DNA of 63,243 nt, counting the filler. It is 6 parts of 6 records of this genome, joined end to end, with 100 filler letters (N's around TTAATTAATTAA, not from the genome) between each part and the next. Parts side by side here need not be neighbours in the genome. Positions count along the whole stretch, not along the records: positions 37,290 to 45,601 come from SRR31156797_1973; 5 more parts are not named here. One strand, written 5' to 3'. Each line of letters opens with the position of its first letter. Position 1 is the stretch's first letter. The notes beneath the pieces are model-generated. The model saw only the letters and a list, made by a program, of their open reading frames with translations, was not told the DNA's origin and searched no databases. Of this stretch, positions 1-63,243 are shown in pieces. A program made the translations under genes and the position numbers.

Positions 1-149
1 CAGAAATTTTATGTCGAACTCAGGTTAATAATACGACTAATTATGCTGAAATATTATAGGGATGTGTAATTTATTTAGGAAAAATAGGGCAGGAGAGGTT
101 TGGTGATTTGGAAAATGGAGTCAGAATTCATCAAATAACAATAGAGTTT

Positions 150-401
150 GTGCATTTAGATAAAAGAATTAATCATAAAGGTTCAACGATTAAACATGGA
201 GGAGCAAGATGCAATCAAAGAGGTTCGGATTTTATTCGAAGTTGTTCTGGCTTCAAACATTGAGGTTTAAGAATTGATCAGAGAGGTTCAAGATTTGTTC
301 GAAGAGGTTCAAAAAACGTTCGCAGAGGTACAAAATATGTAAAAGGAGGTTTAATAAATCTAAGACGGTGATTGAAGAATAAACAATGCATCTTAGGAAT
401 T
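150..401. repeat. Degenerate tandem array with 21-bp period (about 12 units)
   Basis: Units in register from 171: aatcataaaggttcaacgatt / aaacatggaggagcaagatgc / aatcaaagaggttcggatttt / attcgaagttgttctggcttc / aaacattgaggtttaagaatt / gatcagagaggttcaagattt / gttcgaagaggttcaaaaaac / gttcgcagaggtacaaaatat / gtaaaaggaggtttaataaat; shared GAGGTTCAA core. Confidence 0.8.
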
Positions 402-495
402 AAACAAGACATTCCTTTTACCAGAAAATCATTTTTCAGTTTAGCAAGACCGTGCTTTGATCAAGAAGGTGATTTTCTGGTACTTACACCTCAGG

Positions 496-2631
496 TTATT
501 GTCCCATTGCATCCTTCATAGAGAGTTGAATTCGTTTTCTAGCTCTATCTACCTCTGTAACTTTAACTTTTACATGCTGATGCAAAGACACAATATCATT
601 AGGGTCGCTGATAAATCGATCTGCCAATTGAGAAATATGCACCAAACCATCTTGTTTTACACCTACATCAACAAAAGCTCCAAAGTTGGTTATATTGGTT
701 ACAATGCCGGGCAATATCATACCTTCCACTAAATCTTCAATAGAGCGCACGCTTTTATCAAATTCAAAGACTTTTATTAACTGACGTGGATCTCTTCCTG
801 GCTTTTCCAACTCTTCCATGATATCTTTTAGCGTAGGCAATCCCACTTTATCGGTCACATAATCATCTGGACGAATGGAAGAACGAAGTGCATTGTCCTT
901 CATTAAATCCTCCAGCTGACACTTTTGATCCTTAGCCATTTTCTCTACAATAGCATACGATTCGGGATGCACTGCAGAATTATCCAATGGATTTTTAGCA
1001 TCTGTTATTCTTAAGAAACCAGCTGCCTGCTCAAAAGCTTTAGCTCCCAAACGAGGTACTTTCTTCAGCTCACTTCGCGATGAAAAGGCGCCGTTTTCCT
1101 TCCGGAACTCTACAATATTTTTAGCCAATTGTGGTCCTAAACCAGAAACATAAGTTAATAAATGCATGCTGGCCGTATTCAAGTCAACACCCACTTTATT
1201 TACACAGGATTCTACGACCTGATCCAAGGACGATTTTAAATTAGACTGATCCACATCATGCTGATACTGTCCCACACCAATGGATTTTGGGTCGATTTTA
1301 ACCAACTCAGCCAATGGATCAATTAATCTTCTTCCGATAGAAACCGCACCACGAACTGTTACATCATATTCAGGAAACTCCTCACGTGCTACTTTACTGG
1401 CTGAATACACAGACGCGCCATCTTCACTCACCACAAATACCTGAATATCCTTATTGTATTTTAAATTTCGGATAAATGCTTCTGTTTCGCGTGAAGCCGT
1501 ACCATTACCAATAGCGATAGCTTCCACACGGTACGCATCTACCAAAGAAGTAATTTTTTTAGCAGCCTGCTTTGTATCCCTTTGTGGAGGATGCGGATAA
1601 ATATTTTCGTTATGCAATAAGTTTCCTTGTGCATCCAGACACACCACTTTACAACCGGTTCTAAAACCGGGATCGATAGCCAATACTCTTTTTTGACCTA
1701 AAGGCGATGACAATAATAATTGCCTTAAGTTTTTCGCAAACACCTGAATAGCTTCGGCATCGGCTTTTTCTTTTGAAGCATTGGCAAATTCAGTTTCAAT
1801 CGACGATTTTAGCAAGCGTTTATACGCGTCTTTTACCGCCATTTCAACCTGTTCAGAAGCTTCGGTATTTCCTTTTACAAAATACCTTTCCATTCTTTCC
1901 AAAGCCTGTTCTTCATCCGGTGCAATAGAAACTTTTAAAAAACCTTCCTTTTCACCTCTTCGGATAGCCAATAAGCGATGACTCGGGCATTTTTTAAGTA
2001 ATTCACTAAAATCGAAATAATCCTTGTATTTAATTCCGTCCTCTTCTTTTCCTTTTACCAGGGTAGAAGTGACTACGGCATTTCTTTCAAAAACTGTACG
2101 AACGATATCACGCGCAATCGTATGTTCATTAACCCACTCAGCTATAATATCACGCGCACCCTGCAAAGCTTCATCCACGTCGGCTACTTCATTATTTACA
2201 AACTGGCTCGCTCTGGCTTCAACATCTCGCTCGTATTGCTTCATTAATATTTTTGCCAAGGGCTCCAACCCCTTTTCTTTAGCTTTAACTGCCCTTGTTT
2301 TTCTTTTGGGTTTATACGGCAAATAAATATCCTCTAACTCAGTAGCATTAAAGGTAGCTTCAATTTTTGCCTTTAGTTCACTTGTCAATACGCCCTGCTC
2401 ATCCATCGATTTTAGAATCGCTTCCTTTCGCTTTTCCAGTTCCTGAAGCTTTTCGTAACGTTCTTTTACCAAGGCCACATTTACCTCATCCATACTACCG
2501 GTTCGTTCTTTCCGGTAACGGCTAATAAAAGGAACCGTGGCTCCTTCATCAAGTAAAGCAATGGTATTATTTATATGAGTTAGCTGTAACTGTAGCTCCG
2601 AAGCTATAATTTGAGCAATTTGTGTTGACAT
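496..2631 (-). CDS. tex: Tex family RNA-binding transcriptional accessory protein
   Basis: N-terminal EGATVPFISRYRKE, YqgF-like IDPGFRTGCK, HhH region, C-terminal S1 domain (NFGAFVDVGVKQDGLVHISQL). Confidence 0.95.
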   Translation of the reverse strand: MSTQIAQIIASELQLQLTHINNTIALLDEGATVPFISRYRKERTGSMDEVNVALVKERYEKLQELEKRKEAILKSMDEQGVLTSELKAKIEATFNATELEDIYLPYKPKRKTRAVKAKEKGLEPLAKILMKQYERDVEARASQFVNNEVADVDEALQGARDIIAEWVNEHTIARDIVRTVFERNAVVTSTLVKGKEEDGIKYKDYFDFSELLKKCPSHRLLAIRRGEKEGFLKVSIAPDEEQALERMERYFVKGNTEASEQVEMAVKDAYKRLLKSSIETEFANASKEKADAEAIQVFAKNLRQLLLSSPLGQKRVLAIDPGFRTGCKVVCLDAQGNLLHNENIYPHPPQRDTKQAAKKITSLVDAYRVEAIAIGNGTASRETEAFIRNLKYNKDIQVFVVSEDGASVYSASKVAREEFPEYDVTVRGAVSIGRRLIDPLAELVKIDPKSIGVGQYQHDVDQSNLKSSLDQVVESCVNKVGVDLNTASMHLLTYVSGLGPQLAKNIVEFRKENGAFSSRSELKKVPRLGAKAFEQAAGFLRITDAKNPLDNSAVHPESYAIVEKMAKDQKCQLEDLMKDNALRSSIRPDDYVTDKVGLPTLKDIMEELEKPGRDPRQLIKVFEFDKSVRSIEDLVEGMILPGIVTNITNFGAFVDVGVKQDGLVHISQLADRFISDPNDIVSLHQHVKVKVTEVDRARKRIQLSMKDAMGQ

Positions 2632-2648
2632 AGGTGGATATGCAAATA

Positions 2649-3890
2649 TTAATTATTTGAGCTTTTCTTTTTAAAATAAGGTTTTCCTTTCCCTTTTTTG
2701 AATCCCTTTTTCTTGCCTTTATTTCTTTTCAATTTAGATTCAGGATTATATTCAGGTCCTGCTTCATAATCCGGAGGCAAAGGAATTTTATAGATATTTG
2801 TTTCAATCAGTTTTTCAATCTTATAAAAATCAAGCTGATCATCATCGGTTATAAAAGTAATACCCACTCCCTGCGTTGCAGCTCTTGCCGTACGACCAAT
2901 CCGGTGCACATAATCTTCCGCATCATTGGGAACATCAAAGTTTATAACCAAATCAATTTTTTCGATATCGATACCACGGGCTACAATATCGGTGGCCACC
3001 ATTATCTGAACATTACGGTTTTTAAACTCACGCAACACCTCTATTCGCTCACTCTGATCGAGGTCTGAATGAATTCCACGTGCATTAAATTTATTACGCA
3101 TTAAAGCCCGAACAATATCGTTCACTCTAGATTTTCGTGATGAGAAAATGATAATACTCGGTAAGTCTTTATCCTTCAGAAGATCGACAATCAAATCCAC
3201 TTTCTGATGCTCATGCACCACATAAGCGGCTTGTAAAATACCTTCTGCCGGTTTTGAAATGGCAATATTAATTTCCTCCGGCTTATTTAAGATCTCTTTC
3301 GCTAAATCTCTGATTTTTGGAGGCATGGTAGCAGAAAACAGAAGGCTTTGCCTGTTTTCCTTGGGTAAATAACTAACGATTTGCATTAAATCATCAAAGA
3401 AACCCATATCCAACATACGATCCGCTTCATCTAAAATTAAATGCTGTACCGTTTTAAAATCCACATAGCCCATGGTCAAATGCTGAATCATTCGTCCCGG
3501 TGTGGCCACGATGATATCGGCACCTGTCGTTAGGCCTTGTTTTTGCCTGTCCCACAAATCTTTATCATTTCCACCAAAAACAGCCAATGAAGTTACATCC
3601 AGAAAATAACTAAAACCTTCCACCTGTTGATCAATCTGCAAGGCCAACTCACGTGTAGGTACTAAAATTACAGCTGTAGTTCCCTTATGACCTTCGGTTA
3701 CGATCCTATCCAGTACAGGAAGTAAATAAGCTGCCGTTTTTCCGGTACCGGTTTGCGCACAAGCAATAAGATCAGCACCTGTTTTTATGACTGGAATGGT
3801 TTTTTTCTGCACAGGCGTTGCTTTTTCAAAGCGCATGGCATCTAAACCATCCAGTACTTCCTGACTAAATCCAAATTCAGAAAACTTCAT
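2649..3890 (-). CDS. DEAD-box ATP-dependent RNA helicase
   Basis: AQTGTGKT, PTRELA, TPGR, DEAD, SAT, ARGID, HRIGRTAR motifs; basic C-terminal tail. Confidence 0.95.
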   Translation of the reverse strand: MKFSEFGFSQEVLDGLDAMRFEKATPVQKKTIPVIKTGADLIACAQTGTGKTAAYLLPVLDRIVTEGHKGTTAVILVPTRELALQIDQQVEGFSYFLDVTSLAVFGGNDKDLWDRQKQGLTTGADIIVATPGRMIQHLTMGYVDFKTVQHLILDEADRMLDMGFFDDLMQIVSYLPKENRQSLLFSATMPPKIRDLAKEILNKPEEINIAISKPAEGILQAAYVVHEHQKVDLIVDLLKDKDLPSIIIFSSRKSRVNDIVRALMRNKFNARGIHSDLDQSERIEVLREFKNRNVQIMVATDIVARGIDIEKIDLVINFDVPNDAEDYVHRIGRTARAATQGVGITFITDDDQLDFYKIEKLIETNIYKIPLPPDYEAGPEYNPESKLKRNKGKKKGFKKGKGKPYFKKKSSNN

Positions 3891-3945
3891 AGGTTTTAAA
3901 TTAGATAAGGAAATTGATTTTTAAAAGATCCGAATTCATTCTCTT

Positions 3946-5130
3946 TTACTCTACATATAACACTAGCCCCTTAAGGTATTCACCTTCAGGATGATAAATA
4001 TTTACAGGATGGTCTGCCGGTTGCGTCAACTGATTTAATATTCTTACATTTCGTCCTGACTTAGCTGCAGCAGAGAATACCGCTTTTCTAAACGCATCTT
4101 TGCTCACGACCTGCGAACATGAAAACGTAAAAATAATACCTCCTGATTTAATTTGTTCGAATGCTTTTGTATTCAGTTTTTTATAACCTTGCAATGCGTT
4201 GTTCAACACATTATTGTGCTTGGCAAATGCAGGTGGATCTAATATGATTAAATCGTATTTATCCTTAATGTCATCTAAATATTTAAAGGCATCCACAGCA
4301 AAAGCATCATGACGTTCGTCGCCAGGGAAGTTGAGCTCTACATTTTCTTTAGTCAATTCAATAGCTCTTTCTGAACTATCTACCGAATGAACCAGTTTGG
4401 CACCTCCTCGCATAGCATAAAAAGAAAAACCTCCTGTATAACAGAACATGTTTAATACCGATTTTCCTTTACTGTAATGCTCAAGCAATGCTCTGTTTTC
4501 TCGCTGATCTACAAAAAAACCGGTTTTTTGTCCCTTCTCCCAATCTACCCTGAACTTCAATCCATTTTCAATGGCAATCCTTGTTGTGGACTCACCATAT
4601 GTATATCCGTTTTCCGGTTCTACCTTGGCTTTAAACGGAATGGTACTTTCCGATTTATTATAAATGGCTTTTAATTCTTCTCCATACAACTTTTTCAGAA
4701 TCTCATCAATAGTATCTTTAATTAAAAACATACCTACAGAATGCATCTGAACAACAGCTGTATCACCATACATATCTATAATTAATCCGGGCATATTGTC
4801 TCCTTCGGCATGCACCAAACGATAGGCGTTTGTGCTTTCATTTCCTACCAAGCCCTGATCTTTTCTTAGCTGATAAGCCTGAGTTATTTTGTTTTCCCAG
4901 AATTGATCCGTTACCTCAACTTGTTTAAACGAAACTATACGAATAGCTATAGATCCAATTTGATAATGACCTAAACCTAAAAACTCGTCTTTATTGTCAT
5001 ATACCTCAACGATTTCACCTTCTGCCGGCTGGCCATATATTTTTTTGATAGCTCCACTAAAAACCCAGGGGTGAAAACGACGTAACGACTGGTCTTTGCC
5101 AGACTTAAGAACAATTTTTATATAAGACAT
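3946..5130 (-). CDS. rlmI: 23S rRNA m5C1962-type SAM methyltransferase (RlmI family)
   Basis: PUA-like HPWVFSGAI, GQKTGFFVDQRENR, FCYTGGF, DPPAF, EGEYLKG. Confidence 0.9.
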   Translation of the reverse strand: MSYIKIVLKSGKDQSLRRFHPWVFSGAIKKIYGQPAEGEIVEVYDNKDEFLGLGHYQIGSIAIRIVSFKQVEVTDQFWENKITQAYQLRKDQGLVGNESTNAYRLVHAEGDNMPGLIIDMYGDTAVVQMHSVGMFLIKDTIDEILKKLYGEELKAIYNKSESTIPFKAKVEPENGYTYGESTTRIAIENGLKFRVDWEKGQKTGFFVDQRENRALLEHYSKGKSVLNMFCYTGGFSFYAMRGGAKLVHSVDSSERAIELTKENVELNFPGDERHDAFAVDAFKYLDDIKDKYDLIILDPPAFAKHNNVLNNALQGYKKLNTKAFEQIKSGGIIFTFSCSQVVSKDAFRKAVFSAAAKSGRNVRILNQLTQPADHPVNIYHPEGEYLKGLVLYVE

Positions 5131-5166
5131 GTGGTAATAAATATATATTTAAATGTGGTAATCAAC

Positions 5167-5787
5167 TTAAGATTTAGGTACATCATCTTCTTGTACCTGA
5201 ACTACTTTATTTACATCGAGCACCTTTAGTTTTTTGTAAATCTCCAGAGCTACCCATGAATCTGTTGCAGCGTAAACCATTTGACCTTGAGAGAGTGTAT
5301 CAGCCTCCCAGTTAGAAAGGCGCTGACGTTTTGAAACTCTTATTTTCAGCAAAATACCAGCTAGTTTTTTAAGCGAAAAATCCTTTAAGCCCTTTTCTAC
5401 TGCCATGCTCTGCAATTCAACAAATCCGCCAGGATCAAAGGAAATCAATTTTTGCAGACCTCTAATATCATCGCGTATTCCTACGCCCACTTTCATTACT
5501 TTTTCGGAGCTTAACAATTGTTGCAAACCTTCAGTAATACCCGTTTTATTGGTACGGATTAAATAAGTTGATTTTTCGGTTGTTAATTGTAATAAAGAAA
5601 TAAAATTAGTTTTTCCTTTTTTAAATGAGGGCCTTGTTTCTGTATCAAAACCCAGAACCGTCTCTCCGTTTATTTCTTTTATAACTTGTGAAACTCCATC
5701 TTCATCTTCCACCACTACGATTTCACCGGTATAGTGCTGTAAGGGTAATTCATTTAATGCTTCGTTTGTAATTGTGTTTTTAATCAA
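5167..5787 (-). CDS. 3'-5' exonuclease (DEDDy, WRN/RNase D-like)
   Basis: GFDTET, SNWE, YAATD motifs; TTG start. Confidence 0.88.
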   Translation of the reverse strand: MIKNTITNEALNELPLQHYTGEIVVVEDEDGVSQVIKEINGETVLGFDTETRPSFKKGKTNFISLLQLTTEKSTYLIRTNKTGITEGLQQLLSSEKVMKVGVGIRDDIRGLQKLISFDPGGFVELQSMAVEKGLKDFSLKKLAGILLKIRVSKRQRLSNWEADTLSQGQMVYAATDSWVALEIYKKLKVLDVNKVVQVQEDDVPKS

Positions 5788-5798
5788 AACGTCCTTTT

Positions 5799-6431
5799 TT
5801 AAATTTCTTCATCATCCTGCCATTGATCCTGAAACCTGTTAAACCAATCTTTATTGCTTTTTTGGTCGTTATCCAAGATTTCTGAATCAAAATCCAAATC
5901 CTCTTCTAGTTCCTTTTCGTTGAACAAAACATGGTGACATGCTCTTAGCACATTTACCATTTTTTGTCCCCAATACATTTCAAATCCATTCACCAACTCA
6001 GCCAGTGCATCATTCATAATTTCTGTAACACCAATTCTATAGGCAAACAAAAAGTCTTTCACATACTGATAGATATCTGCTAGGTTCTCGGAAATACTTT
6101 GTGCTACGTCAGCCTGCTCCATTTCGTTACCCGGAACATATACTTCCAAAAAATCATCATACTGTCCCAATTTATTTAACAAGCCATGCTGAATTCTCAC
6201 ATAGTCTTCTTCACGAACCGTTTTTTCAATTTCTTCTTCTAATTCAAATTCCGGCTTGGGTAAAACAATGGCCTTGATATACAGAAGTGGTAAAATACGC
6301 GTTAATACGGTAAATAATTGTCTGGTTGTCATTTCATCTGCATTCTCTAACTGAATACAAAACTCATTTCCAACAGTAACAAATTCCAATACGTTTTTTG
6401 AATAAACTAAATGATCCAATCCTTCTTCCAT
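5799..6431 (-). CDS. Conserved Bacteroidota protein (DUF5063-like)
   Basis: VYSKNVLEFVTV..EFC, LPLLY.KA, ISENLADIYQ, WGQK pattern. Confidence 0.75.
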   Translation of the reverse strand: MEEGLDHLVYSKNVLEFVTVGNEFCIQLENADEMTTRQLFTVLTRILPLLYIKAIVLPKPEFELEEEIEKTVREEDYVRIQHGLLNKLGQYDDFLEVYVPGNEMEQADVAQSISENLADIYQYVKDFLFAYRIGVTEIMNDALAELVNGFEMYWGQKMVNVLRACHHVLFNEKELEEDLDFDSEILDNDQKSNKDWFNRFQDQWQDDEEI

Positions 6432-6527
6432 AAAACTTGTAGCTTTTCCTCAAAAACACAGGTATTATTTTCTACATCATAATTCTATTCAGATAAACAA
6501 GTAGATTAATTTCTATGCTTTATTGCG

Positions 6528-6535
6528 CAAAATTA
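6528..6535 (-). promoter_or_regulatory. Bacteroidota -7 promoter element (TAATTTTG) for the DUF5063-to-tex gene run
   Basis: Matches TAnnTTTG about 100 bp upstream of the 6431 start. Confidence 0.5.
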
Positions 6536-6775
6536 ACAATTTATATGAGAAAAATGACTAATAATTTATGGGTCTGTAAATTCATAAGAGATTATTTATC
6601 ACCCATAATTACCACTCAAACTAATTCAAACTATTCTCACAACTGTTACAAATCTATATCAGCATAAATATTTTTTGAATAAAATGATTTAAAAGCCGGT
6701 CATTATTCAAACTTTTTTATGGCATAAAAATTGTTTTTTTCACCAGCACAGACCATTAACAAACTATTTTTTATA

Positions 6776-7537
6776 ATGAACAAACCAACCGTACCTTTTT
6801 TATTTTTTGTCAGCATTATCGCTATTTGCATGAGCTCCTGTGAAGCATATCAATACGCTACTTTCAGCAGTTCTTTACCTCAATCGCAGTACGATGATTT
6901 TTTCTTTGAGAACGATACCTTGCAAATTGTATATTCTTTTAATGGAATGGATTGTCCCATCAATATTGATATTTATAACAAATTGTCTAAGCCTCTATAT
7001 ATTAACTGGAGACACTCTTCTATAGTTTTAAACGGAGAAACCATTTCAATGGAGCCTAACGGGCAATTATTTAATACTTTTTCCTCACCAGATTCCATTT
7101 CAGAAATATACATTCCAAACCAATCAAATATTATCCCTCCACAATCCTTGCTTTCTATTGATCACTTAAATCTGGCGCATAATTTCTTAAGTATAACAAA
7201 AGCTGATTCATCACACAGAAAAAAGATATCTACAGAAGGTGCTGATCCTATTTTTACAAAGGTTCATTCTTTTCTAAAACCTAATTCACCTTTATATTTT
7301 AAAAGTTACATTTCACTTTCAGATAGTAGTAAAGATTTGGACAGCTTTATGTTAGAACATGAATTTTGGGTATCGGATATTTATAAAACCACTTCCAGTT
7401 CATCGAGTCAATCAAAAAGTACCTACTTCGTAAGCAAAACCACAGATTTTGGAAATTTTATGTATACACTTACTGCGGCAGCTGTTTTAACCGGATATGT
7501 TTTTCTAAAAGTGGCAGAAGCGAATGCGCAAGAATGA
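6776..7537 (+). CDS. Hypothetical lipoprotein with C-terminal hydrophobic helix
   Basis: Start moved to ATG 6776; signal peptide ending MSSC lipobox; hydrophobic C-terminus. Confidence 0.7.
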   Translation: MNKPTVPFLFFVSIIAICMSSCEAYQYATFSSSLPQSQYDDFFFENDTLQIVYSFNGMDCPINIDIYNKLSKPLYINWRHSSIVLNGETISMEPNGQLFNTFSSPDSISEIYIPNQSNIIPPQSLLSIDHLNLAHNFLSITKADSSHRKKISTEGADPIFTKVHSFLKPNSPLYFKSYISLSDSSKDLDSFMLEHEFWVSDIYKTTSSSSSQSKSTYFVSKTTDFGNFMYTLTAAAVLTGYVFLKVAEANAQE

Positions 7538-7548
7538 GGAGGCTAAAT

Positions 7549-9447
7549 TTAGCGAAGTACCCATTTTCCATTTTCTTCGGGATAAATAACCTGATTGTCG
7601 GCTAGCCAGTTAAAAACATCAATCCATTGTTTTTCTGGCAACTTTAATTGTTCTTCTATTTCTTCTAATTTTCTGGGTGTTGATAAAATCTTTTTTAACT
7701 TACTTTCCAACTTATCAGCTTCCTTACCCTGAATACCTTTTTTCTTTTTATCTATACATACATCACATTGACCGCACTCTTCAGTTTCTTTTTGTCCAAA
7801 ATATTGTAATAAAAAACGACTACGACAGACATGGCTATACTCACAATAATCAATAATTGCCTGTACTCTTTTTTCGTATTGCTTTTTACGATCCTTGTAC
7901 ACCATATCCGGCAATTTCATATATTTTATCTCTTCCCGAGCTTGAATATATTGTATCAGAGGTGTTTTCTTTTTGGGTAGATAATGAATGATTTTTAGGT
8001 GATCTAACTTATTTAAATACTGATAAATCAAATCAACATGAACATTTGCTCTTCTGGCTAATTCCTGCTCGTTCACCACCACATATTCGGTAAAAAAGCC
8101 GGTGTACGATCGCAACAAAAGCTTGATGAAATTATTAAACTGCTCATTCCGAACCTGAAAATTATAAAGTTCCATGTTGTTAGCCAGAAAATGCACACGA
8201 GATGGAATATTTGACTCTTCGCTATATTCAATATACTCAGCTCGCTGTAAAATTTTCAGACTATTAAAAACAGTAAGCATATTAAATTTATAAGATCTGC
8301 AAAATTGAACCATATCAAAGTCGTATACCATTTCTTCTCCATGTCCTGATGCCAACTGAAAGAAATTACCCAATGCGTTATAAACCCTAAATATTTCTTT
8401 CTTTTCAGGAAATGAAACGGTCACATTTCTTTTTAAACGGGTTTTGTCGGCATTCTCCCATAACATTACGGCATATGCTTTCTTTCCATCTCGACCCGCT
8501 CGACCCGCCTCCTGAAAATAGGCCTCTATAGAATCCGGAGCGTCCATATGTACAACCAAACGTACATCAGGCTTATCTATCCCCATTCCAAAAGCATTAG
8601 TACATACCATTACCTGAACCTGATCATTCATCCATTCGCGTTGCCGCATATCCTTTGACTCATGTGTTAAGCCGGCATGATAATAATGACTCTTAATCCC
8701 ATTCTCATTCAACCAGGCCGCATACTCTTTGGTCTTTTTACGGTTTCGAACAAAAACCACCGTACAGCCATTTATAGAACTGATTATTTTAACCAGTTGA
8801 TTTAATTTATTATCCGTTTGGCGAACGATATAAGCCAGATTATTTCTCTCAAAACTCTTTTGAATTACATTTTTCTTTGCAAAAAGTAAACGATCCTGAA
8901 TGTCATCAACTGTTTGAGGAGTTGCTGTTGCGGTTAAAGCTAATACTGGCGCTTCCGGAATTTCTTTTCGCAGTTCAGCAATTTTTAGGTAAGATGGTCT
9001 GAAATCGTAGCCCCACTGACTAATACAGTGCGCTTCATCCACTACGATCATGCTCACATTAAACTGCACCAGTTTTTCTAAAAACAATGGCGATGATAAA
9101 CGCTCTGGCGAGAGATATAAAAACTTATAATCACCTAAAATACAATTGTCGTAGGCAATATTGATTTCTTCGCGGGTAAGTCCTGAATAAACAGCAACTG
9201 CTTTAATATTTTTCTTTCTCAGATTCGCAACCTGATCTTTCATCAAAGCCACTAAGGGTGTGATCACCAAGCACACGCCATCCATAGCTAAGGCAGGCAC
9301 TTGAAATGTAATTGACTTTCCACCTCCGGTAGGCATCAAACCCAACGTATCATTCCCTTCTCCTATGGAATGAACAATCTGATCCTGCATAGCTCTAAAG
9401 CCATCAAAGCCCCAATATTGCTTTAATATTTTAAGATATTTCTCCAA
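7549..9447 (-). CDS. recQ: RecQ-family ATP-dependent DNA helicase
   Basis: PTGGGKS, DEAHCISQWGYDFRP, TATAT, QEAGRAGRDG, Zn-binding CRS..CGQCDVC. Confidence 0.93.
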   Translation of the reverse strand: MEKYLKILKQYWGFDGFRAMQDQIVHSIGEGNDTLGLMPTGGGKSITFQVPALAMDGVCLVITPLVALMKDQVANLRKKNIKAVAVYSGLTREEINIAYDNCILGDYKFLYLSPERLSSPLFLEKLVQFNVSMIVVDEAHCISQWGYDFRPSYLKIAELRKEIPEAPVLALTATATPQTVDDIQDRLLFAKKNVIQKSFERNNLAYIVRQTDNKLNQLVKIISSINGCTVVFVRNRKKTKEYAAWLNENGIKSHYYHAGLTHESKDMRQREWMNDQVQVMVCTNAFGMGIDKPDVRLVVHMDAPDSIEAYFQEAGRAGRDGKKAYAVMLWENADKTRLKRNVTVSFPEKKEIFRVYNALGNFFQLASGHGEEMVYDFDMVQFCRSYKFNMLTVFNSLKILQRAEYIEYSEESNIPSRVHFLANNMELYNFQVRNEQFNNFIKLLLRSYTGFFTEYVVVNEQELARRANVHVDLIYQYLNKLDHLKIIHYLPKKKTPLIQYIQAREEIKYMKLPDMVYKDRKKQYEKRVQAIIDYCEYSHVCRSRFLLQYFGQKETEECGQCDVCIDKKKKGIQGKEADKLESKLKKILSTPRKLEEIEEQLKLPEKQWIDVFNWLADNQVIYPEENGKWVLR

Positions 9448-9628
9448 GAGTTTTTTAATTTGAAGTTCGAATATATATATAAAATTGAAACAGATATTTA
9501 TTAAACGGACACAATAAATATGCTTTCAAACTCTATTTATAACTACTCCTTTATTACAGAGACCTTACGTAACTTATATCATTTTTTACTAGATTGCACC
9601 AATCATAAATAAATATACAACTATCCCT

Positions 9629-10024
9629 ATGCAAAAAACAGAAAAACTATACGAGGTGATGGGTGAGCTACTTTATGCAGTAGCTAAAGCCGATGGTGTT
9701 ATTCAAGCTGAAGAAAAAGAAGCATTAAAAAAAATGCTTCAAAATCACCCTTCTCAAGAAGATATTCTTTGGTCTTTTGAGTACGAGGAACAACATAATT
9801 CTTCGGTTGAAGAAACTTACAATAAGGTTATTAACTTTTGTCATAGTTACGGTCCTGCTCCGCAATATCAGGAGTTTATCAACGCAATGGAAATTATTGC
9901 CAAGGCTGCCAACGATATCGAAGAAAGTGAATCGAAAATAATTCAATCTTTTTCAAAGGATTTGTTGGCTAGATTTCAACAAGATGCAGAAAAGTTACTG
10001 ACTTTTGAAAAAGATATTGAATAG
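9629..10024 (+). CDS. TerB-like protein
   Basis: LYAVAKADGVIQAEE and second IAKAANDIEESE TerB-type motifs. Confidence 0.7.
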   Translation: MQKTEKLYEVMGELLYAVAKADGVIQAEEKEALKKMLQNHPSQEDILWSFEYEEQHNSSVEETYNKVINFCHSYGPAPQYQEFINAMEIIAKAANDIEESESKIIQSFSKDLLARFQQDAEKLLTFEKDIE

Positions 10025-10034
10025 TGCATTTACA

Positions 10035-10568
10035 ATGACACATGCAGAAATCGATCAAATATTAAACAATTTCCACTTTACCGAATTTAAGTGGATCAAC
10101 GCCAAAGATATTGTTGTAGCTCAGTGGGTGCGTGTTAAATGCACCTTTGGCTGCAGCGATTTCGGCTTAGGAACTTGTCCGCCAAATACACCTTCTGTGG
10201 CTGAGTGTGAAAAATTCTTCAGCGAATACGACAAAGCCATTATTGTACGGTTGGAAAAACAGGCAGATAAAAACAATTACCCTTCAGATTGGTCAAAAGA
10301 AATGACCAGCAAACTTCTTTCTGCTGAACGTGAGATATTTTTAGGTGGATACCCCAAAGCTTTTCTGTTAAACCAAACATGTTGCTCACTCTGCTCCAAT
10401 TGCAGAGGAGACAGATTATCCTGCACAAACAAAAGATTATCCCGCCCAAGCCCCGAAAGTTTTGCTGTTGATGTGTATGCAACAGTTAAAAATGTAGGAA
10501 TGGAAATAAATGTTATTTCAGAAAATCCTTCTGAAATGAATAGAATAGCCATTTTAATGATAAATTAA
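10035..10568 (+). CDS. DUF2284-family predicted metal-binding protein
   Basis: VRVKCTFGC..G...CPP, CSLC..C, RPSPES.AVDV; start moved to ATG 10035. Confidence 0.8.
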   Translation: MTHAEIDQILNNFHFTEFKWINAKDIVVAQWVRVKCTFGCSDFGLGTCPPNTPSVAECEKFFSEYDKAIIVRLEKQADKNNYPSDWSKEMTSKLLSAEREIFLGGYPKAFLLNQTCCSLCSNCRGDRLSCTNKRLSRPSPESFAVDVYATVKNVGMEINVISENPSEMNRIAILMIN

Positions 10569-10653
10569 TACATTAAAATACAAGGCGTTAATAATTCTGT
10601 TTTTATCAATTGTAAAAAAAACTTAAAGCCTCTTGAAGAACCAGATATTTTAG

Positions 10654-10661
10654 TAATTTTG
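10654..10661 (+). promoter_or_regulatory. Bacteroidota -7 promoter element (TAATTTTG) upstream of guaB
   Basis: TAnnTTTG 35 bp before the ATG. Confidence 0.55.
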
Positions 10662-10696
10662 CCAAAATTTTCTAATTCATATAAACCATCTATATC

Positions 10697-12166
10697 ATGT
10701 CATTTTTAGAAGATAAAGTAACTTCAGACGGCCTAACATTTGATGATGTATTATTAGTACCGGCATATTCACAAGTTTTGCCTCGTGACGTTAGTTTAAA
10801 ATCGAACTTCACACGAACCATTACTATTAATACACCTATTGCTTCTGCCGCCATGGATACCGTAACAGAAGAGCGATTGGCGATTGCCATTGCACGTGAA
10901 GGTGGGATTGGTGTAATCCATAAAAATATGACCATTGAAGAACAAGCCAAAAAGGTTCAGGTGGTTAAAAGAGCTGAAAATGGTATGATCTACGATCCTA
11001 TTACTATTAAAAAGGATAAAAATGTAGGTGATGCTTTGGCTATAATGAAAGAATATAAAATTGGGGGTATACCTGTAGTTGATGATTATGGGTATTTAGT
11101 AGGTATTGTAACAAACCGAGACCTTAGATTTCAAACAGATATGACTAAAACATTAGCTCATGTTATGACGTCTGAGAATTTAGTTACCACCAATCAAACT
11201 ACAGATTTAGCTTTAGCGGCAGAGATTCTGCAAAAGCACAAAATAGAAAAACTACCGGTTGTTGATAAAGACAACAAGTTAATTGGGCTTTTAACCTATA
11301 AAGATATTACAAAAGCAAAAGATAAGCCTCTTGCTTGTAAAGATGAAATGGGTAGATTAAGAGTTGCTGCAGGAGTTGGAGTAACTTATAATACATTTGA
11401 CAGAATTGATGCTTTAGTTGAAGCAGGTGTTGATGCTATTGTAATTGATACAGCTCACGGTCATAGCCATGGTGTAATTGAAACGCTAAAACAAACTAAG
11501 AGTAAATACCCTAATTTACAAGTTGTAGTAGGAAATATTGCAACAGCAGCAGCTGCTAAAGATTTGATTGCAGCCGGAGCTGATGCATTAAAAGTAGGAA
11601 TTGGTCCGGGATCTATCTGTACAACAAGAATTATAGCTGGTGTTGGTATGCCACAACTTTCTGCTATTTATTCAGTTTCTCAGGAGGCAAACAAGCATGG
11701 AGTACCTGTAATTGCTGACGGAGGTATTCGTTATTCAGGTGATATTGTAAAAGCCATTGCTGCAGGAGGTAGCTGTATTATGGCCGGATCATTATTTGCT
11801 GGTGTTGATGAATCTCCAGGTGAAACCATCATTTATAACGGACGTAAGTTTAAATCATACCGCGGAATGGGATCTGTAGAAGCAATGCAACAAGGTTCTA
11901 AGGATCGTTACTTCCAGGATGTTGAAGATGATGTAAGTAAATTAGTTCCGGAAGGAATTTCAGCTCGTGTGCCTTATAAAGGCTTCCTTAAAGAAGTAAT
12001 TTACCAGTTAATTGGTGGTTTAAGAGCCGGAATGGGATATTGTGGTGCCGGTACTATTAACGAGTTACACAACGCACAGTTCACAAGAATTACACCTGCC
12101 GGAGTTGAAGAAAATCACCCGCATGACGTGACTATTACACGTGAAGCACCAAATTATACCAGATAA
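10697..12166 (+). CDS. guaB: IMP dehydrogenase
   Basis: LTFDDVLLVP, CBS pair, GIGPGSICTTR active-site loop, YRGMGS. Confidence 0.98.
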   Translation: MSFLEDKVTSDGLTFDDVLLVPAYSQVLPRDVSLKSNFTRTITINTPIASAAMDTVTEERLAIAIAREGGIGVIHKNMTIEEQAKKVQVVKRAENGMIYDPITIKKDKNVGDALAIMKEYKIGGIPVVDDYGYLVGIVTNRDLRFQTDMTKTLAHVMTSENLVTTNQTTDLALAAEILQKHKIEKLPVVDKDNKLIGLLTYKDITKAKDKPLACKDEMGRLRVAAGVGVTYNTFDRIDALVEAGVDAIVIDTAHGHSHGVIETLKQTKSKYPNLQVVVGNIATAAAAKDLIAAGADALKVGIGPGSICTTRIIAGVGMPQLSAIYSVSQEANKHGVPVIADGGIRYSGDIVKAIAAGGSCIMAGSLFAGVDESPGETIIYNGRKFKSYRGMGSVEAMQQGSKDRYFQDVEDDVSKLVPEGISARVPYKGFLKEVIYQLIGGLRAGMGYCGAGTINELHNAQFTRITPAGVEENHPHDVTITREAPNYTR

Positions 12167-12189
12167 GGATAATTTTTAATTCATATACT

Positions 12190-12223
12190 AAAGCCCGAAA
12201 TCTTTCGATTTTCGGGCTTTTTT
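12190..12223 (+). terminator. Intrinsic terminator after guaB
   Basis: AAAGCCCGAAA..TTTCGGGCTTT stem followed by a T run. Confidence 0.85.
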
Positions 12224-12312
12224 ATTTTCTTTAGTCCCCCAAATAAATAGAATATTACACAATAAATTCATACTTAAATTGTTTTACTAATTACAATTTC
12301 AAGAACAACATT

Positions 12313-14250
12313 ATGATACGTAAAAATGTAACGCTTTTATTACTATCCGCTTGGGCTTCCATAAGCGTATTTGCCCAGGACTCTCACACTTTGGTAACTA
12401 TAGGAGATCAAAATTACTCCGTTGAAGAGTTTGATTTTATTTATAATAAAAACAACAACTTTTCTGAGGAACCTAAAACAAAAAAAGAATACATTGATCT
12501 TTTTGTAAATTATAAACTTAAGGTACACGAAGCATGTGCACAAGGCTTTGATACCCTTCCTTCATTTACCAAAGAGTTTAATTATTATAAAGATGAATTA
12601 GCTAAACCTTATTTATCCGACAGTAAGGTTACGGAGCAACTTATTCAGGAAGCTTACGATCGTTTAAAAACAGAGGTTAATGCAAGTCATATTTTAATTA
12701 AACTTCCTCCTTCACCAAGTCCGGAAGATACATTAAAAGCTTATGAGAAAATTAGCTCTATTGTTGAAAAGTATAAAAACGGTGAAGATTTTAACAAATT
12801 AGCTCAGGCTAATTCTGATGATCCATCGGCTAAGAAAAACAAAGGTAAACTAGGTTATTTTAGTGGATTCATGATGGTATATCCATTTGAGACAGCTGCT
12901 TTCAACACTCCTGTAGGCGAAATTTCACCGATTACCAGAACATCTTTTGGATATCACGTACTTAAAGTGCATGATAAAAGAGCTAACCGAGGTGAAATAA
13001 AAACGGCACACATAATGCAAATGTTCCCTGCTAACTCTCCTGAAAGTGTGGTAGAAAAAAAGAAAGCTAAAATTGATTCGGTTTACCAGTTAGTATTAAA
13101 CGGTGAAGATTTTGCTGCATTGGCTCAGAAATACTCTGAAGACAGAAACAGTGCTAAAAACAATGGAGAGTTACCTTGGTTTAGCACCGGAAGAATGATT
13201 CCTGAATATAGTGAACCTGCTTTTGCGTTAGATAGCATTGGAAGTATTTCGAAAGTAATTCGTACTCCATATGGTTTTCATATCATTAAATTACTTGATA
13301 AAAGAGGTGTTAAACCTTTTGATGAAATGAAAGAAGAAATTACCAACCGTATTTCAAAAGACGAAAGAGCTTTTCAGAGTAAAAAAGTGGTTGTAGATCG
13401 TTTGAAAAAAGAATATCAATTCGAAATGAATGAGGAACTTCTTGCTAAAATAACAGAAGATGCAAAAAGAAGAAGTACTTCTAACGAAGCCTTTTTTACT
13501 AAGTACGATAAAGATACCTACATTGCTAAAATGGAAGGCTGGCAGTTATCATCTTCTGAATTAATGGCTAAGTTAAAAGAAAATCGTCAGTTTATACCAA
13601 ACAAACGAGCTGCTCTAATCAGTAAGCTTACCGATGATATTATTGACAATGCTATTTTAGAGTTTGAAAAAACAAAACTTGAAGATAAATATGCTGATTA
13701 TAAATATCTGGTTAATGAATATCACGATGGATTATTGATTTTTGAAATCAGCCAAAAGGAAATCTGGAACAAGGCTATTCAGGACAGCACAGGTATTGCC
13801 AACTATTATAATGCACACCAGGCTGATTATTTTACTCCAGAGAAACTGGAAGGAAAAATCGTATTTAGTAATGATAAAAAAATCATTAGCGAAATTGAAT
13901 CGCTTGTTGCCCAAAATCCTGAAATAAGTGCTGATTCATTAAAACAGATATATAGCGATATTAAAGTTTTAGAAGGAACTTTTGAAAAAGGAGAATACAA
14001 AGCGCTTGATCAGCAGTTGTGGAATGATAAAAAATCAACTGGTAAAGTTGACAACGATTTTAAATATCTTTATGGATTTGGTAAGCTAACAGAAAAACAG
14101 CCTAAAAAACTGGATGAAACCAGAGGTCAGGTTATTGCTGATTTTCAAACACAAATCGAAGAAGAGTGGATTTCAGAATTGAAGACAAAATATAAGCCTG
14201 AAATCAATTTAAAAGCTTTAAAATACAGCGCCAAAATCAAAAAGAAATAA
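12313..14250 (+). CDS. Periplasmic parvulin-type peptidyl-prolyl isomerase (two rotamase domains)
   Basis: Signal peptide; ASHILI..SDDPSA..KGKLG..FGYH and second TAHIM..YSED..GEL..YGFH. Confidence 0.9.
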   Translation: MIRKNVTLLLLSAWASISVFAQDSHTLVTIGDQNYSVEEFDFIYNKNNNFSEEPKTKKEYIDLFVNYKLKVHEACAQGFDTLPSFTKEFNYYKDELAKPYLSDSKVTEQLIQEAYDRLKTEVNASHILIKLPPSPSPEDTLKAYEKISSIVEKYKNGEDFNKLAQANSDDPSAKKNKGKLGYFSGFMMVYPFETAAFNTPVGEISPITRTSFGYHVLKVHDKRANRGEIKTAHIMQMFPANSPESVVEKKKAKIDSVYQLVLNGEDFAALAQKYSEDRNSAKNNGELPWFSTGRMIPEYSEPAFALDSIGSISKVIRTPYGFHIIKLLDKRGVKPFDEMKEEITNRISKDERAFQSKKVVVDRLKKEYQFEMNEELLAKITEDAKRRSTSNEAFFTKYDKDTYIAKMEGWQLSSSELMAKLKENRQFIPNKRAALISKLTDDIIDNAILEFEKTKLEDKYADYKYLVNEYHDGLLIFEISQKEIWNKAIQDSTGIANYYNAHQADYFTPEKLEGKIVFSNDKKIISEIESLVAQNPEISADSLKQIYSDIKVLEGTFEKGEYKALDQQLWNDKKSTGKVDNDFKYLYGFGKLTEKQPKKLDETRGQVIADFQTQIEEEWISELKTKYKPEINLKALKYSAKIKKK

Positions 14251-14334
14251 ATCATTATTTCGAAAAAATATAAGTAAATTGGGCCTTTCCATTCTGTTAT
14301 GCAGGATGGAAAGCTTTTTTATAACAAATAATAC

Positions 14335-15189
14335 ATGATTAAAACACTTCCGATATCTATTTTCGTGGTTCTTATTACCAGCTTGATGAGTTGTAAAAGT
14401 TCTACTGAGGATACAACAGCTAAACCCTTAGCCAAAGTTGAAGATCGTGTATTGACCTTAAATGAACTGGAGAAAGCTATCCCCAAAAATTTAAGTAAAA
14501 ACGATAGCATTGCTTTTACTCAAAACTTTATCAATCGATGGGTTAAATCTTCCCTTTTACTTAGGAAAGCAGAGCTCAACCTAACTCCTGAAGAGAAGGA
14601 TATGGAGCAAATACTGGCCGATTACCGGGCATCTTTACTCATTCATAAATATCAGCAAAAGCTATTACTACAAAAATATTCACCACTCATTTCTGGAAAA
14701 GAAATTGAAGCGTATTACAATACCATGAATGAAAACTTTAAGTTAGATAAAGACATCATTCAAGGCATTTTTATTAAAGTACCTTTTAATGCACCTAATT
14801 TACCAGATCTTAGAATCTGGTATAAGTCAGAAGATCCTGACGACTATATCAAGCTCGAAGAATACGGATTTCAGAATGCTCAAAAGTTTGAAAATTTTCT
14901 GGATAAATGGGTATCTCTGGATGACATAGCTAAGCTATTTCCGGAACCATTGCCTAACCGTCGATATTTTTTAAATAATTACAAAAACTACGAAAGTTCA
15001 GATAGCCTATCTCGTTATTTCTTATCGGTTACAGCCTATCATAAGGCAGATGAAATTGCTCCGTTGCAATATGTAGAAGGTAAGATAAAAGCGATACTAC
15101 TCAATAAAAAGCGAATTGAGTTTATTCAAAATCTGGAAGAAGAACTTTACAAAGAAGGATTAAAACAAAAAATTATAAAATTCTATTAA
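14335..15189 (+). CDS. SurA/PpiC-like lipoprotein chaperone
   Basis: Lipobox LMSC; middle gene of the three-gene PPIase cluster. Confidence 0.7.
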   Translation: MIKTLPISIFVVLITSLMSCKSSTEDTTAKPLAKVEDRVLTLNELEKAIPKNLSKNDSIAFTQNFINRWVKSSLLLRKAELNLTPEEKDMEQILADYRASLLIHKYQQKLLLQKYSPLISGKEIEAYYNTMNENFKLDKDIIQGIFIKVPFNAPNLPDLRIWYKSEDPDDYIKLEEYGFQNAQKFENFLDKWVSLDDIAKLFPEPLPNRRYFLNNYKNYESSDSLSRYFLSVTAYHKADEIAPLQYVEGKIKAILLNKKRIEFIQNLEEELYKEGLKQKIIKFY

Positions 15190-15210
15190 ATTTGCCGAAA
15201 AAAAGAAAGA

Positions 15211-16569
15211 ATGCATAAACTATCTAAATTATTCATTGTCACAATATCATGCACATTATTATTTAGCCCCCAGCTAAGAAGTCAAAAAAATGTTATAGAC
15301 GAAGTCATCGCCGTTGTAGGCGATAATGTCATTCTTAAATCCGATATTGAATACCAATATCAACAAGCAGTCATGCAAGGTATGTCGGCCCGTGGTAATT
15401 TAAAATGCATGCTATTTGAGCAACAATTAATTCAAAAGTTATTATTGGATCAGGCTATCCTGGATAGTGTTGAGATTAGTGAAAACAATGTGATTAATGA
15501 GGTTGACCGCAGAATGAACGAGTTTATAAACCGTGCCGGAGGAAAAGAAAAACTGGAAGAATGGTTTAATAAATCGGTCATTCAAATTAAAAAAGAACAA
15601 ATGAAAATGGTTCGTGAGCAGATGCTTACTGAATCAATGAAATCTACCATTACTGAGAATATTGAACCAACTCCTTCGCAGGTTAGGGCATATTACAGAA
15701 AAACACCACAGGATAGTTTACCAATGGTTCCTGTTCAGTACGAAATACAAAAAATTGCTGTTTATCCTAAAATTGAGCAAAAAGAAATAGATCGTATTAA
15801 AGCCAAATTAAGAGATTTCCAGAAACAAGTTGCAGAAGGAAGAGACTTTGCTACACTTGCTGTTTTATATTCAGAAGATCCGGGAAGTGCCAATAGTGGT
15901 GGTGACTTAGGTTGGACTACAAGGGGAACCTTTGTGCCTGAATTTGCCAACGTAGCTTTTAATATGCAAGAGAAAAATAAGGTTTCTAAAATTGTACAAA
16001 CTGAGTTTGGTTACCATATTATTCAATTGCTAGATCGTAAAGGAGAACGTATTCATGTTCGTCATATTTTGCTAAAACCTAAGGTTTCTATGGAGGCCAA
16101 CAAAGAAGCAGTTGCCAGATTAGATTCTATTACAAACATTATTGATGAAGAAAAGATGAGCTTTGCCGAAGCTGCGTTGTATTTCTCTATGGACAAAGAT
16201 ACCCGCAATAATGGAGGATTAATGGTAAATATGAGAACACAATCATCGAATTTTGAATTGGCGGCTATTCAACAGCCTCAACTGGCAAAAGAATTACAAA
16301 AGCTGGAAGAAGGTGAATTATCTAAACCTTTTAAAATAAAAGACGAGAAGGGTGGTGATGTGTATGTAATTATCAAGCAAAAAAGAAAGATTCCACCGCA
16401 TAGAGCTAACTTAAAAGACGACTATCAGTTAGTTCAAAATATTATGACTCAACAAAGAAAACAAGATGCTTTTGATGACTGGGTAAAAGAAAAACAACTC
16501 GACACATACATCACCATCAATGAAGAATGGAAGGACTGTGATTTTGAGTTTAAAAATTGGATAAAATAG
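15211..16569 (+). CDS. surA: SurA-like chaperone / peptidyl-prolyl isomerase
   Basis: IDEVIAVVG..ILKSD SurA N-terminus; SEDPGSA..GGDLG and FGYHIIQ rotamase motifs. Confidence 0.8.
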   Translation: MHKLSKLFIVTISCTLLFSPQLRSQKNVIDEVIAVVGDNVILKSDIEYQYQQAVMQGMSARGNLKCMLFEQQLIQKLLLDQAILDSVEISENNVINEVDRRMNEFINRAGGKEKLEEWFNKSVIQIKKEQMKMVREQMLTESMKSTITENIEPTPSQVRAYYRKTPQDSLPMVPVQYEIQKIAVYPKIEQKEIDRIKAKLRDFQKQVAEGRDFATLAVLYSEDPGSANSGGDLGWTTRGTFVPEFANVAFNMQEKNKVSKIVQTEFGYHIIQLLDRKGERIHVRHILLKPKVSMEANKEAVARLDSITNIIDEEKMSFAEAALYFSMDKDTRNNGGLMVNMRTQSSNFELAAIQQPQLAKELQKLEEGELSKPFKIKDEKGGDVYVIIKQKRKIPPHRANLKDDYQLVQNIMTQQRKQDAFDDWVKEKQLDTYITINEEWKDCDFEFKNWIK

Positions 16570-16612
16570 TAATTTTGGTTATTTTGTCAATCAGTTATTG
16601 GAGGGTTGACGG

Positions 16613-17017
16613 ATGAAGCTCACTGGAGAAAAAAAAATTACATTTTTAATTTCATTGTTTATTATTGCTGTTTCTTGTTCAAGAGAAGCTTATAATATAT
16701 CATATAACGGGGTAATTGTGGACGAAGAAACCAATTGCTCCGTTCCTCTTTCTTCTATTCAATCATCTTGCTTATTTCAGAAGAACATAGATGAATCGGG
16801 TATTGAAAAAATCAACACCACAACCGATAGTCTTGGGCAATTTAAACTTCAGTTCAACAAAGGTTACCAAATTAATCTGGCTATAAAAGCCGAAGATTAT
16901 CTTGAAAGTACCATACAGTTCAATCCTGTAAAACAGACTCCAGATACTATCTTTCTGAAACGAAAAATGGTATTACAGTCATCCATTTCCAGCAAAGAAG
17001 GCGAGACTACGCCGTAA
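16613..17017 (+). CDS. Hypothetical lipoprotein (carboxypeptidase-regulatory-like beta domain)
   Basis: Lipobox AVSC; G.IVDEET..P, TTDSLGQF pattern. Confidence 0.6.
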   Translation: MKLTGEKKITFLISLFIIAVSCSREAYNISYNGVIVDEETNCSVPLSSIQSSCLFQKNIDESGIEKINTTTDSLGQFKLQFNKGYQINLAIKAEDYLESTIQFNPVKQTPDTIFLKRKMVLQSSISSKEGETTP

Positions 17018-17207
17018 CAGGTTAATACTATTTTCAAAAAGAAATTTTGGTCTGAAAATTGATTCAATCGTATCGATTTAAATGAATATGATGAACTCAA
17101 TTTTTTATCGCTACCACAAAAAGCTTAATAAGCCTGATTTATTTTCGTTATTTAGGTTTTACTGCTATTTTTGCCCCCTTAAAAACCACTTTAATTCAAC
17201 TGGTAAA

Positions 17208-18782
17208 ATGCCAATATCCAGAGTAATAAATATTGCTGTTACATTCCTTTTATTTATTTCGGTTCAGGTTTCAGCTCAAAAAAAAGTAACTGTAAATAAT
17301 GCAGATAGCTTAAACTACGACGAAGCCATTTATGGAATTGATGTTCAGGTTTTAATTGGAAATGTAAAATTCACTCACGAAACAGCTGTTATGTTTTGCG
17401 ATACAGCATATCGTTTTAAAGAGGAAAACAGGATTAAAGCAACAGGAAATATTCATATTATTCAAAACGACAGCCTTCATTTATACGGTAAAAAACTGAA
17501 TTACGATGGTAATACCGGAATGGCACAAGTTAGAGAGAATGTTAAACTAGTAAATAAGGATGTTGTTTTAACTACCGAATATTTGGATTACGACAGAGTA
17601 AATAACTTTGCATACTATTTTAATTTTGGAAAGATAGTAAACAAAGAAAACACCCTGACGAGCAAAAAAGGTTACTATTACCCTAACAGCAACCAGGTTC
17701 ATTATAAAGATAGCGTAGTGGCTAAAAATCCTAAATACACTATTTTTTCAGATACACTTATCTATCATACCCAAACAAAAGTCTCCAATATTGAAGGGCC
17801 TACTTTTATTGTTAGTGATAGCAATACCATTTATGCTGAAGCCGGATATTACGATATGCTCCATGACGAAGCACTATTAAAGGAAAATGCATACATCGAA
17901 GGAGAACAGCTTTTAAAAGGAGATACTATTTATTACAATCGACTAAGTGGTTATGGAGAGGTATTTAACAGCATGGAGCTGCATGATACAGCCAACCATG
18001 TTATTATTAAAGGTGATTATGGATTTTACAATGAAAGAACTAAAGACGCCTTAACAACGCAAAAAGCAGAACTGCTTCAAATTTATAATAACGATACTTT
18101 ATTCCTTCATGCCGATACGCTTCAGGCAGTTCCTTTGGAAAACGGAGAAGATAAATTGATTAAAGCCTATCGAAAGGTGAAGTATTTTAGAACAGATATG
18201 CAAGGGCGTTGTGATTCGATGGTTTTTGATTCAAGAGACACTACCAATACTTTTTTTATCGATCCTATTATGTGGTCGTTGGGAAATCAGCTGACTGCTG
18301 ATGTGATAAAAATGTATACCAAGGATGAGGTAATGGATAAAGTGGATTTAATCAATCGATCTTTTATCATATCAGAGGAAGACAGCGGAAAATTTAACCA
18401 GATTAAAGGTAAAATGATGACCGGATACATTCGTAATAATGAAATATATAAAATTGATGTGGATGGCAATGCACAGTCTATTTATTATCCAAAAGATAAA
18501 GAGAATGTAATTGGTGTTAATCGTGCAGAATGCAGTAATATGACCATTATGCTTAAAGAGAGGGCAGTTGATCAAATTACGATGCGTGTTTCTCCAAACG
18601 GAAATATGAATCCTCCATACCTGATTCCTGATGAAGATTTGAAGATGGAAGGTTTCTATTGGCTTGAAATTTTCAGACCTAAAAAGAGAGAAGATATATT
18701 CTTTTGGGAATCACTTCCAACCATTGATCGAGGAGAAGATAGATCAGAATACAATTTAGATGATACCTATCTGGAAGATTAA
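17208..18782 (+). CDS. OstA/LptA-like beta-jellyroll periplasmic protein
   Basis: Start moved to ATG 17208, with TATTTTTG -7 element at 17166-17173; signal peptide; repeated GNV.F.H / L..DTL.Y units; follows surA. Confidence 0.8.
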   Translation: MPISRVINIAVTFLLFISVQVSAQKKVTVNNADSLNYDEAIYGIDVQVLIGNVKFTHETAVMFCDTAYRFKEENRIKATGNIHIIQNDSLHLYGKKLNYDGNTGMAQVRENVKLVNKDVVLTTEYLDYDRVNNFAYYFNFGKIVNKENTLTSKKGYYYPNSNQVHYKDSVVAKNPKYTIFSDTLIYHTQTKVSNIEGPTFIVSDSNTIYAEAGYYDMLHDEALLKENAYIEGEQLLKGDTIYYNRLSGYGEVFNSMELHDTANHVIIKGDYGFYNERTKDALTTQKAELLQIYNNDTLFLHADTLQAVPLENGEDKLIKAYRKVKYFRTDMQGRCDSMVFDSRDTTNTFFIDPIMWSLGNQLTADVIKMYTKDEVMDKVDLINRSFIISEEDSGKFNQIKGKMMTGYIRNNEIYKIDVDGNAQSIYYPKDKENVIGVNRAECSNMTIMLKERAVDQITMRVSPNGNMNPPYLIPDEDLKMEGFYWLEIFRPKKREDIFFWESLPTIDRGEDRSEYNLDDTYLED

Positions 18783-18799
18783 ACATACAGTATGTCAAT

Positions 18800-18832
18800 A
18801 AAAAAAGCGTTATAAAAATTAATTTTTATAAC
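18800..18832. terminator. Probable terminator hairpin truncated by contig end
   Basis: Perfect palindrome GTTATAAAAATTAATTTTTATAAC preceded by an A run. Confidence 0.55.
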
Positions 18833-18932
18833 NNNNNNNNNNNNNNNNNNNNNNNNNNNNNNNNNNNNNNNNNNNNTTAATTAATTAANNNNNNNNNNNN
18901 NNNNNNNNNNNNNNNNNNNNNNNNNNNNNNNN
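18833..18932. other. Artificial contig linker
   Basis: 44 N + TTAATTAATTAA + 44 N. Confidence 0.99.
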
Positions 18933-19095
18933 CATTTTCAATACTCATAACGAATCTTTAATTCATAATCCGGGTTAAACGTTGAAGTTAAGAAGATACA
19001 GCTCGTACATAGATTATAAAAAAGAAAGGATAGACAAAAGTTAAATGACTATCCTTACTGTTATTTAAGTTAAAAAAGATTTATAACTGATTGTG

Positions 19096-21162
19096 TTATT
19101 TTTTTATCACCTTATGAAAACTAGAGGCTGAATTGCTGGATACTTTAATAATGTACATTCCGCTTTCTAAGTCAGATAAATCGATGTTAATATCATTCCC
19201 TGTTTTATCTGATTCTCCAACTTTGATACCAGCATTGTTAAATATCTCAATGCTACTCATCCAATCGCCTTTTATATTAACTTTTGAGTTGGTCGGATTA
19301 GGATAAATAAGAACAGATAGTTCATCTTTATTTTCAATGCTTGTGTATGTTGAGCTATATTGGGTAATGTTAATGTATTTATACAAACCTCCATTGGTTA
19401 AAATACGAATTCTATTTGTTCTGTTCTCTGTTGATCCATTGCTATCAGCACTGATAGTCAGGGTTTGGTTGCCCTTGTCATCATCAACATCTACTGTTAG
19501 CCATGAATCATCCTGTACCTTCACTTCCCATAAGGCATTACTTTCCACTGAAATTTTAGTACATACCGTATCTTCATAAGTAAACAAAGCTTCTTCATGA
19601 GAAGTGGATAATGTTTCTTCGAAAAGAGATGGAATCCAACGCTGGCAATCATGATTCGTATTTGGCCATAATTTTACCTGATAATTAGAAGTGTATGCGT
19701 AAGGTATTTCTAATAAATTATTTTGAATAGAAGGGTAAACTAAAGTTTTGCCATTAGGAGATTGTGTGACTCTGAATTTTTGATTTACAGCTCCGGTGTA
19801 CGAACTTGTTAGCTGTAAATATTCAGCATTATTAGTTCCTGTAGCTTCCATAAACTGACTGTCATCTTCATAACTTCTAACAATGTATTCTCCAGTACCA
19901 AGCGGTGTAAAAAACCACTTTTGACTATCGTAATTACTGTTTGAAGAATACTGATACAATAATGCTCCATCTTCGATGATATGATCTTGTACATCAAGCA
20001 TCTTGTTACTATTGGCATTTTTAAGTGTGTAAATACCTTCATCCAAAAAATCCATAGATATAGAAGGCCATCCATTATCGTCCCATTTTAATTTTGCATG
20101 CCCCAGAGTTGGACCTCCTTTGTAATTAGCCTCTTCGCTGGGATAATATCCGGTTGGGTCATAATAATGAAAGGAAACATAGTCAGTACCATTTTCTCGG
20201 TAAACACCAATGTGTCCGGGGCCATAATATCTGTCATCTTCTCCTCTTAAATCGTTGTGCTTAAAAACGGTGGAGCCGCCACTTTTTGTGCCATAGGCTA
20301 CCATATTTTTACCTGATTTATCAACAAATGGACCTGTTGGACTTTCTGATCTCCCCATTACCACATAATAGGTACTGGCAATTCCGTTACAACATCCTCC
20401 TTTATTATAAAACAGATAATAGTACCCATCACGATAAATCATACAGGCGCCTTCACCTTCGCCATAATTGGTGCTATTGGGACCTGTCCATGAATTAGCG
20501 ACGGTAGTTCCGGGTAAGTTACCTGTATATGTTTTGGGTTTACCTGAAACGGAATCTATTTCGGTTACAACCATTCCTACCTCATTGAAAGAACCGTAAA
20601 CCATCCAAATTTTTCCATCGTGACCACGACATAGAGATGGATCGATAGCGTTAAGTGCTAAACCAGGTTGGTATGACCAAATGCCCAGAAAGCCAACATC
20701 AACCCAATTGTAATCCGGATCTTCAGGGTTAAGCGTTTTATTAGTAACACATCCAATGGTAGAAGTCATTGTTCCCCACTCAGAACATGAATAATAAAGG
20801 TAATATTGATCATTCATGTAAATGATATCAGGAGCCCAAAAGGCACCATGAAAAATGGATTCTCCGCTAGTGTTTGTTTCACCACCAACATAGTTATTAA
20901 TCCATTCCGGGAATTCTGTTTTTGTAAATGGCGTTGGTCCATCTTCCCATGTAATCATATCATAAGAAAATTTGGAGTAGATACCATCACCGGTACCGAA
21001 TACCCAATAACGATCTCCACATTTAACAATACTGGATGGATCATGCACTCCTGAAGGCCAGGTTTGAGCTGATACAGGATTGAGGTATATACCGATAAAA
21101 AAGGAAAATATGCTAAAAGCTTTTATAGCGTATTTTTTAAGGTTCAAGTAGTTGTTTTTCAT
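19096..21162 (-). CDS. GH43 (arabinanase-like) glycoside hydrolase with ricin-type lectin, BACON-like domain and T9SS C-terminal sorting domain
   Basis: HDPS, WAPD, NAIDP, GEG, GPGH GH43 motifs; QKW/QKF/QRW ricin repeats; V.SN..W.V....SWL; IYPNPT...GMYIIKV..KVIKK. Confidence 0.9.
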   Translation of the reverse strand: MKNNYLNLKKYAIKAFSIFSFFIGIYLNPVSAQTWPSGVHDPSSIVKCGDRYWVFGTGDGIYSKFSYDMITWEDGPTPFTKTEFPEWINNYVGGETNTSGESIFHGAFWAPDIIYMNDQYYLYYSCSEWGTMTSTIGCVTNKTLNPEDPDYNWVDVGFLGIWSYQPGLALNAIDPSLCRGHDGKIWMVYGSFNEVGMVVTEIDSVSGKPKTYTGNLPGTTVANSWTGPNSTNYGEGEGACMIYRDGYYYLFYNKGGCCNGIASTYYVVMGRSESPTGPFVDKSGKNMVAYGTKSGGSTVFKHNDLRGEDDRYYGPGHIGVYRENGTDYVSFHYYDPTGYYPSEEANYKGGPTLGHAKLKWDDNGWPSISMDFLDEGIYTLKNANSNKMLDVQDHIIEDGALLYQYSSNSNYDSQKWFFTPLGTGEYIVRSYEDDSQFMEATGTNNAEYLQLTSSYTGAVNQKFRVTQSPNGKTLVYPSIQNNLLEIPYAYTSNYQVKLWPNTNHDCQRWIPSLFEETLSTSHEEALFTYEDTVCTKISVESNALWEVKVQDDSWLTVDVDDDKGNQTLTISADSNGSTENRTNRIRILTNGGLYKYINITQYSSTYTSIENKDELSVLIYPNPTNSKVNIKGDWMSSIEIFNNAGIKVGESDKTGNDINIDLSDLESGMYIIKVSSNSASSFHKVIKK

Positions 21163-21347
21163 TTATATGATTTTAAAGAACACCGCAAAAAAGTAAAAAA
21201 ACCTTGAACTTGAAATTAGGTGAAATGAATGTATTATATAATCCACCTCTTTTACCAAATTAGACACATATATTGTCTCAAGTAGAATGTAAATTATTCT
21301 ACTTGTAATGATCTTTTTGTGTCACAGTTGATTTAAAAAGATTCTTC

Positions 21348-21821
21348 CTAAGATGTAATGTGTTTGATAGCTTTACTAACTATATGTGTGTTAATCCCAT
21401 TTTCTACATACACAGCATGAACCCCAAGAGAACTCACATCTTGAATGTTTCTCATCTCATCATCAAAGAAAATCATTTGATTAAATGAGGTTTTGCTGGA
21501 TGTCTTAAGTTGATTAAAATGAGCGATTTTACTGCTGGGATATATTTCTCTAAAATCAAAAAAATGATCTATCTCAAATAAGTTTAATAATTCCTGTGCC
21601 CAATCAGGAGCTCCGGTTCGTGATGCAAGAGCAAGAGGTATATTTTTTTGCTGAAGTTCTTTTAAAATGTCCCTAACATCAGGATATAAAGTTATTTTGG
21701 CTCCGTAAGCATCTTCAATATGATTGTTAACTCTTTTATAAGGTGGGTTAGTGTGGTCGCACCAGGTACCTCCGGCATCCCATAAGGTGAAATCTAAATC
21801 AAAAACTACTAATATCTCCAT
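21348..21821 (-). CDS. Magnesium-dependent phosphatase 1 (HAD IIIC)
   Basis: VFDLDFTLW, ASRT, EIYPSSK, FFDDE.RNI. Confidence 0.88.
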   Translation of the reverse strand: MEILVVFDLDFTLWDAGGTWCDHTNPPYKRVNNHIEDAYGAKITLYPDVRDILKELQQKNIPLALASRTGAPDWAQELLNLFEIDHFFDFREIYPSSKIAHFNQLKTSSKTSFNQMIFFDDEMRNIQDVSSLGVHAVYVENGINTHIVSKAIKHITS

Positions 21822-21940
21822 TAGGCAAAAATAAAATTTTATCAGATATTTTATGATTTAAAGCTTCCTAAATATATAGAAGCTAAACTGTGTATAGAAA
21901 TATTAACTTTGTGCAAAATTCAAATTGAGATAGAATCATT

Positions 21941-22330
21941 ATGAGCTTAAAAGACTTTAAAACCCGAATAAAAATCAAGGCAGAAGCTGAAGATATTTAT
22001 GCTGCTTTAACCAACCCTTTTACCATAGAACTTTGGTCGGGATATAAAGCTGTAATGAGTACAGAAGCTGGCTCTGAGTTTTCGTTGTGGGATGGTGATA
22101 TTGTAGGTGAAAACCTGGAGTTCGAAGAAAATAAAAAAGTAATTCAACAATGGTATTTTGGAGAGCAAGCCGAAGCATCAATTGTTACTATTAAAATTTT
22201 TGAGGATAAAAATAATTGCCAGGTAGAGTTGGTGCATACTAATATTCCAGAAAGTGACTTTGATGATATTTGCGAAGGATGGACAGAATATTACCTGGGT
22301 GCGATTAAAGAATTTTTTGAACAAGACTAG
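21941..22330 (+). CDS. SRPBCC/AHSA1 domain protein
   Basis: IYAALT, WDGDI.G, VELVH, GW..YY pattern; TAACTTTG -7 element at 21904-21911. Confidence 0.85.
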   Translation: MSLKDFKTRIKIKAEAEDIYAALTNPFTIELWSGYKAVMSTEAGSEFSLWDGDIVGENLEFEENKKVIQQWYFGEQAEASIVTIKIFEDKNNCQVELVHTNIPESDFDDICEGWTEYYLGAIKEFFEQD

Positions 22331-22398
22331 CTGTTTACTATTGACTTACGCAAAGATTTTTGTTAATATAGATATGGTGTTTACCAAAACCTGTATTA

Positions 22399-24438
22399 AT
22401 GAAAATCTTAAACTATAGTGCCTATCCGTTCTTCCGATTACTAATTCCACTTCTTTTAGGAAGGGTTTCTTCTTTATTTATTACTCCCGACTTATTGGGA
22501 TATGGGATCACATCTCTTATTGTCATTGCATCTTTAGTTTTAATTTTTTATTTAAAGGGTATTCCTTATTCAAAACGTTGGTGGTTAGGTCTATTTGTTT
22601 TTGTAGCTGTCTTTATGCTGGGTCTTTTAAATAAACCTAATTATTACTTTTCAGAAGAGGCTTACAATGATGAAATAGTATATAAATCCATTGTTAAGTC
22701 TGTTGTAAAAGACACCGATCAAAAACAAACCCTTCTTTTTGAATCTTACACGAAATCGGGTGATCAAACACTATTTTTTAAGACACTGGCCTATATTCAA
22801 AAGGATAGTTTACAACAAGTTTACACACCTGGAGATGCATTGTGGTTTAAATCCAGCTTAAAACCGTTTACTTACACTCACAACCCTTATGCATTTGAAT
22901 ATGCCGATTATATGTATTTTCAGGATGTTAAAGGGCAGTTCTTTATAAAATACCAGGAATTAATTAAGGAAGGAATAGAATGGAACTGGATAAGGCCCTT
23001 TTATGTTTTTCGACAACAGTCTGAGTTGAAATTAAAGAAACTACCTTTAAACAAAGAGGAATATGCTATTGTAACAGCGCTTTTGCTTGGCGATAAAAGC
23101 AAACTTGACTACCAAACAAAAGCTAACTTTTCTGGAGCTGGAGCTATCCATATTCTTTCGGTTTCAGGATTGCATGTCGGAATTATATTTCTCTTGCTAA
23201 GCAGTTTGTTTGGTAAAATGAAAAGAGGTTTATCAGGCTTGCTTAAATGTTCAGCAATCATCCTTATTTTATGGACTTATGCGGCTGTAGCAGGGATGGC
23301 ACCTTCTGTTTTTAGAGCCACCATTATGTTTACGGTATTTTTAATTTCAAGAGTAATTAATCATCAGTACAAAATATATCATTCGCTTGTTATTGCTGCG
23401 TTTGTAATATTAATCATTGATCCCTATTCGTTTTTTAATGCCGGATTTTGGTTAAGCTTTAGTGCGGTGGCTTCCATTGTATATTTTTATCCTCAAATAA
23501 ATAGTTGGTTTTACTTTAGTTCTCCTTGGGGTAAGTTCATTTGGGCTCTGGTTTCGGTTTCACTCTCAGTTCAAATTGGCACTTTACCATTGGGCTTGTA
23601 TTTATTCCGATTCTTTCCAACCTGGTTTATCTTGTCAAATATTTTAATTGTACCGGTTTTACCCTTTGTTTTATTCGGTGCTTTAGTAATTATATTAAAT
23701 CCGGAAATACCTTTTATCTTCAAAATAGTAGCAGAACCTTTATCGAGTCTCATATTTTATATCAATGAAGTAACTACATGGATTAGTCATTTACCATGGG
23801 CCAGATTTACTGCCATACAACTGGAATTTTACCAGCTTTTTATATTGTACCTGGCTTTGTTCATGTTTGTGTATTGGCAACTCAGTAAAAGAGGTAAATA
23901 TTTATTCAACTTTCTTGCGTTGATGTCTTTGGCAATTATTGCTGTTTCGTTGGAGACCTATAAAAAGTATAATCAAACTATTTTTACGGTTCATCAAATT
24001 AAAAATGCGAGTACAATAAGTTTTGTGCAAAAGGAGAGAAGTATATTTTGGTTTAATGATTCTATTGAAACTAAAGCATTTGATTATGCCATTGAGCCAC
24101 TTTTTTTACAACAAGAAACAAACTCGGTTATCGTTAATAGTATGGATGAAGTACATATAATAGGACTTCAAATCGGAGATTATAAGGTGCTCATTTTAAA
24201 TGGAAAAGTTGACAATGAAGACTTTTTTAATGAGGTTGATATAGCTGTTTTAACAAATAAAGTACCGCGAAAATATATTGAATCTTTAATTAATTCTAAG
24301 CTCAAAGTTCAATTGGTTTTTGATTCCTCCTTTTCTAGAAATCGTTCTCTCTATTGGCAGAAGAGAGCTAAAAAAGATCAGGAATCTATTTGTTTTGTAG
24401 CCTTACAAGGCGCCTTTTCAATTCATAAAACTTTATGA
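22399..24438 (+). CDS. comEC: ComEC/Rec2 DNA-uptake membrane protein
   Basis: HILSVSGLHVG, PSVFRA, GFWLSF motifs; many TM segments. Confidence 0.92.
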   Translation: MKILNYSAYPFFRLLIPLLLGRVSSLFITPDLLGYGITSLIVIASLVLIFYLKGIPYSKRWWLGLFVFVAVFMLGLLNKPNYYFSEEAYNDEIVYKSIVKSVVKDTDQKQTLLFESYTKSGDQTLFFKTLAYIQKDSLQQVYTPGDALWFKSSLKPFTYTHNPYAFEYADYMYFQDVKGQFFIKYQELIKEGIEWNWIRPFYVFRQQSELKLKKLPLNKEEYAIVTALLLGDKSKLDYQTKANFSGAGAIHILSVSGLHVGIIFLLLSSLFGKMKRGLSGLLKCSAIILILWTYAAVAGMAPSVFRATIMFTVFLISRVINHQYKIYHSLVIAAFVILIIDPYSFFNAGFWLSFSAVASIVYFYPQINSWFYFSSPWGKFIWALVSVSLSVQIGTLPLGLYLFRFFPTWFILSNILIVPVLPFVLFGALVIILNPEIPFIFKIVAEPLSSLIFYINEVTTWISHLPWARFTAIQLEFYQLFILYLALFMFVYWQLSKRGKYLFNFLALMSLAIIAVSLETYKKYNQTIFTVHQIKNASTISFVQKERSIFWFNDSIETKAFDYAIEPLFLQQETNSVIVNSMDEVHIIGLQIGDYKVLILNGKVDNEDFFNEVDIAVLTNKVPRKYIESLINSKLKVQLVFDSSFSRNRSLYWQKRAKKDQESICFVALQGAFSIHKTL

Positions 24439-24675
24439 CATTAATGATATTTCAATGTTCTATTATTAGAAGTTTAGAATACAGAATAGGTAATGCATCC
24501 TCCGAAATATTAAAACTATTTTTGCCGTGAAATGTTAAGCTATTGGTATACCGTGGTTTAATACCTTAGTGTAAATTATTAAAAATACCTTATAATTTTT
24601 AGGGATTATCTTATAAATTTGCTCCGGTTTTCCGAGTACGCATAAGCGTGTTCTATTTAAAATAAATATTAGGCG

Positions 24676-26016
24676 ATGAGAATTATTATTGCAGGTGCAG
24701 GAGAAGTAGGTACTCATGTGGCAAAAATGATGTGTCATGCAAATCATGATGTTATTCTAATTGATGATAGCGAAGAACGTTTAAGGCAAATTGATTCGCA
24801 TTACGATTTAATGACGATTGTTGGATCGGTTTCTTCCATAGATGATTTACGAAGAGCTAATGTGTCAGCGTGTGATTTGTTTATTGCAGTTCCTCCTTAT
24901 GAAGAACTTAGTTTAATGTCGGCTATTTTGGCTAAAAAATTAGGAGCCAAGGTGACCATCGCCCGAATTAATAACTACGAATATTTATTGCCTGAGAACA
25001 AGGAATTCTTCAAACAACTAGGAATTGATGAGTTAATTTACCCTGAGCAACTGGCTTCTAAGGAAATTATAGCCTCCTTAAAGAGAGTCGGTATTCGCCA
25101 GCAAATTGATTTTTCAGAAGGAAAGCTAATTTTGTACGCCATCAAGATTCGGGATAATGCACCAATCGTTAATAAAACACTTGCAGAGGTGGGTACAATG
25201 CATTCCAATAAGTTGTATAATACAGTCGCCATTAACAGAGATGGTGTTACCATTATTCCTCGTGGAAACGAAACCTTTAAGCATAATGATTTAGCCTATA
25301 TACTAACTACTCCTGAAGGTACGCAGCAGGTAATGGCGGATGCAGGTAAAGAGCATTTTGATGTGAAAAATGTGATGATTCTGGGAGGTAGCCGTATAGG
25401 TAAAAAAGTAGCGCAGCGTTTAGAAGATGAATATAACGTGAAGCTTATTGAAATTGACAGGGAAAGAAGTACGAAGCTGGCAGATACTCTGGAGCATACA
25501 CTCGTAATAAACGGGGATGGTCGTAACCTTGAGCTTTTAAAAGACGAAGGTATTAAGAAGATGGATGCTTTTGTAGCTGTTACAGCTAACTCCGAAGTAA
25601 ATATATTAGCCTGTCAGCTGGCTAAAAAGATGGGTGTTAAAAAGACCGTGGCTGAGGTGGAAAATATGGATTATATTGACCTGGCTGAAAATATAGGAAT
25701 TGGTACACTGATTAATAAAAAGCTGATTGCAGCAAGTTATATTTACAGATATACTGTAAAAGCAAGAGTTTCTCACGTAAAATGTTTAACAGCCTCAGAA
25801 GCGGAAGTATTAGAGTTAGTGGCAGGTCCAGGTTCAAAAATTACCAAAGATCGCTTGAGCGAACTTAAGCTTCCTAAGGATGTAAATGTGGGGGGGATTA
25901 TTAGAAATGGTAGTGCCATTGTTGCAACCGGAAATACGCAGATTATTCCAAACGATAAGGTGGTGGTTTTTGCCATGCCTTCCGGTATTAGAAAAATAGA
26001 AAAGATGTTTCTTTAA
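24676..26016 (+). CDS. trkA: Trk K+ uptake NAD-binding subunit
   Basis: Two RCK domains (GAGEVG, GGSRIG). Confidence 0.95.
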   Translation: MRIIIAGAGEVGTHVAKMMCHANHDVILIDDSEERLRQIDSHYDLMTIVGSVSSIDDLRRANVSACDLFIAVPPYEELSLMSAILAKKLGAKVTIARINNYEYLLPENKEFFKQLGIDELIYPEQLASKEIIASLKRVGIRQQIDFSEGKLILYAIKIRDNAPIVNKTLAEVGTMHSNKLYNTVAINRDGVTIIPRGNETFKHNDLAYILTTPEGTQQVMADAGKEHFDVKNVMILGGSRIGKKVAQRLEDEYNVKLIEIDRERSTKLADTLEHTLVINGDGRNLELLKDEGIKKMDAFVAVTANSEVNILACQLAKKMGVKKTVAEVENMDYIDLAENIGIGTLINKKLIAASYIYRYTVKARVSHVKCLTASEAEVLELVAGPGSKITKDRLSELKLPKDVNVGGIIRNGSAIVATGNTQIIPNDKVVVFAMPSGIRKIEKMFL

Positions 26017-26063
26017 TAGGTCAGAAGCAGACCTAGAATACACATAGAAAAAACAAAACCAGT

Positions 26064-27515
26064 ATGCTGAATTTTCGAATAGTCCTTTTGGTAATGGGAC
26101 TTCTTTTGCTAGTTGAAGGAGCATTTATGTTGTTATCGTCAGTAGTGGCTGCTATTTATGGTGAATATGATTTGCCTTATTTTCTATGGTCTTCGTTGAT
26201 ATGTATTGTTATTGGGGCAGTTCTTTGGCTATCTAATTATAAAGCAGAAAAAAATATTGGAAAGCGTGAGGGATATATCATTGTGTCGATGGTATGGATT
26301 GTGTTTTCCTTTTTTGGTTTGTTACCCTTTTATTTAAGTGGAGCTATACCGTCATTTACCGATGCCTTTTTTGAGACCATGTCTGGTTTTACCACCACAG
26401 GATCGTCGATTTTAAATGATATTGAAGCTTTACCTCATGGTATTTTGTTTTGGCGAAGTATCATCCAGTGGCTTGGAGGTATGGGTATTATTGTACTTTC
26501 TTTAGCTATTTTGCCTTTATTGGGAGTAGGTGGTATGCAGTTATTTGTTGCAGAAGTTCCCGGTCCGGTGCCGGATAAACTAAGTCCTCGTATTGCTGAT
26601 ACAGCCAAACGTTTATGGGTAATTTATGTGTTATATACAATTATTGAAACCATATTGCTTTGGATAGGAGGTATGACCTTTTTTGATGCTATTTGTCATT
26701 CGTTTACCACGATGGCAACGGGAGGGTATTCAACCAAACAAGCCAGTGTTGCTTTTTGGGATTCGGCCTATATACAATATGTTATTATTATTTTTATGTT
26801 TATTGCCGGAGCTAATTTTACCTTATCATATACCGCATTGCATGGTAAGTTCAGAAGGGCAATAAAGGACGAAGAATTTAAATATTACTTTGGGTTTGTA
26901 ATGGTGGTATCTGTTTTTGTGGCCATCATGTTATATATAAAAGGGGATGTGCCGGATGTAGAACAGGCTTTCAGAGATTCTTTATTTCAGGTGGTATCGT
27001 TGATTACCACTACCGGATATGCCACGGCCGATTACCTGGTTTGGTTTCCTACCTTAAGTATTATCATGTTTATGTTAATGTTTATTGGAGGAAGTGCGGG
27101 TTCTACTGGTGGTGGGATAAAAGTAGTGCGTATTGTTATCTTGCTAAAGAATGCCTATTTCGAACTCAAGCGTTTAATTCACCCGAATGCTGTTATTCCT
27201 GTACGTTTTAATTCTAAAGCCGTATCGTCATCAGTAATTACCAATGTGCTGGCATTTATTGTTATTTATATGCTTGTGGTTGGGGTTAGTATGATTATAA
27301 TGTCGTTTATGGGCTATAATTTAGATACTTCTATTGGAGCAGTTGCTACATGTATTGGGAATATTGGTCCTGGTTTAGGAGAGGTGGGGCCGGCAGTTAA
27401 TTTTGCGCATATACCCGATTTTGGAAAGTGGTTCTTAAGCTTTTTAATGCTAATGGGTCGTCTGGAAATCTTTACAGTGGTACTGTTATTTTCTCCTTAT
27501 TTCTGGAAGAATTAA
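26064..27515 (+). CDS. trkH: Trk K+ uptake membrane subunit
   Basis: SGFTTTGS, ATGGY, TTTGY, GSTGGG, GNIGPG, GRLE. Confidence 0.95.
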   Translation: MLNFRIVLLVMGLLLLVEGAFMLLSSVVAAIYGEYDLPYFLWSSLICIVIGAVLWLSNYKAEKNIGKREGYIIVSMVWIVFSFFGLLPFYLSGAIPSFTDAFFETMSGFTTTGSSILNDIEALPHGILFWRSIIQWLGGMGIIVLSLAILPLLGVGGMQLFVAEVPGPVPDKLSPRIADTAKRLWVIYVLYTIIETILLWIGGMTFFDAICHSFTTMATGGYSTKQASVAFWDSAYIQYVIIIFMFIAGANFTLSYTALHGKFRRAIKDEEFKYYFGFVMVVSVFVAIMLYIKGDVPDVEQAFRDSLFQVVSLITTTGYATADYLVWFPTLSIIMFMLMFIGGSAGSTGGGIKVVRIVILLKNAYFELKRLIHPNAVIPVRFNSKAVSSSVITNVLAFIVIYMLVVGVSMIIMSFMGYNLDTSIGAVATCIGNIGPGLGEVGPAVNFAHIPDFGKWFLSFLMLMGRLEIFTVVLLFSPYFWKN

Positions 27516-27598
27516 TCAGTAAACAGTTAAGAATAAATCAGTCGATAACTATTGACTAATTGACCAATCAACAGTTCAACCAATCAACCATTGACTAA
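27514..27598. repeat. Short degenerate 8-bp tandem repeats with hairpin between convergent genes
   Basis: attgacta/attgacca/atcaacag/ttcaacca/atcaacca/ttgactaa; atcagtcgata pairs with tattgactaat. Confidence 0.55.
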
Positions 27599-28209
27599 TA
27601 TTCTATTTCACCTTTTCCTTCTCTGATTATTTCCAGTTCGTCGTTGGTGCAGTCAATAACGGTAGAGGCCACATTGCCACCATAACCACCATCAATAACT
27701 ATATCTACAAGCTTATTGTACTTTTCGTAAATCAATTCCGGATCTGTGGTGTACTCCAGTATTTCATCTTCATCGACTACCGATGTGCTTAAAATAGGAT
27801 GCCCCAGTTCCTTAATGAGTTCTCTGATGATATTATTATCGGGAACACGTATTCCAACTGTCTTTTTATTGTTTTTAAATAGCTTCGGAACGTTTGAATT
27901 GGCTTTTAAAATAAAGGTGAAAGGACCAGGTAAATTTTTCTTCATCACCTTAAAAATACTGTTGTTGATGGCTTTAGTATACTCCGATATCTGGCTTAAA
28001 TCGTAACAAATAAACGAAAGATGATCCTTTTTTAAGTTTATGTTTTTAATTCGCGCAATAGCTTCGACGGCTTTACTATTATTAATATCGCAGCCAATTC
28101 CGTAAACGGTATCGGTAGGATAAATAACAATAGCTCCTTTTCTAAGCTCCTCAACAACCTGGCGAATATCGCGAGGATTCGGATTTTCTTCGTAAATCTT
28201 TATTAGCAT
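27595..28209 (-). CDS. Sua5/YciO/YrdC-family threonylcarbamoyl-AMP synthase-like protein
   Basis: YPTDTVYGIGC, PGPFT, VGIRVP, ILSTS, STVID. Confidence 0.9.
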   Translation of the reverse strand: MLIKIYEENPNPRDIRQVVEELRKGAIVIYPTDTVYGIGCDINNSKAVEAIARIKNINLKKDHLSFICYDLSQISEYTKAINNSIFKVMKKNLPGPFTFILKANSNVPKLFKNNKKTVGIRVPDNNIIRELIKELGHPILSTSVVDEDEILEYTTDPELIYEKYNKLVDIVIDGGYGGNVASTVIDCTNDELEIIREGKGEIEY

Positions 28210-28309
28210 ATTCTGAGTTTTCTGCGAAAATAAGTTATTCGCATGGATTTCAAGGTCATTACACTTAATCTACGGTAAATAAGTTATAAAAGCATCATCC
28301 TAAGTGTAT

Positions 28310-28735
28310 TTTAATAGTCGCCTATATATATTATTTATAAAATATCTATTTGAATTCGAATAAAATATTTACTTGAAAATTAAATAGTATGATATTTTAT
28401 TGAATTATAAATTGAGTAGCTATAAAAATCATTTCATTATTAATATAATAATATATAACTATAAGAAAACAAATACCTAAATAAAGAAAGGAATGATACA
28501 AATGAAAATAAGAAAGAATAATATAAAAAAAAGAAAAGATATAATATAGATAAGAAAGATAGATTAAAAATATAGATACATATTATTAATATATATCAAG
28601 AATAAATCAAAATATAGATAGGAGTATTAAAAATATAGATATATGAAAATATGAATAATATATATAGTTGAAAAAAAAATAATTAGGATACTTCTTTATT
28701 AGAGCCTACTCTTTATACGTATTATTGTTAAGTAG
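28310..28735. other. Extremely AT-rich non-coding region with repeated AAAATATAGATA
   Basis: No ORF; copies at 28567, 28609, 28630 and a partial copy at 28541. Confidence 0.7.
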
Positions 28736-28835
28736 NNNNNNNNNNNNNNNNNNNNNNNNNNNNNNNNNNNNNNNNNNNNTTAATTAATTAANNNNNNNNN
28801 NNNNNNNNNNNNNNNNNNNNNNNNNNNNNNNNNNN
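28736..28835. other. Artificial contig linker
   Basis: 44 N + TTAATTAATTAA + 44 N. Confidence 0.99.
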
Positions 28836-29534
28836 AAACTTAAAACCGGACAATTAGAAGACTGGGAATGGGAACACCTTAACCGAAAAATTTCTAATCT
28901 CGACAAAGCTCCCATTTTTATCGACGATACACCGGCACTTTCAATTTTCGAATTTCGGGCAAAATGCCGCCGCTTAAAAATGCAGCACGATGTTCAGGCA
29001 ATTATTGTAGATTACCTTCAGTTAATGACCGCCGGAACCGATACCCGGGGCAGCCGCGAGCAGGAAGTGAGTCAAATCTCACGTTCACTAAAAGCCATTG
29101 CAAAAGAATTAGATGTTCCAATTATGGCACTTTCTCAGTTAAATCGTTCTGTTGAATCGCGCGAAGGGAAACGACCACAACTTTCTGACCTCCGTGAATC
29201 GGGAGCGATTGAACAGGATGCTGATATTGTAACATTTATTCACCGGCCTGAATATTTTGGTATTACCGAAGATGAATCGGGAAACTCTTTGCTTGGTGTT
29301 GCCGAACTTATTATTGCGAAACACAGAAACGGTGCTACCGGCGATGTTCATTTAGCATTTAAAAAAGAACTGGCCAAATTCTCCGATATTGAAACGAATT
29401 TTGGAGAAGGTTACGACAGTGGGCAAACTTTTAGTTCAAAAATGAATGAAGACACAGACTCTCACGGGGTTGGAATATCTTCAAATAGTGGCTTCGATCA
29501 GCAAAATACGTCTACATCAGACACACCTTTTTAA
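28836..29534 (+). CDS. dnaB: Replicative DNA helicase, 3' part (5'-truncated by contig edge)
   Basis: Frame open from 28836 (..IFIDDTPALS..); IVDYLQL, LSQLNR, RPQLSDLRESGAIEQDAD, AKHRNG. Confidence 0.96.
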   Translation, partial: KLKTGQLEDWEWEHLNRKISNLDKAPIFIDDTPALSIFEFRAKCRRLKMQHDVQAIIVDYLQLMTAGTDTRGSREQEVSQISRSLKAIAKELDVPIMALSQLNRSVESREGKRPQLSDLRESGAIEQDADIVTFIHRPEYFGITEDESGNSLLGVAELIIAKHRNGATGDVHLAFKKELAKFSDIETNFGEGYDSGQTFSSKMNEDTDSHGVGISSNSGFDQQNTSTSDTPF

Positions 29535-29576
29535 ACAATGAACTTATTTTAAGTTGAAACGTATTTATTTCAGAAA

Positions 29577-30848
29577 ATGAATTTTAATATGAAAATAAAA
29601 TATACACTTCTGATAGTACTGTTGTTCTTTTCTATTCATGCAAAAAGTATTTACCTGTTGGTACCAATGGATGAAAGCCAGAAAAATCATCTCAAATCAT
29701 ACGGACTTGCATATTGGGCACTTGAACAAGACATTGAAGTTAAATGGTTGCTCAATTACCAGGGCGGCAGTTTTCTCATGCAACATTTTCCTCAAATTGA
29801 AAATGAGTGTGTTATTCGGGGAATAAGTTACCGGTCGATTACCGATGCTCAGGCATCTGCTATTTTAAATGAAATAGCCCAACCCGATATTAATCAGGAT
29901 GCTGTTAGCATGAATAAAGCCCCTAAAATTGCCGTTTATTCACCGCCCAATAAACAACCATGGGACGATGCAGTAACTTTAGTCTTAACCTACGCCGAAA
30001 TTAATTATGATATCATTTACGATGAAGAAATTCTAAACGGAGAACTTTCAGAATATGATTGGCTGCATTTACATCATGAAGATTTTACCGGTCAGTTTGG
30101 AAAATTCTGGAGAACATACCAACACATGCCTTGGTACCTTGAAGAGGTAAAAATAAACAACGAATTAGCTAAATCTTTGGGCTTTTTAAAAGTTTCGGAG
30201 ATGAAGTCGTTTGTTACCCGGGAAATACAAAATTACGTTTTAAACGGAGGCTTTCTGTTTGCCATGTGTGCCGCCACCGATTCGTACGATATTTCGCTTG
30301 CGGCTGCTGGAATTGATATTTGTGAACCCATGTTTGACGGTGATCCTGCCGACAAACAAGCTGATGAGAAATTAAACTTTTCCAACACTTTTGCATTTGA
30401 AAATTTTCATTTGGAAAAAAGCCCTTACGTATACGAATTCTCAGATATTGATGCAACCGACAGTAGAAAAGTGGCACGTGAAAATGATTATTTTACTTTG
30501 TTTGATTTTTCGGCAAAATGGGATCCAATTCCTACAATGCTTTGCCAGAACCATAATAATATGATTAAAGGTTTTATGGGTCAAACAACGGCATACCGTA
30601 AAGAAGTTTTAAAACCTAACATATTAATTCTTGGAGAAAATAAGCCCGCTGGAGAAGCTCGTTATATTCATGGGGAAAAAGGAAAAGGATTCTGGACATT
30701 TTACGGAGGTCATGATCCGGAAGATTACAGGCATTTAATTGGCGACCCGCCAACCGATTTAAACCTGCACCCCAATTCTCCCGGTTATCGGTTAATACTA
30801 AATAATATTCTATTTCCGGCAGCTAAGAAGAAAAAAAGGAAAACGTAA
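29577..30848 (+). CDS. Conserved exported Bacteroidota protein with class I glutamine-amidotransferase-like fold
   Basis: Signal peptide (start possibly 29589); DWLHLHHEDF, GGFLFAMC, GGHDPE. Confidence 0.7.
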   Translation: MNFNMKIKYTLLIVLLFFSIHAKSIYLLVPMDESQKNHLKSYGLAYWALEQDIEVKWLLNYQGGSFLMQHFPQIENECVIRGISYRSITDAQASAILNEIAQPDINQDAVSMNKAPKIAVYSPPNKQPWDDAVTLVLTYAEINYDIIYDEEILNGELSEYDWLHLHHEDFTGQFGKFWRTYQHMPWYLEEVKINNELAKSLGFLKVSEMKSFVTREIQNYVLNGGFLFAMCAATDSYDISLAAAGIDICEPMFDGDPADKQADEKLNFSNTFAFENFHLEKSPYVYEFSDIDATDSRKVARENDYFTLFDFSAKWDPIPTMLCQNHNNMIKGFMGQTTAYRKEVLKPNILILGENKPAGEARYIHGEKGKGFWTFYGGHDPEDYRHLIGDPPTDLNLHPNSPGYRLILNNILFPAAKKKKRKT

Positions 30849-30987
30849 TAAAAACTATTTTTCAGAAAGTTACTCTTCTCTAATAATTAATGAGTACTAT
30901 CAAATAAATTGAGTAAGAGGGAAATATTGAGAATTGTGATCTCTGGTATTTTTATATTCCACCCCGGAAACCGGAATTAACATGCTA

Positions 30988-31197
30988 CCCTATCGAATAA
31001 TCATTCAGCATTATCGAATCATAGATATTACCTAAGAAATCATTCCTGTTCCATAAGGAATATCTATTACTCCATAAGGAATTGTTCTTCGGCTCAATGG
31101 AATACCTATTCTGCACTTTGTTATTGTTCTCCGGCAACAAGTAATATTGCTGCTGCACAATGGAAGAATTCCTCTGCCCTAAGGGAAAAGTTCTGTT
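30988..31197. repeat. Degenerate tandem array with 21-bp period (10 units)
   Basis: ccctatcgaataatcattcag / cattatcgaatcatagatatt / acctaagaaatcattcctgtt / ccataaggaatatctattact / ccataaggaattgttcttcgg / ctcaatggaatacctattctg / cactttgttattgttctccgg / caacaagtaatattgctgctg / cacaatggaagaattcctctg / ccctaagggaaaagttctgtt. Confidence 0.8.
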
Positions 31198-31291
31198 CTT
31201 AACAGTCAAAACTGTCTAAAAGGCCTATAAATAGAAGTATACAAAAGTAATTTATTGATTTTGTTTCTGCACTGGCATAATAATAATAAAC

Positions 31292-31323
31292 AAAAAATCC
31301 CCTCCTGTAAAACAGGAAGGGAT
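31292..31323 (-). terminator. Intrinsic terminator of the susCD unit
   Basis: ATCCCCTCCTGT-AAA-ACAGGAAGGGAT stem with an A run on the left (U tract on minus strand). Confidence 0.75.
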
Positions 31324-31383
31324 GATTATTTTTAAATAATTGCTTCAAACAAACATATTTTTGTTTAAACCAATAATTGCATT

Positions 31384-32340
31384 TTAGTCATTTCTGGTAA
31401 AAGTCCAGTCAAAATTCCCCCAGCCAGCTTGTCCACTACCCGGGCCTCCAAAAAAGATACCAATATAAGTATTCATTGTATAAGAACCATCGCAAGTGTT
31501 GTATGTTGCAGCATTCGGTTCATAATGAAAATCGGGATACGTAAATCCCCAGGGAGTTGTATTTGGTGCTAAAATTGTCCATCCCGGAGCCGGAGTTGCT
31601 AGATAGGTTACGGGATCAATGTTAATTTCAATTCCATTACCATTATCCTCAAGTCCATCAAGTGCTGCAAGGCCATATATAAATACTTTATATGGATCAT
31701 TAGGATCAGCTTCAATAGTAACATCACCATAGGTTCCCCAACCATCAGAAGCTGCATAATAACTTCCTACCATCAATTCTGGTCTTAATTCACAAGGCAC
31801 AGGAATTCTAACATCGGCTGCATTTAAACCGGTAAAAGCGTTAAGATTCTGATATACACTTGCACTGGTTGTTCCATAAGCTCTACCATCCAACATCTGA
31901 TAAGGAGGATATTCCATACCACCAATTGTTGGTATTACATAAACGTGAAATGCATCGCCTGCTTCCAAATCATCGATGGAGTTTAGTGAGCTAAGCGCAT
32001 CAATCATATCTAATGTAGTTACGGTTATATCATATGGCACTGCAACAATATTGTCTTCTATTGTACCAATCTCATCGTAAGCTCCATTAAATGCAACAAC
32101 AATTCTCAGTTTATCAAAAGGTACTTCTTCTTTAAATAGTACATCTACTGTTCCTGTGAATGAGTACTCTGCAGGTTTAGAAAGATTAATGAATGGATCA
32201 GACTCATCTGCATCAAATTCTATGTATGGAAAAGATGTTTCCACCATATCATTAGGCATTTCGCCGTTCTCATCAAAATCGCAGCTGAAAGTAAACAGCA
32301 CAATTGCGAAAATTGAGATATATTTTAATATTAATTTCAT
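31384..32340 (-). CDS. Surface lipoprotein downstream of susD (SusE/F-positioned)
   Basis: Lipobox TFSC followed by acidic residues; co-oriented after susD. Confidence 0.75.
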   Translation of the reverse strand: MKLILKYISIFAIVLFTFSCDFDENGEMPNDMVETSFPYIEFDADESDPFINLSKPAEYSFTGTVDVLFKEEVPFDKLRIVVAFNGAYDEIGTIEDNIVAVPYDITVTTLDMIDALSSLNSIDDLEAGDAFHVYVIPTIGGMEYPPYQMLDGRAYGTTSASVYQNLNAFTGLNAADVRIPVPCELRPELMVGSYYAASDGWGTYGDVTIEADPNDPYKVFIYGLAALDGLEDNGNGIEINIDPVTYLATPAPGWTILAPNTTPWGFTYPDFHYEPNAATYNTCDGSYTMNTYIGIFFGGPGSGQAGWGNFDWTFTRND

Positions 32341-32363
32341 ATTTATATTTTTTAGATTTATTA

Positions 32364-33989
32364 TTAATTATCCCAAAAGATCATATATGCAGATGGAGTT
32401 TTCTGACCAGGTGCATTATCATTCATTGATAACTCATCAGCACTCCAAGGCCATGAAACCGCATATGGTCTTGTAGATTCTGTAGGAACAGGTCCACTTC
32501 CGTTTGGCCCACCATCAGCATCCATTGTATTGGGATCCCACATTACAGGATAACCTGTTCTTCTGTAGTCTGTATATGCATCAATCGCTGCTCCAAATTT
32601 TGAAATCCATTTCTGAGTCATTACAATTTCAAATTTCATATCATCATCAGCGGCACCAAAATCTTCCATAACTTCTTCAACGTAAGTAGTTTCTGCATCA
32701 GAACCTGAGAGTAAAGGTTCTGTTCCGTTTCCTGCTACTTCGGTAACAGCATCTACCTGAGCGAAAGAAGCTAAAATTGCATCTTCTAAAGCAACACCCA
32801 AATCACCAGTTATTTTATCCATTGCAATCAGCTCAGCTTTTAAGTATAGAACATCTGCATAAGTAATCATACGAAAAGGTGCTGCTCCTGTACCATCATT
32901 AACACCTAACGAACTGCTTTTATCAAGCGTCTCACTGTCAAAAGCTCCACCAACCGGGTACAACCCAATCATTGCAGCAGTATTCCTACTCGCATGATCT
33001 CTATTATTACCGTTTGATCCAAAATAGATTGAATAAAAGTTTCCATCCTGATATTCCGGTGGATTTTCAACATCAGCAGGATCATCTAACTGTGTACACC
33101 AATAATAAGGAACACGTGGGTCATTAATTCCTGTAAAGATGTGGTCGGTTTGACCTGTCATAATCTCGTATATCCAAGGGCTAATATAGCTACTGATTTG
33201 TCCACCTGCATACTCACTTACAAAACCAGGATTCCTGTTATCAGGAGCCTGTTCTGGTCCGTGTGGGCATGAAAAATCTTCACCAGCTCCAATTAAATCA
33301 CCTGCAAGCAATGTATTTACTTCAGTTTGATCATAAAGTGAAGTATTCATCACTTGTACATAAAGCTTAAGTTTTAATGAATTGGCTACTTTTATCCAGG
33401 AATCAATGTCCCCTTGATAAATAATATCATCATCTCCAGGCACCAATAAATTCGCAGCTGTTTCATTGGTTAAATCCGAAACAGCAGAATCAAGCTGCGC
33501 GAAAAGGTCAGTATAAATCACCTCATCATCATCAAAAACAGGATTATAATTTCCCGTAACAGCAGCTTCAGAATAAGGTATATCTCCCCATAAATCAACC
33601 ATTTGTGAAAAAAGGTAGGCTTTAAAAATTCTTCCTATTCCGGCATAATACGAATTTTCATTTGCTTTTGCATTTTCAATTAAAGTATTAATTTCTTTAA
33701 TTGGATCAGTATATAAATTACTCCAGGAATTATCCATATCTGAACCATTAATTCCATACTGGTCTATAGATTCCCGTGAAGTTAACTGATGAACATAAAC
33801 AGACGCTATATACCCCGGAGCCATATAATCATTACCGAGATAAAAGCTCATGCCAGCGGTAATATTCGGTAACATTTTATCTACCGTTATCTCCGAAGGA
33901 CTGTTCGGATCGGTATTAATATCCAACCAACTTTCGCAAGATGATAAGATCAAAACTAGTGTTATTATAATTGGAAATAACTTTTTCAT
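32364..33989 (-). CDS. susD: SusD/RagB nutrient-binding lipoprotein
   Basis: SCESWLDINTDPN, DLWGDIPYSEA, QKWI, YTDYRRTGYP. Confidence 0.92.
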   Translation of the reverse strand: MKKLFPIIITLVLILSSCESWLDINTDPNSPSEITVDKMLPNITAGMSFYLGNDYMAPGYIASVYVHQLTSRESIDQYGINGSDMDNSWSNLYTDPIKEINTLIENAKANENSYYAGIGRIFKAYLFSQMVDLWGDIPYSEAAVTGNYNPVFDDDEVIYTDLFAQLDSAVSDLTNETAANLLVPGDDDIIYQGDIDSWIKVANSLKLKLYVQVMNTSLYDQTEVNTLLAGDLIGAGEDFSCPHGPEQAPDNRNPGFVSEYAGGQISSYISPWIYEIMTGQTDHIFTGINDPRVPYYWCTQLDDPADVENPPEYQDGNFYSIYFGSNGNNRDHASRNTAAMIGLYPVGGAFDSETLDKSSSLGVNDGTGAAPFRMITYADVLYLKAELIAMDKITGDLGVALEDAILASFAQVDAVTEVAGNGTEPLLSGSDAETTYVEEVMEDFGAADDDMKFEIVMTQKWISKFGAAIDAYTDYRRTGYPVMWDPNTMDADGGPNGSGPVPTESTRPYAVSWPWSADELSMNDNAPGQKTPSAYMIFWDN

Positions 33990-34008
33990 TTTCTTAATTT
34001 TTTATCAA

Positions 34009-37000
34009 TTAAAATACAATTTTGATATTAAAACCGTAACGTCTTGTAGAAGGTGCACCGCTGTATTCAACTCCTAATACATTGGATGCTCCGTAAGTAC
34101 TGACCTCAGGATCAAAATTGAGGTATCTTGGAATGTTTGGTGTCCAATACCATAAATTCCTCGCTGTAGCGCTTAAACTAATTGCGCTAATAGGGGTATT
34201 ACTTAATAGCTTTCTTGGTATATCGTATCCAAGAGAGATTTCCCTTAAACGGAAAGTAGTTGCATCATAAACCTGAAATTCACTAAATGAATTAATTGCA
34301 AATGAGCTGGTAGCACCGCTAAAATACTGATCATTAAACGATATTAAGGTAGTATTTGGAATGGTATTACCATTTGCATCCAGAATTGGTGCAACTGTTG
34401 TTGCATCTCCATAAACGCCCGGAATTACCATTGTTTTTTCCCGGTCTTCTGTATCTTTTGTTACACCTCTACCAAGTAATGAAACGATTGAATTTGAATA
34501 CAAATCCCCACCGTATTTCACATCAAATAAGAATGATAATGTAACATCGTAGAAACTAAACGAGTTTGACAATCCAAACATGAAATCAGGATTAGGATCT
34601 CCAACAATCCCCTGCTCTTCAGCTTCAATAATTAATCCGGTCGAAGGATCAATTAAAAAATTATCATCTTCATCTCTGGCAGCCTGGCTTCCATAAAATA
34701 CTCCATAAGGCTCTCCAACTATTAATGCAGAAGCAGGATCACCAAAAAGTTGATTTACATAAACCAGTGAATCTACACCATTAATGTTATTCACTTTATT
34801 TCTGTTAGCAGAAAATGTTATTTTTGCATCCCAGTCGAAATTACTTGCATCTACTACTTTTGCATCGAAAGCTACTTCAACACCTTTATTTTCTAATTCT
34901 CCAACATTTGTATATGTCTGCCCATAGCCTGAAGAAGTAGGAATATAAACCGGGTAAATCTGATCGGTTGAAAGACTTTTGTACAATGCAATATCAAGTT
35001 TAAACCTGTCTCTTAAGAAATTTAATTCTGCACCAACTTCAATATCTTCTTTGTACTCTGGTCCTAAATTTGGATCATAGGCTATATCAGGTATATATAA
35101 ATACGATTGGCCCATATATGGAGCACCAATCTCATAAACATCTTTTACCATGTAAGGTCCTGCATCCATACCTACTTTTCCCCAGCTTGCACGTACTTTA
35201 CCGAAACTTAAGATATCACTCTCCATTTTCAATGCTTCTGTAAAAATTAATGAACCATCAACAGCTGGGTAGAAATAAGAATTATTTTCTTTAGGTAAAG
35301 TTGAAGACCAATCATTCCTTCCACGAACGGTTACGAAAGCATAATCTCTGAAACTAACAGTAGCTTCACCTAATACACCCAGTAAACGACGCATTGAATA
35401 GTTTCCGCCCCAGGCGATAACATCTTCGGTATTATCTATATCATAGATTCCAGCAACAATAAAAGTTGAACCCCTATATGCCTGACGGTCAATCTCTCTC
35501 TGGTTGTGATTTAAACCAACTAATCCTGTCAATTTAAAATCAGAGTTAATTTCTTTATCAAAATTCACAAAAAACTGAGATTCAATTTCTGTTTTTTGAT
35601 ACAAATCTTCTGTTATACCGCCTGCGCCACCAAATGTAACAGCTCTTGAACCAATATCAATAATTTCTTGTCTGTCCTGAGTAAATGTATTAAATCCGAA
35701 ACGATAAGATAAACTTATCCAATCATTAATATCATAAATAAAATTAATATTTCCGGTTACACGTTTCATGTCGGTCAGAATCTGATTATGTTTCCATGAC
35801 CACAAAGGATTATCAAACTGATCACCATTTGGTTGCATTGGAAAACCAGTTGCAGGATCTTCATAAGGATCCATTATCCATGTACGGCCAAGCCACAGTG
35901 CCCGGGCAAAAGAAGAAGCTCCATATCCAGTTGATGATTGATTGTTACCGAACAATCCTCCAACTTGATCTGTCTGTGAATATGATAGTGTTCCCAATGC
36001 AGTGAATTTATCCCAAAGTTTGGTAGATCCTCCAACACTAATACTGGAACGATTAAATTCTGAATGCGGGATATAACTGTCATTTCTTGAATCAGATAAT
36101 GTCAGGTTATAAGTAGATTCCTCTGTTCCACCTGAAACATTCACTGAGTTTTCGAAAGAAACACCAACATCAAATAAACCACTTACATTATCTGGTTGCG
36201 CTTCATAAGGAATATTCTCTCCCCAACCATAACTGTCAATATAATATTGTTGCCATGTTGGAATTGAATCCATTGTTGAAAAGGCAGGTCCCCATGATCC
36301 ATTTGCATTTGAATAGGCAAATTCAGAACCATTACCGTAAGTGTTTTGATACTCGGGTAAACTTGCAATTTCTTCAAAATTAACTGAACTGTTTACTGTT
36401 ATTGAAAATCCCTTTTTCCTTGTACTACCTGATTTCGTTGTTACTAAAACAACTCCATTCTTTGCTCTAGAACCGTAAAGTGCAGCAGCCGCTGCTCCCT
36501 TTAGTACTGTAGTTGATTCAATATCGTTTGGATCTAATGTTCCAAGACCACTACCATAGGCACCACCTGAAGTACTCATACTGGTTGTGCTAACAAAATC
36601 GTTACTATAAGGAATACCATCAACCACGAAAAGCGGCTGGTTATTTCCTGAGAAAGATGTATTACCGCGAATAGTAATTCTTGCAGCTGAACCGGGAGCA
36701 CCACCGGAAGAACGAATTTCTACACCGGCAATTTTACCATCTAGTGCCCTTAACATGTCTGGTTCTGATTTTTGAAGTAATTCATCAGAATAAACTTCAG
36801 TAGATGCATATCCTAATGCCTTTTTCTCCCTTGAGATACCAAAAGCAGTAACAACAACTTCATCTAAACCAAAAGTTTCAACTTCTAAAACAACATCAAT
36901 TCTGGATGATGTTATTTCCAACTCTTGTGTTTTCATACCCACAAAACTTACTACTAACGTCCTAGCATCCTCAGGAACTTGCAACGTATACTCCCCATTA

Positions 37001-37170
37001 ATGGAAGTAACTGTTCCAAGTGTTGTCCCTTTAACTGATACCGAAACTCCCGGAATTTGAGTACCATCCTCAGCGGAAGTAACCGTACCGGTTATTTCTC
37101 TTGTCTGAGCATTAGTTATCAAAATTCCTATAAAAAGAAGAATCGATAAAAAAAGCGCAATTTTTTTCAT
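34009..37170 (-). CDS. susC: SusC/RagA TonB-dependent outer membrane transporter
   Basis: LDEVVVTA.G, IRG..S...NNQPLFVVDG, LKGAAAAALYGSRAKNGV, C-terminal Phe. Confidence 0.95.
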   Translation of the reverse strand: MKKIALFLSILLFIGILITNAQTREITGTVTSAEDGTQIPGVSVSVKGTTLGTVTSINGEYTLQVPEDARTLVVSFVGMKTQELEITSSRIDVVLEVETFGLDEVVVTAFGISREKKALGYASTEVYSDELLQKSEPDMLRALDGKIAGVEIRSSGGAPGSAARITIRGNTSFSGNNQPLFVVDGIPYSNDFVSTTSMSTSGGAYGSGLGTLDPNDIESTTVLKGAAAAALYGSRAKNGVVLVTTKSGSTRKKGFSITVNSSVNFEEIASLPEYQNTYGNGSEFAYSNANGSWGPAFSTMDSIPTWQQYYIDSYGWGENIPYEAQPDNVSGLFDVGVSFENSVNVSGGTEESTYNLTLSDSRNDSYIPHSEFNRSSISVGGSTKLWDKFTALGTLSYSQTDQVGGLFGNNQSSTGYGASSFARALWLGRTWIMDPYEDPATGFPMQPNGDQFDNPLWSWKHNQILTDMKRVTGNINFIYDINDWISLSYRFGFNTFTQDRQEIIDIGSRAVTFGGAGGITEDLYQKTEIESQFFVNFDKEINSDFKLTGLVGLNHNQREIDRQAYRGSTFIVAGIYDIDNTEDVIAWGGNYSMRRLLGVLGEATVSFRDYAFVTVRGRNDWSSTLPKENNSYFYPAVDGSLIFTEALKMESDILSFGKVRASWGKVGMDAGPYMVKDVYEIGAPYMGQSYLYIPDIAYDPNLGPEYKEDIEVGAELNFLRDRFKLDIALYKSLSTDQIYPVYIPTSSGYGQTYTNVGELENKGVEVAFDAKVVDASNFDWDAKITFSANRNKVNNINGVDSLVYVNQLFGDPASALIVGEPYGVFYGSQAARDEDDNFLIDPSTGLIIEAEEQGIVGDPNPDFMFGLSNSFSFYDVTLSFLFDVKYGGDLYSNSIVSLLGRGVTKDTEDREKTMVIPGVYGDATTVAPILDANGNTIPNTTLISFNDQYFSGATSSFAINSFSEFQVYDATTFRLREISLGYDIPRKLLSNTPISAISLSATARNLWYWTPNIPRYLNFDPEVSTYGASNVLGVEYSGAPSTRRYGFNIKIVF

Positions 37171-37189
37171 AGAAATAGTTTTAAATTAA

Positions 37190-37289
37190 NNNNNNNNNNN
37201 NNNNNNNNNNNNNNNNNNNNNNNNNNNNNNNNNTTAATTAATTAANNNNNNNNNNNNNNNNNNNNNNNNNNNNNNNNNNNNNNNNNNNN
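37190..37289. other. Artificial contig linker
   Basis: 44 N + TTAATTAATTAA + 44 N. Confidence 0.99.
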
Positions 37290-37357
37290 TGCCCGGGTAA
37301 ATATAGAATTTACCCCTACTTTTTATATTTTGACAAAATTTACGTACATCATTAGAA

Positions 37358-37657
37358 TTATAAGCTAAGCGCAAAATCTAATATTTTAGCACCATTCATC
37401 ATTCCATAATCTTTGGAATCAATTACTTCAACTCTTTTATCAACTTTTGCTGCGAAACCTTGTAATTCATTCTTTTTAAACCTTACTTGCGGGCCTAATA
37501 AGAAAACATCATATTCATTAAGTTTGTCATGGAAAGTTTCAAGTCCTAAAGCGTTGATTTCTACTTCTAACTCTCTTTTTTCAGCTTCCTGTTTCATTTT
37601 TTTTACAACTAATGATGTAGACATCCCTGCACTGCATAATAATAGTATTTTTTTCAT
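37358..37657 (-). CDS. PTS lactose/cellobiose/chitobiose-family IIB component
   Basis: ILLLCSAGMSTS phosphocysteine loop, LLGPQV, DYGMMNG; AGGAG RBS. Confidence 0.93.
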   Translation of the reverse strand: MKKILLLCSAGMSTSLVVKKMKQEAEKRELEVEINALGLETFHDKLNEYDVFLLGPQVRFKKNELQGFAAKVDKRVEVIDSKDYGMMNGAKILDFALSL

Positions 37658-37743
37658 GATTTTTTCTCCTTTGCTTACTTTGATAGTTTTAAAGATAGTT
37701 TAAATTTAGAATTTTAACCGGTTAAGTTTCTATTTCTGAGACA

Positions 37744-37772
37744 AGTCTACTATGTCAAAAGTTAATTGTCAA
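37744..37772 (-). promoter_or_regulatory. Sigma70 promoter of the PTS IIB gene
   Basis: TTGACA-17 bp-TAGACT on the minus strand. Confidence 0.65.
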
Positions 37773-37920
37773 ATTTACGTATATTTTGTACTTTTTTCGT
37801 TCGTTTTTTAATTTTGGAAAGTGAGTAAATAATAATAACCTCTTATATAAGTTAAACATCCTATAATTACTGACTTTATAGGAGTCAAGTTTTTACAATC
37901 AAAAGTAGCGGAAAAATAAC

Positions 37921-37949
37921 TTGATTTTTTTTCGTCTGAATACTATAAT
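37921..37949 (+). promoter_or_regulatory. Sigma70 promoter of the Rep-like gene
   Basis: TTGATT-17 bp-TATAAT; GGGAGA RBS near 37985. Confidence 0.65.
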
Positions 37950-38002
37950 TTTAGTAGAAAAATTTATAAAAAAAATTATAAATAGGGAGAAATTTTTATA
38001 TT

Positions 38003-39151
38003 ATGATGATACCGTATCTAGGAAATCAATATCTAAAACTTAATTATGCAAAAAAAATTAGTAAAAAGGAACGAGTTTATTTAAATTTTCTGCTTAATGA
38101 ATTTATAAATCTAAAAGGTGATCTAATAATAAACGAGAAAAAAGTAGAAGAAAATTTTACTATTCAATTAGAAGATTTTTTTGATGTACTTACCAACATT
38201 TCACAAAAGCGTTGTAGTTATGAAATTTATCAAAATGATACTATTTTTCTTCAAGGTTACTTTTATCTGATTAATAATATTGAACTGTCTGCAAAAGATA
38301 TCAAAATTCAATTTAACAGTATTTTATATGAAGCTTTAAATCCTGATACGATATATTACAAATCCGGATTATTAACTATGTTAAAATTTCAAAATAACAG
38401 TGTTTTAACACTATATAATTATTTCTCAAAATTTATTTATGATAACATTGGCGAATTTGAGATTAAACTTCAAGCTCTAAAAGATATATTAGATGTTGAG
38501 GCAAGATACTCTAGGTTTTATGATTTTGAACGTTATGTATTGCGAAACCTTATAGCTGAAATAAATGAAAATAGTGATTTCCAGTTTACTTATGAAAAAA
38601 TCAAAAGCGGAGAATCTAAAAACAGCAAAGTTTTAAATTTAAAATTCAATTATAAAAATATCAAAGAAGTTGAACTGAATAATAATATTAATCTTATCTT
38701 TAATGAGATAAAAAACAGTATCAATAATTTTGAAAAAATACGTACATTACTTTATGAATACTTGAATAAAAACAATTTAGACTATGTTCAAAATAATATT
38801 TTGTTTATACAAAAACATTTTGATTCAGATTATGATAATATATTGGAAGATGCTCTGAAATATGATTATAATAATAATTATTTTGATAAATTTCTCGAAA
38901 GTGAGACTAAGAATAATTATAAATTAGTTTCTGAACTTCAAGCAAAATTTTCAAATTTATTTGAATTTGAAACAGCTCTATATAAAGAGTTAAAAAATAT
39001 CGGATTCTATTATGAAATGGATTTCCTAAAGAAACTTTATGAATTCAGAAAATCTAATATTCTCGAATATGAAAATCACGAGATTAAAATTATAGGCGAG
39101 TTCAAAATTAAAGACTTAAGCCAAATTCAAATATATAAAACTTATAAATAA
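38003..39151 (+). CDS. Rep_3/RepB-type initiator-like winged-helix protein with C-terminal extension
   Basis: LKDIL....YSRFYDFERYVL..LIAEINENSD..FTYEKIKSG.....V..LKF, typical of the second WH domain of Rep_3 initiators. Confidence 0.75.
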   Translation: MMIPYLGNQYLKLNYAKKISKKERVYLNFLLNEFINLKGDLIINEKKVEENFTIQLEDFFDVLTNISQKRCSYEIYQNDTIFLQGYFYLINNIELSAKDIKIQFNSILYEALNPDTIYYKSGLLTMLKFQNNSVLTLYNYFSKFIYDNIGEFEIKLQALKDILDVEARYSRFYDFERYVLRNLIAEINENSDFQFTYEKIKSGESKNSKVLNLKFNYKNIKEVELNNNINLIFNEIKNSINNFEKIRTLLYEYLNKNNLDYVQNNILFIQKHFDSDYDNILEDALKYDYNNNYFDKFLESETKNNYKLVSELQAKFSNLFEFETALYKELKNIGFYYEMDFLKKLYEFRKSNILEYENHEIKIIGEFKIKDLSQIQIYKTYK

Positions 39152-39196
39152 TAAGAATTCCCAAAATCTGAAAAAACAGAGATTGGGAATTCTTAT
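39151..39196. terminator. Bidirectional hairpin between convergent genes
   Basis: 14-bp stem ATAAGAATTCCCAA / TTGGGAATTCTTAT. Confidence 0.75.
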
Positions 39197-39235
39197 ATTG
39201 AGATTTACATCATGATTATTAATTAAGCAAAGTTA

Positions 39236-40096
39236 TTATTTTAGTTTAATCCAAAGCTCAGGATCAGTAGGAGTATCTTTTGGTAAATAAGGATTATCAA
39301 TATATATTACTCTTGAATTTTTATATTTTGAAAGTGGAAACATTGATGCTGTAACAGGATGGTCTTTCATATTTTTCAGAAATGAGCCATCTTTGATAGC
39401 AATTCTTAAACCTTTATCTATTCTTTCAGCTAATTTTTTATTCTCTTTCGATGTGAAGAAATACATAGGGAATTTGTATACGATTAATAAATCGTCATAT
39501 GCGATAAGTTCATTTTGCCCCTCTACCTCTGCATAAACTTCATTTAAACCTCTAGGGAAGTAATCAACTCTTTTTCGTTTTAACATTTGATACATATTTT
39601 TAAACAAAGTTACTCTGTTAACATTTAAATTCGCTGATTCCAAAACATCTGAATCCGGCCAGTGAGTTCCCTGGATTGCTGAATATACTCTTAACTCTTC
39701 TAGTGTATTTATTCTCTCGAATTTAGCTAAACTATCTTTTCTAATTACCGGAACTCTGTGGCCAAGTAACCCTCCAACAAGCGGAATTCTTACAGGTTCT
39801 AATTTTTCTTCTCTTTCAATACTTGTACCAGACCAGACTAAATTAATTAAACCGTCTTTTTGAACTTCATATATTTCTCTTCCCTGACTTAAACTGCTGT
39901 CTAATATTTTAATTTCAGCTTTTCCATATTCTTCTTCTGTATTTTTTAGTGCAAGATTAAGCAAATTTACAAAATACGAATGACTCGTATCTTGAGACGA
40001 TTGAGGTGGAACAATTGTGATAACAGTGTTTTCAGCATATACATTAAGTACTAAACACAACATAAGAGCCAACATAAAAATTAATTTCTTTTTCAT
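39236..40096 (-). CDS. Orphan periplasmic solute-binding protein (family 3-like)
   Basis: Signal peptide; PVRIPL..GLLG.R, QG..WPD..VL, RVDYFPRG..E, LA.RI..GL. Confidence 0.8.
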   Translation of the reverse strand: MKKKLIFMLALMLCLVLNVYAENTVITIVPPQSSQDTSHSYFVNLLNLALKNTEEEYGKAEIKILDSSLSQGREIYEVQKDGLINLVWSGTSIEREEKLEPVRIPLVGGLLGHRVPVIRKDSLAKFERINTLEELRVYSAIQGTHWPDSDVLESANLNVNRVTLFKNMYQMLKRKRVDYFPRGLNEVYAEVEGQNELIAYDDLLIVYKFPMYFFTSKENKKLAERIDKGLRIAIKDGSFLKNMKDHPVTASMFPLSKYKNSRVIYIDNPYLPKDTPTDPELWIKLK

Positions 40097-40138
40097 TTCT
40101 TAAACCTCCAATTTTTTATATAACTACTAGCACCAATA

Positions 40139-40210
40139 ATATTACCAAACCACAAGTTGTGGCATAGTGGTCTATGCCACTATATTACCACCTGATTCTT
40201 GATTTGTCAA
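40139..40210 (-). promoter_or_regulatory. Sigma70 promoter with overlapping palindromic operator
   Basis: Minus strand TTGACA (40205-40210)-17 bp-TAATAT (40182-40187) with upstream TG; palindrome GTGGCATAG-N4-CTATGCCAC at 40159-40180. Confidence 0.6.
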
Positions 40211-40310
40211 GATATAAAGCAAAAATGTTTTATTTGAGATGGAATGATACAGAAATTTGACAGAGTTATAATAGAAGGGAATTAGGTATGTAAGGTTTTG
40301 AAAAGTAAAT

Positions 40311-40360
40311 AAAAAAGAAGAAAAGAAACATTTTAATTCATAGTTTCTTTCCTTTTTTTT
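40311..40360. terminator. Probable terminator of the regulator gene
   Basis: AAAAAAGAAGAAAAGAAAC...GTTTCTTTCCTTTTTTTT inverted repeat. Confidence 0.5.
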
Positions 40361-40382
40361 ACTCTTATATTTTTTATAAAGT

Positions 40383-42284
40383 TTATTTAGTTTTTTTCAA
40401 TGAAGATAAAATACCATACATTGCATTTATTTGGTTCGTATTGACAACCAGTGAAACATCTGTATGTGAGTCATATGTTTTAAAATAAAGTTTAGAGTTT
40501 TCACTATTTGTTTTAAAATTATATGGAGGAGTAATTTGATTAAAGTTATCTATTGCAAAGGAATCAAAATCTAAATTATTGATTATATCATTTGGGTAGG
40601 ATATAGTTATTTTGAATCCATTATCAAAATAACTTGAAGGACAATACCCATGACTAAAATGATAATTTTCTTTTTTTGAACTTTTAAATTTTTCTAAAAC
40701 ATCATAATCAAATTCGTCTGAAACTATTTTAGTTTCAATAGTAATAAAATCCCCAGAATTTATGTTAGCATTAAATTTAAACTCAAATTCTCTAAACAAA
40801 CCTAAGGATTGGATAGAGAGATCATTGACTTTAGTATTTTTATCATTTTTTAAACAATCAATTCTAATGTCGTTGATTGAGCAACGATAATGACCAGAAA
40901 AATGATTAATAAAATTATTGTAGGGAATACTAATTTTTTCATTGATCGAAATATTTATCATTGAAATATATTTAGTTTCTTCTATTATGGTCCAGTAATA
41001 TTTTTCATTTTGACTTTTATTTAAAGTTGCGTGAAATGAATGAGTTATAGGTTTAAAAATAATTTGAGAAACCTTCGGTTCTTTTTTTTCAAATTGAAAT
41101 AACTCTACAAGTTTTAATTTATCAAAATTATAAAACCCGATACTACTCCAATTCTTTGAATCATTAATTTGGTCAAAAAAGTTTTTACTTGAAATAATAT
41201 CATTTACATCTGCTAATTTCAGTATTTTAGGACAATTAATGAGATAATCTCCAACGACTTCAAGGCTTGTCCCAGTTTCAATATATGAAATACTGCTATA
41301 GTCAATTGCTAATTTTAAATTTAAATTATGACTATTTTTTCTGCTTATTAGTTTAATGATTAAAGTATGCAATTTATCATAATTAAAATCTTTATCAAAC
41401 ATAAAGATGATGATGTTTCCCACTATTTTTAATATTTTTCCTTGATTATTTATTATGTCTGAAATTATAACTGGACTAAGTTCCTCAATAAATTCAAAAG
41501 AATTTGAATTATCATTCTTTTGAATTTCTAAAAATGCTACAACAGCTTTTTTTTCTAAATTATTATCATCATTAGGTGTATTAAAATGTAAATTATCCTT
41601 TTTTAGCATATATCCAATATTTTTTTTACTTATGAGTAAAGTTTGTAAAATATCAATTTTCTTTTTTAATCTATAAATGTAATTATCTAATTTTCTTTTC
41701 CCGCTATTATCAAAATAATCTTCATTCCAGAGAAGATTATATGCTTGTTTTCTCGAAAATGTTCTACCTTGTTTTTCGAGAAAAAAACATAAAACATCGT
41801 ATTCTTTTGGTTTTAAATCAACTAGTTTATTATTGAAATAGACGAGGTGTTCTTTCTGATTTACATGAATTCCATTATATAATAAGGTTTCATTTTGATG
41901 TTCACGTTGATGTTTTTCTTCGATTTTTTTTAATTTTAGAATCAACTCATTATCTTCAATAGGTTTTCTTATAAAATCACTGCAATTAATAGAATAAGCT
42001 GTTTCAGCTTCATTATCATTATATTTATCCCCCAAAATAATTAAATTCTCCGGTTGTGAATAAATATGTGGGTTCGTAGAAATTTTTTTCATAATTTTGA
42101 GAGCTAAATTCTCAAAATCTTTATTACAGTCGATAATAGCTAATTCGATATTATCTTGTACTAAAGCAATTAAAGCTTCTTCTAAATCGATAGCTGAGTA
42201 AACAATACATTTTTCTTCAAAATTTTCCCTAATAAAATTGTTAAACTTCGGATTTTCTGAGATTGTTAATATTCTCATATTCAT
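40383..42284 (-). CDS. Atypical OmpR-family response regulator fused to a degenerate class III nucleotide cyclase domain and an unknown C-terminal domain
   Basis: Receiver (IIDCN, FIRKP); winged helix (LKPKEYDVL..F...GRTFSR, LDNYIYRLKKKI, NIGY); cyclase-like segments GKILKIVGN, LKLAID, VVGDYL. Confidence 0.75.
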   Translation of the reverse strand: MNMRILTISENPKFNNFIRENFEEKCIVYSAIDLEEALIALVQDNIELAIIDCNKDFENLALKIMKKISTNPHIYSQPENLIILGDKYNDNEAETAYSINCSDFIRKPIEDNELILKLKKIEEKHQREHQNETLLYNGIHVNQKEHLVYFNNKLVDLKPKEYDVLCFFLEKQGRTFSRKQAYNLLWNEDYFDNSGKRKLDNYIYRLKKKIDILQTLLISKKNIGYMLKKDNLHFNTPNDDNNLEKKAVVAFLEIQKNDNSNSFEFIEELSPVIISDIINNQGKILKIVGNIIIFMFDKDFNYDKLHTLIIKLISRKNSHNLNLKLAIDYSSISYIETGTSLEVVGDYLINCPKILKLADVNDIISSKNFFDQINDSKNWSSIGFYNFDKLKLVELFQFEKKEPKVSQIIFKPITHSFHATLNKSQNEKYYWTIIEETKYISMINISINEKISIPYNNFINHFSGHYRCSINDIRIDCLKNDKNTKVNDLSIQSLGLFREFEFKFNANINSGDFITIETKIVSDEFDYDVLEKFKSSKKENYHFSHGYCPSSYFDNGFKITISYPNDIINNLDFDSFAIDNFNQITPPYNFKTNSENSKLYFKTYDSHTDVSLVVNTNQINAMYGILSSLKKTK

Positions 42285-42473
42285 CCCTCCCTATAAATAT
42301 TATCCCAATATAATTATATACTTTGAATGTAACATATAAGTAACAAAACTAATGTAAGTGTTTTTATTTAAGTTATTTTTACACTTACAGCTTGTATTTG
42401 TTATTTAATATCAATGTTTTTTTTGGAGGAAACTTAAAGTTATCTTAGTGTTTTCAAAGAAATACGAAACAAT

Positions 42474-42536
42474 CGCATAAAAAAACACATAAAATAACAT
42501 AGTTGTTACATCTATGAGACATTAACCCTATATAAT
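42474..42536 (+). promoter_or_regulatory. ~11-bp-spaced (A)CAT direct repeats followed by a TATAAT -10 box
   Basis: CAT at 42476, 42488, 42498, 42509, 42520; TATAAT at 42531-42536; no good -35. Confidence 0.55.
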
Positions 42537-42547
42537 ATTCTAAAAAG

Positions 42548-42664
42548 TTAAACTAAATTAAGTGTTACGTGAATCCCAAAACAAATTAATCATTTTGAAG
42601 CTTTTATGCAAAAGTGTTTAAAGCTTGGTAATTTGTTTAAATCCGTAGCACTTATTTCGTTTAA
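42548..42664 (+). ncRNA. Putative structured 5' leader RNA (long imperfect hairpin)
   Basis: Nested pairings: TTAAAC/GTTTAA, AAGTGTTACG/CGTAGCACTT, AAACAAATTA/TAATTTGTTT, AAGCTTT/AAAGCTT. Confidence 0.5.
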
Positions 42665-42685
42665 AAAGAAAATTTGGAGGTTTTT

Positions 42686-43876
42686 ATGAAAAAAAGGCAA
42701 CTTTTAACACTAATTACGGTGTTACTAATATTATTGACAGGGTGCTCGTCGGCAGAGAGAAAGAAAAATCAAGGAAAAGGAAAAGAAATAGTAATGAGTA
42801 GAACTAAAGCTAAACCAAATTGGATTGGTACACCACTTTCTGCTAATAAAGATTATAATGGTTATATTTTAGCTATGGGGGTAGCTGAAAGTGTTGAAGA
42901 ATACAATATTCAAATGATAAGAAAAGAAGCACTGGTAAATGCAAGAGAAGAGTTAAGTAATTATATAGGAGTAGATGTTAAAGGTGAAATTGTAATAAAT
43001 CAAGAAAAACAGCAAGTTAATAAATCTTTGAACTATTCTAAAGAAGTTAGGACAAAGCAAATACAAACAACAAAAAACTATATAGAAAATTCTAAACCTG
43101 TAGATAATTATTTTGAAAAAGTAAATGTTTATCAAGGAAAAAATGTAACAGCAACAAAATATAGATATTATGTATTAGTTGCAATGCCTAAAAATCCGCT
43201 TTATATTCCTGAAATTACAAAAAATAAATATTCTGAAAGTAATAATACTTTAATAGAGAGAAAAGAAGCTCCAAAAGAAGTTGATGATTACATGGAGGAA
43301 GTTAATAGAAAAGGTTTCTTTATAGGAGTTAACGGTGGTTTAAGTCCATATGTAATTAGTGATTTTACAACTGATACTACAGGAATTTTAATGGAACAAG
43401 GCAACATAGACACAGGGTACGAGCTTAATGTGGAAATAGGAAGAGAAGTTATTAATACAAGTTACTATGTATTAGGTGGACTTTATGATTCAGAACCAAT
43501 AAGCATGTATAAATTAGGGGCAGGGATAGCTAAAAAAATATTTACATTCAAGAATTTTGATTTAAAAACATTTGCAAATGGTAACATGATATTTGTAAGT
43601 GGTGATGTAGGGAAATTATATAGAGATTTAAACATTGGTTCTAAAAATGATGTTGTAAGTATAGAAGGAATTATGTTTGGATTAACACCGGGTGTTAAAT
43701 TAGAAATGAAATTGACGGACAACTTTGATATTTATGGAATGGCACAATATGATATTTATGCTGATAGTGAGTTATATACGAATGTAAGCGGGGCAGAAGT
43801 GAGCTTAAATAACTTTGATCCTATTGTTGATTTATCAGGATTGACTTTAAAAGCAGGGTTACAGTTTAATTTCTAA
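42686..43876 (+). CDS. Lipoprotein: LPP20-like N-domain fused to an outer-membrane beta-barrel
   Basis: GGAGG RBS and ATG 42686; lipobox LTGC; KPNWI..G......A...AR.ELS; amphipathic strands ending AGLQFNF. Confidence 0.7.
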   Translation: MKKRQLLTLITVLLILLTGCSSAERKKNQGKGKEIVMSRTKAKPNWIGTPLSANKDYNGYILAMGVAESVEEYNIQMIRKEALVNAREELSNYIGVDVKGEIVINQEKQQVNKSLNYSKEVRTKQIQTTKNYIENSKPVDNYFEKVNVYQGKNVTATKYRYYVLVAMPKNPLYIPEITKNKYSESNNTLIERKEAPKEVDDYMEEVNRKGFFIGVNGGLSPYVISDFTTDTTGILMEQGNIDTGYELNVEIGREVINTSYYVLGGLYDSEPISMYKLGAGIAKKIFTFKNFDLKTFANGNMIFVSGDVGKLYRDLNIGSKNDVVSIEGIMFGLTPGVKLEMKLTDNFDIYGMAQYDIYADSELYTNVSGAEVSLNNFDPIVDLSGLTLKAGLQFNF

Positions 43877-43912
43877 ATAAAATAATAATTTAAGATATAA
43901 GGAGTGTAAGAA

Positions 43913-45373
43913 ATGAAAAAAAGAAACAAATTAAGTTTAGTGTCATTATTGGTATCAATATTAAGTTTAGTATTAATGGTAGGATGTGGTTCTGGTGGAG
44001 GTGGAGGCGGAGGTACACCGACAGTTGTAAGAGTTGTAACAAGTGTAACACTATCTGCAGAATCAATATCTATAAAACCTGGTGATAGTACTGCTTTAGT
44101 CTTAGGTGTTTTAGATAATAATAATGCTGCATGGTCAGAAAAATTAAGTACAGTAGTATGTAAATATAAAAAATCAACTTCAGATACATGGTTAACAATG
44201 ACGGGAACAAATTTTACAGCTCCTGCTGAAATTACAGGAGAAACAGAAATTTATCAAATGTTTGCAGAAGTAGATGGAGTGCAAAGTTCGGTAGTACAAA
44301 TAACAGTAACAAAAACATTAAGTAGAGAGGATACTTTAGCGACTTTAATAATTGATCAAGTAAGTGTAGCATTAGTTGATGGTACTTACGAGTATACGTC
44401 TCAAGAGCTAGAACCTGATATGGTTGATGTTAAAATATCAGCTACATTAACTGATGCAAAATATGGAAAAATATCAACAGATTTAACTAAAAACTTTGAT
44501 ATTTCTACTGTAAATTCAGGAGAGTCAAAAAAAATTACTATAATTGTAAATTCTGAATATCAACAAAATAATCCAACAGAAGCACCTAGAACATATACAA
44601 TTACATTAAAGAAAAGAGCATATGAAACAAAAACTACTATAAAAAACATCTCTTATCTTAATAGAGAAGGGATAGATGCAATAACAGAAGGAATAATAAC
44701 TGGAAATGAAGTAACTATAGGAAATGTAAATGATGATCTTGAACTAAAAGTAACATTAGAAGAAGAAGCAAAGCGTGCAAAAATATCAGCATACAGAGTG
44801 GCTGGTACTGGAGATGTAGAAGTTTTAAAATCGACAAATGCTAATAAGACTACTGTAGATAATAAAGAAGTTTACTCAAAAGAAATAACATTTGATGGAG
44901 ATGCTTTTGCAGTAGGAGTTCCAACGGATGTTAAAATAGTAATAACTTCAGAAGATGGTAATAAAACAACTACATATGTAATAGAAGTTACTAAAAGTTC
45001 TAAAAATGCAAACTTAAAAACTTTTGTTTTAAAATCAGCAGGTTCAGCAGATATAAATTTATTGTCATTAGGAGATGGTCCATATAATCAAATAGTAGAA
45101 GGAAATGATACTGTTACTATTGAATATGCAAAAGATGCAACAGACGCAGTAGTGACTGCAACTGCAACAACTACAGGAAGTAGTTTCAATTCAACTACAG
45201 ATTCAACTACAGGTTTAACTACAGGTGTTTTCACATTAGTAGAAGGTTCAAATATTTTAGAGATAAAAGTTAGTGTTGCAGGAATGAATAAAGTATATAC
45301 TTTAACTGTCACAAAATCACCTGCAAAAGCAGTATGGGATCAGTTTAACTGGGACGAAGCAGTTTGGCAATAA
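43913..45373 (+). CDS. Surface lipoprotein with Ig/cadherin-like beta-sandwich repeats and a C-terminal triple-Trp motif
   Basis: AAGGAG RBS; lipobox MVGC plus Gly7 linker; repeats ending TYTITL.K / SEDG..TTTYVIEVTK / KVYTLTVTK; terminus WDQFNWDEAVWQ. Confidence 0.8.
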   Translation: MKKRNKLSLVSLLVSILSLVLMVGCGSGGGGGGGTPTVVRVVTSVTLSAESISIKPGDSTALVLGVLDNNNAAWSEKLSTVVCKYKKSTSDTWLTMTGTNFTAPAEITGETEIYQMFAEVDGVQSSVVQITVTKTLSREDTLATLIIDQVSVALVDGTYEYTSQELEPDMVDVKISATLTDAKYGKISTDLTKNFDISTVNSGESKKITIIVNSEYQQNNPTEAPRTYTITLKKRAYETKTTIKNISYLNREGIDAITEGIITGNEVTIGNVNDDLELKVTLEEEAKRAKISAYRVAGTGDVEVLKSTNANKTTVDNKEVYSKEITFDGDAFAVGVPTDVKIVITSEDGNKTTTYVIEVTKSSKNANLKTFVLKSAGSADINLLSLGDGPYNQIVEGNDTVTIEYAKDATDAVVTATATTTGSSFNSTTDSTTGLTTGVFTLVEGSNILEIKVSVAGMNKVYTLTVTKSPAKAVWDQFNWDEAVWQ

Positions 45374-45400
45374 AAAAACTAGAACTTATATGAAATAAAT

Positions 45401-45432
45401 TGAAAATAGGCAAAATTTCTTGCCTATTTTCA
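45401..45432 (+). terminator. Intergenic stem-loop (terminator or mRNA stabiliser)
   Basis: 13-bp stem TGAAAATAGGCAA / TTGCCTATTTTCA. Confidence 0.65.
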
Positions 45433-45457
45433 TAATTAAATCTAAGGAGCAAATAAA

Positions 45458-45601
45458 ATGAAAAAATTAATCATATTAATGTCAATATTAAGTGCAACAT
45501 CATTTGCGGATACCAAAGGTAATTTAATAAAATTTTCAGCAAATACACCTGCTAAAGCGACAGAGGTAAATGAAAACTTTGATGATTTAGCAGATGCAAT
45601 A
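45458..45601 (+). CDS. Secreted protein, 5' fragment, with fibre-like N-terminal motif (truncated by contig end)
   Basis: AAGGAG RBS; signal peptide ending SFA; mature DTKGNLIKFSANTPAKATEVNENFDDLADAI. Confidence 0.75.
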
Positions 45602-45701
45602 NNNNNNNNNNNNNNNNNNNNNNNNNNNNNNNNNNNNNNNNNNNNTTAATTAATTAANNNNNNNNNNNNNNNNNNNNNNNNNNNNNNNNNNNNNNNNNNN
45701 N
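45602..45701. other. Artificial contig linker
   Basis: 44 N + TTAATTAATTAA + 44 N. Confidence 0.99.
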
Positions 45702-45702
45702 T

Positions 45703-45987
45703 TCCATTGTGGTCATGACCCTGCCCATTGTGCTGCCCATCGTAACCGCAGCCGGGTTCGATCCGCTCTGGTTCGGTATTTTCGTAGTATTTATGGTTGA
45801 GCTATCACAGGTAACTCCGCCCGTAGGATTCTCCATCTTCGTTATCCAGTACATCACCGGAGATGATGTTAAGGACATCCTCAAAGCAACATTCCCATTC
45901 TTCATCATCATGGTCCTGATGGTAATTCTGGTAACTATGTTCCCGGAAATTGTATTCTATCTGCCTGAAAAGATGATCGGAACATAA
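45703..45987 (+). CDS. dctM: TRAP transporter large permease, 3' fragment
   Basis: GFDPLWFGI, TPPVG, PFF..M, FPEIVFYLP. Confidence 0.88.
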   Translation, partial: SIVVMTLPIVLPIVTAAGFDPLWFGIFVVFMVELSQVTPPVGFSIFVIQYITGDDVKDILKATFPFFIIMVLMVILVTMFPEIVFYLPEKMIGT

Positions 45988-45996
45988 ATTAACCCC

Positions 45997-46034
45997 AAAA
46001 ACCCCGCAAAGTTAAACTTTGCGGGGTTTTTTTT
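45997..46034. terminator. Intrinsic terminator, probably bidirectional
   Basis: AAAACCCCGCAAAGT..ACTTTGCGGGGTTTTTTTT. Confidence 0.9.
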
Positions 46035-46051
46035 GTTTAAAATTTATTCGC

Positions 46052-46864
46052 TTAAAGCAGCTTAGCCGCTACGTGATCTCTGAAATAGGAATAAGTTAAG
46101 GTAAAATCGTCACGGTTGTGCGGCTCAAGAGTAAAGGTCGGCAAGGGATCAATTTCGCTGATCCGGGATACTATGTAATCCCAATTCATGCATCCCTGTC
46201 CGAGGGCAAGATGTTCATCCTTGCTGCCGTGATTGTCATGCAGATGTATATGTTTGATATACGGTGCAAAGGCATTAAACCAGAGATCAAAATCATCATG
46301 CTCTGATCCTTTGGAAAAGGAAAACCAGTGCCCTAGATCAAAGCAAATACCTACATTGTCCCGGTCCAGATCAGTGACCAGCCGGACAATGGCATCAGGT
46401 GTAAATTCGTAGGTGTTTTCAAGGCAGAGTGGAGGATGATCCGGCCATGAATTGCTCAGACGTCGTATACCTTCCACACAATTGGCATAAGCCCGTTCAA
46501 ATAGCGGCGGCTCAAGCCAAGAGGTAAACGACGGATGCAAAACCATTCGTTGGGGAGAAAAAAATTTTGCTAATTCAAAGGCAGTAAGCAGAGTCTCGAT
46601 GGATGCGTTTCGGATGGCCGGATTCAGACTGGACGGCTTAAGATCAAGAAACGGCAAGTGCACCGTACATTTCAATTCAGCTTCTTCAAGACGATCCCTG
46701 ATAGAGATCAGCCAATCCATGCTCAAACATTCATCCCCGAGACAGTCCAATCCCAGCTCAGGCTGAATAGAATTTTCGATGAAAAAATCCAAATACTCTG
46801 GAGAATTGTAAATATAACGCAGAGGAAGATTAACGTAGCAGGTTTCAAATTCTGGCTTCATCAC
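46052..46864 (-). CDS. Sugar-phosphate isomerase/epimerase / AP endonuclease 2 TIM-barrel protein
   Basis: VHLPF.DL, LEN, CFDLGH, HLHDN.G..DEH...G.G, LEPH. Confidence 0.85.
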   Translation of the reverse strand: MMKPEFETCYVNLPLRYIYNSPEYLDFFIENSIQPELGLDCLGDECLSMDWLISIRDRLEEAELKCTVHLPFLDLKPSSLNPAIRNASIETLLTAFELAKFFSPQRMVLHPSFTSWLEPPLFERAYANCVEGIRRLSNSWPDHPPLCLENTYEFTPDAIVRLVTDLDRDNVGICFDLGHWFSFSKGSEHDDFDLWFNAFAPYIKHIHLHDNHGSKDEHLALGQGCMNWDYIVSRISEIDPLPTFTLEPHNRDDFTLTYSYFRDHVAAKLL

Positions 46865-46889
46865 ACATCTCCCTTCCGGCTTATTTCAT

Positions 46890-48626
46890 TTACTGCTCAA
46901 GCCGGGTCTGTAGATAATCTGTACCCTTAAACACCATCCGTCCCACCGGAACAAATGTTGTGGTATGGCGCATGGTCAGGACTGTCTCCTTTCCGGGGTG
47001 CACAGCAAAGGTTTCACCCCATGAAACTGGAATATTATCCACAAAAGGCTGGATTTTGCAACGTTCTCCGTTACTCCAGACATCTTTCAAAACGTAAGAG
47101 TCAGGACGGACATCTCTGCTTTCTCCATCAATCCAGTTAAGAAAATCAGACCTGCCATCTTCATCTGCCAATTCAAGAGCCTTAATTTCACGAGGCACAA
47201 TAGCCAGATAAAATTCTGTACGTTTCTTGCCGGGGGTTTCACGAACAACCCGGTAACGAGAAATTCCGTCCGGTCCTTTGAGCATGTATTTCGCCATAAA
47301 ATTGGTCGGATCGGCAATTATCTCATGGCCCACATCCTGTCCGCTGTTAACCATGACCGAAGCCACAAAACCCTTAAGATTCAGAATTTCCTCTTTACTA
47401 CTGCCGAGAATACCTTCCAGAATAATCTGGTCTCCTTCAACCGCTTGCAGAGTTCCTCCAGCACTTATGAACTGGGGCTGACCGTTCAGCCAACAGAGAA
47501 AAACCGGACCGTTTACTTCCGGCAGATCGGGCTTGCTGCCCTTCCAGCGGACCTTGGCTTTGGCCTGTCTGTTTCCGTCAATGCGCACCTCAAGGGCCGG
47601 AAACTGGGACAAGGCCATACGCGGAGCAGTAAGCAGATTCAAATTAGGACGGTCACTGGCAAAAACAGCCACAGCCGGTTCCAGCTCGGAGCCAGCCATA
47701 GTCTTACCGGAAGTGGAAACAGGTGCCCCGCGAACCAGATCAATGGACTTTCCACGCAAAGGCTTACCGTTGATCAGAACTTCAACGCCCTGCCCTCTCT
47801 GGGATTTGGGAAAAGAAAATTCCGGAACTTCAAGTTCAAGACCAAACTCATGCAGCAGGTAGACCGTTGCGCGCAACTGCTGGCGAACCTTCCACCCCAG
47901 ATCCTTGATATCCTTACTAACCTCCACAGCCATGGCCGGGATGCCCCGCTCATGCAGAGCGTAGCAAGTCAGGGATTTTAACATTTCCGGGTATTGGGTA
48001 GCCTTGGCGAAAGTTTTGGTATTAAAAAGTGTAAACCAGTAAGACTTATTGCTGATTTTACCGTTGAGTTTATCAATAGTGCGTTCACACATTTCTGCCA
48101 GCTGTATATCCTTGTATACTGCAGCATCAATAATCAAAGACTGCCCGTAGCGCTTGGGATTGCGCAGGCTATTTACATACTTGGGATTGTAAAACCCACT
48201 GCCCTCGTGAAGATGGATAAACCCTTCGGCTTCACCAATAAGAAAACGGATCGCCCGGGCAAGGCGGTCCTCATAAAAACTGTTGTATTCTTTGTCGAAA
48301 CGGCGGTTTAAGTCGACGTTGATCTGGCGGGTGCGGCGTAAAATAGAAGGTTCATTGGCTCGGGGCACAATGATCAGATTTCCTTTACGCACATTGCAGC
48401 GGGTCAGTAGCTGGGCTGTAAAGAAACCAGACAGCTCGTCCCCCTGAATGCCGCCTTGGACCATGATAGTCGGTCCCGGCTCGTCACCGAAAACCCAGGT
48501 AACCCGCAGCGGATATTGTGTACCTTCAAAAAAGGTATAGTTCCTTACCTGTTGTGCCGTGGCCGGAAAGGCCAGACACAAGGTGAAAATACTAATTAAG
48601 AACGCGCGACAAAGGATATACTTCAC
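46890..48626 (-). CDS. M14/M99-type zinc carboxypeptidase (Csd4/Pgp1-like peptidoglycan DL-carboxypeptidase)
   Basis: Signal peptide; GGIQGDE, DLNRRF, LHEGSGFY..NP.R.GQS.IID, E.SK. Confidence 0.8.
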   Translation of the reverse strand: MKYILCRAFLISIFTLCLAFPATAQQVRNYTFFEGTQYPLRVTWVFGDEPGPTIMVQGGIQGDELSGFFTAQLLTRCNVRKGNLIIVPRANEPSILRRTRQINVDLNRRFDKEYNSFYEDRLARAIRFLIGEAEGFIHLHEGSGFYNPKYVNSLRNPKRYGQSLIIDAAVYKDIQLAEMCERTIDKLNGKISNKSYWFTLFNTKTFAKATQYPEMLKSLTCYALHERGIPAMAVEVSKDIKDLGWKVRQQLRATVYLLHEFGLELEVPEFSFPKSQRGQGVEVLINGKPLRGKSIDLVRGAPVSTSGKTMAGSELEPAVAVFASDRPNLNLLTAPRMALSQFPALEVRIDGNRQAKAKVRWKGSKPDLPEVNGPVFLCWLNGQPQFISAGGTLQAVEGDQIILEGILGSSKEEILNLKGFVASVMVNSGQDVGHEIIADPTNFMAKYMLKGPDGISRYRVVRETPGKKRTEFYLAIVPREIKALELADEDGRSDFLNWIDGESRDVRPDSYVLKDVWSNGERCKIQPFVDNIPVSWGETFAVHPGKETVLTMRHTTTFVPVGRMVFKGTDYLQTRLEQ

Positions 48627-49296
48627 TGAAAATCAACTCACCCTTTTTAGTAGAGATCATCAACCTGATACCGTACACATCTTTCAGGGACTTTCCGGAA
48701 GGCAGTCCAAAACGAGTGCGAACAACCTTAAAACGCTGGATATGAAAAGACATATCATTACGATTAGCCTTAATCTGAACACCCTTACCGTTATTCTCAA
48801 TCAATTCGACAGTAGCATGACCGCTCAAAGCGGAAGCAGTTTGCAGATTGTTAAGATCAAAGCTCAAGGCCAAGCTGTTCCCAGACTTACGCACTTTAAC
48901 ATTTTCAACTCCGGCCCGCATTAAATTCTTATAGAAAAGCAGCTTATTCAAATCCACAACAGGTGTGGACTCCATCCTCTTCTCTTCCACCGGAACAGCG
49001 GCCAGCAGCGACTGCAATTCATTGGGATCGTAGGAATCAAGAATTTTGTTGACGTTCTCCAGGCGCTCAAGCTGCACGGAAGCATCGTTGAGCGTCTTCT
49101 GCAACTCTATCTTTTCCTGCTTAAGCTGAGCATTCTCACTCCAGAAAGTATACCCACCCCATGCTCCGGCACCAGCACAGACAGCAAGCATGAACACAAT
49201 CCAGAAAAGAACCTTTAGCCAAAAAGGGCTGAGACGATAGCGTTTGACAGTATCATCATCACGCATGAAAAGCACATTGTACTTAGTATTGCCCAT
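48592..49296 (-). CDS. Single-TM coiled-coil hypothetical protein
   Basis: Start ATG 49296 coupled to the upstream stop (TGATG); TM helix then ENAQLKQEKIELQKTL heptads. Confidence 0.75.
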   Translation of the reverse strand: MGNTKYNVLFMRDDDTVKRYRLSPFWLKVLFWIVFMLAVCAGAGAWGGYTFWSENAQLKQEKIELQKTLNDASVQLERLENVNKILDSYDPNELQSLLAAVPVEEKRMESTPVVDLNKLLFYKNLMRAGVENVKVRKSGNSLALSFDLNNLQTASALSGHATVELIENNGKGVQIKANRNDMSFHIQRFKVVRTRFGLPSGKSLKDVYGIRLMISTKKGELIFSEVYPLSRVLN

Positions 49297-50564
49297 CAGA
49301 GCTTTCTCCATTGTTCGTCTACAATCCGCCAGCTGTCTTTCTCGGGGCGGATGACCAGTTTTTTTATTCCCTTGTCGCTGTATCCGGAAGAATCCGAATA
49401 TTTCTGTTTGAAAACCGCAAGCAAACCTTGAGGATGTTCCCGCAAGGACAACTTACCGAATTCAACAGATGCGGGCTTACGTTCTTTCCAAATGGAAGTT
49501 TTATTTTTCCTGATGGAATCAGTTCCCTTCCTGCGCCCTTGTCTGGCCTGAGAATCGTAGAGGGAAACATATTTATCCACATCAGCTGAAAGCCAGTCAT
49601 CCTTCCATGTGTTGAGAAATTTTTTCACGCCTTCCCGCTTGGTGGCGAGATACCTATTCTTGAGAGAGTGGATCGAGGGTCCGTACTCGCGGCCGACAAT
49701 CTTCCACTGCCCGTTCACTTTCTGCCAGTAAAGCCTTTTTGAGGATGAAGAGGAGAGCCTGCCGGAGCGGTAGTACTGGTCAAACCAGGTTACCCAGTAA
49801 TCAGGACCGCGCAGGGCATGCAGGTTGTACAACTCAATATCAATCCATCCGGCCCGGGAAAAAATTCTTTTCTTTCTATTCTCAAAAGCCTTGAACGAAC
49901 GTCTCTCAGACTTGGCAAACAATTCCGGTGAATAAGCCGAAAAAAAAGAATCGTCACGGGCTTCCCAGTCAGCGGCCCATTTGTAAACGAGCTTTTCCAG
50001 TTCAACGGCCTCAAGAGACTGATCGTCACTGCTGTTGTTCCAGCCGACTTTCTCACCAATAACAACCGGCGCACCGGGCTTAATATTCTCATCAAGATAA
50101 TCCATGTCGGAATTAACCAGAGCTACACAGCCCTGAGTATCCATAGGAACAAGCTGCTTGCCCCGGCCATGAATCCAGATTCCGTATCCGGTCTTGCCTT
50201 TGATGCGGTCTACCGGATTGGGAAAATCCAGAGGAAAAGCCATTTTCCCGTACAAGGCAAAATTCTTCAGCCCGGTCCTTTTTCCAGTAGTGAAGTATAT
50301 GCCTTCAGGAGTCTTAAGATCCCCCTCCACAACCTTATCACCAGCAACCTGTCCGGTGGCACAGGTAAAACTGGCTTCAGCATGCAGCGGACTTTTATGA
50401 ACCAACAAATGCAGCTTTTGGGAATCCTTATCAACAGCAAGAATATACTCAGGAACCAGCGGGGTAGGGTCAATTACAGGAGCCCATCCCTCAGCAAAAC
50501 CAAGGGAAGTAAAACCTGTCAGCAACAAAAAAGCTGCCGTAAAAATTCTCAAAAAATACTTCAT
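49296..50564 (-). CDS. YkuD-family L,D-transpeptidase/carboxypeptidase (Csd6/Pgp2-like) with two NTF2-like C-terminal domains
   Basis: GDLKTPEG.Y, IWIHG....TQGCVAL; two W...W....Y / F.Q.Y.S...K.L...W.IV domains; start moved to 50564. Confidence 0.85.
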   Translation of the reverse strand: MKYFLRIFTAAFLLLTGFTSLGFAEGWAPVIDPTPLVPEYILAVDKDSQKLHLLVHKSPLHAEASFTCATGQVAGDKVVEGDLKTPEGIYFTTGKRTGLKNFALYGKMAFPLDFPNPVDRIKGKTGYGIWIHGRGKQLVPMDTQGCVALVNSDMDYLDENIKPGAPVVIGEKVGWNNSSDDQSLEAVELEKLVYKWAADWEARDDSFFSAYSPELFAKSERRSFKAFENRKKRIFSRAGWIDIELYNLHALRGPDYWVTWFDQYYRSGRLSSSSSKRLYWQKVNGQWKIVGREYGPSIHSLKNRYLATKREGVKKFLNTWKDDWLSADVDKYVSLYDSQARQGRRKGTDSIRKNKTSIWKERKPASVEFGKLSLREHPQGLLAVFKQKYSDSSGYSDKGIKKLVIRPEKDSWRIVDEQWRKL

Positions 50565-50790
50565 TCCCAACCCGACACTCCATCGCCCAAAACAGCAAAA
50601 TGACGAAATAAAAAACATTAACATTAAATAACGCGAAACTAAACCCTTCGCCTATTTTTTGATTCACTAATCAACTACTTACATTGTAACGAAACTGTGA
50701 AATACGTATTATCAATCAGCTTCCTTACAACACTTTTTCATTATTAAAAAGTAGCTTTTTAAGACCCTAACATGAATGTAAAAGTACTGC

Positions 50791-50831
50791 AAAAAAGAAG
50801 ACCCGACGCAGCCTAAACAACTGCGCCGGGG
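50791..50831 (-). terminator. Terminator after purB
   Basis: CCCGACGCAG/CTGCGCCGGG stem with an A-rich left flank. Confidence 0.6.
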
Positions 50832-50863
50832 GCAAAAATCAGTTCAAAATAAAACTTTTTAGA

Positions 50864-52159
50864 CTATTCACCGAACACTCTTTTGAAGATCATCTCTTCA
50901 TAGCGGGTGTAGTAACCCATATCAAAAGCTTCATCGAGGACACCACTATCAAGGTGAGAATTGATAGTTTCATCCTTACGTACTTCATCAGGGAAGGAGA
51001 CTTTGTTCTCCCAGCAATGCATAGCCACTTTCTGAACCATCTCGTAAGCTTTCTGACGTTCAAGACCGTTTTCCACCAGCGCGATAAGAACCCTCTGGGA
51101 GTAGAACAGGCCATAAGAAGCCATGAGATTGCGGTCCATGTTGTCGCCGTTGATCTTCAGTCTTTTGATTACTCCGGTCATGCGGCCGAGGATGTAGTCG
51201 GCGAGAATGGTGGAGTCAGGCATGATGACCCTTTCCACAGAGGAGTGACTGATGTCGCGCTCGTGCCAGAGAGGCATGTTTTCCATGGAAACAAGACCAT
51301 TGGTACGCAACAGGCGAGAAAGACCGCACAGGTTTTCTGCGGAGATGGGGTTCTTTTTATGAGGCATAGCGGAAGAACCTTTCTGGCCCTTGCTGAAACC
51401 TTCCTCAACTTCCAGTACCTCGGTACGCTGCAGGTGTCTCAGTTCAACGCCAAGACGTTCAATACCGCCGCCGAGCAGGCCCAGTGCGGTGAAAAAGTCC
51501 GCGTGGCGGTCACGCTGTACAATCTGGGTAGAGATGGGGTCCACACCGATTCCGAGCAATTCACAAGTAATGCGCTCTACCTCAGGATCAAGCAGGGCGT
51601 AGGTTCCCACAGCACCGGAGATTTTACCCACGCTGACGCTCTTCAGAGCATCAGCAATGCGCTCGCGATGACGGGAGAACTCAGCATAGAAGCCGGCCAT
51701 TTTCAGACCGAAACTGGTAGGCTCGGCGTGGATACCGTGAGTACGACCCATGCACATACGGCCCTGGTTGGCGTGAGCCATTTCCTTGAGAGCTTCCAGA
51801 AATTCATCAAGGTCGTCCAGAATCATCTTCCCAGCACGGTTGAGCATGACTCCGTTGGCGGTATCGACAATATCGGAAGAAGTGCAACCGAGATGGATGA
51901 AACGAGAGGAAGGACCGACCTTCTCTTCCACTGCGGTCAGGAAGGCGATAACATCATGCTTGGTCTTTTCTTCGATCTCAAGGATGCGATCCAGTTCGAA
52001 ATCAGCCTTTTCACGGATAATTTCCATATCTTCAGCAGGAATCCGGCCAAGCTTGTGCCATGCCTCGCATACAGCTACTTCAACTTCGAGCCACACTCTG
52101 AAGCGATTCTCCAGAGTCCACAGTTCACCCATAGCGGGACGGGTATATCTTTCAATCAT
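50864..52159 (-). CDS. purB: Adenylosuccinate lyase
   Basis: MIERY, HDVIAF, GRTHG, GSSAMPHKKNP signature. Confidence 0.97.
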   Translation of the reverse strand: MIERYTRPAMGELWTLENRFRVWLEVEVAVCEAWHKLGRIPAEDMEIIREKADFELDRILEIEEKTKHDVIAFLTAVEEKVGPSSRFIHLGCTSSDIVDTANGVMLNRAGKMILDDLDEFLEALKEMAHANQGRMCMGRTHGIHAEPTSFGLKMAGFYAEFSRHRERIADALKSVSVGKISGAVGTYALLDPEVERITCELLGIGVDPISTQIVQRDRHADFFTALGLLGGGIERLGVELRHLQRTEVLEVEEGFSKGQKGSSAMPHKKNPISAENLCGLSRLLRTNGLVSMENMPLWHERDISHSSVERVIMPDSTILADYILGRMTGVIKRLKINGDNMDRNLMASYGLFYSQRVLIALVENGLERQKAYEMVQKVAMHCWENKVSFPDEVRKDETINSHLDSGVLDEAFDMGYYTRYEEMIFKRVFGE

Positions 52160-52285
52160 TTTACCAATTCCGGTTAGTTGTTCAGAAACTAAAGGTAATG
52201 TTTAAGACGATCAGGGCCAACCATATTATAAACGGCAGGCCGGGACAAGACACAGGGAAATTTTATCGGACAAAGTTCAGTGCGC

Positions 52286-52322
52286 AAAAAAACAGACGGC
52301 CCGGAATACACCGGGCCGTCTG
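52286..52322 (-). terminator. Intrinsic terminator after the FmdB-like gene
   Basis: CAGACGGCCCGG/CCGGGCCGTCTG stem plus A7. Confidence 0.88.
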
Positions 52323-52333
52323 GCCTTTATCAG

Positions 52334-52621
52334 CTAACTTGATGCGCTGTCGGAACTCTTTGCGGAAGAATCCGAGGATGTGGATGCACTGGCACCGCTC
52401 CCCGCCGGGCTTGAGTTTCCGGTTTTCCCGGCAGCCGAGTCGGTTTTACAGTACCCGGAAGAATACCAGCCTCCGCCCTTAAGTACAAAGCTGGAATTGG
52501 ACAGAACCTTGGTGGCTAAGCCACCGCAGACCGGACACTCCAGTTCCTTATCTTCAAAGCTTGTCTGCCACTCTTCAAATATCTGCTGACATTCATGACA
52601 TTGGTATTCATAAATCGGCAT
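52334..52621 (-). CDS. FmdB-family zinc-ribbon protein
   Basis: MPIYEYQCHEC..CPVCG..F.LKGGGWY; GGAGGG RBS before ATG 52621. Confidence 0.9.
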   Translation of the reverse strand: MPIYEYQCHECQQIFEEWQTSFEDKELECPVCGGLATKVLSNSSFVLKGGGWYSSGYCKTDSAAGKTGNSSPAGSGASASTSSDSSAKSSDSASS

Positions 52622-52766
52622 AATACCCTCCAATAAAAAAAGGCACGCCACACCTCGTGATAGAGGCTGGCGGACCTGTCCCTGAATATGAGGGGCTGAA
52701 CCGGATCAGTCCCGCTTAAAGCCGACCTAAGCCTGCGCGGGGACTGAAACAGATCAGTAAAATAAC

Positions 52767-52880
52767 TTAGCTGGCTGCTGCAGCCTTTGCTTCTGCGATG
52801 CGAGCCTTGATTCTTTTAGCTCTACGATGACGTTTACGCTTAAGTTCTTTCTTTCTTTCGATCTTTTTGTGCCTACCCAT
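52767..52880 (-). CDS. Small highly basic protein, 37 aa (DUF6800-like); below the ORF-track cutoff
   Basis: AGGAGG RBS; MGRHKKIERKKELKRKRHRRAKRIKARIAEAKAAAAS. Confidence 0.75.
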   Translation of the reverse strand: MGRHKKIERKKELKRKRHRRAKRIKARIAEAKAAAAS

Positions 52881-53176
52881 TTGGAGGACCTCCTGAATAT
52901 TTTTTTCGTACTTGCTGCACGATTATATGCTGCAAAGAAGGTGTCATTACCCTAGAAAAGGGACTGTTGTAAAGAACTTAAGCTAACACAATTCGACAGA
53001 CTTCTCCGCTTATTCAACAAAATATTTTTTTCACAAATCAACCACCTGTTATTTAAAGCCTTTTTAATACAGACATAATTTTACCCCTTGACTACAGGCC
53101 GCATCATGAACATATAAAACTTTCCCTGCCGGAGCGGAGTAATTCTCCCCGGCAAAAAGCCTGCGAGGAGAAAACC

Positions 53177-53695
53177 ATGAAGAAAGCTAAGACAAACAAA
53201 GCATTTGATAGAGCCGTTGAAGATATCACCGAAGTATTCATGTTCGACCATTGGACAAGATTCTACTTCATCTTTGAAGAAGGCAAAAAATTAATGGTCA
53301 ACGTTCCAGACGAGGTATCGAACCAAGTCGAAAAAGAATATCCCGGCCTGAAAGGATTGCTTGACCTCATGAACAATGAGGAAATCGACCAGCAGAAATC
53401 TATGAATACCGTTTGTTCCTACATCGGTTCTCGCTTTGACGGAAGCAAGTACAGCGACAAAATCGTACCTAAAGTTTTTGACTCCAAAGCTTTCAAAATG
53501 GAAATGTACCTTTTCAACCTCTGGATTAAAGGACACGAATCCTACCTCGAATCCGAAGTAATGACTTTCACTGACTGGAAGGAACTCTATTCCGGCTGGA
53601 GAGAACAGGACGAGGTGAAGAACTACGTGGAAAGACTGGGCAACGCCGGAAGCGGCGCACACATCCAGCCCCCGACCTGCTCCACCGTCCAATAG
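53177..53695 (+). CDS. Conserved hypothetical protein
   Basis: GAGGAG RBS, plausible composition, followed by a terminator. Confidence 0.8.
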   Translation: MKKAKTNKAFDRAVEDITEVFMFDHWTRFYFIFEEGKKLMVNVPDEVSNQVEKEYPGLKGLLDLMNNEEIDQQKSMNTVCSYIGSRFDGSKYSDKIVPKVFDSKAFKMEMYLFNLWIKGHESYLESEVMTFTDWKELYSGWREQDEVKNYVERLGNAGSGAHIQPPTCSTVQ

Positions 53696-53717
53696 CAATA
53701 AATATATTAGATAAATT

Positions 53718-53751
53718 AAAAGGGAGTCCGCGATGCGGACTCCCTTTTTTT
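53718..53751. terminator. Bidirectional intrinsic terminator
   Basis: AAAAGGGAGTCCGC-GAT-GCGGACTCCCTTTTTTT. Confidence 0.9.
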
Positions 53752-53755
53752 CATC

Positions 53756-54307
53756 TTAAATAACCCTACGCGCCCCGATATAATACTTGCGCCAGTAATT
53801 CTTTTCCATGGACTCTTCGCGTACTTTATGTCCGCTCTTGGGGCTGTGAATAAACGAATAACCATTTCCGGAATATATCCCGGTATGAAGACTTTTCCCC
53901 TGTCCGGGAATCTTAAAGAGCACGATATCACCGGCCTGTATCTCACTTCTGCGAACAGCCTTCCCGACTCCCTTCTGCTGCCATGAGACCCGAGGGACAC
54001 TGACCCCGTGGCGCTGATAGACCCACCAGACCAGCCCGGAACAATCAAACCCCTCGTTCGGAGATGCCCCGCCCCATTTATAAGGTTTGCCGATCTGGGA
54101 CCGCGCACTTTTTACCACTGAAGACTTCAGTGATAAATGCGAAACCTCCCCCCCGTCATCAGCACCAGGAAATCCGATGACCTTTTTGCCGCACCCGGAT
54201 ATAAAAACCAGCAAACAGCAAAAAAAAGCCAGCCGCAGAATTCTATTTTTCACAACTCCCCATCTATTCATACCATAGTTTCTATCTCGAAAAATTGGCA
54301 TTAACAA
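53756..54307 (-). CDS. NlpC/P60 (C40) cell-wall peptidase lipoprotein
   Basis: Lipobox ISGC; GKPYKWGG..GFDCSG, HTGIY, FIHSP; true start probably later (54271 or downstream). Confidence 0.9.
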   Translation of the reverse strand: MLMPIFRDRNYGMNRWGVVKNRILRLAFFCCLLVFISGCGKKVIGFPGADDGGEVSHLSLKSSVVKSARSQIGKPYKWGGASPNEGFDCSGLVWWVYQRHGVSVPRVSWQQKGVGKAVRRSEIQAGDIVLFKIPGQGKSLHTGIYSGNGYSFIHSPKSGHKVREESMEKNYWRKYYIGARRVI

Positions 54308-54335
54308 TAGATTTAACCACTACCACCTAACAGGC

Positions 54336-54483
54336 TGGTTACATTTTTCACAAAATAATTTTCAATTATCAGTAATCTCTATAGGTAGATAAACCCATTC
54401 CATCTCAATTAGCTGTTGACTTTTCTTCAAATTTTGAAGACTAATTTGTACAGTTTAGGTGATAATTGTGAAACATTTTCAAG
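54336..54483 (+). promoter_or_regulatory. Candidate operators upstream of ech (Rex-like sites and a perfect palindrome)
   Basis: TGGTTACATTTTTCACAA (54336-54353) and TTGTGAAACATTTTCAAG (54466-54483) partly match TTGTGAA-N4-TTCACAA; TCTTCAAA-T-TTTGAAGA at 54424-54440. Confidence 0.35.
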
Positions 54484-54566
54484 AGTTGCACAAAACCTAA
54501 AAAGTTAACACGGCTGAGGCACTTTTTCCAAAATCTGGTACAACATCGCGTTACAGTGAGGTCCGT

Positions 54567-56471
54567 ATGTTGCCCATGATGTTAGTTCTGGCCATCTTGT
54601 TGCCCTTGGTGGCTGCTGTCGGCTGCTATTTCCTGCGTGTAAGCGCGATCAGGTCTCTGATCGTTCTTGCTACAGGCGTAGTTCTCGCCGCGGTCTCCCT
54701 TGCCCTGCTCGGTCAAGGGTCTTTTACCTATTCTCCAGGTACAATTGTAGGAATCAGTTGGGATTCCCTCATAACCCTGGCGGATTTTGCCCTGCTTTTC
54801 GTAATGCTCTATTACGCTTTCAAACTCAAAAATCAGATGATCAAGATCTTCGTGATCTTACAGATTATTCCGCTTGCTGCGTTTGAATTGTTCTTCGTCG
54901 ACCATGCGGTCGAGACTCCCGCTATTTTTGCGGACAGCCTCGCCCTGATCATGGTTGCCGTCATCTCCATCATCGGATCGCTGATTTGTTTCTTCGCGAT
55001 TCCCTACATGAAGGAGCATGAGGAACACATGCACTTGGTAAAATCCCGCCAGCCGCAATTCTTTTTCTTCCTCGTTCTGTTCCTCGGAGCAATGAACGGG
55101 CTGGTCCTTTCCAACAACATTCTCTGGCTCTACTTCTTCTTTGAAGTGACCACTTTCTGTTCTTTCATGCTCATCGGGCATGACCAGACTCAGATTGCGG
55201 TCAAGAACGCTACCCGCGCCCTGATGCTCAACGCACTCGGCGGTGTTGCTTTCGTCTTCGGTATGATTTGGGCCTACGCTGAAACCGGCTCCCTTGACCT
55301 TCAGGTCATCATTCAGGCCGGCCCCATGGGCGGCCTTATGCTTGCTCCTCTGGGTCTGCTCTGTCTCGCAGGTTTCACCAAAGCCGCTCAGGTTCCTTTC
55401 CAGAGCTGGCTGCTCGGAGCGATGGTTGCGCCGACTCCGGTCTCCGCACTGCTTCACTCCTCCACCATGGTTAAGGCCGGTGTATACATCGTCCTGAGAC
55501 TCGCTCCCGCTTACGCAGGAACCTTCCTCAGCCAGGGTGTGGCACTCTGTGGTGCCTTTACCTTCCTTGCCTGTGCTGCCATTGCGGTCAGCCAGAGCAA
55601 CGGCAAGAAAATCCTTGCCTACTCTACTATCAGTAACCTCGGTTTGATTATCTGTTGTGCCGGCCTGAACACTAGCTGGGCCATCACTGCAGCAATCATC
55701 CTGATTATCTTCCACGCAGCCTCCAAGGCCCTGCTCTTCCTGTGCGTCGGCACAATTGAACACGGTATCGGCAGCCGCGACATCGAAGACATGCACGGCC
55801 TGTATCTCAAGATGCCCCGCACTGCGATCATTACCATCGTGGGCGTCATGACCATGCTCCTGCCTCCTTTCGGTGTTCTGCTCGGTAAGTGGATGGCTAT
55901 TGAATCCGCATCCGGCGACATGTTTGTAATCACCATGCTCGCTCTTGGTAGTGCGGTTTCACTTGTATTCTGGGCCCGCTGGGCAGGTATCCTGCTCACC
56001 GCTCCTCTGCGCGACAAAGTTCCCGCAGAATCCCAGAGTGTATTGACAAGACTGACCCTGACCGCTCTTGCCGGTATCGCAGTGGTTCTGTCTTTCTTCT
56101 CTCCTGTTATCTACACCAAGCTCATTGAGCCTATGGTCGGCAAGTCCTTTGAAATCACTGCTGGCGTATTCACATCACCCGTGGGTGTTTTTGCTGTCTA
56201 CCCCATCTTTATCATCCTTGCCGCCGCGTTCATCTACTCATGGATTGAGACCAAGAAGTCTGCAACCGATAAGACTTCCCAGACTTACATGTGTGGTGCC
56301 AACGTTCCTGAAGCTGGCGTTCAGTCCTTCATCGGACCCATGAACGGCCCGGTAGAACTCAAGGCAAGTAACTACTACATGAAAGAGTTCTTCGGTGAAG
56401 AAAAGCTCACCCTCTGGGTCAACTTTGTTGCTCTGGCTCTCATCGTTCTTATGCTGGGAGGTGCTCTGTAA
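54567..56471 (+). CDS. echA: Energy-converting hydrogenase subunit A (NuoL/MrpA-like)
   Basis: FFEVTT, KAAQVPF.SWL..AM.APTPVSALLHSSTMV, YST; followed by echB/echC-like genes. Confidence 0.88.
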   Translation: MLPMMLVLAILLPLVAAVGCYFLRVSAIRSLIVLATGVVLAAVSLALLGQGSFTYSPGTIVGISWDSLITLADFALLFVMLYYAFKLKNQMIKIFVILQIIPLAAFELFFVDHAVETPAIFADSLALIMVAVISIIGSLICFFAIPYMKEHEEHMHLVKSRQPQFFFFLVLFLGAMNGLVLSNNILWLYFFFEVTTFCSFMLIGHDQTQIAVKNATRALMLNALGGVAFVFGMIWAYAETGSLDLQVIIQAGPMGGLMLAPLGLLCLAGFTKAAQVPFQSWLLGAMVAPTPVSALLHSSTMVKAGVYIVLRLAPAYAGTFLSQGVALCGAFTFLACAAIAVSQSNGKKILAYSTISNLGLIICCAGLNTSWAITAAIILIIFHAASKALLFLCVGTIEHGIGSRDIEDMHGLYLKMPRTAIITIVGVMTMLLPPFGVLLGKWMAIESASGDMFVITMLALGSAVSLVFWARWAGILLTAPLRDKVPAESQSVLTRLTLTALAGIAVVLSFFSPVIYTKLIEPMVGKSFEITAGVFTSPVGVFAVYPIFIILAAAFIYSWIETKKSATDKTSQTYMCGANVPEAGVQSFIGPMNGPVELKASNYYMKEFFGEEKLTLWVNFVALALIVLMLGGAL

Positions 56472-57319
56472 TGAAAACTTTGATTCTCATCATACTCGGC
56501 ATCGTTATTGCTCCTATTCTGGGCGGCCTTATTGCCGGTCTTGACAGACGCCTTACTGCGCGCCTGCAGTCCCGTTTCGGTCCCCCGATCCTGCAGCCCT
56601 TTTACGATGTTGCAAAACTGTTCGGTAAAGACAAAGTTGTCAGCAACTTCTGGCAGGTTTTCTGTTCATGGGTTTACCTCATTGCAGCAGCCCTGTCCGT
56701 TGGCCTGCTCTTTGCCGGAAGCGACCTGCTCCTGATCTTCTTTGTTCAGGCTATTGGCGCTGTCTTCCTGGTTATGGGCGGTCTTTCTACTCCGTCCCCA
56801 TACAGCCAGGTTGGTTCCCAGCGCGAACTGATTCAGGTCTTGACCTACGAACCGCTCCTCATCCTCGTTTTCGCATCCATTTTTATGGTAACCGGAAGCT
56901 TCAGGATTGATGAGATCATGGCCTACGACCAGCCTCTGCTTGTGCAGCTGCCGCTCATGTTCGTAGTCCTCGGTTACGCTCTGACCATCAAGCTGAGAAA
57001 ATCCCCCTTTGACTTCTCCACTTCCCACCACGGGCATCAGGAGCTGGTTAAAGGTATGCTTACCGAGTTCTCCGGTCCCTACCTTGGCATTATCGAAATC
57101 GGCCACTGGTATGAGACCATTTTCATTCTCGGTATTTGTGCTCTCTTCTGGCACACCAGCCTGGTAGGTTGCGTACTTCTGATCGCATCCACCTACTTTG
57201 CAGAGTTGCTCATAGATAACACTATGGCGCGCATGACCTGGCGCTGGATGCTTAAGTACGTATGGAGCATCGGCCTGGCCATGTCTTTCGTCAACCTCAT
57301 CTGGCTGTACGCAGGTTAA
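56471..57319 (+). CDS. echB: Energy-converting hydrogenase subunit B (NuoH-like)
   Basis: DRRLTARLQSR.GPP.LQPFYD..KL, KSPFD...HQELVKG..TEFSG. Confidence 0.9.
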   Translation: MKTLILIILGIVIAPILGGLIAGLDRRLTARLQSRFGPPILQPFYDVAKLFGKDKVVSNFWQVFCSWVYLIAAALSVGLLFAGSDLLLIFFVQAIGAVFLVMGGLSTPSPYSQVGSQRELIQVLTYEPLLILVFASIFMVTGSFRIDEIMAYDQPLLVQLPLMFVVLGYALTIKLRKSPFDFSTSHHGHQELVKGMLTEFSGPYLGIIEIGHWYETIFILGICALFWHTSLVGCVLLIASTYFAELLIDNTMARMTWRWMLKYVWSIGLAMSFVNLIWLYAG

Positions 57320-57323
57320 GCTT

Positions 57324-57380
57324 ATGTTCAAGAAATTCATTGGAAATTCACGCGCCAAGTCTCCGTGGATCATGCATTTT
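57324..57380 (+). CDS. echC: Ech small subunit, 5' fragment
   Basis: MFKKFIGNSRAKSPWIMHF; KSPW precedes the CxxC of NuoB-type subunits; position after echB. Confidence 0.7.
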
Positions 57381-57480
57381 NNNNNNNNNNNNNNNNNNNN
57401 NNNNNNNNNNNNNNNNNNNNNNNNTTAATTAATTAANNNNNNNNNNNNNNNNNNNNNNNNNNNNNNNNNNNNNNNNNNNN
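57381..57480. other. Artificial contig linker
   Basis: 44 N + TTAATTAATTAA + 44 N. Confidence 0.99.
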
Positions 57481-57948
57481 ACAGCTTTTAAGGACAAGCT
57501 AAAACTGCAAATAATTGGCATTACTGATGCCGGATTAGGGAAAAGCCTAGATCAATTTCCTCTTCTAAAAGAAAGAACCAGTGTTACAGGTTATATTCCG
57601 CACGAGCAGGTAGTTGAAAAGTACCAGGAATCGTCGTGTTTGCTGCTGCTTTTAAACAACACAAAAAATTCTGACGGCCATATTCCAGGTAAGTTTTTCG
57701 AATATATTGCATCCGGAAAACCAGTTTTGGCTATTGCACCGGAAAGTTCGGATGTTGCAAAAATTATTCAAGAAAACGAACTTGGTTTTGCTTGTGATTT
57801 TGGGGATACAATAAAAATAAAGACGGCTATTTTCAACATTACCAAATGCCCAGTTCCTCAAAATAAAATAACTTCTGTGCACCAATTTTCCAGAAAAACA
57901 CTTTCAGTTAAACTTGGAAAAATTATGAATAAAATTATCTTAATCTAG
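57481..57948 (+). CDS. GT4-like glycosyltransferase, 3' fragment
   Basis: Frame open from the contig edge: GYIPH..V......LLL...IPGKFFEYIASGKPVL. Confidence 0.82.
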   Translation, partial: TAFKDKLKLQIIGITDAGLGKSLDQFPLLKERTSVTGYIPHEQVVEKYQESSCLLLLLNNTKNSDGHIPGKFFEYIASGKPVLAIAPESSDVAKIIQENELGFACDFGDTIKIKTAIFNITKCPVPQNKITSVHQFSRKTLSVKLGKIMNKIILI

Positions 57949-58303
57949 CTGCTAAAATCTTCTTAATTTGAACTGAATTATTTACAATGAATTTAATTAA
58001 TTTCAATCGGTCAGCTTCACTCCCAACTTGTCAACTTAAATATGCAGGATATATCGGGTGGTAGATTACGAGGTGTCAAGTTGCAAATTTTCCTTATTAT
58101 TGTCGCCAAAAACGGATAATACCGATTATCAATTGACTTTTGTTTTGAGTTCTCATCACTCCTAAAGCCACTTCAATTGCATATTGGCATTAAGCATTGT
58201 AATTTCACAGTTCTGTTAAATCTCACTTTGAAATACAATTAATTATTTAATTTCTCTAGGAATTACTATTTTAAACGGAAAGATTAAACAACTATTGAGT
58301 ATC

Positions 58304-59071
58304 ATGTCAACAAATGAAAGTATAGGTATTATCATTCAGGCCAGAACAGGTTCGACTCGTCTGCCACAAAAGACGATACTGCCTTTTTATAATGACAAAG
58401 GTATTCTGGAATTATTATTGGACAAGCTTTTAGCTGCAGAATTAGGCATCCCAATTATTGTTGCAACAACGGATAAAGAAGAAGATCTTAAAATATCCGA
58501 AATTGTTAGTAATAAGAACAAAATTGGAATATATCATGGCTCTGAGCATAATGTCCTTAGGCGATTTATAGACACGGCAGATCATTATAATTTGAATAAA
58601 ATAATTAGGATATGCGCGGACAATCCATTTTTAGACCTAGAATCGTTAAAATACCTTATTGAAAATTTCAACAAGTATAATTGCGATTACTTAAGCTTTA
58701 AAATCGATAATATCCCATCTATAAAAACACACTATGGCTTTTGGGCAGAAGCAGTTAGTTTAAAGGCACTTAAAAACACATTTCTACAGACAAATAATAC
58801 ATTATATCTTGAGCATGTTACCAATTATATCTATGAAAACAATACGAGTTTTAACGTTAAATTTATTGAGGTAATTCCAACGCTTTCTAACGGTATAAGG
58901 CTAACTTTGGACGATATAGAAGATTTTAAGCTTCAACAGCAAATATTTTCAGATTTAGCAAAGATCCATGGAGAGTCATCTTTCTCTATTCAAAATATAT
59001 TAGAATATGTGCAAACTCATAAAGATCTAATTGAAGTTATGAAACAGCAAATTAAAAAATATTCAAAATAA
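58304..59071 (+). CDS. SpsF-like nonulosonate cytidylyltransferase
   Basis: IIQARTGSTRLP.K, GSE.NVL.RF, RICADNP, EHVT, RLTLD..ED. Confidence 0.85.
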   Translation: MSTNESIGIIIQARTGSTRLPQKTILPFYNDKGILELLLDKLLAAELGIPIIVATTDKEEDLKISEIVSNKNKIGIYHGSEHNVLRRFIDTADHYNLNKIIRICADNPFLDLESLKYLIENFNKYNCDYLSFKIDNIPSIKTHYGFWAEAVSLKALKNTFLQTNNTLYLEHVTNYIYENNTSFNVKFIEVIPTLSNGIRLTLDDIEDFKLQQQIFSDLAKIHGESSFSIQNILEYVQTHKDLIEVMKQQIKKYSK

Positions 59072-59072
59072 A

Positions 59073-60622
<1,550 letters not shown>

Positions 60623-60944
60623 TTATGCCCTAAATAAAACTCTAATGATTATAGAAAATCTATACGAAATATTCTTCCCATTAAAGAAATCAATTGAAAG
60701 AAAGGGTAAACACAATACAAATTATATTCCCATTTCTACAATAATGCAATGGGGCGATATTCTTTGATGAAATCGGGAATCACTTACACAGCTTTGTTTT
60801 TATCTAATTATTTCAATTTTAGATTTGGTGATACGTTGGCCAAGAGTTATTTATCGAAGCGAATATGAAATTAACTAAAAACAATTATAATATCTACTCG
60901 CAAGATATTACCCTAATCCAGATTTCAAATACAGATATTTTGAA

Positions 60945-62639
60945 ATGAAGAAACTATTTTTTAAAGAAATTAACAGTGAATTTAATCCTGAGAAAGATAT
61001 AATAGTTGAACCCTATTGTTTAAAAAGTGAGGAAGACGAACTCCTTGATCATATAGAGCTAAAGTATTATCCTTATGATAAAGCTGAAAAAGAAATAATC
61101 TGCAAACAACTTTCAAAATATACAAAAAACCTCATCGAAAAAATTAGAGTGAAACTCAACCATGAGTATCAACTCAATTTTAGTTCAGAGTTTTATAAAA
61201 TTAATTTATATACTCACGTTTTTGGTCTAGTCACACTTTTGTATGATAAACAAGAGCGTCTAAAAAAGTTAATTAAAGACTTTAGTGATAAAAATATGAT
61301 TGTCCCTATTCATGCTAATCCAATTAATTGGATTTTTCATGATAATCAAGATTGGCTGAATAAGGCACAAAGAAATCCTTCATTTCACTACTATTTGTAT
61401 TCTAGAATTCTAATTGATAATTTACCTTCAAGATGGGAAATTATAGACGAACCTATTGATACCAGTAAAATTTTTGAAAGCCCAAGAGTTAAAAAACAAA
61501 AGTTCTTTACAAAACTTTTTAACTGGTTTTTTCCCACATATGATCTATCGTTCATAATGCCAGAATTTGACAATTTGTTAATTGCATCATTATTTAGTTT
61601 AAAAAGAACAAAATCGAAAAATAAAACAAAGTACAAGCTATATGAAGAGGTTGATGTTGATTGGATATTTAATTTCGAACAGGTATTAGAAGAATGCCTG
61701 TCAAGTACCTTTAATAAACTTATTACCGACCTTAAAACCAAGAAACTTTACAATAAGAAGAACAGATTTTTTATTGGCTCATCTTGTTTGAGTTTTAGAG
61801 ATAACTGGCAACTGAGAGCTGCGTGTGTTAAAGAAAACGGAGGTCTCATAATTGGGTGGCAGCACGGAGGATATTCATATGGCTTCTTTAATACACTAGG
61901 TCGTGTTTATGAGAATGAATTCTCTTCTTATAAATTCATTTCATGGGGATTTAATAAACAAAACAAGAAAAACGAAATATTTTTACCACTGCCCCAACCT
62001 ATCTTTAGTCAAAAATCTCATAAACATCAACAAAAAAACAATCAAATAATTTTATTAGGAACCCTGATGTATAAATGCTTTGATGAATTTGATTCTAGTC
62101 CTAATTTGACAGACTGGATTGAATATCGTCAAATGAAAAAAGTATTCATTCAAAGAATTATTGAAGACACCGAAGAAGATTTGATATATCGAAACTACCC
62201 GAACGAAAAAATTGGTCTATCCGACTCTAATTATTTAAAAAAAGCTATCCCTAATTTAACCTTTGATCATTCTTCCAGGGAAAAATTACATGAAAATATA
62301 CTTCAATGTAAACTTCTTATCTTAGACCATCCGGGAACAACATTAAGTTTTGCATTATCAGCTAATGTTCCAACAATTTGTTTTTGGAATAAAGAGCATT
62401 ATAATTTTTGTCCTGAAGCAGAAGCTTATTTCCAGATATTGGAAGAGGTAGGAATTTTATTTAGACATGGAGATATTATCTCGGATGTTACCCTAAAGAT
62501 TAAAACAATATCAAACGACATGCAGACATGGTGGTCTGGTACGGAAATTCAAAACGCAAGGGAAAAGTGGTGCGATAAGTATGCGCGAACTTCAAATAAT
62601 TGGCGTAAAGAATGGATTCGCGCAATAATAAACTTATGA
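60945..62639 (+). CDS. LIC12162-family putative transferase
   Basis: QHGG.YG, FISWG, D...TT....L.AN.PT..FW, L..VGI, WW...IQ.AR..W...YA. Confidence 0.7.
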   Translation: MKKLFFKEINSEFNPEKDIIVEPYCLKSEEDELLDHIELKYYPYDKAEKEIICKQLSKYTKNLIEKIRVKLNHEYQLNFSSEFYKINLYTHVFGLVTLLYDKQERLKKLIKDFSDKNMIVPIHANPINWIFHDNQDWLNKAQRNPSFHYYLYSRILIDNLPSRWEIIDEPIDTSKIFESPRVKKQKFFTKLFNWFFPTYDLSFIMPEFDNLLIASLFSLKRTKSKNKTKYKLYEEVDVDWIFNFEQVLEECLSSTFNKLITDLKTKKLYNKKNRFFIGSSCLSFRDNWQLRAACVKENGGLIIGWQHGGYSYGFFNTLGRVYENEFSSYKFISWGFNKQNKKNEIFLPLPQPIFSQKSHKHQQKNNQIILLGTLMYKCFDEFDSSPNLTDWIEYRQMKKVFIQRIIEDTEEDLIYRNYPNEKIGLSDSNYLKKAIPNLTFDHSSREKLHENILQCKLLILDHPGTTLSFALSANVPTICFWNKEHYNFCPEAEAYFQILEEVGILFRHGDIISDVTLKIKTISNDMQTWWSGTEIQNAREKWCDKYARTSNNWRKEWIRAIINL

Positions 62640-62657
62640 AAGAACAGAAACTTACAA

Positions 62658-63242
62658 TTACATGTAGTCACTTTTTATCTTCTTAATAATATCTGCCGGC
62701 TTATACTCTGAGCTACCATCCGAATATGGTTCCATTATATTTCCTTCTGCCCATTCATTCCAAGCCTTAATGAATACTATATCAATATTGTTTAAACCTA
62801 TTTCCTCATCAATTATTTTAAATTGCTTTTCTAAAAATTCTGGAATATTCCCTTCAATCAAAAATCCTTTATTTTTATATCTGGGAGTATTATCCCAACC
62901 TGATAAAACGCATGGGAAATAACTGTTTTCCTTTTTGTTGTATTTTCTAATATTCTTTCTAAGAGCGTGTAAGAAAACCTGGTCTGAGAATTTTAGATAT
63001 TTTCGAATATAACCCTTGCGCTGCAAAGTACGAAGAATCATAAATTGCCATACTTTTGTGTTTGCCGGGGGTAACCCAACTTTAGAGAAAGAAAGATCTT
63101 TTAATTCATCCACAACCTGTCTTTCTGGAAATAACCAATAAAATCCTTCCCCAAAAGTTTTAATCGCTTCATTCTCGAGAATTCGAATATACTTAAAACA
63201 GCCAGGACCTTCCGGCCTATATACCTGTAATACAGGTTTCCC
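62658..63242 (-). CDS. WbsX / GH99-like glycan-active protein, 3' fragment
   Basis: Frame open to the window end (GKPVLQVYRP...); GWDNTPR and FIKAWNEWAEG. Confidence 0.85.
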   Translation of the reverse strand, partial: GKPVLQVYRPEGPGCFKYIRILENEAIKTFGEGFYWLFPERQVVDELKDLSFSKVGLPPANTKVWQFMILRTLQRKGYIRKYLKFSDQVFLHALRKNIRKYNKKENSYFPCVLSGWDNTPRYKNKGFLIEGNIPEFLEKQFKIIDEEIGLNNIDIVFIKAWNEWAEGNIMEPYSDGSSEYKPADIIKKIKSDYM

Positions 63243-63243
63243 T

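What the first reader, a model, noticed from the sequence alone, without database searches (positions are those of the whole stretch)
43913..45601. Candidate undescribed surface-fibre docking pair: lipoprotein stalk ending WDxxxWDxxxW followed by a secreted protein with a phage-fibre-like N-terminal motif
Seen: a lipoprotein (MVGC + Gly7) built of Ig/cadherin-like repeats ends abruptly in WDQFNWDEAVWQ-stop. This is three Trp spaced five residues apart, outside any domain, in an otherwise Trp-poor protein. The next gene has a cleavable signal peptide, and its mature chain begins ...FSANTPAKATEVNENF followed by helix-like DDLADAI. From memory and unverified here: F-x3-T-x-A-x-A-x-E-V-N-x-N-F segments resemble virion-attachment N-termini of phage tail fibres and collagen-like trimers, and WDxxxWD motifs occur in phage tail proteins. 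Inference: the cell may have co-opted a phage fibre-attachment module, with the three Trp docking a trimeric fibre on the tip of a lipid-anchored stalk. Both proteins carry export signals and no phage genes are nearby.
Basis: partly seen in the sequence, partly recalled or inferred. Interest (0 to 1): 0.82.

Follow-up and report, generated by a model that had tools for sequence, protein, structure and literature searches.

The report
Lipoprotein-anchored phage-type fibre docking pair
A lipoprotein that ends in three evenly spaced tryptophans lies next to a secreted protein whose start matches the start of many phage tail proteins; the pair recurs in distant bacteria and probably works as a plug and socket that ties three-stranded proteins to the cell envelope.

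Summary
The 486-aa lipoprotein (43913-45373) ends AVWDQFNWDEAVWQ-stop. The next gene (45458-) has a signal peptide and the N-terminal motif, but a contig end cuts it after 48 codons.

The pair is a conserved two-gene cassette.
- Loci found with the downstream protein alone carry a Trp-triad-tailed ORF directly upstream in 25 of 34 metagenome loci, 27 of 30 loci from the class sample and 10 of 20 from the phylum sample.
- Two cultured Thermaceae plasmids carry it as well.
- The upstream partner is nearly always a lipoprotein. Often it is only 25-40 residues once mature.
- The downstream partners share about 45 N-terminal residues and carry varied bodies: beta-barrel, coiled coil, collagen+Kelch, FGE-like, S74.

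A fold of three partner copies plus one tail scored 0.66, against 0.00 for the best control. Each Trp lay between two copies.

The same N-terminus begins phage proteins in at least 80 viral contigs. In 57 of those 80, the gene directly upstream (one annotated homologue: "phage stabilization protein") carries a Trp triad.

Binding and cellular location remain untested. I found no Pfam or NCBIfam model and no paper. Earlier notes of this scan describe Trp-tail/plug pairs in phages only.

The parts
43913..45373 (+). Gene of the 486-aa lipoprotein that carries the Trp-triad tail (the 'socket' carrier)
   Evidence: ORF. The tail HMM built without the window scores E 2.5e-7.
43913..43987 (+). Signal peptide with lipobox MVGC; Cys25 is the presumed lipidated first residue of the mature chain
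   Evidence: Read from the sequence. I counted 50 non-redundant tail-bearing ORFs with complete N-termini. A lipobox was found by pattern in 46 and by eye in 3 more.
43988..44014 (+). Gly/Ser linker GSGGGGGGG directly after the lipid-bearing Cys
   Evidence: In 37 of the 46 lipoboxes found by pattern, at least 6 of the 12 residues after the Cys are Gly or Ser.
44015..45328 (+). Variable body, probably four divergent cadherin-like beta-sandwich modules (each ends with a Y-x-I/L-x-V/L-T/K-K pattern at residues 128, 228, 355, 462)
   Evidence: Pfam PF12733 scores E 0.28. The only phmmer hit, P0001, has 9 PF12733 domains. The Atlas gives a lead at 0.81. The single-sequence AF2 model was useless (pLDDT 35).
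45329..45370 (+). C-terminal Trp-triad tail AVWDQFNWDEAVWQ, the proposed docking peptide
   Evidence: In the alignment of 19 tails (A3), A, V, three W and Q are invariant. The equivalent residues of the L001 tail form the whole predicted interface.
45401..45432 (.). 14-bp-stem hairpin in the 84-nt spacer between the two genes
   Evidence: it is the only terminator-like site in 43700-45601, and it was called on the minus strand. Its function is not tested.
45458..45508 (+). Signal peptide of the downstream protein (MKKLIILMSILSATSFA); cleavage after Ala17 is inferred by alignment
   Evidence: The Ala before the mature chain is invariant in the 71-member alignment A2.
45509..45601 (+). N-terminal docking module ('plug') of the downstream protein, 31 residues, cut by the contig end
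   Evidence: The N-module HMM built without the window scores E 6.5e-11. The residues that align with the predicted contact residues 32-40 and 43 of P0002 are all present. The contig ends inside a 30-mer that other unitigs of the source run share.

Best explanation
The two genes form a docking cassette of phage ancestry.

Gene 1 makes a lipoprotein. It consists of a lipidated Cys, a Gly/Ser linker, an optional body (here cadherin-like modules) and an invariant C-terminal peptide with three Trp spaced five apart.

Gene 2 makes a Sec-exported protein. After signal-peptide cleavage, its first ~20 residues (consensus T-F-x-x-G-T-P-A-x-A-x-E-V-N-x-N-F) lead into a heptad helix.

Three copies of gene 2's product assemble around one Trp-triad peptide, with each Trp in one of the three grooves between neighbouring copies. 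The trimer, with whatever head it carries, is thereby tethered to the membrane-anchored lipoprotein.

The module appears to derive from a podophage tail interface. There, a protein that sits where the tail hub is encoded carries a Trp triad, and the gene directly downstream begins with the same N-terminal motif.

What is shown: the motifs, their conservation, their gene order in cells and in phages, and the export signals.
What is inferred: direct binding, the 3:1 stoichiometry, the tethering function and the direction of transfer.
What is unknown: whether the complex faces the periplasm or the cell surface.
For: Motifs are present and specific.

Conserved adjacency, in loci fetched with the downstream protein only:
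- 25 of 34 metagenome loci.
- 27 of 30 loci from 24 of 400 sampled genomes of one class.
- 10 of 20 loci from 23 of 401 genomes of the phylum.
- Two cultured Thermaceae plasmids hold an annotated 43-aa lipoprotein ending in a Trp triad, 10-20 nt before an N-module protein.

The bodies vary while the two termini stay constant. Carriers have Flg_new_2, TSP_3, He_PIG/Big_9/Calx-beta or no body at all. Partners have a barrel, FGE-sulfatase, Collagen+Kelch or Peptidase_S74. No third gene is shared by distant loci.

Signs that the partner is trimeric:
- a Collagen repeat and the S74 chaperone domain in relatives;
- the helix resembles the trimeric HR1 coiled coil of coronavirus spikes;
- weak PHROG hits to fibritin and tail needle;
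- loci with 2-3 tandem paralogues beside one Trp-triad protein.

Complex fold of the L001 pair, three copies plus a 40-aa tail: ipSAE 0.66 in all three runs, best of 3 controls 0.00. That mark was reached by 51 of 78 solved complexes and 2 of 108 mismatched pairs. The runs agree in at least 95% of contacts and the partner's pLDDT is at least 67. The interface is tail residues 25-40 against residues 32-40 and 43 of all three copies. In the lowest-error pairs listed, W29 touches copies 2 and 3, W34 touches copies 1 and 2, and W39 touches copies 1 and 3. These contact residues are the invariant ones.

Phage counterpart:
- The motif pattern matched at least 120 viral stretches.
- In 78 of 80 loci read, the motif lies 12-17 residues after a Met, with no leader.
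- F at -6 in 78 of 79, and I-P-N-T and G-T outside the search pattern, match the cellular module.
- 57 of 80 loci have a 496-581-aa ORF with a Trp triad that abuts the motif gene.
Against: - All evidence for binding is computational.
- The fold job was unlike its calibration: it used three copies plus a peptide, and my alignments were not used. It tested the L001 pair, not the window's own pair, whose partner is truncated.
- The N-module also occurs without a Trp-triad neighbour: in 8 of 20 loci of the phylum sample and in 19 of 80 viral loci with room upstream.
- The cellular tail HMM finds no phage ORF at E<=1e-3. The phage-cell link for the socket therefore rests on the pattern and the gene order. 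In phages the triad lies about 49 residues before the C-terminus, not at it.
- tblastn of two N-modules against 50,697 GenBank phage records found nothing. No PHROG covers the motif.
- The hub identity of the phage protein rests on one depositor's annotation. It has no PDB relative.
- The complete relatives closest to the window's pair are a helix plus a barrel, not long fibres.
Confidence: 0.68

Rival explanations
1. The two proteins are functionally linked but do not bind each other. Both termini would be tags read by a shared export, sorting or processing machine encoded elsewhere.
For: Both motifs sit at the termini of exported proteins. The N-module also occurs without a Trp-triad neighbour. 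The loci from the genome samples span only about 3 kb, so a third gene further away would not be seen.
Against: No third gene is shared among the distant loci that have long flanks. The fold places the tail confidently among three N-modules, while the controls score 0.00. In phages the same pair sits in a virion structural gene block, where assembly partners are expected.
Confidence: 0.12
2. The Trp-rich tail is an interfacial membrane, lipopolysaccharide or cell-wall binding peptide of the lipoprotein. The neighbour merely works in the same process.
For: From general knowledge, Trp-rich segments often lie at membrane interfaces. The tail is a short peptide on a flexible Gly linker.
Against: The residues between the Trp are mostly Asp, Asn, Gln or Glu, which is unlike interfacial peptides. 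This reading does not explain the tight pairing with one particular N-terminal module in cells and in phages.
Confidence: 0.08
3. The cassette is a decaying remnant of prophage tail genes and has no role in the cell.
For: The N-module is shared with phage proteins. The window's contig and both Thermaceae examples look plasmid-borne.
Against: Cellular copies have gained a Sec leader and a lipobox, which the 80 phage copies lack. They are intact and are fused to non-phage heads: FGE-sulfatase and Kelch. I saw no phage structural genes in the flanks I examined.
Confidence: 0.05

Closest known systems
Attachment of trimeric fibres, spikes and needles to the tail hub of podophages (recalled: P22 gp10 hub with gp26 needle and gp9 spike; T7 gp11/gp12 with fibre gp17; branched receptor-binding proteins of Klebsiella phages KP32/K11/KP34)
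   Same: A conserved N-terminal module of a trimeric protein docks on a tail protein encoded directly upstream, while the bodies are interchangeable. In viral contigs the same N-terminal motif and a Trp triad occur in that gene order.
   Different: The cellular copies have a Sec leader and a lipobox, and the socket is reduced to a terminal peptide on a lipoprotein. There is no sequence match to GenBank phage records or PHROGs at the motif, and no solved structure. I did not test whether the named model phages use a Trp triad.
MAT (mosaic adhesive trimer) fibres of Bdellovibrio bacteriovorus (PMC10769870; I read passages found by term search, and supplements were closed)
   Same: Both are Sec-exported, phage-like trimeric fibres of a bacterium with a conserved N-terminal part and swappable tips, and some end in an S74 chaperone domain. 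The paper says the N-terminal domain 'would presumably tightly bind' a surface element still to be identified. One relative here also ends in Peptidase_S74.
   Different: According to the paper, MATs have a beta-rich N-domain of about 130 aa. Here the module is about 20 extended residues plus a helix. I did not compare sequences, and I did not examine whether MAT genes have Trp-tail neighbours.
Trimeric autotransporter adhesins (type Vc secretion)
   Same: A trimeric coiled-coil stalk carries varied heads and is anchored in the envelope.
   Different: Those adhesins are anchored by their own C-terminal beta-barrel. Here no YadA-type anchor was found in any partner scanned, the anchor end is the N-terminus, and the anchor is a separate lipoprotein.
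Braun's lipoprotein Lpp and phage spanins Rz/Rz1 (recalled)
   Same: A small outer-membrane lipoprotein is combined with a coiled coil in the envelope. In spanins, a tiny lipoprotein binds the end of a coiled-coil protein encoded beside it.
   Different: Lpp is itself the lipidated coiled coil. Rz is membrane-anchored, Rz1 is Pro-rich, and their termini show no Trp triad. Here the partner has a cleavable leader and docks by its N-terminus.
Cohesin-dockerin pairs
   Same: A modular plug-and-socket fastens varied proteins to an anchored scaffold.
   Different: Those are unrelated folds binding 1:1 through a domain. Here a 14-residue peptide is predicted to sit on the axis of a trimer.

Membership tests
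Bacterial lipoprotein (signal peptidase II substrate) | N-terminal hydrophobic leader ending in a lipobox with an invariant Cys | tested here: met
   The leader ends in MVGC with Cys25. The same feature is present in 49 of 50 complete tail-bearing ORFs: 46 by pattern and 3 by eye.
Bacterial lipoprotein (signal peptidase II substrate) | Lipid modification and membrane anchoring of the mature protein | not testable with these tools
   This needs labelling or fractionation at the bench.
Trp-triad tail carriers (defined here) | C-terminal W-x4-W-x4-W within 0-2 residues of the stop, with Asp/Asn/Gly after the Trp | tested here: met
   The tail is AVWDQFNWDEAVWQ. An HMM built from other loci scores E 2.5e-7 and hits this ORF alone among 889 window ORFs.
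N-module proteins (defined here) | Cleavable leader followed by F-x2-G/N-T-x-A-x-A-x-E/D-V-N-x-N-F and a heptad helix | tested here: met
   An HMM built from other loci scores E 6.5e-11. The helix is cut after 8 residues by the contig end.
N-module proteins (defined here) | Trimer formation | tested here: inconclusive
   The evidence is indirect and comes from relatives only: Collagen and S74 domains, similarity to trimeric HR1 and a symmetric three-copy interface. No oligomer was measured.
Trimeric autotransporter adhesins | C-terminal YadA-type beta-barrel anchor | tested here: not met
   No such domain appears in any complete partner scanned with Pfam. The window's own partner is truncated and cannot be tested.
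Podophage tail hub / 'phage stabilization protein' with its downstream partner | Homology of the Trp-triad carrier to the phage hub protein | tested here: not met
   The window's lipoprotein has no PHROG hit. The cellular tail HMM finds no phage ORF. Only the triad pattern and the gene order are shared.
Podophage tail hub / 'phage stabilization protein' with its downstream partner | Homology of the N-module to the N-terminus of the phage gene downstream of the hub | tested here: met
   79 of 80 viral loci are hit by the cellular N-module HMM. Residues outside the search pattern are conserved: F at -6 in 78 of 79, plus I-P-N-T and G-T. This is partly by construction, because the loci were found with a 10-residue pattern.
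Bdellovibrio MAT fibres | Conserved beta-rich domain of about 130 aa after the signal peptide | tested here: inconclusive
   In the AF2 model of a relative, the leader is followed by an extended segment and a helix (residues 40-68), not a beta-rich domain. I made no sequence comparison with MATs.
Cadherin-like beta sandwich (PF12733), for the lipoprotein body | Match to the Pfam model above its gathering score | tested here: inconclusive
   E 0.28 and 12.1 bits against a cut-off of 24.2. Support is transitive, through P0001.

The most novel reading that the evidence does not exclude
Bacteria of at least three phyla have domesticated a podophage hub-to-fibre plug-and-socket into a general display system. 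A lipid-anchored 14-residue Trp-triad peptide captures any Sec-exported trimer that starts with the matching about 20-residue plug. One socket type could then hold a set of interchangeable heads (lectin-like, collagen-Kelch, beta-helix, barrel) on the envelope. The same code would still operate in phage tails, which would make it a portable 3:1 peptide-trimer docking tag.
Probability: 0.45. Interest if true: 0.9.

Novelty: new variant of a known kind. Interest (0 to 1): 0.8.

Why it matters
How exported trimeric fibres that lack a membrane barrel are fastened to a bacterial cell is an open question. The Bdellovibrio MAT paper states that the anchor of its fibres is unknown.

This cassette offers a concrete and testable answer for a widespread group of proteins. 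About 6% of sampled Pseudomonadota genomes carry the N-module. Two cultured Thermaceae strains carry the cassette too.

It also exposes what looks like an undescribed assembly code in podophage tails, present in 57 of 80 viral loci.

It names two very short modules, a 14-residue peptide and a plug of about 20 residues. If they do bind 3:1, they could serve as a compact tag for attaching trimers.

Many of the small lipoprotein genes are only 56-110 codons long (stop to stop) and are easily missed in annotation.

Tried and rejected
- Word-indexed homologue searches with the lipoprotein and with the 48-aa fragment found nothing.
- Megablast of the contig and tblastn of the lipoprotein against plasmids found nothing.
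- No whole genome is held for the window. The nearest genome held, G001, lacks the DNA, and 0 of 401 genomes of its phylum have the N-module. It is probably not the source organism of this contig.
- The single-sequence AF2 model of the window's lipoprotein was unusable (pLDDT 35).
- Foldseek of the barrel partner gave only low-TM matches (0.1-0.37) to eight-stranded barrels and no fibre fold. The Atlas gave only leads at 0.75-0.81. I rejected an outer-membrane-barrel reading. The only basis is my reading of the C-termini printed, which vary and do not end in an aromatic residue. I ran no test for it.
- Following an earlier scan note, I read the first 50 kb of Salmonella phage 7-11. It has no matching N-terminus and no terminal Trp triad.
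- The strict DNA pattern for the cellular tail in viral contigs gave 1 match, and it is not at the end of an ORF.
- The profile of the barrel family found no viral locus.
- The rest of the downstream gene is not on any other contig of the window.
- Sequencing runs: only the probable source run holds the stretch, and no RNA holder is listed.
- I looked by eye for covariation between tail subtype and helix subtype and found exceptions (L039, L071, L075), so I dropped that argument.
Full report
WHAT IS IN THE WINDOW

The window is six contigs joined by N spacers, with GC from 0.27 to 0.48. The finding lies on the 8.3-kb contig 37290-45601 (GC 0.27).

ORF 43913-45373 encodes a 486-aa protein. It has a leader ending in the lipobox MVGC, then GSGGGGGGG, a body, and the C-terminus AVWDQFNWDEAVWQ. 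Only 5 residues are Trp, and three of them lie in the last 12.

After an 84-nt spacer that holds a 14-bp hairpin, ORF 45458 begins MKKLIILMSILSATSFADTKGNLIKFSANTPAKATEVNENFDDLADAI. It stops at the contig end.

The body of the lipoprotein is nearly an orphan. There is no significant Pfam or NCBIfam match and no word-indexed homologue. Among 1.84 billion representatives there is one phmmer hit (E 1.2e-6), and that protein is made of nine cadherin-like PF12733 domains.

THE PAIR IS CONSERVED

A scan of one genome per species with peptides of the lipoprotein found two loci, and only the last 15-17 residues matched. In both loci the match is the C-terminus AVWDQFNWDEANWQ of a lipoprotein with an unrelated body, Flg_new_2 in one and TSP_3-like repeats in the other. 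In both, the next gene encodes a 230-233-aa protein with a leader and the same N-terminal motif.

A profile of that small protein found 160 proteins at E<=0.01. All that carry a name are called 'hypothetical', and one is called 'Lipoprotein' in Alcanivorax borkumensis. Of the 120 listed, two carry a precomputed Pfam domain (PF13648, PF04102) and the rest none.

I then fetched loci using the small protein alone.
- In 25 of 34 metagenome loci, an ORF ending A-V-W-x-x-F-x-W-x-x-A-x-W-Q-stop lies 30-50 nt upstream on the same strand. Many of these loci are close relatives.
- Of the other nine, one has no upstream DNA and two show nothing.
- The remaining six have a second layout: two or three tandem paralogues of the small protein beside a secreted protein of about 200 aa. 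The N-terminus of that protein, right after its leader, carries a Trp triad such as VWGEGNWGDNW.

A WIDER FAMILY

I sampled 400 genomes of the class of one carrier. In 24 of them, the profile matched mostly its first ~60 positions, on proteins of 190-667 aa.
- In 27 of the 30 loci returned, the gene directly upstream is a Trp-triad-tailed ORF. One more lies on the other strand, and two loci have none.
- Most of these ORFs are tiny: leader, lipobox, Gly/Ser run, then W-D-x-M-x-W-D-x-x-x-W and one or two more residues. The mature length is 25-40 residues.

An HMM of the N-module alone found it in 23 of 401 genomes of the phylum. In 10 of 20 loci the tail was directly upstream, in one it lay 1.3 kb away, one locus had the N-terminal-triad layout, and eight had none.

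A tblastn of the window's 48 residues against plasmids gave two weak hits, E 0.04 and 0.6. Both turned out to be the cassette. In Allomeiothermus silvanus DSM 9946 and in Meiothermus taiwanensis WR-220, an annotated 43-aa hypothetical protein is a lipoprotein ending in a Trp triad. An N-module protein follows it after 10-20 nt. In A. silvanus that protein is annotated 'tail fiber domain-containing protein' and has a Peptidase_S74 domain.

The cassette therefore occurs in Pseudomonadota, in Deinococcota and in the AT-rich organism of the window.

WHAT VARIES AND WHAT DOES NOT

- Carriers range from no body at all to multi-domain proteins: Flg_new_2, TSP_3, He_PIG, Big_9, Calx-beta, cadherin-like.
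- Partners carry an eight-stranded barrel (AF2 pLDDT 84), FGE-sulfatase, Collagen plus Kelch, S74, or long coiled coils.
- The constant parts are the lipobox with its Gly/Ser run, the tail (A, V, three W and Q invariant in 19 tails) and the N-module (F, two A and N invariant in 34 modules).
- No third gene is shared by distant loci.
- No Pfam or NCBIfam model covers either module.

PREDICTED COMPLEX

I folded three copies of the L001 partner (residues 24-233) with the last 40 residues of its lipoprotein.
- The score was 0.66 in each of three runs, against 0.00 for the best of 3 controls. That mark was reached by 51 of 78 solved complexes and 2 of 108 mismatched pairs.
- The runs agree in at least 95% of contacts, and the partner's pLDDT is at least 67.
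- The tool warns that this job is unlike its calibration and that peptides are untested. My alignments were not used.
- The interface is tail residues 25-40 against residues 32-40 and 43 of all three copies. In the lowest-error pairs listed, each Trp touches two different copies, that is, one groove each.
- These are the invariant residues of both modules.
- No solved structure contains the N-terminal half of the module, so the pass is unlikely to be recall of a known complex.
- The helix half resembles the trimeric HR1 coiled coil of coronavirus spikes (best E 4.2e-5). I read this as a shared coiled-coil type, not kinship.

PHAGE COUNTERPART

The first checks were negative. They were a tblastn against 50,697 phage records, PHROGs, the barrel-family profile in viral contigs and the strict tail pattern.

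By my own arithmetic the pattern has a probability of about 3e-11 per position, so I expect only a few matches by chance.

All 80 loci handed over have the motif in frame. In 78 of them it lies 12-17 residues after a Met, so these phage proteins begin with the module and have no leader. Positions outside the pattern agree with the cellular module: F at -6 in 78 of 79, plus I-P-N-T and G-T.

In 57 of the 80 loci, an ORF of 496-581 aa ends right at the start of the motif gene. It carries a Trp triad, such as WGSGLWGENW or WDEDNWDEAIW, about 49 residues before its end. Three loci lack room upstream, one has the ORF elsewhere, and 19 have none.

That ORF has one annotated relative, a 'phage stabilization protein' (27% identity, E 1e-26). 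It sits in a podovirus structural block after portal, capsid and a 231-aa protein. There too, the next gene starts with the motif. The hub reading rests on that annotation and on the recalled gene order of P22.

OTHER POINTS

- The contig carries a Rep_3-type initiator (Rep3_C, E 4.6e-12). Its best plasmid match is in Cetobacterium (31% identity). The window's cassette may therefore be plasmid-borne in a Fusobacteriota-like host, but this is weak.
- The source run's contig ends at the same base as the window's contig. The last 30 nt, which encode ENFDDLADAI, have a summed word depth of 297 against 37.5 elsewhere. Two further unitigs share those 30 nt, and one of them has different sequence before them. 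This suggests several genes with the same plug, which would explain the contig break. The tool warns that depth is not a copy number.

PRINT AND EARLIER NOTES

Seven literature searches found nothing on the motifs, the accessions or the concept.

The nearest paper is on Bdellovibrio MAT fibres (PMC10769870). I read passages of it through a term search, and supplements were closed. It leaves the cell-side anchor of its fibres open.

Earlier AI notes of this scan describe Trp tails followed by N-terminal plugs in phages. They prompted the phage searches. The one model phage I read myself (7-11, first 50 kb) did not show the pair.

VERDICT

What remains untested is binding, trimer formation, cellular location and the direction of transfer.

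Noticed in passing
window 1-63243: The window is six contigs joined by N spacers, with GC from 0.27 to 0.48. It is probably a mixed bin. The nearest genome held (G001) lacks the finding's DNA, and its phylum lacks the N-module in the 401 genomes searched.
   Followed up: partly
window 38003-39151 (+): A 382-aa protein has a Rep3_C initiator domain (E 4.6e-12). Its best plasmid match is a Cetobacterium somerae replication initiation protein (31% identity over 51%). The contig may be part of a plasmid. I saw no clear iterons upstream.
   Followed up: partly
window 42674-43876 (+): A 400-aa lipoprotein with a weak LPP20 match (E 0.00096, below cut-off) and a beta-rich C-terminal half ends 36 nt before the finding's lipoprotein gene. 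It is not seen beside the cassette elsewhere.
   Followed up: no
window 40383-42284 (-): A 633-aa protein has an OmpR-type DNA-binding domain (E 5.3e-13), only a weak receiver match, and about 400 residues of unassigned C-terminal sequence.
   Followed up: no
window 45572-45601: The contig ends inside the N-module. The last 30 nt have a summed word depth of 297 against 37.5 elsewhere and are shared by two extra unitigs, one with different sequence before them. This suggests several paralogues with the same plug.
   Followed up: partly
L016 6004-10664; L023 319-5559; L036 544-2365; L077: A second layout has two or three tandem N-module paralogues, a secreted protein of about 200 aa whose N-terminus right after its leader carries a Trp triad, and in two loci an ~820-aa membrane protein with a Sulfatase domain.
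   Followed up: partly
L094 1365-2999 and 56 other viral loci (L092-L171): Viral contigs carry an ORF of about 540 aa with a Trp triad about 49 residues before its end. The gene directly after it starts with the N-module. Many of those downstream proteins are only 75-102 aa.
   Followed up: partly
L075 1396-2757; L044 694-1704; L090 3483-4787: The heads on the N-module are very varied: Collagen repeat plus Kelch propeller, FGE-sulfatase domain, and Peptidase_S74 with Gly-rich repeats.
   Followed up: partly
alignment A4, positions 24-47: The helix of the N-module gives weak profile matches to the HR1 trimeric coiled coil of coronavirus spike proteins (best E 4.2e-5). This is most likely convergence of Asn-rich trimeric heptads.
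   Followed up: no
L017 7665-7898 and 7974-8780: A second cassette lies 1.2 kb downstream of the first. Its carrier is reduced to a 77-aa open frame with no start or lipobox, possibly a broken gene.
   Followed up: no
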